DNA of 40,038 bases from an uncultured Candidatus Saccharibacteria bacterium. GTDB lineage: Bacteria > Patescibacteriota > Minisyncoccia > UBA6257 > 2-01-FULL-56-20. This document shows positions 1-40,038 of this stretch, one piece after another (position 1 is the first letter of the stretch; each line of letters opens with the position of its first letter). A program made the position numbers and the translations under genes. The notes under the pieces are model-generated. The model did not search any database and had not been told where the DNA came from. It saw nothing but the letters and a program-made list of their open reading frames with translations. The stretch covers positions 1-40,038 of the forward strand of contig CAYZZK010000001.1 in assembly GCA_964483045.1 (NCBI GenBank), in the 5' to 3' direction.

Positions 1-63
1 GAAGCAAAAACAGACAATGCGTGCGAACCAGTTTTGTATGAAGTATAATACCGCAGTATATCC

Positions 64-876
64 ATGAAGAAATTGAGCCGAGAAGTTTTTGCCGGGAAGG
101 AGCTTTTCGTGTTTGATCTTGACGGTACGCTCGCGCCGAGCAAATCGGTCGCGGATCATGAGATGATCGGCCTGCTTCTTCGTCTTCTTGAACATAAGCG
201 CGTTGCCGTGATAGGCGGTGGAAAATATGAGCTTTTCCGGGAACAGCTCATACAACGTTTGCCGAGAAAAGATAAGCGACTTGAGCGGCTTTTTCTTTTC
301 CCGACCAGTTCAACGGCGTTTTATCGATTTAGGCGCGGAAAATGGATATGTGTATACTCGCATGGACTTTCTGGGCGCGAGAGAAAAAATATAAAGGCGG
401 CATTTCTCGTGGCGTTCAAAGAGATTGCGTATGAACCTCCGGCGCGTACGTATGGCCCAGTGATCGAAGATCGGGGAACGCAAATTACTTTTTCCGCCTT
501 GGGGCAGGAAATTATTCGAAAACTCGGTGTCCGGCGCGGCCTTGCGCTCAAAGAGGAGTGGAATAAAAATCACGATGTGCGGCCACAACTTATGAAAGCG
601 CTTCGACGGCTTTTGCCGGGGTTTGAAGTTCGGCAAGGAGGACTTTCTTCCGTGGACGTGACTCGAAAAGGGATCGATAAGGCGTACGGTATTCGTCAAA
701 TCGAGAAAACACTCGGCATTTCAAAGAAGAAAATGCTTTTCGTTGGAGATGCGATTTTTCCAGGTGGCAATGATTTCGCAATTGTTCAAGTCGGGGTTGA
801 TTATATAAAAATTAAGGATCCAAAAGAAACAAAACGAATTATTCGGAAAGCGCTAGCTGTTCAGGATAAAATTTGA
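64..876 (+). CDS. HAD-superfamily hydrolase, subfamily IIB (phosphomannomutase/Cof-like phosphatase)
   Basis: 270-aa ORF. Has HAD motif I FVFDLDGTLA (DxDGT) and a C-terminal FVGDAIFPGGNDF motif typical of HAD-IIB. Confidence 0.75.
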   Translation: MKKLSREVFAGKELFVFDLDGTLAPSKSVADHEMIGLLLRLLEHKRVAVIGGGKYELFREQLIQRLPRKDKRLERLFLFPTSSTAFYRFRRGKWICVYSHGLSGRERKNIKAAFLVAFKEIAYEPPARTYGPVIEDRGTQITFSALGQEIIRKLGVRRGLALKEEWNKNHDVRPQLMKALRRLLPGFEVRQGGLSSVDVTRKGIDKAYGIRQIEKTLGISKKKMLFVGDAIFPGGNDFAIVQVGVDYIKIKDPKETKRIIRKALAVQDKI

Positions 877-985
877 GGGGGGTATCGTGCCGTGAAGATA
901 AACGTGAATATTGAGGCGCTGGGTTAAGCGCAATAAAAAATTAGAGTCCCTGCGATTTGTAAGTATGCGGGCAAGCTTACATGTT

Positions 986-1025
986 AAAAGCGCTCCGACC
1001 TCGGAGCGCTTTGTTTGTTGTTTGT
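986..1025. terminator. Bidirectional intrinsic terminator between convergent genes
   Basis: Hairpin AGCGCTCCG-ACCT-CGGAGCGCT (about 989-1010), with an A-run upstream and the T-rich tract TTGTTTGTTGTTT downstream. Confidence 0.6.
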
Positions 1026-1037
1026 ACGGTTGATTTT

Positions 1038-2156
1038 TTACCGCAGCGCTACATCTTTCTCCGTGAAGACCACTCCGTTCGGCAAAACAACTCGTTTCTT
1101 GCCGTCGGGAGAGTCGCGAACCGTTCCGATGATCCACGACGAGAAGCCGAGATCGTCGGCGTAGCGCTGGGCCAACATCGCGCTCTCTTCGGGCAGAATA
1201 AAAGCATATCCCATTCCCATGTTGAATTTGTAATACATCTCCGCGTCAGAGAGGTTCGCACGTTTTTGAATGAAGCCGAAAATGGGATGAGGCCCCGGCA
1301 GCGCGTCGATTTTGTATTCTAAAGCGGCCGTGGCCCTCGCCAGTTTCGCCCATCCATGCCCGGTGTTATTGACGATCGAATGAATCTCGATGCCGGCCTC
1401 CATGCATGCATTCACTAGCGGCCCGTAGAGCAAGGTCGGCTGAAGCAGGGCTTGGCCGAATGTCTGCCCGCTGGGAATGACGGTTTGGTATCCTTCCTCG
1501 CGTAATCGCTTCGCCCGGATGTCGCGGCAGAGCGTGTGCCCGTTGTCATGGATGCCCGAGCTGCCGATTCCCAATATCTTGTCTCCGGCGCGAATGTTTT
1601 TGGATTCAATAGGGCGCTGCGGCTTGGGAAGAAATCCCCATGCGAAGCCGGCGATATCCACCGTGTCGGGGAAGATCACGTCCCGATTCATCGGAGTTTC
1701 TCCGCCCCCATAGATTGCATGGAGGTGTATGCAGGCGTTTGTCCATCCCACACCGAAGTCATGAAACCTTTTCTCTTTCCTGAACATCTCGTTGGCCCCG
1801 GCTGCAAGGTACATAAAGAAGGCAAATGGCGGGATGCCGCTCGTACTTAAATCGTTCGCAATAACAGCCACCGAAGACCAGCCGATTGCATAAAAATGCG
1901 ATATGCCCGTGGTCTCCTCGATTTCCTCGGCGATTTTATTTCGTGTTCCCAGGCCCTCGATCGTGGAACCAACATAACCCAAAGGGGTTTCGATTACATG
2001 AGCGCTTTCGCCCCGGCATCCTTCCAACTCGCTGAACCCGGGTTGATAAAAACTCTTCAGGGTTTCTCGCCCGAATTGCTGATACTGTTTTTTTACGGGA
2101 TCAATGGCGCTGTAGTCAACTGCGTATTCGATTCCCATTGTCGTTGTCATATTCAT
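1038..2156 (-). CDS. AIR synthase-related (PurM-like) protein
   Basis: 372-aa ORF. Contains PurM-family-like blocks (STIEGLGTRNKIA, IGWSSVAVIANDLSTSGIPP, GIGSSGIHDNGHTL). It is divergent from canonical PurM. Confidence 0.6.
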   Translation of the reverse strand: MNMTTTMGIEYAVDYSAIDPVKKQYQQFGRETLKSFYQPGFSELEGCRGESAHVIETPLGYVGSTIEGLGTRNKIAEEIEETTGISHFYAIGWSSVAVIANDLSTSGIPPFAFFMYLAAGANEMFRKEKRFHDFGVGWTNACIHLHAIYGGGETPMNRDVIFPDTVDIAGFAWGFLPKPQRPIESKNIRAGDKILGIGSSGIHDNGHTLCRDIRAKRLREEGYQTVIPSGQTFGQALLQPTLLYGPLVNACMEAGIEIHSIVNNTGHGWAKLARATAALEYKIDALPGPHPIFGFIQKRANLSDAEMYYKFNMGMGYAFILPEESAMLAQRYADDLGFSSWIIGTVRDSPDGKKRVVLPNGVVFTEKDVALR

Positions 2157-2310
2157 ATGTCCCTGTTGTCAATAGAAAAACAACATTGTTTTTCCTGCTT
2201 GCCAGAACCAGTCTGGAATGCTCTGCGAGCAGTTTACATTGCAACGCTTTAAAGTCAATAAAAACCTTGTTTTATTGACAGACTGTCCGCGCCGGAACTA
2301 TAGTTTGGGA

Positions 2311-2790
2311 ATGCCAGACTATCTTTTCAACTCGCTTGGGCTCAAGGTAACCGTACAAGAGGTGGTGCAAGAAATCATCTCGTTTATGCGCGCCGACGAG
2401 GAGCGGCAATACAAAGTTACCATCGGTACGGATTCACAACTGCTTCCCGGAAGCCAGGCGGATTTTGTGACGGCGGTCGTTGTGCACCGGATCGGGAACG
2501 GCGGGAAATATTTCTGGCGCCGGATGCCGAGAGAAAAAACCCACACGCTGCGTGAACGCATCGTCCGCGAGGTGTTGATTTCACTTGATATTGCGAAGGG
2601 CGTCTTGGGCGAGCTCAAGAAATTCGATCTTCCGAAATTCGATTTCGAAATTCATATTGACGTTGGCGAGAACGGTCCGACGAAGCAGTTGATTTCAGAT
2701 GTCGTTTCGCTCGTGCGCGCGAACAATTTCGAGGCGAAGACGAAGCCGGAAAGCTATGCGGCGACGAATGTGGCGGATAGGCATGTATGA
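2311..2790 (+). CDS. YkuK/DUF458-like RNase H-fold protein
   Basis: Contains KVTIGTDSQ ... DFVTAVVVHRIGNGGKYFW, typical of the family. The ORF track opens at 2218, but the ATG at 2311 (MPDYLF) is the more plausible start. Confidence 0.5.
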   Translation: MPDYLFNSLGLKVTVQEVVQEIISFMRADEERQYKVTIGTDSQLLPGSQADFVTAVVVHRIGNGGKYFWRRMPREKTHTLRERIVREVLISLDIAKGVLGELKKFDLPKFDFEIHIDVGENGPTKQLISDVVSLVRANNFEAKTKPESYAATNVADRHV

Positions 2791-2804
2791 TTTTGTTAGT
2801 TTAT

Positions 2805-2880
2805 AAGTTAACGAGTTTGCGGGTTAACGAGTTCCAGCTTCATAACGCGTTAACTCATTAACCCGTTAATCTTGTTAACT
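2805..2880. promoter_or_regulatory. Array of GTTAAC/GTTAAT/ATTAAC hexamers upstream of the exonuclease gene
   Basis: GTTAAC at 2807, 2823, 2849 and 2874; ATTAAC at 2858; GTTAAT at 2865. GTTAACGAGTT occurs as a direct repeat (2807 and 2823). Confidence 0.4.
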
Positions 2881-2887
2881 AAAAATA

Positions 2888-3460
2888 ATGGATACCCTTA
2901 TATTCGACATTGAAACGCAAAATTTTTTTACCGATCCCGGAGTTGGGCGAGATAATTTTAGCGCCCTAAAAATTTCCGTCGTCGGGATATATTCGTACGC
3001 CCAAGCAAAATATTTTTGTTTCGGCGAGGAAGAAGTTTCTAACATGGCGGAACTTTTTCGCGGAGCATCAAGGATCGTGGGATTTAGCATAAATAGATAC
3101 GACGTGCCGGTCTTGAATACGTACTTCCAAAAGTTGGGGCCTGCATCGATCAATCTGTGGAATAAAGACCGAGTGGATCTTTTGGAAGAGATCGAATCCT
3201 TAACCGGCGAGCGGGTCAGCTTGAGCCGGCTTGTGGCGGCAAATGGCGGGAAACCCAAAGACCATCATGGATCGGAAGCAATTAGTCTCTATAAAGAAGG
3301 ACGGATTGACGAGCTTAAGGAGTATTGCCTGAACGACGTAAAAATCACCAAAGATATTTATGATTTATATAAGAGAGACAGCTCGCTTCTCGTGCCGGAT
3401 AAGAAAACTGGGATCGTGGCAAAAATAATGTTCGCGAAAAAGCATCCGGCGCTGTTCTAG
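2888..3460 (+). CDS. RNase H-like 3'-5' exonuclease (DEDD family, PolB-exo/YprB-like)
   Basis: Has Exo I-like LIFDIETQ and Exo III-like YCLNDVKITKDIY motifs. 190 aa. Confidence 0.65.
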   Translation: MDTLIFDIETQNFFTDPGVGRDNFSALKISVVGIYSYAQAKYFCFGEEEVSNMAELFRGASRIVGFSINRYDVPVLNTYFQKLGPASINLWNKDRVDLLEEIESLTGERVSLSRLVAANGGKPKDHHGSEAISLYKEGRIDELKEYCLNDVKITKDIYDLYKRDSSLLVPDKKTGIVAKIMFAKKHPALF

Positions 3461-3539
3461 AGTGATGCGAATAGACTAGGCACGTGCAAATGACGCGAAT
3501 ACTGTCCTCAAAAAAGTGTCGGAAAACGTGCAGTTGTAT

Positions 3540-3567
3540 TTGACTTTTCTTGAGGAGTTGTTATAAT
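3540..3567 (+). promoter_or_regulatory. Sigma70-like promoter upstream of the DGR target gene
   Basis: TTGACT (3540-3545), a 16-nt spacer ending in TGT, then TATAAT (3562-3567). Confidence 0.5.
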
Positions 3568-3659
3568 TCCGAAGTTCTTTGAAAGCTATATTGCTCGCTT
3601 TTTCGCCCCAGCATTTAGGACATTTCTAAATCTGTGTCTTACGTGCTGCGGCGAAAAGG

Positions 3660-4346
3660 ATGAAACACAACCTTGCATGTGCGAGGCCGTTCAAGTCCGC
3701 GCCGTTAGAGATAGTTATGACAAAATCCGAACCGAAACAGCATTTCACGCTTCTCTCAACGTTGGCCGCAAATGCGAATTTGGGCCAGTTCACCACAGAA
3801 CAAATCCAAGTCGGCATTAGCGAGCCGGAGCGTGCCGGACAGGAATTCGCACTCTTTGTAGCGAATGGATTTCGGGTCCAAGCCGAGGACTTCTTCCGCG
3901 ACACCAACGAACTCACGATCCAGGTCCCTGCTCTCCCGCGACCGACGCTCACAGAGCTCCAATCGAAATTCGATTGGGTCAAGTCTATCGAACGCGATAC
4001 CTCGCCGACGGAAGCTCTGACGCTCAAACTCGCAACAGTGCTGCGAGCCGAGGAGAAAAATTTGATCAGCGGTTCTGAATATGAACGCCGCATTGAACCG
4101 AAGAAAAATCTCATCGTGGGTTACCAACATGCCTGCTGGCTCGTAGAGCACCAGGACGAATCCCCGGACCTTATGAAACTCTTAAGAAACGTCTATATAG
4201 ATTGCCCCGGGCTTGTCGTGGTGAGCTCCGATGGCCACCGGCACTATCCGTGTCTCGGCCACGATGGCAAGCGGTGGGACGTGGATTGGCGCTGGATCAG
4301 TTATGGCTTCGGCCGGCGCGGGCGTGTCGGCGTTTCCAGCAAGTAG
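3660..4346 (+). CDS. DGR target (variable) protein, N-terminal domain of unknown function
   Basis: 228-aa ORF. Its last ~42 codons are the VR. An alternative start is the ATG at 3717 (MTKSEPK). No obvious signal peptide or TM segment. Confidence 0.75.
   Translation: MKHNLACARPFKSAPLEIVMTKSEPKQHFTLLSTLAANANLGQFTTEQIQVGISEPERAGQEFALFVANGFRVQAEDFFRDTNELTIQVPALPRPTLTELQSKFDWVKSIERDTSPTEALTLKLATVLRAEEKNLISGSEYERRIEPKKNLIVGYQHACWLVEHQDESPDLMKLLRNVYIDCPGLVVVSSDGHRHYPCLGHDGKRWDVDWRWISYGFGRRGRVGVSSK
4217..4340 (+). repeat. DGR variable region (VR)
   Basis: Aligns without gaps to 4681-4804. There are 19 mismatches, all opposite TR adenines. The last 20 nt are identical and GC-rich (IMH-like). Confidence 0.9.
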
Positions 4347-4400
4347 TAAACACTGGATTTCTTGCGCCCTTGGCTTTGGCGCTTGGATTCTTAAACACTT

Positions 4401-4438
4401 TGGCCTTCCAAATCAATTTGGAAGGCCATTGAATTTTT
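4401..4438 (+). terminator. Hairpin plus T-run downstream of the target gene (terminator and/or DGR target-recognition hairpin)
   Basis: TGGCCTTCCAAA-TCAA-TTTGGAAGGCCA (4401-4428), followed by TTGAATTTTT. Confidence 0.6.
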
Positions 4439-4680
4439 GATAAAATAAATTTGGATAGTAGATTATATGTGCGTGGCTACGGTTGCGTACGATCGAATTC
4501 TGCGGCGGCATTGTCGGAATTACAGCGGAAGGAATAATCCTTTTTCTCTAAGAGTGCAGTGCTTATCCGTTTTATACTATTGCTACTTGGTGCGAAGAGC
4601 TATGGAATTAAGATTCCGAATACGATGCAGTCCTAAGAGAATTTTCAAAGGACGGTGGAATGGACGGCTTTTTGCACAAT

Positions 4681-4804
4681 CGTGGTGAACTCCGATGACA
4701 ACCGGAACTATCCGTATCTCGACAACGATGGCAAGCGATGGAACGTGAATTGGAACTGGATCAGTAATGACTTCAACCAGAACGGGCGTGTCGGCGTTTC
4801 CAGC
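4681..4804 (+). repeat. DGR template region (TR), non-coding
   Basis: Not inside any substantial ORF. It is rich in AAC/AAT codons when read in the VR frame (VNSDDNRNYPYLDNDGKRWNVNWNWISNDFNQNGRVGVSS). 34 adenines, 19 of them changed in the VR. Confidence 0.9.
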
Positions 4805-4841
4805 TATTCGCAATAGATATAGCAGCAATGCTTGGCGGGCA

Positions 4842-5177
4842 TTAACTTTTTGTTTGGTTTTTAATCCACCCGCCGAGCATTTTGCCTATTTCTTCGAGCG
4901 GTTCAGAAAGCAAGATATATTTTTTGTTATCGAGCGCTTTTATTTCCCAGCACACCTGTATGAAAAATTTTGCAAGATCTAGCTTTCCACTCGCCCGCTC
5001 GAGGTACGCAATTTTCTTTTCTTTGGCGAGATAGCTCGCGATAAAAACAGACTCAATTGTCTCAGCTAGGAGCGAGTCAATTTTCAATCCAAGAGTGTAG
5101 CGGGCGGTTTTCGGAATGTGTTGTAAAAACTCGTGCCAGAGTTTGTATGCCTGTACCAAGTGCTGAATGATTGGCAA
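4842..5177 (-). CDS. avd: Accessory variability determinant (Avd-like four-helix-bundle / 23S rRNA IVS family protein)
   Basis: 111 aa with a helical heptad-like pattern. Family-typical ...YTLGLKIDSLLAETIES... and ...LEEIGKMLGGWIK C-terminus. Apparent TTG start. Opposite strand to TR and RT. Confidence 0.75.
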   Translation of the reverse strand: MPIIQHLVQAYKLWHEFLQHIPKTARYTLGLKIDSLLAETIESVFIASYLAKEKKIAYLERASGKLDLAKFFIQVCWEIKALDNKKYILLSEPLEEIGKMLGGWIKNQTKS

Positions 5178-5185
5178 ATTCCTAA

Positions 5186-5194
5186 GGGGGGGGG
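5186..5194. repeat. G9 homopolymer in the avd/RT divergent spacer
   Basis: Nine consecutive G within the 39-nt gap between the avd start (5177, minus) and the RT start (5217, plus). Confidence 0.9.
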
Positions 5195-5216
5195 CGTTCC
5201 ATGAAAATCTTTTTGC

Positions 5217-6212
5217 ATGAAAATTCAGCTTACCTCACGTCTTAATGAAATTGCAAGCGCTGAAAATTTGCTTGGCGCATGGAGGGAGTTTGCGCGCGAC
5301 AAGCGCCGCAAAACAGATGTACAGGAGTTTTCGGCGCGACTTATACATAATCTTTTTTTGTTACGCGCTGAGCTGCACAATCATACCTATCGGCATGGCG
5401 GATATCACGCATTCAAGATTTCCGATCCTAAGCCAAGAGATATTCATAAGGCGAGTGTGCGCGACCGCGTACTGCACCACGCACTCTACCGGGTACTCTA
5501 TCCATTTTTTGAAAGGACGTTTATTGCGGATTCTTTTTCGTGCCAATTGAACAAGGGAACGCACCGAGCACTTTCTCGCTTCGAATTTTTCTCGCGGAAA
5601 GCAGGCTGCAACAATACGAAGGCCTGCTGGGTATTGAAATGCGATGTCCGGAAATTTTTTGCTTCGATTGATCACCGGGTTCTTATGGATATTCTGCGGC
5701 AGTATATACCTGACGAAGATATTTTATGGCTTCTCTGCGAGATCATCGGAAGTTTTTCTTCAACCGCGCCTGGCGTTGGTTTACCGCTTGGAAATCTCAC
5801 TTCGCAGCTTTTGGTGAACGTATACATGAACGAATTCGATCAATTTACAAAACATAAACTCAAAGTTGAATATTATGTTCGATACGCGGATGATTTTGTG
5901 ATTATGTCGAGCGAGCGATCGCGGCTCGAACATTTTCTGCCTCGCATAGAGGAATTCTTGCGTGAGCGGTTGAAACTGAATTTACACCCCGATAAAGTTT
6001 TTATACAAACACTTGTATCGGGTGTTGATTTTCTCGGATGGGTGCATTTTCCGGATCATCGGGTGTTGCGTCCTGCGACAAGACGTCGGATGTTTAGTAA
6101 GCTCAAAAGCGTTCCGAAGCCCGAAGCGGTTCATTCGTATCTAGGGTTACTGAAGCATGGAAATGCGTACAAACTCCGCCGGAAAATAGAAGAAAATTAT
6201 TGTTTCGGCTAA
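5217..6212 (+). CDS. DGR reverse transcriptase
   Basis: 331 aa. YADD catalytic motif at 5883-5894. LPLGNLTSQLLVN at about 5784-5820 (the SQxxxN signature of DGR RTs, versus QGxxxSP in group II introns). No maturase or endonuclease extension. Confidence 0.9.
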   Translation: MKIQLTSRLNEIASAENLLGAWREFARDKRRKTDVQEFSARLIHNLFLLRAELHNHTYRHGGYHAFKISDPKPRDIHKASVRDRVLHHALYRVLYPFFERTFIADSFSCQLNKGTHRALSRFEFFSRKAGCNNTKACWVLKCDVRKFFASIDHRVLMDILRQYIPDEDILWLLCEIIGSFSSTAPGVGLPLGNLTSQLLVNVYMNEFDQFTKHKLKVEYYVRYADDFVIMSSERSRLEHFLPRIEEFLRERLKLNLHPDKVFIQTLVSGVDFLGWVHFPDHRVLRPATRRRMFSKLKSVPKPEAVHSYLGLLKHGNAYKLRRKIEENYCFG

Positions 6213-6220
6213 TTATTCCG

Positions 6221-7717
6221 CTATATTTTGCATACCTTCGGCCGCCAGCGAGGGAGGTTCTGTGCAGACCATTCCGACGACCCTCCGCGGATACTCCATG
6301 CCTCAATACCTTTGCTTCGCAGGAACTCGGCAATCGTTTTTGTTCGCATTCCCATGGGGCACACAAGAATTATTTTTTTCTTTTTCCATTCGCGGATTTT
6401 TTTTGGCAAATTCTCTGTAATTTTATACGCATCAATTCTTTCCGATCCGGCAATATGAAAATGGAGGAATTCGCCGCGGCTTCGGATATCGATTACTAAA
6501 ACATCTGGGCGCACTAACATCTTTTGGTCGTTGCTGAGGCGGTTCCATGCTTCCTTTTGAGGTATTTTATATATCATGTTGTATGCGTCTTCCGGGTCTA
6601 TGTCGAAATGAGCAAGCGCATCATCGGTTTTTATTTTTTTAAATTTCCCTTGGTTCGGTTTATTGATAAGAATTTCCTCGTTTTGAATTTTTGGGAAATA
6701 TGATTCACCCAGATATTCAAAGTATTCATTTAAATATGGCAACGGGCTGTCCGGGCACATAAACACAGCGATAACTTGGCCGTTTTTATTTTTTAAGTCC
6801 TTAAGTTTTTCTCGTTTTTTATATTTGCGCAGGAATTGGAGTAAGCCGGCGAGTGCAAAACCAGAACTTGGCCCAGCCATAAATCCGGCGCGGCATAATT
6901 CCAAGCTTTTCCCAAACGATTCTTTCGTGCCAATCTCTTCCATGCCGTCGACCGAGTTTCTCCAGTCGAACGCTATTTCATGCAAAAGATGCGGGGTTCT
7001 CACTCCGGGAACGGGGTTATTCGGTTTTCGAGCAACGCCGACCGTAAAAATATTCGGAGTTTTCTTTTTTAGGTAGCTGCTAACTCCCAGCATGGTTCCA
7101 GTCGTGCCAAGACCTGCGCAAAACACGGATATTTTCCCTTCGGTTTGCTCCCAGATTTGAGGCGCGGTCCATTTTTCGTGCGCCCCTGGGTTTGCTTCGT
7201 TATCATATTGCCCTGGGTTGAACCATCCTTTTTTTCTTCCCAGTTTTTTCGCTTTGTAAATGCCACTATCTTTATCCTTTGGATCGGGGCAGATCGGTTC
7301 TTCATTCACTATAATTTCCGTTCCGAAAAGGCGCAGAAGCTGCAGTTTCCCCCACGTTACTTCGTGCGACACAAAAGCTTTTGTGTGTGGGATGCCAAAA
7401 ATTCTGCCGATCACGGCAAGAGAGAACACCGTATTTCCCGAAGAATTCTCAATGAGCTTCTTTACCCCCTTCAATTTTCCGGTTTCCTGCTTTTCAAGCA
7501 GCATATTATACGCTGGAAGTGACTTTACATTTGCCAAAGGTAAAAAGTTCATAAGCTTAGCAAAAATCCGTACACCGTCTTTGGTAAACGGGTTCAGCGA
7601 TTCCGGTATCTCGACCAAGGGAAGCGGAGGGCTATAATCTGGATTCAGAAAATTTTTTATAGCTTCCGGTCCGGCGAATACATTAAAAAGATTTTTTTTC
7701 TGAATAGCTTTTTGCAT
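6221..7717 (-). CDS. PLP-dependent cysteine-synthase-family enzyme fused to a C-terminal rhodanese domain
   Basis: CysK-like blocks: NVKSLPAYN (PLP Lys), ENSSGNTVFSLA, GLGTTGTMLGV. The C-terminal rhodanese has the active-site loop CPMGMRT. Overlaps the upstream gene by 35 nt. Confidence 0.7.
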   Translation of the reverse strand: MQKAIQKKNLFNVFAGPEAIKNFLNPDYSPPLPLVEIPESLNPFTKDGVRIFAKLMNFLPLANVKSLPAYNMLLEKQETGKLKGVKKLIENSSGNTVFSLAVIGRIFGIPHTKAFVSHEVTWGKLQLLRLFGTEIIVNEEPICPDPKDKDSGIYKAKKLGRKKGWFNPGQYDNEANPGAHEKWTAPQIWEQTEGKISVFCAGLGTTGTMLGVSSYLKKKTPNIFTVGVARKPNNPVPGVRTPHLLHEIAFDWRNSVDGMEEIGTKESFGKSLELCRAGFMAGPSSGFALAGLLQFLRKYKKREKLKDLKNKNGQVIAVFMCPDSPLPYLNEYFEYLGESYFPKIQNEEILINKPNQGKFKKIKTDDALAHFDIDPEDAYNMIYKIPQKEAWNRLSNDQKMLVRPDVLVIDIRSRGEFLHFHIAGSERIDAYKITENLPKKIREWKKKKIILVCPMGMRTKTIAEFLRSKGIEAWSIRGGSSEWSAQNLPRWRPKVCKI

Positions 7718-8681
7718 GATGGTCGAGGTTGAAAGAGGTATCTATTTGGCCGGTTAAATCGCCGAATCGCTCTCGGATGAAGTCTTGCGCCACATAGCGC
7801 CTGTGGAGTTCCCATAGTTTCTCAAGTCTAGTCTGGTATGTTTCGGGCCTGGAAATTAGTTTCTCAAAAATCTCAGCCAATATTTTTTGATTCTGATTTT
7901 CTAGTTCGCTGCTTTTCAGGCCGCCGCCTTCTTGGTCCTTGCGGCGCAGATAATCCGATTCTTCAAAAAATCCAATTAGCTGCTGCTCGGGAATACGTTG
8001 TTTAATAAATTTTCGGTCGTTTTCCGTTCTAATTTTGTTTCCTACAGCGAAAAGATGGGTGCTTATGCCAGCGTCTTCTGCGAGGCGATTGTATTGCTCA
8101 AAAACTTCCATGCCCCGCTTGGTTGGCTCAACGACAAGCACAAGAAGATCGAATTGTGCGTGAAGCGTGTTTGCGAAGGCATCGACTCCTGCGACCATGT
8201 CGGTAACCACGGTGCCCTCGTGGTCTAAGAGATGCGAGAGAATATTTTCGAGTATGGCGAGGTTGTTATGATAGCAGCTCGCCCCAATATCGTCGGTATC
8301 GTAGGTTCCTACGATCATGAGTCGCATGTTGCCGTCTTGGATTCCGAAATGCTTTAAAATCGGATTAGCGCTATCCCGGAGAATGATGAAATTTGATTTC
8401 TTGCCGGGAGGTGTAGTTTTGCGAAAGTGGCCGAGCGTTTCGATGCGTTCATTTGCCCCTTTGAGATAGTTTTTAATAGTTTTCACGGCATCCGGGTGGG
8501 AGATATGAAGATTCTCCGATATTTTCTTTGTTATCCCCAAGAGTTCCGGTAGGTGAATATTTAAATCCGCATCGATAACCAAAAGAGGAGCACCGGGGTT
8601 CCGTGTTTTTATATATTCCGCAAAGAGGGCGGAAAGCGTCGTCTTGCCGGATCCTCCTTTGCCGACGAATGCGATTCTCAT
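7683..8681 (-). CDS. CooC/MinD-type P-loop ATPase (putative metallochaperone-like)
   Basis: Deviant Walker A VGKGGSGKTT at the N-terminus, GASCYH in the position of the CooC Cys motif, DMVAGVD switch. 332 aa. Confidence 0.65.
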   Translation of the reverse strand: MRIAFVGKGGSGKTTLSALFAEYIKTRNPGAPLLVIDADLNIHLPELLGITKKISENLHISHPDAVKTIKNYLKGANERIETLGHFRKTTPPGKKSNFIILRDSANPILKHFGIQDGNMRLMIVGTYDTDDIGASCYHNNLAILENILSHLLDHEGTVVTDMVAGVDAFANTLHAQFDLLVLVVEPTKRGMEVFEQYNRLAEDAGISTHLFAVGNKIRTENDRKFIKQRIPEQQLIGFFEESDYLRRKDQEGGGLKSSELENQNQKILAEIFEKLISRPETYQTRLEKLWELHRRYVAQDFIRERFGDLTGQIDTSFNLDHHAKSYSEKKSF

Positions 8682-8771
8682 AGTTTTAGTAGTTTTAGTT
8701 GTAATTTATTTTTTATCTTTTTTACTTCTCTACCCAAGGAAGTTTGTATTGAGTTACGGAGTGGCTTGGTT

Positions 8772-8808
8772 ATCAGACGAAATGCAAGTAATTTGCATTT
8801 CGTCTGAT
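8772..8808. promoter_or_regulatory. 37-nt near-perfect palindrome containing a 7-1-7 Fur-box-like operator
   Basis: ATCAGACGAAATGCAAGTAATTTGCATTTCGTCTGAT. 17 of 18 arm positions pair. The core is TGCAAGT-A-ATTTGCA. Confidence 0.6.
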
Positions 8809-8851
8809 ACTATCCCTATGATAGGCATCTAAGAGCTTCCGTCAAATTATT

Positions 8852-8869
8852 TGCAAGTAATTTGCATTT
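8852..8869. promoter_or_regulatory. Second copy of the operator core, overlapping the fur promoter
   Basis: TGCAAGTAATTTGCATTT is identical over 18 nt to 8783-8800. TAGAAT at 8873-8878 lies 7 nt before the fur ATG. Confidence 0.6.
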
Positions 8870-8885
8870 GGGTAGAATAAAGCTT

Positions 8886-9359
8886 ATGCGTAAAATCTCG
8901 ACGAGTACTAAGTCCGGGTCTAGCCAAGGCGGCGAGAGCTCCGTTACCAAAAAATTTCCGGCGCTTTTGCGGAGAAGTGGCTTTAAGGCTACTTCTTCTC
9001 GGTTGCTCATTCTTAACACTTTAGAGAAAAATCAAAGTCCAATGAGCGCGCAAAATATTATTGATGCCGTGGATACGCAGATGAATCAAGTCACTGTGTA
9101 TCGGATTCTCAAACTTCTAAAACAGAGGGGCTTGATCAAGCAAATCGATTTGCGCCATAATCATGCGCATTACGAAATTGCGAGAGAGGACGAACACCAT
9201 CATCTAATTTGTGTCGAGTGCGGGCGCGTTGAGGATGTGCATGGCTGCGGCGTCGAAGATACTCATTCTTTGGTCATCAAACATTCGAAGCATTTTGCCG
9301 AGATTAAACAGCACGCGCTCGAATTTTATGGAATTTGCAAGTCCTGCAGTAAAAAATAA
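8886..9359 (+). CDS. Fur-family metalloregulator (Fur/Zur/PerR-like)
   Basis: Winged-helix N-terminus; HHHLICVECG and CKSC CxxC pairs. The ORF track starts at a TTG at 8862; the ATG at 8886 is preferred. Confidence 0.8.
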   Translation: MRKISTSTKSGSSQGGESSVTKKFPALLRRSGFKATSSRLLILNTLEKNQSPMSAQNIIDAVDTQMNQVTVYRILKLLKQRGLIKQIDLRHNHAHYEIAREDEHHHLICVECGRVEDVHGCGVEDTHSLVIKHSKHFAEIKQHALEFYGICKSCSKK

Positions 9360-9377
9360 CCACGAGGCGAAAATTCA

Positions 9378-10673
9378 ATGAATAAAATTTATCTTGATTA
9401 CGCAGCTACGACGCCGGTTGATCCCCGCGTTTTGAGGGCTATGCAGCCATATTTTTCGGATACATTTGGGAATCCCAGTTCTTTGCATTCCTTCGGCCAA
9501 CAGGCGGTTGCGGCAGTGGACGCTTCACGCGAATCAATAGCTGGGGCATTTAAAGCTGACTTCCGCGAAACTATTTTTACCGGTTCGGCAACGGAGGCGA
9601 ATAACCTCGCACTACGAGGAGTAGTGCGAGGAACTTCCAACTTCCAATTTCCCCGCCTGCGCCGAGACTTCGGCGGGCAGGCAATTTCCAAAAAAAAGCT
9701 TCGAATTATAATTTCTGCAATCGAGCATGAATCAGTGCGGGAGACGGCGCGCGATCTCGCGCGCGAAGGGATCGAGGTCGTAGAGATTCCGGTTGACCGG
9801 CGAGGTATTATAGATTTGAAAAAGTTGGAGGCGGCCCTGAATGAACGAACAGTTCTCGTTTCAGTTATTTACGCAAATAATGAGATTGGGACGGTGCAAC
9901 CCATCGCGGAAATTTCAAAGTTGCTTAGAAATTTCCGCGATGGGTCAAGGATCAAGAATCAAGGGTCGAGGTGGCCGCTTTTTCATACCGACGCAGCACA
10001 GGCGTTCCAGTTTTTGCCGTGTATTCCTTTGGAGCTCGGTGTGGATTTAATGACTATTTCGGCGCACAAAATTTATGGGCCGAAGGGGATTGGGGCTTTA
10101 TATTTAAAAAATCAAAAATCAAAAATCAAAAACAATGGAAGCAGTTGCGTTGCGCCGATTTTGACGGGCGGCGGCCAGGAATTCGGGCTTCGATCCGGCA
10201 CAGAAAACGTTCCTTTGATTGTGGGATTGGCCAAGGCGGCGGAACTTGTGAATGGAGTTCGCGGAAAGGAAGCCCCCCGGATTCGGCGGATTCGGGATTA
10301 CTTTTGGGGTAAACTGAAGGAGATAGACCCGCAAGCCGAGCTTGTCGTGCCCTGCGTCAGTGAAAGCCAAGCATCTTCAAGCGAAAATGAATTTTTGCCA
10401 AACATACTTAATGTGTATTTCCCAGGGCAAAGCGCGGAACAACTTATTACGAGATTGGATCTTCTCGGTGTCGCGGTTTCCTCCGGATCGGCTTGTCATG
10501 CTCGAGCGTCTCAGCCGTCTTATGTACTTGAAGCACTTGGGTTTTCAAAAGAGAAGGCCCAGCACTGCATCCGTTTCAGTTTCGGGCGGCAGACTACGCA
10601 GGCGCATATAAGCCTCGCTCTCAAAAAGATCACCGCGGCACTGGCTCGCAATCGCAGGATTGCCATGAAATAA
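9378..10673 (+). CDS. Cysteine desulfurase (NifS/IscS-like class V aminotransferase) with low-complexity inserts
   Basis: IYLDYAATTP N-terminus, PLP lysine block SAHKIYGPKG, catalytic Cys loop SSGSACHA. 431 aa. Confidence 0.85.
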   Translation: MNKIYLDYAATTPVDPRVLRAMQPYFSDTFGNPSSLHSFGQQAVAAVDASRESIAGAFKADFRETIFTGSATEANNLALRGVVRGTSNFQFPRLRRDFGGQAISKKKLRIIISAIEHESVRETARDLAREGIEVVEIPVDRRGIIDLKKLEAALNERTVLVSVIYANNEIGTVQPIAEISKLLRNFRDGSRIKNQGSRWPLFHTDAAQAFQFLPCIPLELGVDLMTISAHKIYGPKGIGALYLKNQKSKIKNNGSSCVAPILTGGGQEFGLRSGTENVPLIVGLAKAAELVNGVRGKEAPRIRRIRDYFWGKLKEIDPQAELVVPCVSESQASSSENEFLPNILNVYFPGQSAEQLITRLDLLGVAVSSGSACHARASQPSYVLEALGFSKEKAQHCIRFSFGRQTTQAHISLALKKITAALARNRRIAMK

Positions 10674-10754
10674 AAATAAATCTGGCGCGGTAATAATCAG
10701 AGACGTATAATCAGCGGAAAAGGACCGATTCGGAGCGCCGACCTTCAAGAACGC

Positions 10755-12056
10755 ATGAAAAATCATAAAAATAATAATTTTTTATTCGTGGGGACGGTTT
10801 TGGCATCGATTTTCTTGGTTTTGATAATTCTTGCGCCCGCGCCTGCCCATGCGGATGTTCTGGATTTCTTGCGGGGGCTAGTCGCCCCGCTTTTCGGAGG
10901 CCGTACGGCGACTACTTCTCCGGCGTCGTCAACTGTCTTCCAAGCACAGACAAGCCAAGCCCTGATTTCTCTTTATAAGCCGGCAATCGATTATGAAAAG
11001 GCGGTCATTGCGGCGGTCAAAAAAGCTTCGCCGGCGGTTGTCTCAATTACGATTTCGAAGAACGTACCAATTATAGAAAATTGTCCCGGAAGCCCTTTTT
11101 CAGATCTGCCGCCTGAATTTCAGCAGCTTTTTGGAGACCAATTTCCGCAATTTTCGGTACCATGCGAAAAAGGAGGGACTGCGCTGCAGGAGGTTGGCGG
11201 CGGAAGTGGGTTTATCATTTCATCCGACGGTTTGATTCTTACAAATAAGCACGTCGCTGGTGATCCGAAGGCCTCATACACCGTTTTTACGAACGACGGG
11301 AAAAAATATGACGCGAAAGTGCTTGCAAAAGACCCCTCGCAGGATTTGGCAATGTTAAAAATCGAGGCGTCGGGCCTTCCGACGGTTGAACTTGGCGATT
11401 CAGACTCGATTGAACTTGGGCAGACTGCGATTGCGATCGGGAATGCGCTCGGGGAATTCCGAAACACGGTTTCAGTCGGCGTCATCTCCGGCTTAGCGAG
11501 AAGCGTTACCGCCTCCGGCCCCGGAGTCGGCCAGGAGACGATTGAAGGAGTTGTTCAAACCGATGCTGCCATCAATCTGGGGAATTCCGGCGGGCCGCTT
11601 TTAAATCTCCAAGGCGAGGTGATCGGCATAAATACCGCCATTGCTGCGGGCGCACAGAATATCGGTTTCGCAATTCCCATTAACCAGGCAAAACGGGACA
11701 TCGATTCGGTGAAAAAAACCGGCGACATCGAAACGCCGTTCCTGGGCGTCAGATATTTGACGATTTCTTCCGATATCGCGAAGCAGCAAAAGCTGCCGGT
11801 TGACTACGGGGCTCTCGTGCGGGGATCGGATGATGGACCGGCCGTCACACCCGGCTCTCCGGCCGACAAGGCCGGCATCGTTGCGGAAGATATCATTCTG
11901 GAATTGAACGGAAAGAAAATCGATACAGATTATACCCTGGGAGCCGCTATTTCGCACTTTAGCGTGGGAGAAACCGTTACCTTAAAAATTCGCCGGGGCG
12001 GCAAGGATTTGGATGTCCAGGTTCTGCTTGTGAAGCGGCCGAAAACCAAAGAATAA
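10755..12056 (+). CDS. htrA: HtrA/DegP-family serine protease with C-terminal PDZ domain
   Basis: N-terminal TM/signal segment. Catalytic triad context TNKHV, DLAMLK, GNSGGPL. PDZ-like C-terminus. Confidence 0.85.
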   Translation: MKNHKNNNFLFVGTVLASIFLVLIILAPAPAHADVLDFLRGLVAPLFGGRTATTSPASSTVFQAQTSQALISLYKPAIDYEKAVIAAVKKASPAVVSITISKNVPIIENCPGSPFSDLPPEFQQLFGDQFPQFSVPCEKGGTALQEVGGGSGFIISSDGLILTNKHVAGDPKASYTVFTNDGKKYDAKVLAKDPSQDLAMLKIEASGLPTVELGDSDSIELGQTAIAIGNALGEFRNTVSVGVISGLARSVTASGPGVGQETIEGVVQTDAAINLGNSGGPLLNLQGEVIGINTAIAAGAQNIGFAIPINQAKRDIDSVKKTGDIETPFLGVRYLTISSDIAKQQKLPVDYGALVRGSDDGPAVTPGSPADKAGIVAEDIILELNGKKIDTDYTLGAAISHFSVGETVTLKIRRGGKDLDVQVLLVKRPKTKE

Positions 12057-12118
12057 AGATTTTTTGGCGCAAAAGTTTGCGCACGGGCGGAGGAAACTTT
12101 ATACTATAGGAGTTATAC

Positions 12119-14761
12119 ATGGCAAATTTTCATCGTTTTACAATTAAGGCACAAGAAGCATTGCAGAACGCCCAAGAATTGGCGGCAAGCAAAAATCACG
12201 GCGAACTAAAAGCGCTCCATTTGCTGTCCGCGCTCTTGGAAGACCAGCAATCGCTCGTGATCCCGGTACTCTCTCGTTCCGGAGTGAATCTGGAAAAACT
12301 TGATGAGCATATTGAGCTCGAGCTCGGGCGGATTCCGAAAATTATCGGAAACTCAACCGTAGGACAGCTGTACCTCTCACAGGAACTCATGAAGGTGCTT
12401 GACCAGGCCGCAAAAGTAGCGGCGCAGCAGAAAGACGAATTTGTTTCCTGCGAACACATGCTGCTTGCAATTATTGATACGCCTTCTTCCGCGAAAAATG
12501 TCCTGGAACAGTTTGGAGTGCGGAGAGACGCGGCGTTTCGGATACTGGCCCAGCTTCGCGGATCGGTTCGCATCACGGATGAAACCCCGGAGTCGAAGTT
12601 TCAAGTGCTCGAAAAATATTCGATCAATATAAGCGAGAAGGCGAAGGCGGGGAAACTTGATCCCGTGATCGGCCGAGAAGAGGAGTTGCGGCGCCTCATG
12701 CAAGTGCTTTCCAGACGTACGAAAAACAACCCGGTTTTAATAGGGGAGCCGGGCGTTGGGAAGACCGCGGTAGTCGAAGGATTGGCGCAGAGAATTGCCT
12801 CGGGCGACGTCCCGGAACCCTTGAAAAATAAGCAGATTTTGATGCTTGACCTCGGCGCGCTTATAGCCGGCACCAAGTTTCGCGGAGAGTTCGAAGATCG
12901 CCTCAAGGCATTCGTAAAGGAAGTGACCAATGCCGCCGGCCAGATTATTCTTTTTATTGACGAAATCCACACCATCGTCGGAGCGGGCGCCGCAGAGGGA
13001 GCCGTAGATGCATCAAACTTGTTAAAACCGGTGCTTGCCCGGGGAGAACTGCACGCGATCGGAGCGACTACGATCAGAGAATATCAGCGCTATATAGAGA
13101 AAGATGCCGCGCTTGAACGAAGATTTATGCCGATCTTTGTTGAAGAGCCGACGATTGAGGATTCGATCGCGATTCTGCGCGGGCTTAAGGAAAAGTATGA
13201 GATTCACCATGGCTTGCGCATTAGCGATGAGGCAATCGTTGAAGCGGTAAATCTTTCGGCTCGTTATATCACCGACCGGTTTTTGCCGGATAAAGCGGTG
13301 GATTTAATCGATGAGGCCGCCTCGGCGCGGCGCTTGGAAACGGAAAGTCTGCCTAAGGAAATCGACAAGGTGCGCCGAGAAATTACCCGCCTGGAAGTCG
13401 AGCGCCAGGCCTTGAGCAAGGAAAATCCAAAAACTCCCCGGCTAAAGGAGATTGATAAGGAACTCAAGGTTATTAAGGCGTCAAACGATGATCTTTCAGC
13501 GCGGTGGCATTCGGAGAAGCTAAAGTTCGAAACGCTCCATCAGTTACGACAAAAAATTGATGCGTTGCGACGCGAAGCGGAAATTGCGGAGCGCGAGGGG
13601 AACCTGGAACGCGTCGCGCAGATTATGTATGGGGAGCTCCCGCAAGCCGAGAAGGATTTCCAGGTATTCGAAAAGAAAAATTTTGGGGCATCCGATTCCA
13701 AGAGAGGAAAAAAGGAATCCGAACGGTTTATAAAAGAAGCAGTTGATAAAGAGGACGTCGCTGCGGTCGTTTCGATTTGGACGGGAATTCCGCTTCGGCG
13801 GATGCTTGAGTCCGAAAGCGACAAGCTGATCCGGATCGAGGACGTACTTAGCCGGCGCGTAGTTGGGCAGGAAGAAGGCATCAGAGCCGTTGCAAACGCT
13901 CTCCGACGCGCGCGAACCGGGCTGGCGGATGACAATAGACCGCTGGGCTCCTTTATGTTTTTGGGTCCGACGGGGGTCGGTAAAACCGAACTCGCAAAAG
14001 CGCTTTCGGAATTCATGTTTAACGACGAAAAGTCGCTCATCAGGATAGATATGTCGGAGTTCATGGAGCGGCATGCCACAAGCCGACTCATCGGTTCTCC
14101 GCCGGGATATGTTGGGTATGAAGAGGGAGGGCAGCTCACCGAATTAATCAGGCATAGGCCGTACAGTCTTATACTCTTTGATGAAATTGAGAAAGCCCAT
14201 CCGGAGGTTTTCAATCTGTTGCTGCAGATTCTCGATAATGGACGCCTTACCGACGGCAAAGGCAAGGTTGTGAACTTCAAGAATTCCATCATCATCATGA
14301 CCTCGAACGTAGGCAGCCAATACTTAAAGAATATGTCCCGCATCGGGTTTAGCGCAGCGGGGGAGGAAACCGCCAAAGAAAAGGAAGACGAAAATTATCG
14401 CGGCAAAGTCATGGAATCGCTTCGGGAAAGCTTCCGGCCGGAATTTTTGAATAGGATCGATGAAATCGTCATATTTAAGCCGCTCGGAAGAGACGACATT
14501 TCAAAGATTGTTGATATACAGATTGGCTTGATAGCCAAACGGCTCCAAGCCCGGAACATCAAAATCGATGTGGGCGAAGCGGCTCGGGAATTCCTTATCA
14601 AGGAAGGATTTAGCGCTGAATTCGGCGCGCGTCCCTTGAAACGCCTTATCCAGAAAGTTATCCTTGATAAACTGGCCGATAAGATTGTCCGCGGGGAACT
14701 TAAAGATGGTGGAAAAATTAAGGTCAATTTTAAAGCAGATTCCTTGGTCTTTAGTTCTTAG
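12119..14761 (+). CDS. clpB: ATP-dependent chaperone ClpB
   Basis: 880 aa. Clp N-domain, two AAA+ modules (GEPGVGKT, GPTGVGKT) and a long coiled-coil middle domain. AGGAG Shine-Dalgarno sequence upstream. Confidence 0.95.
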   Translation: MANFHRFTIKAQEALQNAQELAASKNHGELKALHLLSALLEDQQSLVIPVLSRSGVNLEKLDEHIELELGRIPKIIGNSTVGQLYLSQELMKVLDQAAKVAAQQKDEFVSCEHMLLAIIDTPSSAKNVLEQFGVRRDAAFRILAQLRGSVRITDETPESKFQVLEKYSINISEKAKAGKLDPVIGREEELRRLMQVLSRRTKNNPVLIGEPGVGKTAVVEGLAQRIASGDVPEPLKNKQILMLDLGALIAGTKFRGEFEDRLKAFVKEVTNAAGQIILFIDEIHTIVGAGAAEGAVDASNLLKPVLARGELHAIGATTIREYQRYIEKDAALERRFMPIFVEEPTIEDSIAILRGLKEKYEIHHGLRISDEAIVEAVNLSARYITDRFLPDKAVDLIDEAASARRLETESLPKEIDKVRREITRLEVERQALSKENPKTPRLKEIDKELKVIKASNDDLSARWHSEKLKFETLHQLRQKIDALRREAEIAEREGNLERVAQIMYGELPQAEKDFQVFEKKNFGASDSKRGKKESERFIKEAVDKEDVAAVVSIWTGIPLRRMLESESDKLIRIEDVLSRRVVGQEEGIRAVANALRRARTGLADDNRPLGSFMFLGPTGVGKTELAKALSEFMFNDEKSLIRIDMSEFMERHATSRLIGSPPGYVGYEEGGQLTELIRHRPYSLILFDEIEKAHPEVFNLLLQILDNGRLTDGKGKVVNFKNSIIIMTSNVGSQYLKNMSRIGFSAAGEETAKEKEDENYRGKVMESLRESFRPEFLNRIDEIVIFKPLGRDDISKIVDIQIGLIAKRLQARNIKIDVGEAAREFLIKEGFSAEFGARPLKRLIQKVILDKLADKIVRGELKDGGKIKVNFKADSLVFSS

Positions 14762-15422
14762 GGCATGCATCTTCGGCGCAGGATGGCTGCTTTTTCCTTT
14801 TTGGACTTTTTTGCTTATAGCGCTTTATTTCTACCTTTTCCCGTTTTTCCAGCCGGTTAAGTTCGTTTTCCATTTTGCCGTGCTTATTTTTTTCATGGCA
14901 ACGATGTCCCCGGGATTTGCGGCTGCTCTTCTTTTCTCTGTAGTCTTTTATTTGCTTTTAGGATTAAAAGATTTCCGGTTTATTGATCGAAGATCCACAT
15001 ACGAAGCGGCTCTTTTTCTTTTTGTAATTATGCTTGCTTCCCGCTTTTATTTCTTTTTTGGCGTTTGGCAAATGACCTTCTCTGTTTTCTATGCGTTACT
15101 TTTTGGGCTCCTCTTTTTCTTTTTAAGTCGCGGGCTTTGGGGATATTCGGCTGCGTCATTCGAGCTCGCTCTCGAGAATCGTTCGCGCGTCTCCCGCTTT
15201 ACCCTCGCGATTCTTTTATGCCAGCTTATGTTCGGGATTGCAGTGTTGCCCCTCAATTTTCTCTATCAGGCGTCGATTTTTTTTATTGTGGCCGCGATTC
15301 TCATAGAATCCGTTTTCGACTATTTATACGGAGCATTAACTTCGCGACGGTTACTCGTCGATTTTTCAATCCTTTTTGTTGCAATCGCTATAATCCTAGG
15401 GTCCGCTCCTTGGAGTTTATAA
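14706..15422 (+). CDS. Polytopic membrane protein, unknown function
   Basis: Several hydrophobic helices. The start is uncertain: the ORF opens at 14664 inside clpB, and the ATG at 14706 still overlaps the clpB 3' end. Confidence 0.45.
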   Translation: MVEKLRSILKQIPWSLVLRACIFGAGWLLFPFWTFLLIALYFYLFPFFQPVKFVFHFAVLIFFMATMSPGFAAALLFSVVFYLLLGLKDFRFIDRRSTYEAALFLFVIMLASRFYFFFGVWQMTFSVFYALLFGLLFFFLSRGLWGYSAASFELALENRSRVSRFTLAILLCQLMFGIAVLPLNFLYQASIFFIVAAILIESVFDYLYGALTSRRLLVDFSILFVAIAIILGSAPWSL

Positions 15423-15589
15423 TTGTCCTCGCAGTGTCTAACATTTTCTGAATTTCTTGAAAACCAAGAGGAATTTGGAATAACCTTTCGTTCTCGGAGC
15501 AAAGTAGGTTACAATAATTACCAAAATATGAGGATTAAGGTCGTTCGCCCCTTATTTTATTGAAGGAAGTTACGCTTTCCACTTGCTAA

Positions 15590-16384
15590 ATGAAAAGAAT
15601 TACTAAGTTGGTGCTTCCGGTTGCGGGATTGGGGAAACGGCTTCGGCCACTCACCCTCAAGACGCCTAAAAATCTCATCAAAGTAGGCGGCAAGCCGCTT
15701 ATTGAATACGTTCTCGACGAAGTGCGCGAAAACGGGATTACGGAGGTGGTGCTTATCACAAATCCTACCCAGCGAGATCGGTTTGAGCGATATGTAGACG
15801 GAATAAAAAAGGGAAAATTTTCGGGAATAAAATTTTATATACGCACACAGAAGATTCTGGGGGGAGACGGCCACGCGCTTCTGCAGGCCTACGACATCCT
15901 TAAAAACGAGCCCTTCGCCGTTAGATTCTGCGACGATATAGTTTTGAGCAACCCGCCCGTACTGAATTCGCTGCTAGATATTTTCTCTTTGGTTAAAGCA
16001 CCCGTGATGCTTTTACAACGCGTCCCAGATGCGTTGGTTCCGCGATTTGGAGTTGTGAAGGTGAGGCGTGTCAAGCGACCTGGCATGCAGGATTTGTATG
16101 AGGTTCTGGACGTGGTGGAAAAGCCGGCGCTCAAAGAAGCTCCCTCGAACCTAACTATTGTTGGGGGCTATGTTATTACCCCGAAAGTGCTCATGAATCT
16201 AAAGAGAGTTGCCGGAACATTGCCGCTTATTACGGAAGATGCGCTTCGGATTGTTACCGCTCTGGAAATAGAACTGATTGCTGGGGGAATGGTCTATGGA
16301 TGGGAATTTTTGGGGACTCGCCTGGATTGTGGTACGCTTGAAAATCTGGCAAAAACTGAAGAATTTATAAAGAATAGAAAGTAA
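15590..16384 (+). CDS. Sugar-1-phosphate nucleotidyltransferase (GalU/RmlA-like)
   Basis: N-terminal LPVAGLGKRLRPLTLKTPKNL (GxGxRxxPxT) signature. 264 aa. Confidence 0.75.
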   Translation: MKRITKLVLPVAGLGKRLRPLTLKTPKNLIKVGGKPLIEYVLDEVRENGITEVVLITNPTQRDRFERYVDGIKKGKFSGIKFYIRTQKILGGDGHALLQAYDILKNEPFAVRFCDDIVLSNPPVLNSLLDIFSLVKAPVMLLQRVPDALVPRFGVVKVRRVKRPGMQDLYEVLDVVEKPALKEAPSNLTIVGGYVITPKVLMNLKRVAGTLPLITEDALRIVTALEIELIAGGMVYGWEFLGTRLDCGTLENLAKTEEFIKNRK

Positions 16385-16472
16385 AATAGCTCGGACCGTC
16401 GCATATTGCCGGATTGCCGGATTATTAATTGACCTTTTCTTTTGATGTGGTATACTTGCCGGATATTGAACA

Positions 16473-17180
16473 ATGAGCAATTCCGACAATTTCAGCCAAT
16501 TCTTTTCTAAGAAGGCATATGAACTAAGCTATGCTGCCTTTAGGATCGGATCAGTCGTACAACTTCAGGGATTTGTTGAGTCCTTATTGGGACAATCTTT
16601 TTCGCTCCTGGACCTAGCCGTGCGTGGCCGATACTCCGAGTGCAGGAATATTGCCGAATCAATGGAGTATTTATTGCGACTTGGAGGAGATGCTGGGATC
16701 GTCCACCCCAGAAATGTTGAAACCATGGTGCAAGAAATAGGGCAATTTAATTCGGCAATTGCCGAATACGAAAGAATGAAATCCCAGCCGGTGGCCGTAA
16801 GTCTTGAAGGATCATTTTCTGGGATGCCCGCTTCACGAGAAAAAACAGAAGGGTTAGCTAAGCTTATTTTTGCTCAAGCTCCGGTTAATGAAAAGATCAA
16901 TAGGGATTTCCCAAATGGAGATATTCAACAAACGCGGAAAGAAAATATTAGCCCGGATAAACCAATAACCCGGCAATCGGCAATTTTAGAAATAATTCGG
17001 CAAAGCGGCAATTGCCGATTAAAGGATGTACAAGACTATTTCAAGGAGGTGAGCGAGAGGACTATTCGTTATGACTTGCAGGATCTTATAGAACGTGGTC
17101 TACTGCTTAGAATTGGGAATGGCGGCCCTTCTACTTACTATAAAGTGAACCAGGTTGTCGAGGACAAGATTGCTCGCTAA
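16473..17180 (+). CDS. Transcriptional regulator with C-terminal DeoR-type winged HTH
   Basis: C-terminus ILEIIRQSGNCRLKDVQDYFKEVSERTIRYDLQDLIERGLLLRIGNGG matches the DeoR-HTH pattern. Helical N-terminal domain of unknown family. Confidence 0.6.
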   Translation: MSNSDNFSQFFSKKAYELSYAAFRIGSVVQLQGFVESLLGQSFSLLDLAVRGRYSECRNIAESMEYLLRLGGDAGIVHPRNVETMVQEIGQFNSAIAEYERMKSQPVAVSLEGSFSGMPASREKTEGLAKLIFAQAPVNEKINRDFPNGDIQQTRKENISPDKPITRQSAILEIIRQSGNCRLKDVQDYFKEVSERTIRYDLQDLIERGLLLRIGNGGPSTYYKVNQVVEDKIAR

Positions 17181-17394
17181 TTGTCAGTAACCTTTTCAAA
17201 GAGAAGTACGTTATAGGTTATGCACAGGTAAGTAACGGGTGTTCTGTTACAATGATGGAGGTTCAGATCCGGCCTAGGGTCGGAGAGTGAGTGAGGCCTG
17301 AACCAGAGTAGATAGTCAGCCAATGGGGCAGATCCCGACCGAGGGTTCTGTTTATAAATTTCTTAGCGGCTGAACCATAAACTCTCCAGTCGGC

Positions 17395-17420
17395 CTCGCT
17401 CAAAAAAGCGAGTTTTTGTT
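17395..17420 (+). terminator. Weak intrinsic terminator-like hairpin in the long leader of the surface-protein gene
   Basis: CTCGC-TCAAAAAA-GCGAG followed by TTTTTGTTT. The stem is only 5 bp. Confidence 0.35.
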
Positions 17421-17601
17421 TATAAATTAACCAAGATTAACAAAGAATTACATACCGCTCCTCTGCTACTGATCCTCACTTGGTTGGCGGCGGGTCGAAG
17501 CGAATGTGTGATTTTCAGAAAATTTTGAGAAAGGTCGACGACCTCAAACATCAAAAATACGGTCGATAAAATAAAGAAAGTCGAAAATTAAAAATTAATA
17601 C

Positions 17602-20600
17602 ATGAGTACATTCAGCAAAAAATTTGTTTCAACTGCGCTTACGGCAACCACTATGGTGTGGGCGTCTGGAGCGCTTCTTCTTTTCCCAGTTGCGAATGCG
17701 CAAACGACTGCTGACCTTCAAGCGCAGATAGCTGCACTTTTGGCGCAGATTCAACAGCTTCAGGCGCAACTCGGATCGCAAGGCTCAAGCATGTCTTCCT
17801 ACCACTTCACCCGCAACCTCACTGTGGGCAGTACAGGAGAAGATGTTAAAGCATTGCAGCAGTTCTTGAACGGACATGGGGTTTTGGTATCAGGAGGCAG
17901 CGGAGCAGGATCTCCTGGCCATGAATCAACATATTTCGGCGCTTTAACCAAAGCAGCTCTTGCTCAATGGCAAGGGTTAAACGGCATTTCTCCGGCTATT
18001 GGTTACTTCGGTCCCATAACGATGGCCCGAATCAACGGGTTGGTTCTAACGCCGCCGGGTCCACCGTCGGTCACACCCCCGGGAGTAGTCCCCTCGACTG
18101 GCTTGTGGGTAGGCTTGGCGTCGGATAACCCCGCACCCGGCTCACTTATCTCGAGTTCCGGTTCGGCGGCTGCGCGCGTACCGGTTTTGGCAGTTAATTT
18201 GACTGCAGGAACCGCGAGCGGTGTAACCGTTTCCGAACTTAAATTCAACAAACAGGGCGTTCTCTCTGACAGTTCCATTTCCGGAGCGTATGTAGTTGAG
18301 AACGGCAGAGTTATTGCGCAATACAATTCCATTGCAAGTGGAGTGATCGATTTCTCTGGATTGTCATTAAATATTGCGGCAGGACAGACGAGAAAGGTAT
18401 GGCTCGCCATTGATGTGGCAACTGGCCTTTCAGCTGGCAATACGGTTGGCTTTGGCATCAATTCCGCTTCCAACGTGACGGCGTGGGATGCGAATAATGC
18501 TTTAGTTTCAACGGCCGGCAACTTCCCGTTGAGCGGCAATACGTTCACGGTGACTTCCGTTTCCAACCCGAGTTTGGCGACTCTCGTTACCGCCTCGTCC
18601 TCAATAGGATCGAGCGTAACAGCAGGAACCAACAACAACTTGGTTGCGGCATGGAATTTCACCGCGGGCAACAGCCGAGTCAAACTTTCTTCCATCAACT
18701 TCCGCGTTATCGGTTCGGCGACGAAAACCGACATCCGAAACGTGAAATTGACGGTGAACGGAACTCAAGTTGGAAATACATTGGCGCAGGTTGATCCAGC
18801 GGGCAATGCCTACTTTGATCTAAGCTCGAATCCGGCTATTTTGAACACCGGTTCGAATAACCTCCAAGTATGGGCGGACATCATGGGATCTCCTTCATAC
18901 AACTTCCAATTCGAGATCTTGAACTCGTATGACATCCTCGCGATCGATTCGCAATACAACGTTCCGGTTTCTCCGACCATTGTGGGCGGAACTGGTACGC
19001 AGGTAACGATTCTTGCCGGAACCATCACGGTTTCGCAGGCGTCGAATACTCCGACCGGCAACATTGCTCCGGGACAATCGGGCGTTACACTTGCGAAATT
19101 CACGATCTATGCCGCTGGAGAAGCGGTGAAAGTGAAATGGCTGGGAGTTGGATTGAACATCACCGGTCTTACGAACGGATCGATGGACAACGCTTTCGGC
19201 AATTTGACGTTGGTTGACGATGCGGGCGGCCAAGTCGGCACCACGATCAATACGCTCTCAACGAGCGTAACGTGTACCGATACCGCATTCTCGAACACGA
19301 GCTCGAGCTACAGGAATTGTTTCGGCAACAGTTCTTCGCCGATCAATTACATAGTTCCGGCGAATACGACCCGCGTTTTGTCCTTGATTGTCGATGTCAA
19401 ATCAACGGCGGCGTTTACGAACGTAGCCGGAATCTTGACTGGCAACACGAACAACTTGCAGGGTCTTACGTCTGCGTCGACCGCTTCAAGCGCGTCGGTG
19501 ACCGGCAGTGCTCTAACCTTATCGGCTACGAGCTTGACGGTTGCGAGAAACAGCGCGATTGGATCGGTTACCCTTTCGGGCGGCGCATCGAATCGAAGAA
19601 TTGGTTCATATGCGTTCACGGCTTCTTCGGCTGAAGGAGTACGGATAAACAACTTGAACGTCGAAGCGAACGGCAATACGTGGAATAACTTGAGAGTGAT
19701 GGTCGGTTCTTCACAATTCGGAAATACGCAAGGAAGCGTGTCTTCGGGAACCGTCTACTCCTTCTCGGGTAGTCCATTTACAATCGCCGCGGGAGCTACG
19801 ACCTACGTTGATATCTATGCCGACACGATTTCGGGTTCGACAGGAACCATTTCGCCGGCAACGGTCTTGACGGGTTGTTCAGCAAGTGGACTTGTATCCT
19901 TCTCGTCAATAAGTTGCAGCTCTACGAACGGCCAAGCAATCGTATTTGCCGGGCAGCCGACAATTACGGTTACGGCTGATTCGGGGCAAGCTCCGTCGGA
20001 TCAACTCGTGATGGGTTCCACCGGGAATGCCCTCGCTACGTTCCGGTTTACAGAAACCTCGAACGTGGAAGATGTAAAGATCACCGATTTGAACGTCTTC
20101 CAGCAGGTGGCTGCGACAAACACGGTCAAGTCTGCCTTTGGCAACTTGAGCTTGTATAACGGCGCCACACTCCTCGGCACAGCTGGTTCGGCGAACACGG
20201 CCGCCTCGACCTCGAATCCTGGACCTGGGTATTACTACCAGTTCCACTTCTCGACTCCGGTGGTTGTGCCTCAAGCGAACTCGTTGATCTTGACCTTGAA
20301 GGGCGATGTGTCTTCGTATGCATCATCGGGTGCAACGGATAACACCACCCATGTCTTCAAGATCGCGACTTCTACTGATTCAGTGAATGATACGGTTGCA
20401 GAGACGGTAGTGGCCTTGGGTAACACCTCGAACGCTTCGTCTGCTATAACGTTATCTTCAGTGAACAGCAACACCATGACGGTACTCCGGAGCAATCTCT
20501 CATTCAGCAGGACAGCGCTTGGAACGAGCAATTCTCGATCTAAGACGGTGACCGATGACCTTGCGAACTTGACCTTTACAGCATCCTCTGCGGGATCTGT

Positions 20601-21018
20601 CGCGATCAACAGCATCGTCGTCCAGTTTGCAGGAACTGCTCCATCGCTCGGCACATTCCTTGACGGCGTGTCGCTCATCGATGAAAGCGGTAACAACCTG
20701 GGAACTAACAACACCACCTCCTCTGCCTGTGACCCGAGCGCTAGCGCGTGTACGAAGACCTTTAACTTGGGTTCGACCACAAACGGTCAGACCGTAAGTG
20801 CGGGGGCTTCGCGGACATTCCGGCTCCGAGTTGACTCGACAAAGACTGCGGTTGCTGCGTCAGGTGTTTCCAAGACCCTCACTGCTACAATCAACGCGGT
20901 AACATCCATACAGTTTACGGATGCGCTTGATGGTGCAGCTTCAACGGGACTTGGATTGCCTACCAAGACAATCACTCCGATCGAACTCAACTCTGTGACG
21001 TACGCTCAAGGCACGTAA
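17602..21018 (+). CDS. Large secreted surface protein: signal peptide, coiled coil, PG_binding_1 domain, long Ser/Thr/Ala/Gly-rich beta-repeat region
   Basis: 1138 aa. N-terminal signal (ALLLFPVANA/QT). LQAQIAALLAQIQQLQAQL. PG-binding block GSTGEDVKALQQFLN...YFGALTKAALAQWQ. Repetitive remainder. Confidence 0.8.
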   Translation: MSTFSKKFVSTALTATTMVWASGALLLFPVANAQTTADLQAQIAALLAQIQQLQAQLGSQGSSMSSYHFTRNLTVGSTGEDVKALQQFLNGHGVLVSGGSGAGSPGHESTYFGALTKAALAQWQGLNGISPAIGYFGPITMARINGLVLTPPGPPSVTPPGVVPSTGLWVGLASDNPAPGSLISSSGSAAARVPVLAVNLTAGTASGVTVSELKFNKQGVLSDSSISGAYVVENGRVIAQYNSIASGVIDFSGLSLNIAAGQTRKVWLAIDVATGLSAGNTVGFGINSASNVTAWDANNALVSTAGNFPLSGNTFTVTSVSNPSLATLVTASSSIGSSVTAGTNNNLVAAWNFTAGNSRVKLSSINFRVIGSATKTDIRNVKLTVNGTQVGNTLAQVDPAGNAYFDLSSNPAILNTGSNNLQVWADIMGSPSYNFQFEILNSYDILAIDSQYNVPVSPTIVGGTGTQVTILAGTITVSQASNTPTGNIAPGQSGVTLAKFTIYAAGEAVKVKWLGVGLNITGLTNGSMDNAFGNLTLVDDAGGQVGTTINTLSTSVTCTDTAFSNTSSSYRNCFGNSSSPINYIVPANTTRVLSLIVDVKSTAAFTNVAGILTGNTNNLQGLTSASTASSASVTGSALTLSATSLTVARNSAIGSVTLSGGASNRRIGSYAFTASSAEGVRINNLNVEANGNTWNNLRVMVGSSQFGNTQGSVSSGTVYSFSGSPFTIAAGATTYVDIYADTISGSTGTISPATVLTGCSASGLVSFSSISCSSTNGQAIVFAGQPTITVTADSGQAPSDQLVMGSTGNALATFRFTETSNVEDVKITDLNVFQQVAATNTVKSAFGNLSLYNGATLLGTAGSANTAASTSNPGPGYYYQFHFSTPVVVPQANSLILTLKGDVSSYASSGATDNTTHVFKIATSTDSVNDTVAETVVALGNTSNASSAITLSSVNSNTMTVLRSNLSFSRTALGTSNSRSKTVTDDLANLTFTASSAGSVAINSIVVQFAGTAPSLGTFLDGVSLIDESGNNLGTNNTTSSACDPSASACTKTFNLGSTTNGQTVSAGASRTFRLRVDSTKTAVAASGVSKTLTATINAVTSIQFTDALDGAASTGLGLPTKTITPIELNSVTYAQGT

Positions 21019-21058
21019 GCCAGAGTGGCTTAAGGCAACGGCTTGAGACCTTGCCTAG

Positions 21059-21100
21059 AAACCAAACCCCTCCGATTTCGATCGGAGGGGTTTTGGTTTG
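21059..21100 (+). terminator. Intrinsic terminator after the surface-protein gene
   Basis: AACCAAACCCCTCCGAT-TTC-GATCGGAGGGGTTTTGGTTT: a long GC-rich stem plus a T-run. Confidence 0.8.
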
Positions 21101-21176
21101 GGGTGGGTTAGGGTAGAATGTTAAAAAATATTACGATTTCGTGAACTTAGTCCGCTCGGCCGCAATGAAATAGACT

Positions 21177-21205
21177 TTGACTGCGGCCACGCTCTCAAAT
21201 ATAAA
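21177..21205 (+). promoter_or_regulatory. Sigma70-like promoter
   Basis: TTGACT (21177-21182), 17-nt spacer, TATAAA (21200-21205), upstream of the ATG at 21228. Confidence 0.5.
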
Positions 21206-21227
21206 ACATGAAGTTTGTCTCTAATCT

Positions 21228-23651
21228 ATGCACGTAAAGAAGATTCTTTTGTACACGGCCACAACCCTCATCTTCGCGATCCTTATCGGTACGCCACTTT
21301 TTTACTTGAGACAAGGGGTATATCCCTACATTTTTTCAAAGACACTCTTTTTCCAGTTTCTGGTCGAGATTTTATTTGTTGTGTGGCTTGTCTTGGCCAT
21401 TTTTGAGCCGCGGTATCGGCCTAAAAAAACTCCGATTGTTGCCGGGGGAGCGGTTTTTTTAGGAGTTTTGATCTTGACTTCGCTTTTCGGCGTTGATCCG
21501 TATCGAAGTTTTTGGTCCACGTATGAAAGGATGCTCGGCATTTTTACGATTTTGCATCTCGCCGCATTCGCACTCGTCATTTCGTCGCTCTACAGAGAAA
21601 TCCCCTGGAAAAAGATTTTATTTGCCTCGCTTGCGACTGCGGCGTTCGTGAGCATTCTGGCTCTCTTTCAAAAAAAGATTCCGAACCTTTTGATGGTTGA
21701 GCCCGGCATCATAGGCCGTCCTGGCTCGACATTCGGGAATCCGACATTCCTGGCGGGCTACTTGTCATTTAATATTTTTATAGGGCTATATCTGTTTTTA
21801 GATATATTCCATATTTCAGACGGGACGCATAACGCCGGTCGAACCAAGAGCAATATTTTATATGCCTCCTCGAAAGCCATCGTCGTACTCGCGTTGGCGC
21901 TTCTCTGCCTTACGGCTCTTTTCCTTTCGGAAACCAGGGGAGACATTCTGGGCTTGGGGGTTGGGCTTCTGGCTCTCCTTTGTATTTTTGCGTTCCGCCC
22001 TCCCGAGATTTCCGGCGTGCTTTCGTCCAGGCGTTTATATGCGGGGCTGCTTCTTTCCCTGTGTTTGGCCGGCTCATTTTTTTGGTTTACGCGGCAAAAT
22101 AATTTCTGGGAAGGCGTCCCGGGGCTAAATCGTTTCCGAGATGTCTCGGTTTCTATATCCGAGTCCAATACCTCCCTTCTTCCCCGGCTTATCGCGCTTA
22201 GGGCCGCCTGGAGCGGATTTTTGGAGCGACCGATCCTCGGGTGGGGATGGGAAAATTTTAATGTGCCTTACAATAAATATTATGATCCGCGGGCGCTGGA
22301 ATTAAATTATCAGGAAACCCGATTCGATAAGCCCCACAATTTTGTCTTAGAAGATTTAGTTTCCGGAGGGTTGCCATTGCTCCTCGCGCGGATTGTTTTT
22401 TTCGCATTATTCGTTTTCGAAGCGCTTAAAACGAGGAGTTTATTCGGGCGTTTCGCGGTTGCGGCGCTCGCGGCTTTTGTCGCGCGCGATCTCTTTATAT
22501 TCGATACTATCGGCCCAACGCTTATGTTTTATGGGTTGCTGGGGATGGTGGATGGAGAATATAGGTTGTACGCGCAGGCAGAAACGCGGCCTGTTCCTCA
22601 CCTCGACAAACTCGATAGCAAAAAAAACAGTTTATCTCCATATGCCTTAATACTCGTTGGCGCAGGGATAGTTATGGCCTATTTGCTTAATGTCCCGAGC
22701 GTGGAAGCCGTTTACCACGAATTTTTCGGTTTTAAGAGATTCCATAGTAATCCGACGCAGGCCATTGCGGATTTCGATAAGGCGCTGGCCAAGTGGAGCC
22801 CTTATCGGTGGAACTTTGTCCGCGATTTTGCTGCCGCGGTTTCGGAAGCATATTTCTACAATCCCGGAGTCATAAAAAAGGAAGACGCGATACGCGCGGT
22901 GCGGGAGATGGAGGCCGTCGCCAGGGAGCATTCAGCAGATGCTTACAACCATTACTCGCTCGTGGATATGTATAATCAGATCTCGGACATCGACCCAGAA
23001 AGTTTTTTGGCAGCAGCCGATCGCGAAGCGAAAATTGCGCTTGAGCTCTCTCCTCGGCGGCAAGAAATATATTTTTCAATGGCGAAAACAAAATCGTTGC
23101 GTGGAGATTACAAAGGGGCGTTGGCTATTCTGAAGGAGGCATTAGATCTCGACCCGAAAGTTTCGGATGCCCATTTCTACTACGGTTTACTCCTGTCGGC
23201 GAATAAGGATTTTGCAGGAGGGTATATGGAGTTGAAGAAGGCGATATCTTTGGGTAAGCAATGGAAGAATTATTATGAGCCGCGCACGGTTGCGGATTAT
23301 TTTGCCCAGGCTGGGCATACCGACGAGGCGATAGAACTTTATCGGGTTGCAGTGCAAATGGCTCCGGATGATCTGGAAACGATGCTTGAATTCGGAGACT
23401 TTTTAGCTGATTTGGGCCCCGGACATATTCACGAGGCGATAGATATCTACAATGCCGCCTTAAGCGGGCATCCAGGCAACCTGGAAGTGGAGCTTAAGCT
23501 TGGAATTGCCTACTTTTATACCGGAGACTACGTGAGTTCGAGGAAATATCTGAGCGATATAGCGGCGCGATTTGATTTTACAAAGAGCCCTTCGTATGCT
23601 TCACTAAAACCGATCCTTGACCAGCTTGGGATCAAGGTTGAATCGAAGTAG
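21228..23651 (+). CDS. O-antigen ligase/polymerase-like (Wzy_C) polytopic membrane protein with C-terminal TPR repeats
   Basis: About 12 TM helices with a large loop. ETRGDILGLGVG-type Wzy_C region. The C-terminal ~300 aa carry TPR-like repeats (ALDLDPKVSDAHFYYGLLL, AIELYRVAVQMAPDD). Confidence 0.7.
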   Translation: MHVKKILLYTATTLIFAILIGTPLFYLRQGVYPYIFSKTLFFQFLVEILFVVWLVLAIFEPRYRPKKTPIVAGGAVFLGVLILTSLFGVDPYRSFWSTYERMLGIFTILHLAAFALVISSLYREIPWKKILFASLATAAFVSILALFQKKIPNLLMVEPGIIGRPGSTFGNPTFLAGYLSFNIFIGLYLFLDIFHISDGTHNAGRTKSNILYASSKAIVVLALALLCLTALFLSETRGDILGLGVGLLALLCIFAFRPPEISGVLSSRRLYAGLLLSLCLAGSFFWFTRQNNFWEGVPGLNRFRDVSVSISESNTSLLPRLIALRAAWSGFLERPILGWGWENFNVPYNKYYDPRALELNYQETRFDKPHNFVLEDLVSGGLPLLLARIVFFALFVFEALKTRSLFGRFAVAALAAFVARDLFIFDTIGPTLMFYGLLGMVDGEYRLYAQAETRPVPHLDKLDSKKNSLSPYALILVGAGIVMAYLLNVPSVEAVYHEFFGFKRFHSNPTQAIADFDKALAKWSPYRWNFVRDFAAAVSEAYFYNPGVIKKEDAIRAVREMEAVAREHSADAYNHYSLVDMYNQISDIDPESFLAAADREAKIALELSPRRQEIYFSMAKTKSLRGDYKGALAILKEALDLDPKVSDAHFYYGLLLSANKDFAGGYMELKKAISLGKQWKNYYEPRTVADYFAQAGHTDEAIELYRVAVQMAPDDLETMLEFGDFLADLGPGHIHEAIDIYNAALSGHPGNLEVELKLGIAYFYTGDYVSSRKYLSDIAARFDFTKSPSYASLKPILDQLGIKVESK

Positions 23652-23722
23652 CACTTTACCCTTGTATTTGCTATACTTAGCCATATAGAAAGGTCGAGCA
23701 AGTTTACTTTTTAAACACACGC

Positions 23723-23998
23723 ATGACTAAAGATGGATTGGTTGAGGCCATCATGAAAGAGGCAAATCTTGAGACAAAAGCCGCAGCGCAGCGAATAGTT
23801 GAAGCGGTGCTTGATACTATTGCGAAAACCTTGAGCCGCGGAGAAGATGTTGCTATCACCGGTTTTGGAACGTTTATGGTTGCGAAACGGGCAGCGCGAC
23901 AGGGAAGGAACCCGAAAACCGGGGAAACCATCCAAATCGCCGCTTCCACGAAGCCGAAGTTTAAGCCCGGGAAAGGCCTCAAAGACGCCGTAAAATAA
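23723..23998 (+). CDS. hup: Nucleoid-associated DNA-binding protein HU
   Basis: 91 aa. GFGTF and RNPKTGE signature arm. Confidence 0.9.
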   Translation: MTKDGLVEAIMKEANLETKAAAQRIVEAVLDTIAKTLSRGEDVAITGFGTFMVAKRAARQGRNPKTGETIQIAASTKPKFKPGKGLKDAVK

Positions 23999-24015
23999 CT
24001 GACGTAAGTTTTAGC

Positions 24016-24050
24016 AAAAACCCGGCGAGTTCTGCTTGCCGGGTTTTTGT
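24016..24050. terminator. Bidirectional intrinsic terminator between convergent genes
   Basis: AAAAACCCGGC-GAGTTCTGCTT-GCCGGGTTTTT. Confidence 0.75.
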
Positions 24051-24071
24051 TTGCGTATGTTGCTTGAAATG

Positions 24072-24830
24072 CTATTTTTTATCGGGCTGGTGTATTTGGG
24101 ATGTAAGCGCATTTATTTCTTCCACGAGCGCGTAAAGCATTTTGTATGTGCCCGAGAGGTCCTCGAGAGACAGCTTTATTGAAGCAAGGGTTTTTTCCGG
24201 AGGATCAAAGTTTCGTAGGTCTTCCTTCGCGTTTTGGTTTGCTTGGAGGGCATTCGCGAAAAGCCCGTTTATTTCCCCCCATTTTTTTTGAATCGATTCA
24301 GTTTCAATCACCTTAAGCAGCGTTATCGTGCCGTTCGTTTGGTCGAGACGACTTTGAGCCGTGCTCAACAAGGTTTGATTTTCAGACCACACGATAAAAT
24401 TCGACGCGGTTTTCGCAATGGGGGCGTAATTCCCCTGGCGCCACGCAAGGAGGTCTTTGGAGAAATAGCGGCTTCCTTCGAGACCTAGATTCGGCACGTT
24501 CCCGAGTTGAAGCTTATAATATTCGATGGCATTTCCAAGAAGATTCGAGATTTTATAGCCCGTATCTTCGGTTTCCGTATTGGCAAAGGTATCGACCTTC
24601 GCTTTGAGCGCTGAAGCTTCTTCCACGGCGCAGTCGATGACCGTTCCGATGAGCTCTTTCCGAGCTGCGAGCTCTTTCTGTAGTTTTTGGAAATAATCCT
24701 GGGAGTCGTCGGCGGAGAGCAAGCCGTCAAACTTGGATTGGCTCAAGGAGCACTCCTTTGCGTGCGCCGAAAGGCCAGTTCCCGCAAATACCAAAAAAAT
24801 TCCAGCTATCCAAATCTTTTTTGCACTCAT
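24072..24830 (-). CDS. Secreted protein of unknown function (third gene of the ECF sigma operon)
   Basis: N-terminal signal peptide (IAGIFLVFAGTGLSAHA). Helical remainder. Follows the anti-sigma-like gene by 16 nt. Confidence 0.55.
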   Translation of the reverse strand: MSAKKIWIAGIFLVFAGTGLSAHAKECSLSQSKFDGLLSADDSQDYFQKLQKELAARKELIGTVIDCAVEEASALKAKVDTFANTETEDTGYKISNLLGNAIEYYKLQLGNVPNLGLEGSRYFSKDLLAWRQGNYAPIAKTASNFIVWSENQTLLSTAQSRLDQTNGTITLLKVIETESIQKKWGEINGLFANALQANQNAKEDLRNFDPPEKTLASIKLSLEDLSGTYKMLYALVEEINALTSQIHQPDKK

Positions 24831-24846
24831 TGGTCTGGACTATTTT

Positions 24847-25350
24847 TTATTCCGAGAGTTTTTCTAGAGCTTCGTCGATTGAGAGCGTTTCGTCGCTGCT
24901 CGGCGAGGACGTCGCAATAGTGCTTGACGTCTCTTTCGGCTGCTGTGATAGCGAGGTGTTTCCGGTATAAGTTTTTTCCGATGTTTTTGGGATCGAGGGC
25001 TCTGCAGAAGGAGCAGTTGACTCGGCAGCGCCCGCAATTTCGTCGTAGTTGAGGTTTGTAAGTTGTATTTGGATATCGACGGCCTGCGCCTCTGCTTTGA
25101 GATCCGTCGTATCTAGGTTCGAAAGTTTAAAAGGCGAAAGAAGTTTCCACGCTGAAAATCCGCCGAGGATCGTGATTATTAAAATTCCGGCAAGCGCGAA
25201 AGAGGCGCCCAACTCGACATTCTTTAAAATAACGTCCCACACATTTCTCCGTTTTTGCGCTCCCATGATCAAAAGACGCGATTGTTCCGTAAATCGCTTA
25301 TTCGCTTCTATTATTTGGAGCTTCTTGAGTTGTTTAAGTATGTCTTCCAT
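24847..25350 (-). CDS. Single-pass membrane protein, putative anti-sigma factor
   Basis: 167 aa. One TM helix (ASFALAGILIITILGGF). Its start lies 1 nt after the sigma gene stop. Ser/Thr/Pro-rich extracytoplasmic tail. Confidence 0.45.
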   Translation of the reverse strand: MEDILKQLKKLQIIEANKRFTEQSRLLIMGAQKRRNVWDVILKNVELGASFALAGILIITILGGFSAWKLLSPFKLSNLDTTDLKAEAQAVDIQIQLTNLNYDEIAGAAESTAPSAEPSIPKTSEKTYTGNTSLSQQPKETSSTIATSSPSSDETLSIDEALEKLSE

Positions 25351-25351
25351 C

Positions 25352-25900
25352 TTAGCTTTGAGCTTCCTCGCCCAATATTTTTTGCAGTTCCTTAATCGCC
25401 CGATGTTGAAGAAGTTTTATGGCACCTTCGCTCTTGTCGATCGCCAGCGCGGTTTCCCTGATCGGCAAATCTTCTACAAATCTCATGATAATCACGTCTT
25501 GGTATTCGGGCTTCAACTTCCGGATCGCACTTTTTACTCGCTCCATCTCCAGTTTTTCGAGGAGATCGCCGGGAAGAGAGTGTTCGACCGGCGCTTCTTC
25601 GGGATCGGCATCATCAAGACTTTCGGTTGTTCTTTTCCCCCGATAGTAATCAACAACATGATTCCGGGCAATTCTGTAGAGCCAGCTCGAAAAAGGAAAT
25701 CCCAAATCTCGGTAGGACTCGATGCTTTGCCACGCTTTTAAAAAAACTTGGTGGGTAAGATCCTCGGCCTCCTCACGGTGGCTCACTTTGACCAATGCAA
25801 ACCGATATATTTTCGGTTGGTAGTGATCGTAGAGCAGGCCAAAGGCCGAGGAATCTCCCCTGACGGCGCGTTTTATGATGTGTACTTCGCCATCTAACAT
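25352..25900 (-). CDS. ECF-type RNA polymerase sigma factor (sigma-70 family, group 4)
   Basis: Region 2 (FGLLYDHYQPKIYRFAL...AEDLTHQVFLKAW) and a region 4 HTH (DLPIRETALAIDKSEGAIKLLQHRAIKEL). Confidence 0.85.
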   Translation of the reverse strand: MLDGEVHIIKRAVRGDSSAFGLLYDHYQPKIYRFALVKVSHREEAEDLTHQVFLKAWQSIESYRDLGFPFSSWLYRIARNHVVDYYRGKRTTESLDDADPEEAPVEHSLPGDLLEKLEMERVKSAIRKLKPEYQDVIIMRFVEDLPIRETALAIDKSEGAIKLLQHRAIKELQKILGEEAQS

Positions 25901-26041
25901 GGATAACGTAATTGAGCGAAATTAGTTACTTTGGTGCCTCTGTTTCGCATGAGATTTATCGTACGGTTTCGGAGGGGGATAGTCAAAACGCGCTCTCGAA
26001 ATTAAAACAGCCATCTTTTGGATGGATATTATAATTTCGGT

Positions 26042-26060
26042 TGAGCGGGATACCGGAATC
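26042..26060 (-). repeat. 19-nt duplicate of the tRNA-Gly 3' end (att-like direct repeat)
   Basis: TGAGCGGGATACCGGAATC is identical to 26249-26267. Confidence 0.85.
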
Positions 26061-26204
26061 TCACGTCACTCGTTTCACTCGCTCCCTCAAAGCTCTTGGT
26101 TTTGAGTAATTTCCTACACGGGAAACCGAGTGCGGTTCCCCGACCCCCCTCCACTGTTCGATTCCCTCGAACTTGTCCCTCGCGCCATCACTCGCTCGGG
26201 ACAC

Positions 26205-26235
26205 TTGAAAATCTAACCCCGACACAAAGTCGGGG
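26205..26235 (-). terminator. Intrinsic terminator downstream of tRNA-Gly
   Basis: On the minus strand: CCCCGAC-TTTGT-GTCGGGG followed by TTAGATTTTC. Confidence 0.6.
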
Positions 26236-26250
26236 AAGATTTTCTAAGTG

Positions 26251-26321
26251 AGCGGGATACCGGAATCGAACCGGCGCCCTCACCTTGGCAAGGTGACGTA
26301 CTGCCACTATACTAATCCCGC
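26251..26321 (-). tRNA. tRNA-Gly (anticodon GCC)
   Basis: Manual cloverleaf: acceptor GCGGGAT/ATCCCGC, D arm GTAT-AGTGGCA-GTAC, anticodon arm TCACC-TTGCCAA-GGTGA, T arm GCCGG-TTCGATT-CCGGT, discriminator U. CCA is not encoded. Confidence 0.9.
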
Positions 26322-26423
26322 CTCCGTCCCGCTTCGCGGGACTCCGGCGGGCAGGCCCGCTTCTAAAAGTCTCGCTGACGAGTACGGTTTCCATTTTATA
26401 CTCCAACAATTTTATTCTCAAGT

Positions 26424-26738
26424 TTAATAATTCGGCGGTGGGCCGCTTGGTCCGTGAATGGTGGGCTGGCTTGTTGGACCTTTGAAGCCCACGGGAATGA
26501 ATTTGGGGGTCGTGGAACTGGCTAGTCCTGTGCTCTCTCTGTTTATAGAAATACTGGATGACGAACTAAGCGATTTTTTGGTGCTGTCCTGCGGAGAAAT
26601 TCTCGCGGAAGAGGTGCTGGCGATCGGTTGGGAAAGAAGCGAATGCAAAATTTGCCCTTTCAAATTTCCGTAAAAATAAGTAGAAAGGGCAAGCCCGGTG
26701 GCTGCTAACATCGCTACAGCTATCAGGATTGACTTCAT
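26424..26738 (-). CDS. Small secreted/membrane-anchored Ser-rich protein
   Basis: 104 aa. N-terminal hydrophobic segment (ILIAVAMLAATGLAL), low-complexity tail. Lies between the two tRNA genes. Confidence 0.4.
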   Translation of the reverse strand: MKSILIAVAMLAATGLALSTYFYGNLKGQILHSLLSQPIASTSSARISPQDSTKKSLSSSSSISINRESTGLASSTTPKFIPVGFKGPTSQPTIHGPSGPPPNY

Positions 26739-26794
26739 CTGAATTCAATTCTAATTTCTCTATTCAATCTCAGTATTATAACATGAACTTTTTG

Positions 26795-26866
26795 TGTCCC
26801 CACGAGGAATTGAACCTCGATCTCAGCCTTCGCAGGGCTGCGCTCTATCCGTTGAGCTATGAGGAC
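26795..26866 (-). tRNA. tRNA-Arg (anticodon GCG)
   Basis: Manual cloverleaf: acceptor GTCCTCA/TGGGGAC, D arm GCTC-AACGGATA-GAGC, anticodon arm CAGCC-CTGCGAA-GGCTG, 4-nt variable loop, T arm CGAGG-TTCAATT-CCTCG, discriminator A. Confidence 0.85.
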
Positions 26867-26966
26867 TTCCGGTTCCATCTCAAAATAAGCTTTTTCCCAG
26901 AAATGTCCATTTTAAGCCGACCTTCGATCTTTTCGCTTTTTATCAATCAGCTTTTTGAAATGAGGC

Positions 26967-27443
26967 CTAAAACCCCACAAGTTCTTCAATCGAATCCATG
27001 AGCGAGGGCTCATAATCAGTCTCTTTTAGGTTTTTTGCAAGGAATGATCGTGTTTCTTCAAGACGATTTTTGGGAAGGGCGATTCGAAGCGCTCTTCGAA
27101 AATGCTTACTGAATTTGAAAATTATATTTTCAAATTCATTTCCGTCTTTGCTGTAGCAGGAGAACGTTTCCATATCCCCGTAAGGGTAAAATTTCTTATC
27201 CTCGATGAACAGCCCTTTTTGCGTAAGTCGGAAGTGAAATATTCCGGGTTGTTGGCTCCCCCACGCGAGCATGAGAATTTCCGCGACCAGAATAAAAAGG
27301 CCAAACAGGAAATTTCTTTGCCACGCAGCGAATCCAATGCATACGACCGCGACGATGATGGAAATCCAATACCATGAAACCTCTTTGTGTCTATACTCAA
27401 ACTCTGGAGCTTCCCATGTTATTTCTTCCGGCTCATGTTCCAT
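26967..27443 (-). CDS. Two-TM membrane protein of unknown function
   Basis: Hydrophobic hairpin (WYWISIIVAVVCIGFAAW ... FGLFILVAEILMLAW) followed by a soluble domain. The ORF opens at 27503; the ATG at 27443 (MEHEPEE) is preferred. Confidence 0.5.
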   Translation of the reverse strand: MEHEPEEITWEAPEFEYRHKEVSWYWISIIVAVVCIGFAAWQRNFLFGLFILVAEILMLAWGSQQPGIFHFRLTQKGLFIEDKKFYPYGDMETFSCYSKDGNEFENIIFKFSKHFRRALRIALPKNRLEETRSFLAKNLKETDYEPSLMDSIEELVGF

Positions 27444-27519
27444 GTGTTTTATAGTAAAGTAATCAATTTTTAATGTAAATGAGTATTTTGGGCTATTCGC
27501 CATTCTTTATTTTTCGTTT

Positions 27520-28233
27520 TCAAGCTTTCGCGACGACGAGTGCGAGAATACGTTCTGCCCCAGCGCGTTTCAGCTCTTCGGCTGCCGCGAGCATTGTGGC
27601 TCCGGAAGTAATTACGTCGTCTATGAGGACAACCACTTTTTTCTGCCGCAACGGTTTTTCGTTTATGACCGAGAAGCATCCTTGCGCATTCTGAAGACGC
27701 TCTCGCAGATTTCTGGTTTCGCTTTGGGGTACGGTGTCTCGCGTCCGAGCCAAACAATCCAAGGCGAGTTCAAGGGCGTACTGCTTGGCAAAGACGCGGG
27801 CGATGATCTCTGACTGGTTAAACCCCCGCTCCCTTCGTCTTTTTTTAGAAAGAGGGATAGGCATCACTACCGCGTTTCCTTTTTTGCCGAGGCCGAATCT
27901 TTCGAGTTCGGCGACGGACTCGGCATAGCGGACCAGTAACATTCCCAAATCTTTTCCGGATTTTTTCAGAAATCGGAATTTTAAGCCATGTATCATCTCT
28001 TTGATGGCGCCGTCGTCATAATTTGTAGCCGCGCCCAAGAGGTACGGTGTACTTTTGTGGCACACTTTCTTTCCTTCCGGAAGACGAGCCCGGCATTGTC
28101 CGCAAAATAGGGTTTTATTGAGGCTTATGGTTCCAAGACAGTCCCCGCATATCGCCTCTTCTCCTTCAGTTCGTTTTTCGCAGTTGAGGCACTGCGAAGG
28201 GAATACCATGCTGAATATGCTCTCGATGTTCAT
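27520..28233 (-). CDS. comFC: ComF-family protein (ComFC-like, phosphoribosyltransferase fold)
   Basis: N-terminal Cys clusters (CLNC...CGDC, CGQC) and the PRT motif VVLIDDVITSGATM. Confidence 0.85.
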   Translation of the reverse strand: MNIESIFSMVFPSQCLNCEKRTEGEEAICGDCLGTISLNKTLFCGQCRARLPEGKKVCHKSTPYLLGAATNYDDGAIKEMIHGLKFRFLKKSGKDLGMLLVRYAESVAELERFGLGKKGNAVVMPIPLSKKRRRERGFNQSEIIARVFAKQYALELALDCLARTRDTVPQSETRNLRERLQNAQGCFSVINEKPLRQKKVVVLIDDVITSGATMLAAAEELKRAGAERILALVVAKA

Positions 28234-28365
28234 TTTATGTTTGTAATAGTACGCAACAAAAAATATTTTGTATACACTGCAGGGTAGAGATATTTTCGTG
28301 ATTCACGATAGCTATGTTTGTGAGCAGCAAAGTATCTTCCATTTTTCGTTTTGTTGCCTGCGGGG

Positions 28366-28371
28366 TATAAT
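28366..28371 (+). promoter_or_regulatory. -10 box (GCGGGGTATAAT context) 8 nt upstream of the pilM ATG
   Basis: TATAAT at 28366-28371, ATG at 28380. The same 12-mer GCGGGGTATAAT precedes pilD. Confidence 0.5.
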
Positions 28372-28379
28372 GAACTGGC

Positions 28380-29471
28380 ATGGCAGATGTTTTCAAGTTT
28401 TTTAAAAGCAATCTCGGCTCTTCGTATCTGGGCGTTGATATAGGAACGACTTCCATAAAAGTTATCGAGGTAGAGCGCGGAGGAAGACTCCCGCGCGTCA
28501 TTAATTATGGTTTCTTGGAATCTGGGGGATATCTTGCGCGCGCCAACCAAGCGCTCCAAACGAGCACGCTAAAACTTTTCGAGAAGGAAGCAGTGGAGCT
28601 TTTGCGGTTGGTTTTGAACGAAATGAAAGTCCAAACCAAAGAGGCCGTCGCGTCGCTCCCGGTGTTTTCGGCGTTCACGACGGTGCTCGATTTTCCGGAC
28701 ATGAACCCGGCGGATCTGGAAAAGGCGATACCGTTCCAGGCCAAACAATATGTTCCGGTACCGCTTTCCGAGGTTGCCCTTGATTGGACAAAAGTAGGGG
28801 AATTTACCGACGAGCGCGGATTTAAGCACATACGGGTTCTTATGGTATCCGTACCGCAGGAACAAATTCTGAAGTATCAGAGGATTTTTAAATTGGCCGG
28901 CCTCACGCTCAATGCACTGGAGCTCGAAAGTCTGTGTCTCGCTCGACTTTTCGGCGGCAATGACCCAACTCCTACCGTCGTCGTCGACATCGGAAGCCGT
29001 TCGACCAATATCGCTTTTTTGGAACAGGGACAATTGAGGTTTAATGCCCAGAGCGACTTTGCGGGAGCATCGCTTACGCAGGCCCTGGCAACGGGCCTCG
29101 GAATAACTTCTCTCCGAGCCGAGGAGCTGAAAAAGGACCGGGGAATCATCGGCACGGGGCCCGGCCTCGAATTGTCAACGATAATGCTTCCCTTCCTGGA
29201 CGCTATAATCAACGAGGTTAAAACCTCGATTTTCAAATACCAAAGTCAATTTCCACAAGCACTAAAAATCGAGCGGCTTATACTCGCCGGGGGCGGAGCA
29301 AATCTGGCCGGAATTGAAACATATTTCGGAAAAGAGTTTGATGTCCCAGTCGTTAAAGCGACTCCATTCACGCAGTTTGAATATCCCCAGGACATGACTC
29401 CGATGCTCGCAGAGCTCAATCCGCTTATGAGCGTTGCGCTGGGGCTTGTGCTGAATCGACTCCAAAAATAA
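28380..29471 (+). CDS. pilM: Type IV pilus assembly protein PilM (actin-like ATPase fold)
   Basis: LGVDIGTTSIKVIEV phosphate-1 motif, VVDIGSRSTNIAF, ILAGGGANLAG. 363 aa. Confidence 0.85.
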   Translation: MADVFKFFKSNLGSSYLGVDIGTTSIKVIEVERGGRLPRVINYGFLESGGYLARANQALQTSTLKLFEKEAVELLRLVLNEMKVQTKEAVASLPVFSAFTTVLDFPDMNPADLEKAIPFQAKQYVPVPLSEVALDWTKVGEFTDERGFKHIRVLMVSVPQEQILKYQRIFKLAGLTLNALELESLCLARLFGGNDPTPTVVVDIGSRSTNIAFLEQGQLRFNAQSDFAGASLTQALATGLGITSLRAEELKKDRGIIGTGPGLELSTIMLPFLDAIINEVKTSIFKYQSQFPQALKIERLILAGGGANLAGIETYFGKEFDVPVVKATPFTQFEYPQDMTPMLAELNPLMSVALGLVLNRLQK

Positions 29472-29596
29472 GCAATCGCGTTGCCGGATTTCAGCCGTTC
29501 TCGACGCGAGCGGCCGCTTATTTAATAATAAGTGGAGTGCGGTATTTTCTATTTTATTTTCTAAGGGGTATACTATATTGAAACGCTAAAAAATCC

Positions 29597-30178
29597 ATGC
29601 CTCTTCCTCAAAAAGTCGTCGAACAATTGGGACGAGAGCCACCCAAAACCCCGGGCTGGTCAGGCAAGCTCCTGATGTTTTCCGGAACCCTATTTTTTGT
29701 AGCCCTTGCTTTGTATTTCGGGCTCTCTTTCGGTTACGCCCCCTATCTTACGGCGCAAATCGCAAAGATAAACCGAGATATCGACCAATTTGGGCAGCAA
29801 GTATCCGTCGGGGACCAATTAAAACTTGTGAGCTTTTATTCACAGTTGGGAAATATCAAATCTTTGCTGGCCGCCCAGACTATCGGCCTCCGCGCGTTCG
29901 ACTGGGTTGAAAAAAACACGCAGGTAAACTCGTACTTAAGGAATCTCACCGTAAATTTTGTCGGGGGACAAATGTCTTACGGGATTTCGACGATAACAAT
30001 GGACGATGCGCTTCAGCAAATTGGGTGGCTTCAGAAAAAAACCGAAATTGCAAAAATGGGAGTTGGAGGAATCTCTTCCGCCGGAAGCGAATGGCAATTC
30101 GAAGTCCAGCTCGCTCTGGATAAAGATTATTTTTCGCGGTCGTATGGATTGAGCAAAAATGCGACAACGACTAAATAA
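29597..30178 (+). CDS. PilN-like bitopic pilus assembly protein
   Basis: Short cytoplasmic N-terminus, one TM (LLMFSGTLFFVALALYFGL), a coiled segment. Positioned after pilM. Confidence 0.5.
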   Translation: MPLPQKVVEQLGREPPKTPGWSGKLLMFSGTLFFVALALYFGLSFGYAPYLTAQIAKINRDIDQFGQQVSVGDQLKLVSFYSQLGNIKSLLAAQTIGLRAFDWVEKNTQVNSYLRNLTVNFVGGQMSYGISTITMDDALQQIGWLQKKTEIAKMGVGGISSAGSEWQFEVQLALDKDYFSRSYGLSKNATTTK

Positions 30179-30181
30179 GAA

Positions 30182-30802
30182 ATGAAACAGACGACAAAAC
30201 GGTTCTTGAGCATGATTTTGGGGGTCGTCTTTTTTGTCGGATCCGTGGTCACTTATTTTCAGTTCATCCAGCCGGAGTACGGCGAGATTTTAAAACTCAA
30301 GAGTACGATGGCCAGTCTCCAATCATTTTTGGATAAGGAAAAACAGGCGATCAACACAGTGAAGCAGTTGATCAGCGACTACAACACGAAAAATGAAAAA
30401 ATTCAGCAGACCGTTTCCCTGGTTTTGCCGACGGAACCGGATGTAGCCGGCGCAGTCGCGCAACTTTACGGATTATCCCAAAACAACAACCTGCAGTTAA
30501 AGAGCGTCGGGATTTCTGTTTCTGGTTTGTCTAACGCGCCTTCGCAGGTAACGGGATTGGCGCCTTCAAACCTCGCGCTGGCGCTTCAGCGGCCGAAGGG
30601 GACGCTTTCGCTGTCCACGGTACTAACAGGTTCATATGAAGATTTCAAGGCATTTCTTTCAGAACTCCAGACGAACATCCGGATATTCGATATAAAATCC
30701 CTCGCGGTGAGCCCGATTATTAACGTGAATAATAAGGTCCCTCAACCAATAGAGAGATTTACTTTTAGCATTTCGGTGGCGACGTATTATCAAAGTCCTT
30801 AA
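30182..30802 (+). CDS. PilO-like bitopic pilus assembly protein
   Basis: One TM (ILGVVFFVGSVVTYF), a coiled coil, a ferredoxin-like C-terminus expected. Positioned 3 nt after the pilN-like gene. Confidence 0.5.
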   Translation: MKQTTKRFLSMILGVVFFVGSVVTYFQFIQPEYGEILKLKSTMASLQSFLDKEKQAINTVKQLISDYNTKNEKIQQTVSLVLPTEPDVAGAVAQLYGLSQNNNLQLKSVGISVSGLSNAPSQVTGLAPSNLALALQRPKGTLSLSTVLTGSYEDFKAFLSELQTNIRIFDIKSLAVSPIINVNNKVPQPIERFTFSISVATYYQSP

Positions 30803-30967
30803 TTTAGGTTTAAACCGGGATATGTTCTCCCTGGGATGTCAGGTAGCCGCCATTGCAGATTCTAGCCGCGTTTGGAGGATATCTTGTTTCTGGCGGAAGA
30901 TGCGTTAGGATATAGTATATCCGTGGTCCGTAGGAGTCGCTACGGAAGTGAGCAGTGCACTTTTTCT

Positions 30968-31264
30968 ATGGCAATAGTGGTTTCTGAAGAAGGCGAGCAA
31001 AAGATCGACATCCTAAATATCGCGATATGGGTTTTTTTGCTCGTACTTATAGGGGTAGCCGCGTATCTGATATTTTTTAGAAAGCCGGAGCTCGTAGAAG
31101 TCGTTTCTCCGTCCAGTTTCAAAAACATAGACCCGCTTGCGAAAGTAGCGCTTAATCCCCAAGAAGTTGTGAATAGCCCGGACTTCCGATCGCTCAAGCA
31201 ATATGTTCCATTGCCGTCGCCGGCGAGCGTCGGGCGGAGCAATCCATTTCTAGTCCCTTTTTAG
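30968..31264 (+). CDS. Small single-TM protein in the pilus locus
   Basis: The ORF track opens at a TTG at 30872; the ATG at 30968 (MAIVVSEEGEQK) is preferred. TM IAIWVFLLVLIGVAAYLIFF. Confidence 0.4.
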   Translation: MAIVVSEEGEQKIDILNIAIWVFLLVLIGVAAYLIFFRKPELVEVVSPSSFKNIDPLAKVALNPQEVVNSPDFRSLKQYVPLPSPASVGRSNPFLVPF

Positions 31265-31299
31265 TCATATGATTTCTTCCAAGAACTAACAGAGCACGC

Positions 31300-33021
31300 A
31301 TGACCGACCAAGAACTGCTCACGGAAATACAGAAGGCGGGCCTGCTCGACCAGGCGACCGCGGAGAAGGTTAAAAAAGACGCGTTTCTCTCGGGGCGCAG
31401 TATTGAGACGCTCCTTGTCGCCGACAGACTGGCGGACGATGTCCGCGTGGCAGAGATCAAAAGCAAAATTCTCGGCATCCCGTATAAAAAAGTAGATGCG
31501 GAAGCCATCACGGACGAGTTATTGGAGCTTTTGCCGGAAGAAACCGCCCGCACGTATGAAGCGATTCCCATAGCGAAAAAAGACAATTTGCTCATAGTCG
31601 GTATGCTTCATCCCGACAGCCCAAAAGCGCAGGAAGCGCTCCGGTTCATCGCGCGCAAAGAACACCTCAATCTGGGCGTGTATCTCATTTCCTTTGGCGA
31701 TTGGAAAAATGCCTTGAGAAAGTATTCTCCGTATCGCAACGAGCTGGAGCGCGCCGTTCAGCAACTCAATGTAAAATCCGGTAAAGGCGGGCAGAAAATC
31801 ATCCATCTGGAGGATGGCGGGGAAGGCGAGGAAGCGCCGATAATCAAGATCGTTGCGGATACGTTTAAGGAAGCTTTGGCGAGCAGGGCGTCGGATATTC
31901 ACATTGAACCGATGGAGCATTACCTGCGGATCCGTTTCAGAATAGACGGGGATTTGCGCGAAGTCGCATCGCTTCCTATCGAGTTGTCCCAGCCCGTCAT
32001 CTCGCGGGTGAAAGTTATTTCGAGCTTGAAGATCGACGAGTCGCGCATTCCACAGGGCGGGCGTTTTCGGACGCGGGTGTCCGACCGGGATATCGATTTT
32101 CGGGTCGCGACGTTCCCGACGCCCCTGGGGGAAAAGGTGGCGATTCGAGTGCTGGATCCGCGGGCGGGCCTCAAAAAACTGGAAAGTCTTGGATTTAGAT
32201 ATAGAAACCTCGATATTCTAAACGCGGGCCTCGAAAAACCGTTTGGCATGATCCTGGCTACGGGGCCGACAGGTTCGGGAAAAACCACGACTTTGTACGC
32301 CATTCTCCAAACTATCAACAAAGAAAATGTAAATATCGTAAGTCTGGAAGATCCGGTCGAGTATTTCGTCGAGGGCATCAACCAATCCCAGGTGCGGCCG
32401 GAAATCGGGTATGACTTTGCCTCCGGCTTGCGGCAGATTTTGCGGCAAGATCCGGATGTGCTTATGGTCGGCGAAATCAGGGATTCAGAGACTGCGGGGC
32501 TCGCGGTCCAGGCGGCTCTTACCGGGCACGTGGTTCTCTCCTCGTTGCACACGAATAATTCCGCGGGCGTGATCCCGCGGCTCATCGACATGAAGGTAGA
32601 GCCGTTTTTATTGCCGGTGTCGCTCAATATCATGATGTCGCAGCGGTTGGCTGGAGAGCTTTGCCACAGTTGCAAGACCGCCGATGAGCCGCTCCCCGAG
32701 GTTCTTGAGATTATACGCAGGGCGGTGGCCGGGTTGCCGAAAGAAATCAGAGACAAATATCCGGAGCCGTATAAAATTTATCATGCGCATGGGTGTCCCG
32801 AATGCAAAGGGAAGGGCGTCGTAGGGAGGGTAGCGCTCCATGAAGTTTTTGAGATGACTCCGGAAGTCGAGAAAATTATAGTTGAAGGCCCCACCCTTCA
32901 GAGGATTACTGCGGAAGCCAAGCGCCAGGGAATGCTTACGCTCCGGCAGGACGGGGTTCTTAACGCCCTGGATGGAATAGTCTCGATCGAGGAAGTGATA
33001 CGGGAAACACAGGAGACGTAG
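31300..33021 (+). CDS. pilB: Type IV pilus assembly ATPase PilB (GspE family)
   Basis: Walker A GPTGSGKTTTLY, Asp box, Walker B DPDVLMVGEIRD, His box, tetracysteine CHSC...CPEC. Confidence 0.95.
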   Translation: MTDQELLTEIQKAGLLDQATAEKVKKDAFLSGRSIETLLVADRLADDVRVAEIKSKILGIPYKKVDAEAITDELLELLPEETARTYEAIPIAKKDNLLIVGMLHPDSPKAQEALRFIARKEHLNLGVYLISFGDWKNALRKYSPYRNELERAVQQLNVKSGKGGQKIIHLEDGGEGEEAPIIKIVADTFKEALASRASDIHIEPMEHYLRIRFRIDGDLREVASLPIELSQPVISRVKVISSLKIDESRIPQGGRFRTRVSDRDIDFRVATFPTPLGEKVAIRVLDPRAGLKKLESLGFRYRNLDILNAGLEKPFGMILATGPTGSGKTTTLYAILQTINKENVNIVSLEDPVEYFVEGINQSQVRPEIGYDFASGLRQILRQDPDVLMVGEIRDSETAGLAVQAALTGHVVLSSLHTNNSAGVIPRLIDMKVEPFLLPVSLNIMMSQRLAGELCHSCKTADEPLPEVLEIIRRAVAGLPKEIRDKYPEPYKIYHAHGCPECKGKGVVGRVALHEVFEMTPEVEKIIVEGPTLQRITAEAKRQGMLTLRQDGVLNALDGIVSIEEVIRETQET

Positions 33022-33167
33022 CAAGTTCAAAATCCCAAAGTTCAAAACCACAAAGATAAAATATTTTAAACCATGAACATACAGGTGCAAGGAATTCTGT
33101 GGTATGGTAAAGTGAAAATATAACAAAAAACTGCTTAGTTTTTGAGATTCAACCCTTAACTATTTTT

Positions 33168-34241
33168 ATGGAAGACTATAAAGAAAAATTACGCGAGCTC
33201 TTAATCATTACTGCGAAGCAAAATGCGTCGGATTTGCATATTGCCGTCGGCAGGAGGCCGACGATTCGGGTCGACGGAGTGCTGGTGCCGATTCAGAAAG
33301 AGCCGATAACGACGCCGGAAGTGGCCGAGGGGCTCATTTTCGAACTCCTCGTAAACGATCAGCGGGAGCGACTGCTTCGGGAGCGGCAGCTGGATTTTGC
33401 CTATAGCTTCGAAGACAAAGCCCGCTTTCGCGTGAACGTTTACTTTCAGCGGGGATATCTGGCGGCATCGCTTCGGCTGATTCAAGCCCGGATCAAAAGC
33501 ATCGACGAACTCGGCCTTCCGCCGATCCTCCACGAGTTCGGAAAATTATCCCAGGGATTCGTGCTGGCCGTGGGGCCCGCGGGACACGGAAAATCTTCCA
33601 CTCTCGCGGCGATCCTCGATAAGGTGAACCATACGCGATCAGACCACATTATTACGATCGAGGATCCGATTGAGTATTTGTTTACGCAGGACCGATGCAT
33701 CATTTCCCAGCGCGAGGTGGGTAGCGATACCCCGTCGTTTCATGCGGCACTCCGAAACGTATTGCGCCAAGACCCGGACGTAGTCATGATCGGCGAAATG
33801 CGCGACGCGGTTTCCATCGCAACTGCCATGACCGCGGCCGAGACCGGCCACCTGGTGTTCTCGACGCTCCACACCAACTCGGCATCGCAGACAATCGACC
33901 GCATCATCGATTCGTTCCCGGCCGACCAGCAGACCCAGGTCACTTCCCAGCTTGCGGCCACGCTCGTCGCTATCGTCTCCGAGCGTCTCTTGCCGCGGCT
34001 TTCCGGCGGCAGGGTTCCCGCGATGGAAATCATGATCGTCAATCCGGCGATCCGGAACCTCATCAGGGAAAGGAAGATTTACCAAATAGATCTCGTCATA
34101 GAAACAAGTCTTCAAGAAGGAATGATCACCCTGAACAGATCCCTGGTCCATCTCGTGAAAAACAAGGAAGTGTCGCTCGAAAATGCCGAACTGTATTCTC
34201 TTAATCCGGCGGAACTGCGGATACTCCTGGAGAGGACGTAG
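33168..34241 (+). CDS. pilT: Twitching-motility retraction ATPase PilT
   Basis: ASDLHI motif, Walker A GPAGHGKSSTL, DPDVVMIGEMRD, GHLVFSTLHT. 357 aa. Confidence 0.9.
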   Translation: MEDYKEKLRELLIITAKQNASDLHIAVGRRPTIRVDGVLVPIQKEPITTPEVAEGLIFELLVNDQRERLLRERQLDFAYSFEDKARFRVNVYFQRGYLAASLRLIQARIKSIDELGLPPILHEFGKLSQGFVLAVGPAGHGKSSTLAAILDKVNHTRSDHIITIEDPIEYLFTQDRCIISQREVGSDTPSFHAALRNVLRQDPDVVMIGEMRDAVSIATAMTAAETGHLVFSTLHTNSASQTIDRIIDSFPADQQTQVTSQLAATLVAIVSERLLPRLSGGRVPAMEIMIVNPAIRNLIRERKIYQIDLVIETSLQEGMITLNRSLVHLVKNKEVSLENAELYSLNPAELRILLERT

Positions 34242-34395
34242 AATAAATCAATTCCGTTAGACGCGATCGCGCTTTGACAATCCAGATTTTGTACTTGGAG
34301 GGGAACGGTTTATGATATATGTACGGGAGACGTGCATAGGTTGCAATTCGCCTGCCTAGAGAATTATTTTTTCATTCAAGCAGTTTCTATATGAG

Positions 34396-35607
34396 ATGAA
34401 GTTCAAATACAAAGCAAAAACCAAGGAAGGCGAGATGCAGGTTGGTTTCGTGGAGGCGGGAAGCCGCGGTACCGCGGCGAATATTTTATCGGGGCACGAT
34501 TTATTCGTTCTGTCGCTGGAATCCGCGGAGAAAACCCGCTGGTACGATATCCTACTTAGTTATTTCAACCGCGTCAGACGGAAAGACATGGTGGTTTTCA
34601 CGCGCCAGCTCGCCGTGCTTCTGGAAGCGCGCCTGCCCTTGAATTCCGCCCTTCGAAATTTGTACGAGCAAACGGGGAACAAGACGCTCCAGAACACCAT
34701 CTTCCAAATGGCCGAAGACATCGACGCCGGCCTTTCCTTTTCTCAGACGATGGAACGGCAAGGAGATATTTTCCCGGAATTTTACGTCGAGATGGTGCGG
34801 GCGGCGGAGGTCACCGGCAACTTAAACGAGATTTGCGGATTTTTGGCGGACTACACGGAAAAGGAAGCGATTCTCGTGGGCAAGGCAGTCTCCGCGATGA
34901 TTTATCCGCTCATCCTCGTGGTGCTTTTTATCGTCGTCGCTTTAATCATGGTTGTGTTTGTGTTTCCCCAAATCAAGCCGATATTCGTGGAATCGGGCGT
35001 GGAGCTCCCGCTGCTCACGAAAATTCTGTTGAATTCGGGAGATTTTTTGACGAAATGGTGGTTTGCGGTGGCGATCACCGCGGGCGCTTTCGCGGCAATA
35101 TTTTTTGAGTATATCCGCACCGAAGAGGGGCGTGCGATTTTCGACGATGCTAAAATAAAGCTCCCGCTCGTAAACAAAATATACCTGCCGATGGTTATCG
35201 CCAGGTTTTCGAGCGCGGCGCAGCTTCTTATCCACGGCGGAATCCCGATCGCGCAGGCCGTCGAAATCATCGGGCACATGGTGGGGAATGTGCTTTACCG
35301 GGATATTATGCACGAGGTCGCGGAGAATCTCCGGCAGGGGGAACTCCTGTCGAAAAGCATCGCCAAGTACCCCGATTATTTCCCGCCGCTGGTTTCCCAC
35401 ATGGTGGCGGTCGGCGAAACGACGGGGCGGATCGAACAGATCTTTGGCCGCCTCGCGACGTTCTACGGCCGCGAAGCGGACGAAACCATCGGCCGCATAG
35501 TCGAACTTGTCCAGCCGCTCCTCTTGATCTGCATCGGCGTCGCCGTGGCGTTCCTCTTCGCCGCCATACTGATGCCTATTTTCAAACTAACCCAGAGCAT
35601 ACATTAA
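34396..35607 (+). CDS. pilC: Type IV pilus platform protein PilC (T2SS F family)
   Basis: Two T2SSF repeats, 3 TM segments. 403 aa. Confidence 0.9.
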   Translation: MKFKYKAKTKEGEMQVGFVEAGSRGTAANILSGHDLFVLSLESAEKTRWYDILLSYFNRVRRKDMVVFTRQLAVLLEARLPLNSALRNLYEQTGNKTLQNTIFQMAEDIDAGLSFSQTMERQGDIFPEFYVEMVRAAEVTGNLNEICGFLADYTEKEAILVGKAVSAMIYPLILVVLFIVVALIMVVFVFPQIKPIFVESGVELPLLTKILLNSGDFLTKWWFAVAITAGAFAAIFFEYIRTEEGRAIFDDAKIKLPLVNKIYLPMVIARFSSAAQLLIHGGIPIAQAVEIIGHMVGNVLYRDIMHEVAENLRQGELLSKSIAKYPDYFPPLVSHMVAVGETTGRIEQIFGRLATFYGREADETIGRIVELVQPLLLICIGVAVAFLFAAILMPIFKLTQSIH

Positions 35608-35731
35608 TTATAGTAGACAGAATATAGATGTTAGCGTAGGGCGATAGTGAATATGATATACTATATGCATGGCTATAATGTTGTTCATGGGCCACAAAGG
35701 TCGAACAGGTTTAACCAGTCTTTATTAAAAG

Positions 35732-36259
35732 ATGTTTCGAAAAAAAGAAGGTTTTACGCTTATTGAATTGCTCGTCGTTATCGCGATTATCGCCATTCTC
35801 GCCTCAATCGCGCTTATAAGTCTTGCGCCGGCACAGCGCGCAGGCCGGGACGCGCGGAGAATCGCCGACTTGCGGCAGGTGCAGTCTATCTTGCAGCTCT
35901 ATTACAACAAATGCGGCTATTATCCGGGGCCCGGTGCGGCACCAGGTACCACATGCCCGGATGTTAATGACGCTACGGCAACCAATCATGTTCCTGCGGC
36001 CACTCCTAGCTGGAACGAGACTACGGGATTGGCCGATGTGTTGGCAGAGACAGGAATTATTACCTCTGCTGCTCAACTGCCAAATGATCCAATTGCAAGC
36101 CCGAGTAGGGGCTACTCATATGCGCGCAACGCAGATGGGACTTCGTACGCTTTGGCGGCTCAACTTGAAACAGATAATAGTGTGCTTAGAACGGACGTTG
36201 ACGGCGGCAATGTTTTCGGTTTGAATTGTGACGACCCTGTTTACTGCGTTCAGTTCTAG
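35732..36259 (+). CDS. Type IV pilin (prepilin with N-terminal methylation motif)
   Basis: MFRKKEG/FTLIELLVVIAIIAILA class III signal peptide. C-terminal Cys pair. Confidence 0.9.
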   Translation: MFRKKEGFTLIELLVVIAIIAILASIALISLAPAQRAGRDARRIADLRQVQSILQLYYNKCGYYPGPGAAPGTTCPDVNDATATNHVPAATPSWNETTGLADVLAETGIITSAAQLPNDPIASPSRGYSYARNADGTSYALAAQLETDNSVLRTDVDGGNVFGLNCDDPVYCVQF

Positions 36260-36287
36260 TTTTGGAATTAACTGCGGTCGTTCCAAG

Positions 36288-36320
36288 AAGGCCTCCTATT
36301 GTGGGGCCTTTTTGTTTTCG
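36288..36320 (+). terminator. Intrinsic terminator/attenuator after the pilin gene
   Basis: AAGGCCTC-CTATTGT-GGGGCCTT followed by TTTGTTTT. Confidence 0.65.
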
Positions 36321-36378
36321 AGCCGTTCCCGGTCTCTTGTCTTTGCGGCAATGGGGTTTACCCGCGCCTCCCGCGGGG

Positions 36379-36384
36379 TATAAT
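36379..36384 (+). promoter_or_regulatory. -10 box (GCGGGGTATAAT context) 8 nt upstream of the pilD ATG
   Basis: TATAAT at 36379-36384, ATG at 36393. Confidence 0.5.
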
Positions 36385-36392
36385 TGATACAA

Positions 36393-37253
36393 ATGAATGC
36401 GCTGCTTTTTATTTTTGGCGCGGCTCTGGGAAGCTTCATAAATGTGCTGGGAGTCCGCTATGATCCGGAGCGTTTTATTCTGGATACGCAGAGCATCGGC
36501 GGGAGGTCTCGTTGTCCGTGGTGCTTGAACACCTTGCGGTGGTTCGAGCTTGTGCCGATCATAAGCTTTTTGATCCAGCGCGGACGTTGCCGGAGATGCG
36601 GTGGCCGCATCAGTTTAGAGTATCCGCTTGTGGAGATTGCGGCCGGCTTGATTTGCGTTTTCGTTCCGTGGCGGGTTTCGGAGGCGCAAATTTTCAATTT
36701 TCAATTTTCAATTAGCAATTATTTCCCTTCAATTCTATGGATTCTCGTATTCTTGACGCTTCTCCTCATTGTACTCATAGATAAGCGGCTCTATATCATT
36801 CCCGACGAGGCAAGTATTTTTTTGGGGTTTTTGGGCGCAGCAATCACATTTCTCACGGCGTTGCGCGGCGGAAGTGCATCCTCTTTTATTGGGAGTTACG
36901 CGTTTTTTTTCGGATTTCCCGAGAATATCTGGATTAACCATGTCTTTGCCGCTCTCGCCGCCGGAGCGCTTTTCGCTTTTATCATTGCACTTACGCGAGG
37001 CAAGGGGATGGGGGTGGGAGATTTGAAGCTCGTCATTCCGCTCGGATTTATATTCGGCTGGCCCGATATCGTTCTCATTGTCGCACTCAGCTTTATTATC
37101 GGAGCCGTGTATGGCATTTTCGCGATGGCCCTCGGCAAAAAGAGCCTAAAAAGCGCGGTGCCATTCGGGCCGTTCCTTGTTTTCGCGTCGCTCATAATTT
37201 TTTTCTGGGGACAGGAGGCGGTCGGTCTGTATATGCGCGTACTCGGCATGTAA
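36393..37253 (+). CDS. pilD: Prepilin peptidase PilD (A24 aspartic peptidase)
   Basis: N-terminal CPWC...CRRC zinc motif, catalytic IIPDE and GMGVGDLKL motifs. The track start at 36384 is a TTG inside the -10 box; the ATG at 36393 is preferred. Confidence 0.9.
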   Translation: MNALLFIFGAALGSFINVLGVRYDPERFILDTQSIGGRSRCPWCLNTLRWFELVPIISFLIQRGRCRRCGGRISLEYPLVEIAAGLICVFVPWRVSEAQIFNFQFSISNYFPSILWILVFLTLLLIVLIDKRLYIIPDEASIFLGFLGAAITFLTALRGGSASSFIGSYAFFFGFPENIWINHVFAALAAGALFAFIIALTRGKGMGVGDLKLVIPLGFIFGWPDIVLIVALSFIIGAVYGIFAMALGKKSLKSAVPFGPFLVFASLIIFFWGQEAVGLYMRVLGM

Positions 37254-37273
37254 ATTAGTCGATATATTATGCG

Positions 37274-37372
37274 AATAACAGCGGGGTTTTGCGGTCGGAT
37301 ATTTTCTTTGTTAGAAAATTCCTCTGCCTCGCGCCGTCGCGCTCCGGATGACCGCAAAACCCCGCTGTTATT
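37274..37372. repeat. 23-bp perfect inverted repeat flanking a 53-nt segment
   Basis: AATAACAGCGGGGTTTTGCGGTC (37274-37296) is the exact reverse complement of 37350-37372. Confidence 0.9.
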
Positions 37373-37401
37373 TGTTGTTCACTGTGTAGTAGAATAAAGT
37401 A

Positions 37402-37983
37402 ATGAGGAAAGGATTTACCCTTCTCGAGCTTTTTATCGTTATTGCAATAACAGTTATGATATCGGCCCTCGCGATTTCTTATAAAAGCTCCACGCAGCAG
37501 CAGATCGGTTTGTACGTCGAGGTTCAGAAGTTGGCCGAATTGATACTTCGGGCAAAATCTCTTGCCATTTCGACGTACAATAACCCCGGGGAGGCGCTGC
37601 CTCAAAATGAAGTCATTTGCGGGTACGGCGTAAATATCGATTACGCCCGCAACGGGTACGAACTTTTTTCGTACCGGGTAAACTTGCAACAGCTAAACCA
37701 GGGCTGTGAAGGCATCAACACAATTAAAAATAATCCACCCCGCTTCAATATGGTCACGATTTCGAGCCACGACGTCGCGCCGGGCGTCGTCATTTTGGAC
37801 GGGGGCCACAACGACAGCATTTATAAAGTGTTTTTCGTGCCTCCGAATCCCGTCACGCTGATTGGCACTCGGGATGTAAACGGAGCCGTCGGCAAACAAT
37901 CTGGCAAAATCTACCTTACCACCAAAGACGCCTCGCTGACGGGGACAATATATGTAAGCGAGATCGGGCAAGTAGATTTTTAG
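37402..37983 (+). CDS. Minor pilin / pseudopilin
   Basis: MRKG/FTLLELFIVIAITVMI prepilin motif. TAGAAT at 37390-37395, 6 nt before the ATG. Confidence 0.8.
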   Translation: MRKGFTLLELFIVIAITVMISALAISYKSSTQQQIGLYVEVQKLAELILRAKSLAISTYNNPGEALPQNEVICGYGVNIDYARNGYELFSYRVNLQQLNQGCEGINTIKNNPPRFNMVTISSHDVAPGVVILDGGHNDSIYKVFFVPPNPVTLIGTRDVNGAVGKQSGKIYLTTKDASLTGTIYVSEIGQVDF

Positions 37984-38066
37984 CCATGTGCATGTTACGG
38001 GGCATTCGGCTATGAGATTATGCGAAGCAGGGAATATTTTTGGGAATAAAATTTAACTCCAGACGC

Positions 38067-38597
38067 ATGGCAAAAACAAGCACCAGAAAAGGGCAATCAC
38101 TTGTCGAGACAATCGTGGCTTTAAGCGTCCTTATTATCGGATTTATGGGGCTTATCGCGCTGCTCTCGCGATCTTTCGCCGCGAGCAATTTCGTTTCGGA
38201 AAACTATATAGCGACGTACCTGGCGTCCGAGGGGATTGAGGTGGTAAAAAATTTAATTGATCATAATCGCAAGCTGGGTGAACAAGGCGAACTAATTGCC
38301 TGGAATGAAGGGCTTGTCAATAACTGCCCGTGCGAAGTCGAGTGGTCGAGCACGGGCTTGCTTACATCGGAGAACCGAAGATTGTGGCTTGACCCCGCAA
38401 CCGGTTTATATAGTTACCGAGCGGGAGGGGTGCTTACGAAATTTGTCCGGACAGTAGGCATCGAGCTGGTCGACTCCGACCACTTGAGAGTGGTTTCCGT
38501 CGTGAAGTGGGATTCTTCGGGCGGAATTACCGGTGTGTCCATCCATTCGGAAGTGAATCTCGAAGATCATTTTTTTAATCCAAATTATGTTCCATAG
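38067..38597 (+). CDS. Minor pilin / pseudopilin (PilV-like)
   Basis: MAKTSTRKG/QSLVETIVALSVLIIGF prepilin-like leader with Glu5. The track start at 38040 is a TTG. Confidence 0.65.
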   Translation: MAKTSTRKGQSLVETIVALSVLIIGFMGLIALLSRSFAASNFVSENYIATYLASEGIEVVKNLIDHNRKLGEQGELIAWNEGLVNNCPCEVEWSSTGLLTSENRRLWLDPATGLYSYRAGGVLTKFVRTVGIELVDSDHLRVVSVVKWDSSGGITGVSIHSEVNLEDHFFNPNYVP

Positions 38598-39198
38598 AGA
38601 AGTGAAAAAAAATTCGCATATCCGGGGTTTATCCTGCGCCACTTCGTGGCGAAGCGGTGACGGGTTTACCCTCATCGAACTCGTCGTATCCATGGCCATT
38701 TTCATTGTCATTTTGACGATTGCCGTCGGAGGATTTGTGGGCGCTTTGCGCTCGCAACGGCAGGTTGCCGCGCTTATTTCCGCGAATAACAACGTCTCTC
38801 TCGCGCTTGAGCAGATGGCCCGAGAAATACGCACGGGGAGAAATTTTTGTTATCCTTCATGCGCCGCGGGCGAACTGGCATTTACTAATGCACGGGGGGA
38901 GCTGGTGACGTATCGAAAGAGCCCGAGCGGCGCTACCATAGAGCGGGGGGTTTCTACGGACGGCGGCTCTACATATGATTTCCAACCGATTACCGGCCGA
39001 AATGCCTTCGTGTGGAGCTTGAACTTTTTTTTGAGCGGGCAGGGAGGCCCTGCCGATCCTCTCGGAGATGATCCAAGCGTTGACCGGTGGCCGACGCGGG
39101 TTGCGATTGCGGTCAGTGTGAGCGCGAAAGAAACGGGCGTATCGGAAGGAGTCATTCGTCTTCAAACAACCATCAGCTCGCGACAGGACGACGAATGA
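38587..39198 (+). CDS. Minor pilin / pseudopilin (PilW-like)
   Basis: ...SGDG/FTLIELVVSMAIFIVILT prepilin motif after an unusually long leader. Overlaps the previous gene by 11 nt. Confidence 0.65.
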   Translation: MFHREVKKNSHIRGLSCATSWRSGDGFTLIELVVSMAIFIVILTIAVGGFVGALRSQRQVAALISANNNVSLALEQMAREIRTGRNFCYPSCAAGELAFTNARGELVTYRKSPSGATIERGVSTDGGSTYDFQPITGRNAFVWSLNFFLSGQGGPADPLGDDPSVDRWPTRVAIAVSVSAKETGVSEGVIRLQTTISSRQDDE

Positions 39199-39238
39199 TA
39201 AAATCCAAAGTATCTTAACTGTTAAACTGATGAGCTAT

Positions 39239-40038
39239 ATGAATAATAAAAGAGCAAAAATAAAAGGATATGCCGGCCCGCTTCGTACGCGCGAGCGTTC
39301 TGGGCAGGCGATTCTTTTGGTGGTGCTGGCCATCGGAGGCGCGATGCTTAGCGCGACGACCATCGCGGGATTTCTCGTTAACATCCAATTGCAGCAGGTA
39401 GGAGATGTGGCGAACTCGGCGAAGGCGATTTTCGCAGCGGATGCCGGAGTCAACTGCGCACTCTACGACTTCAACCACCCGAGCGCTCCGACGTGTTTCA
39501 ATGATACGGGAAGGATTGACCTCGTAAACCGCGCCAATGCCGAATTCCTTTGCTACAGAGATGACTCGTTCGCCGCATCATCGATTGTCTTGTGTGCTAA
39601 CCAATCTTCAACGATCATTTTGTCAAAGGGAACTTCCGGAACCACAAAGCGCGCCTTTCTTTACACTATTTTGCCTTCCGGCCCCTTGCCTGTTCCTAGC
39701 AACACACTTGCGGTTACTCGCAGCGGCGGAACCGGCGCGGGCACCGTAGTCTCCTCGCCTGCAGGAATCGATTGCGGAAGCACCTGCGTCGCGCCTTTTC
39801 CGGAGGGGTCAGTTATTGGGCTTACGCCAACACCTGCCCAGGGGTCGATTTTCACCCGCTGGGAGGGAGCGTGTTCGGGCAGCGGCGCCTGCTCGGTTAT
39901 TTTGAATACCGATCTGACGGTCAATGCGGTTTTTACGCGAATGAATGTCCTTACTGTAACTATCGCCCGGACGGGGTCCGGCAATGGCAGGGTTAGCTCG
40001 TCGGACGGGAGTATTAGTAATTGCACCGCAACCTGCAC
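39239..40038 (+). CDS. PilX-N-like protein with tandem InlB-B-repeat-like Cys-containing domains (partial, runs off the window)
   Basis: Open frame from the ATG at 39239 to the window end; my manual translation found no stop. It is absent from the ORF track. N-terminus GQAILLVVLAIGGAMLSATTIAG. Repeats of the type GxGxVxSSPxGIDCGSTCxxxFxxGSxxxLTxxPxxGSxFxxWxGxCSG. Confidence 0.7.
   Translation, partial: MNNKRAKIKGYAGPLRTRERSGQAILLVVLAIGGAMLSATTIAGFLVNIQLQQVGDVANSAKAIFAADAGVNCALYDFNHPSAPTCFNDTGRIDLVNRANAEFLCYRDDSFAASSIVLCANQSSTIILSKGTSGTTKRAFLYTILPSGPLPVPSNTLAVTRSGGTGAGTVVSSPAGIDCGSTCVAPFPEGSVIGLTPTPAQGSIFTRWEGACSGSGACSVILNTDLTVNAVFTRMNVLTVTIARTGSGNGRVSSSDGSISNCTATC

Follow-up and report, generated by a model that had tools for sequence, protein, structure and literature searches.

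A Saccharibacteria DGR with a reversed avd gene and a template repeat that probably lies within its own structured RNA gene

How is the template RNA of a diversity-generating retroelement (DGR) made when the avd gene lies reversed between the template repeat (TR) and the reverse transcriptase (RT) gene? This question was raised by a contig of an uncultured Candidatus Saccharibacteria bacterium (CAYZZK010000001.1), of which 40,038 nt, the whole stretch of DNA analyzed here, are referred to as the window. An earlier note on this DNA had described a DGR with this layout as non-canonical and had offered two transcript models, namely a TR-RT co-transcript running antisense through avd, or a TR RNA that acts in trans and has a separate promoter in the spacer between the variable repeat (VR) and TR. 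The note had also pointed to a 10-bp stem across the avd stop codon, either as the structured RNA element of the DGR or as an antisense-control element. The window was compared with approximately 100 relatives overall, and the positions of its features are collected in Table 1.

Table 1. Positions of the DGR genes, repeats and predicted RNA elements in the window.
Feature	Position	Strand	Description
Target gene	3660-4346	+	228 aa; VR at 3' end; from the ORF list
VR	4216-4340	+	Inside ORF 3660-4346, whose stop comes 6 nt past VR
Target-gene terminator-like hairpin	4401-4438	+	12-bp stem, 4-nt loop (4401-4428), then T-rich run
Predicted TR-RNA promoter	4418-4446	+	-35 TTGGAA 4418-4423; TG 4438-4439; -10 TAAAAT 4441-4446
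5' scaffold of TR RNA	4453-4679	+	~225 nt, covarying, upstream of TR
H1	4469-4473 with 4486-4490	+	C(UACG)G loop cap
H2	4510-4514 with 4556-4560, plus 4521-4525 with 4546-4550	+
H3, 5' strand	4577-4583	+	CUAUUGC
ACUUGG conserved linker		+	Listed between H3 5' strand and H4
H4	4590-4601 with 4666-4677	+	12-bp helix abutting TR 5' end
H5	4605-4608 with 4613-4616	+
H6	4630-4633 with 4650-4653	+
TR	4680-4804	+	From 125-bp repeat comparison with VR
H3, 3' strand	4810-4816	+	GCAAUAG, pairs with 4577-4583
3'-terminal stem-loop of TR RNA	4822-4885	+	17 bp: 4822-4825 and 4827-4839 with 4869-4885
avd	4842-5177	-	111 aa; Pfam bAvd PF22296, E 4.7e-12, 46.8 bits (cut-off 40)
avd stop codon	4842-4844	-
G9 homopolymer	5186-5194	+	In 39-nt divergent avd-RT gap; sole G/C run of at least 7 in window
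DGR reverse transcriptase	5217-6212	+	331 aa; RVT_1, E 1.6e-23

The window does contain a DGR in which an inverted avd separates TR from RT, and all of the coordinates and spacings given for it earlier were confirmed. VR and TR are separated by 339 nt, the TR ends 37 nt from the avd stop, 39 nt separate the avd and RT starts, and RT begins 412 nt past the end of TR. The DGR features identified were the RT motifs, TR/VR differences confined to adenines, a VR that ends the target gene, and an Avd protein. The earlier note would have given up its reading if ORF 4842-5177 were not Avd-like, and this ORF scored above the cut-off for Pfam bAvd. The RT motifs LGNLTSQ and YADD were invariant in an alignment of 30 homologues. 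These homologues were 57-77% identical and, among the matches listed, nearly all from Patescibacteria; the relatives in GTDB numbered at least 596, and the exact RT of the window was found in one contig only. The best PDB match of the RT was the Bordetella phage bRT (8ub7, E 1.2e-42, 149.6 bits), while PDB chains deposited as “Retron-type reverse transcriptase” scored 74-77 bits. A retron identity was rejected because the RT is nearest to bRT and the TR/VR adenine signature marks a DGR.

The two repeats are 125 bp each at an offset of 464 nt, and all 19 of the 19 mismatches between them correspond to TR adenines. Past VR position 4318, where the final mismatch falls, 22 nt are identical (VR 4319-4340 and TR 4783-4804, the GGGCGTGTCGGCGTTTCCAGC region) and represent IMH-like and IMH*-like segments; similarity is fully lost past 4340 and 4804. 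Identical IMH and IMH* are known to occur, according to Wu et al. (2018, PMC5758913). The target gene may start at the ATG at 3717, because homologues of its protein are 206-221 aa long. Zero domains were returned by a Pfam search with the target gene, none of 57 target-protein homologues carried a domain annotation, and PDB sequence searches with the target protein and with Avd gave zero significant matches. Of seven loci looked up through target-protein homologues, L298 carried a complete DGR, L299 a remnant left by deletion and L301 an orphan TR RNA, and the other four had no DGR. In addition, the VR of a related locus (L086-L092) varies between samples at TR-adenine positions, and judging from these sequence differences the DGR family appears to be active.

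The layout is non-canonical relative to BPP-1, as the earlier note had stated, but it is not novel. In our comparison, avd immediately preceded RT and was encoded on the minus strand in 74 of 75 related loci, these being the relatives with upstream DNA among independent GTDB species representatives, and the spacing of VR, TR, avd and RT was stereotyped across 57 loci. The order in the window, TR(+), avd reversed and RT(+) with no further accessory gene, corresponds to the definition of B3, TR-(avd)-RT, which represents 90% of the CPR DGR set of Wu et al. (2018, Nucleic Acids Res 46:11, PMC5758913). The B3 elements of that study have TR, avd and RT in an identical order and orientation and come from the same host group (CPR/Patescibacteria); the passages searched describe neither TR transcription nor RNA structure in the VR-TR spacer. 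A survey for the order target-TR-(avd reversed)-RT, which the earlier note had proposed, found it as B3, both in the 74 of 75 loci and in IMG/VR relatives, where RTs of at least 46% identity were in B3 cassettes and those of 37% identity or less in canonical avd-TR-RT cassettes. The reversed avd is a rule of the clade that has already been published, and since the gene order is already catalogued it adds nothing by itself. It is also extremely improbable that the inversion is an artefact of assembly or scaffolding of this contig. The general risk of metagenome assemblies near repeats is all that favours such a reading, whereas the same orientation and spacing recur in the 74 of 75 GTDB loci and in IMG/VR, ENA, JGI and Logan contigs.

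For the structure of the RNA upstream of TR, 58 loci were aligned with MAFFT by sequence only, and RNAalifold identified compensatory changes at 47 of 51 scaffold pairs. For 48 pairs, 92.9% of cells were paired, compared to 65% when shuffled and 38-53% when slid; the covariation score was 0.758 against 0.246, with 0 of 500 shuffles as high, and 823 double-change cells were counted against 244 in shuffles. For example, compensatory changes were found across the 58 loci at all seven pairs of H3, whose consensus is AUGAAGA with UCUUCAU and of which the window carries a fully compensated variant. Since H3 pairs 4577-4583 with 4810-4816, it would enclose H4-H6 together with TR. UNCG-type loops cap both H1 and H2 in most relatives, and in the window H1 only.

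A covariance model of this region, R1, gave one match in the window (4572-4681, plus strand, 92 bits) and also matched 25 loci outside the model set, always on the TR strand and upstream of TR. An analogous organisation was seen in the clade with 46-48% RT identity. No Rfam 15 family was identified in 4340-5230, even at E values up to 10 with permissive filters, where only chance-level matches appeared. The 5' scaffold was also absent from the literature searched, which did not include Paul et al. (2017, Nat Microbiol), the principal paper on CPR DGRs. These comparisons of sequences suggest that TR sits within a conserved, self-contained structured RNA gene that is apparently undescribed, as far as could be found.

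The promoter predicted ahead of the scaffold has 9 of 12 consensus matches in addition to the TG, and its predicted start is at about 4453. An extended -10 was present at the equivalent place in 25 of 46 related loci (54%, strict pattern), compared to 3.4% of control windows; this 16-fold enrichment was clustered 28 nt upstream of H1. In related loci, too, the TR-RNA promoter comes after an equivalent GC-rich hairpin with a T-run. The conservation favours the extended -10 as the predicted promoter of the TR RNA itself, located just past the target-gene terminator. The hairpin at 4401-4428 is also the inverted repeat 3' of VR, such as is found in many DGRs.

The 10-bp stem of the earlier note (4830-4839 with 4869-4878) lies at the other end of this RNA. 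The stem is real, though it is 17 bp long rather than 10. On the plus strand the folding energy of the 17-bp stem is -28.4 kcal/mol (z -5.4, with 0 of 200 shuffles equally stable). Its 29-nt loop holds a U-rich tract (4847-4862), and AUUUUGCCUAUUUCUUC comes after the stem. The long stem was also found in three other loci (L003, L004 and L052) and was weak (z +1.5) in L298, the closest complete relative by target protein. This comparison was limited to five sequences because the homologue look-ups gave few complete loci, and one of the two arms also encodes part of avd (LGG motif). An exact-pattern scan of metagenome contigs (TTGCTACTTGGTGYG) for further members of the stem subtype gave chance matches, and R1 matched 0 of the 80 contigs listed.

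Most relatives in our comparison have at this position a hairpin of 7-13 bp followed by UUUUGUUUU. Of 58 loci, 46 had a terminator-like hairpin with a T-run on the plus strand and none had one on the minus strand, compared to 2.1% of random windows. The hairpin starts a median of 13 nt past the end of TR/VR similarity, and its offset from the avd stop varies between -24 and +23 nt. On this evidence from related sequences, the 10-bp stem is the version, specific to one subfamily, of the 3' hairpin and U-tract seen in the relatives. The proposal that it is a structured RNA element of the DGR was correct insofar as it occupies the site of functional DGR stem-loops, but the main structure is at 4453-4679. 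The antisense-avd motif CCGCCGAGCAU was considered as a BPP-1-like primer strand and was rejected, as the TR ends of other loci have no conserved complement to it and the synonymous sites of the motif vary freely.

As the stem straddles the avd stop codon, it might instead terminate avd, or both avd and the TR RNA. The palindrome does fold on the minus strand (-25.9 kcal/mol, z -4.2), but there the one G-U pair of the 10-bp core becomes an A-C mismatch and the stem is followed by AUUGCUGCUAUAU rather than a U-tract. The lack of minus-strand sites in the 58 related loci, the presence of an A-rich run 5' of the hairpin in only 1 of them, and a hairpin position that follows the end of TR and not the avd stop all argue in the same direction, so that a role as terminator of avd, alone or shared with the TR RNA, is very unlikely.

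Termination of the TR RNA is uncertain in the window, because the U-tract is in the loop of the stem and the tail is only moderately U-rich. The window is without the canonical short hairpin of the relatives. It has two candidates, a weak 5-7-bp hairpin (4827-4843) with the U-tract at 4847-4862, and the 17-bp stem with AUUUUGCCUAUUUCUUC; a consensus terminator scan of the window listed neither the 4827-4843 hairpin nor the 17-bp stem. The avd gene and the TR RNA are convergent, and the last 8-15 codons of avd are antisense to the 3' hairpin and U-tract. These tail codons are under synonymous constraint (AAA:AAG 35:3; AAC:AAU 23:0), which is limited to the codons antisense to the U-tract; the LGGW motif and the codons upstream of it are unconstrained.

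We consider it probable, from comparison of sequences, that the window carries a complete B3 DGR of the CPR type in which TR is part of its own RNA gene of ~400 nt that acts in trans. Of the two transcript models, the one with a separate promoter between VR and TR is favoured by the comparison of loci over the TR-RT co-transcript. In one related locus (L028), the unit of target, scaffold, TR and hairpin is inverted relative to RT and is still convergent with avd; with TR on the strand opposite RT, a TR-RT co-transcript is not required. In the orphan locus L301, the scaffold, TR and hairpin are kept without an adjacent avd or RT.

These two loci also bear directly on the co-transcript model, in which TR and RT share one transcript, the hairpin after TR only binds protein, and a spacer-like RNA includes antisense avd. 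BPP-1 does co-transcribe TR and brt and needs 140 nt downstream of TR, and stem-loops just 3' of TR, CPR included, were reported in 207 of 278 DGRs (Handa et al.). In the window itself the U-tract is inside the loop of the long stem. In addition, -10-like motifs in the 200 nt upstream of RT were without clear positional enrichment, and no conserved promoter for RT or avd was identified near the 39-nt gap. However, besides L028 and L301, the model is opposed by the freely varying synonymous sites of the LGGW motif and its upstream codons, by the U-tract after the hairpin in 46 of 58 loci, and by the location of the conserved structure upstream of TR. One transcript for TR and RT is therefore unlikely, though some read-through into RT may occur, since a conserved RT promoter was not found.

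The gap between avd and RT also carries a conserved poly-G run. Of 70 G or C runs of at least 8 in related loci (599 kb), 63 were inside the avd-RT gap, with lengths of 8-14. No phase variation of the poly-G tract was detected in a small sampling, the tracts being identical in contigs from different samples with the same RT.

A separate reading concerns the overlap between the two convergent units. The TR RNA and avd mRNA may pair through their 3' ends, across at least 21-44 nt, and this would couple Avd to the level of TR RNA through RNase III cleavage or transcriptional interference, the stem being an antisense-control element as the earlier note had suggested. In essentially all loci the TR RNA converges on avd and overlaps it; because this holds also for L028, with its unit inverted relative to RT, the tail-to-tail arrangement itself may be selected. 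However, compaction in small CPR genomes would also account for the overlap, and selection at the RNA level was seen on the U-tract itself and not on a longer duplex, so that we regard a regulatory overlap as quite doubtful. It is compatible with a separate, trans-acting TR RNA gene and does not exclude it.

For the trans-acting TR RNA, the following course can be proposed. Transcription would begin at the predicted extended -10 (4438-4446), right after the target-gene terminator, and the first ~225 nt would fold into two hairpins and then a three-way junction, with the 12-bp helix at the TR 5' end as its closing helix. Through H3 the leader would pair with the 7 nt that come directly after TR, and TR would therefore be looped out between two helices. 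The RNA would end in the hairpin and U-rich tract over the stop and last codons of the convergent avd. Avd and RT, made from the adjoining divergent pair of genes, would bind this RNA in trans; cDNA synthesis would start beside H3 at the TR 3' end and stop at the 12-bp helix at the TR 5' end, and the adenine-mutagenised cDNA would replace VR. The promoter, start site and 3' end are predictions, and the priming nucleotide and the roles given to the helices are inferred by analogy with BPP-1 (Handa et al.).

More broadly, the chances seem about even that B3 DGRs as a whole have a rearranged RNA with the scaffold 5' of the template, encoded as an autonomous trans-acting ncRNA gene of ~400 nt and representing an undescribed family in hundreds of Patescibacteria species. 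If so, the gene would consist of promoter, scaffold, TR, closing helix and terminator, it would act with RT and Avd, and it would have a retron-like topology with the primer-side strand upstream of the template. How the B3 order can work matters for several reasons. First, CPR hold a very large share of known DGRs, whereas the mechanism is known only from one phage element that co-transcribes TR, spacer RNA and RT. Secondly, positions 4453 to ~4866-4895 represent a concrete minimal RNA that is testable with the cognate RT and Avd, and the scaffold model predicts the helices that would delimit cDNA synthesis. Third, with the covariance model it should be possible to detect TR RNAs, orphan and remote copies among them, in CPR genomes that do not yield to TR/VR searches. 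Lastly, compact trans-acting DGR RNAs would be of interest for engineered targeted mutagenesis.

The window resembles BPP-1 in several respects. The RT (8ub7, E 1.2e-42) and Avd are homologous, mutagenesis is adenine-specific, a duplex across the TR flanks encloses the template (H3 in the window), a stem-loop lies just 3' of TR, and hairpins with UNCG-type tetraloops are present. By analogy, the stem-loop 3' of TR may bind Avd, with the UNCG hairpins H1 and H2 as alternative candidates. The DGR RNA of BPP-1 consists of the avd 3' end, TR and a 140-nt Sp (Handa et al., NAR 2018, PMC6182149; bioRxiv 10.1101/2023.10.23.563531), and avd, TR and brt are co-oriented, whereas avd is reversed in the window. 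Nearly all of the non-template structure in BPP-1 is 3' of TR, including the Avd-binding stem-loop, primer strand, stop duplex strand, thumb ring and bRT-binding stem-loop. In contrast, TR in the window is followed by only ~80 nt that lie ahead of antisense avd or inside it, and the conserved structure, ~225 nt long, is 5' of TR. The window has no ~140-nt non-coding TR-RT spacer of the BPP-1 type with primer and RT-binding elements, the distance from TR to avd being 37 nt; because most of the non-template scaffold is 5' of the template, the reversed avd can fill the place of that spacer. Between the upstream strand of the enclosing helix and the start of TR there are 97 nt, compared to ~5-15 nt in BPP-1, and at that distance the strand falls outside the 40-nt survey window of Handa et al.

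RT-10 and other RT-n motifs (Weinberg et al. 2017, PMC5737381) are likewise structured RNAs beside bacterial RT genes. RT-10 is located between TR and RT of BPP-1, whereas the RNA of the window is upstream of TR. In the retron msr-msd, a self-contained ncRNA, the template comes after a structured 5' part and is flanked by a duplex of the two ends, beside which reverse transcription starts. The likeness of the window RNA to msr-msd is in topology only and is an analogy rather than membership. No branched msDNA is implied for the window, in which the RT is of the DGR clade, Avd is present, and VR would be replaced through adenine mutagenesis.

The repeats, avd (accessory variability determinant), reverse transcriptase (RT), gaps and 10-bp stem read by the earlier note are all present in this diversity-generating retroelement (DGR). 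The variable repeat (VR, 4216-4340) and template repeat (TR, 4680-4804) are 125 bp each and differ, in an ungapped comparison, at 19 positions, with adenine as the TR base in 19 of 19; the likeness breaks off sharply past 4340 and 4804. VR lies at the 3' end of the target gene (ORF 3660-4346). ORF 4842-5177 (-), which had been called avd, matches Pfam bAvd with a score over the curated cut-off, and ORF 5217-6212 (+) matches RVT_1. The RT has LGNLTSQ, the DGR hallmark, together with YADD; among solved structures it is nearest to bRT of the Bordetella phage (8ub7, E 1.2e-42). The gaps are 339 nt between VR and TR, 37 nt from TR end to avd stop, 39 nt from avd start to RT start and 412 nt from TR end to RT. 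Two RNase H-superfamily genes (2218-2790 and 2888-3460; PF04308 RNaseH_like and PF13482 RNase_H_2, a PolB-exonuclease-like domain) are directly 5' of the target gene. This pair is also found 5' of target homologues in two related loci, L297 and L298, with an extra Avd-like or 23S_rRNA_IVP gene in between, and is kept in L297, where RT and avd are gone. Its place beside the target gene may be mere synteny with no functional link.

The layout had been described as non-canonical. RT homologues 57-77% identical were, among the matches listed, nearly all from Patescibacteria (CPR) assemblies. Eighty species-representative loci were retrieved and scanned with an Avd profile, 75 of which include DNA upstream of RT. 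In 74 of the 75, avd immediately precedes RT, on the minus strand, and 57 of these loci have a TR/VR pair with adenine-biased mismatches placed as in the window (VR ~1000 nt, TR ~540 nt and avd stop ~390 nt upstream of RT). Viral-contig relatives with at least 46% RT identity have TR(+), avd(-), RT(+), whereas those at 37% or less have the canonical avd(+), TR, RT. Architecture B3 is defined as TR-(avd)-RT in the text of Wu et al. [quoted passage not shown] Since B3 is published and 74 of 75 relatives share the layout, it is non-canonical only relative to the co-oriented avd-TR-RT of the Bordetella phage BPP-1. An assembly inversion of avd is ruled out by the same 74 loci. The finding is a known architecture in a new genome. 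Second DGR modules also occur within a few kb, as a further scaffold match with avd in one related locus (L034) and as a further avd with a separate poly-G run before it in another (L077).

The VR-TR "spacer" proved to be strongly conserved. Fifty-eight loci were aligned by sequence only (MAFFT), from 215 nt upstream of TR to 75 nt beyond the avd stop, and RNAalifold predicted 51 pairs; compensatory changes occur at 47. Pairs were counted on the same alignment for 48 of these, excluding three predicted inside TR. Standard pairs were found in 92.9% of cells, against 65% in shuffled alignments and 38-53% with partners slid. Cells changed on both sides numbered 823, against 244 in shuffles, and the covariation score was 0.758, against 0.246 shuffled and at most 0.196 slid. 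None of 500 shuffles matched the observed values.

Features of the TR RNA and the avd-RT gap in the window, and layout of L028, a related locus
Feature	Position	Strand	Basis or location
H1	4469-4473 with 4486-4490	+	alignment-derived pairs mapped to window
H2	4510-4514 with 4556-4560; 4521-4525 with 4546-4550	+	mapped alignment pairs
H3, long-range	4577-4583 (CUAUUGC) with 4810-4816 (GCAAUAG)	+	mapped alignment pairs
H4, 12 bp	4590-4601 with 4666-4677	+	mapped alignment pairs
H5	4605-4608 with 4613-4616	+	mapped alignment pairs
H6	4630-4633 with 4650-4653	+	mapped alignment pairs
Predicted TR-RNA promoter	TG 4438-4439; TAAAAT 4441-4446; -35 TTGGAA	+	promoter scan and related loci
G9 homopolymer	5186-5194		sequence; 39-nt gap between divergent avd and RT starts
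L028 target	3808-3092	-	
L028 scaffold	2783-2677	-	
L028 TR	2678-2534	-	
L028 avd	1891-2481	+	
L028 RT	3992-5008	+	

H1 and H2 are capped by C(UACG)G-type loops in most loci. The 3' end of H4 is 2 nt short of TR, and H4 closes a junction containing H5 and H6; H3 surrounds H4-H6 plus the entire TR. The family consensus of H3 is AUGAAGA with UCUUCAU, and the window therefore has a fully compensated variant. R1, a covariance model built on the junction domain, gave one match in the window, 4572-4681 (+), at 92 bits. It also found 25 loci absent from its training set, always just 5' of TR and on the TR strand, and its matches in viral-contig relatives reach down to ~55% RT identity. One clade further out, at 46-48% RT identity and also B3, the organisation is alike and the sequence different, with a UNCG-type hairpin, a ACUACUUG linker, a long-range helix from the leader to the post-TR sequence and a helix adjoining TR. 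No description of the scaffold RNA was found in Rfam 15 or the searchable literature, and the survey of Handa et al. took in no more than 40 nt on the upstream side of TR and 100 nt on the downstream side. This RNA organisation around TR thus appears to be undescribed. The only Rfam matches in the whole window are two ordinary tRNA genes, tRNA-Gly(GCC) and tRNA-Arg(GCG), at 26250-26321 and 26794-26866 (-).

At the 5' end, TGnTAnAAT in most loci immediately follows the GC-rich hairpin and T-run that close the target gene, and lies ~28 nt 5' of H1. Of 46 loci, 25 have the strict extended -10 pattern, compared with 3.4% of control windows, and the predicted start of the TR RNA is ~4453. A 12-bp hairpin 3' of the target gene (4401-4428) overlaps the predicted -35. 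It could be both a terminator and an inverted repeat downstream of VR, an element which boosts retrohoming in BPP-1 and Legionella.

At the 3' end, terminator-like hairpins were defined by a stem of 6 bp or more with 3 or more GC pairs, and by 6 or more T among the 10 nt that follow. Of 58 loci, 46 have such a hairpin on the plus strand no more than 75 nt from the TR end, compared with 2.1% of random windows; on the minus strand of the post-TR segment none of the 58 does. The stem sequences vary from locus to locus. The hairpin belongs to the TR RNA and not to avd, because its start tracks the end of TR/VR similarity (median 13 nt past it) while its offset to the avd stop codon varies from -24 to +23 nt. 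The Lys/Asn codons of the avd C-terminal tail are the antisense of UUUUGUUUU; in the window, the Lys/Asn/Gln-rich tail (KNQTKS, 4842-4868) is an antisense translation of the U-tract. Codon analysis found the tail codons near-fixed (Lys AAA 35:3 and 24:2, Asn AAC 23:0), whereas third positions in the conserved G-K-M-L-G-G-W motif and upstream of it vary as freely as elsewhere. Because synonymous constraint is confined to the tail, RNA-level selection ends at the U-tract. Synonymous sites of the tail are nearly fixed over 73 homologues, and thus the TR RNA and avd share sequence under dual constraint.

The 10-bp stem straddling the avd stop (4830-4839 with 4869-4878) has one G-U on the plus strand and is a portion of a 17-bp stem, 4822-4839 with 4869-4885 (-28.4 kcal/mol, z -5.4; minus strand z -4.2). 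A stem was therefore correctly noted and its full length was not. The window and three relatives (L003, L004, L052), which have in common a target type, the H3 variant and a short Avd tail, carry this long stem in place of the short canonical hairpin, with the avd coding motif CCGCCGAGCAU as 3' arm and a steady loop of 28-30 nt holding a U-tract. L298, nearest to the window in target protein among the complete relatives, has two mismatches in this stem, which there is no more stable than shuffles. The long stem (4822-4885) is plausible, and best taken as a local version of the 3'-terminal hairpin. The case for it is weaker than that for the scaffold, since one arm is avd coding sequence and five sequences were compared. 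An avd terminator was rejected, as the minus-strand version has no U-tract after it.

Two transcript models had been offered, a TR-RT co-transcript and a TR RNA from its own promoter acting in trans. Several results bear on this choice. First, in L028 the target, scaffold, TR and canonical hairpin form a unit wholly inverted relative to RT, with TR still tail-to-tail with avd. Secondly, in L301 (2640-3330) a target homologue precedes a terminator, promoter and scaffold, then a TR-like segment without a match to the neighbouring gene, and the canonical hairpin with U-tract, with no avd or RT adjacent. Third, L299 (2640-3100) is what a deletion has left, with the scaffold joined to the final codons of an RT (SYLGLLRHGN). 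Taken with the promoter, the terminator signature and the codon constraint in avd, these loci favour an autonomous TR RNA that would act in trans. Some read-through into RT may still occur, since no conserved RT promoter was found in the related loci. The interpretation in the earlier note was thus right in part.

Apart from the G9 run, the 40-kb window has no G or C run of 7 or more. The related loci (599 kb) contain 70 runs of at least 8, and 63 of these were in the avd-RT gap (lengths 8-14). The G8-G14 run is near-universal there (L002-L107), and in many cases TAGAAT comes between it and the RT start. No phase variation of the run was seen, its length being the same in contigs that come from different samples and encode the same RT. 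A 14-codon ORF (5201-5245), whose ATG at 5201 is 7 nt past the run, runs across the RT start codon in another frame and is possibly irrelevant. Contigs of seven samples with identical RT (L086-L092; regions 1077-1103 and 651-736) vary at many VR positions, as for an active DGR, and the differences among these assemblies of one population include TR-adenine positions. TR varies too: A or G at five TR positions (aligned columns 1077-1103) splits the contigs into two groups, which may reflect assembly mixing of TR/VR reads or true TR polymorphism. Degenerate and orphan DGR modules exist among the related loci.

Comparison of sequences establishes the helices, where the promoter-like and terminator-like elements lie, and the rules of orientation. 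This TR-RNA organisation, reached through checks suggested in the earlier note, is directly open to experimental testing. By analogy with the BPP-1 ribonucleoprotein, RT-Avd would bind the scaffold; H1 and H2, or the 3' hairpin, are candidate Avd-binding elements. By the same analogy, cDNA synthesis would begin at the TR 3' end beside H3, 5 nt before which TR/VR identity stops, and would be halted by H4 at the TR 5' end.
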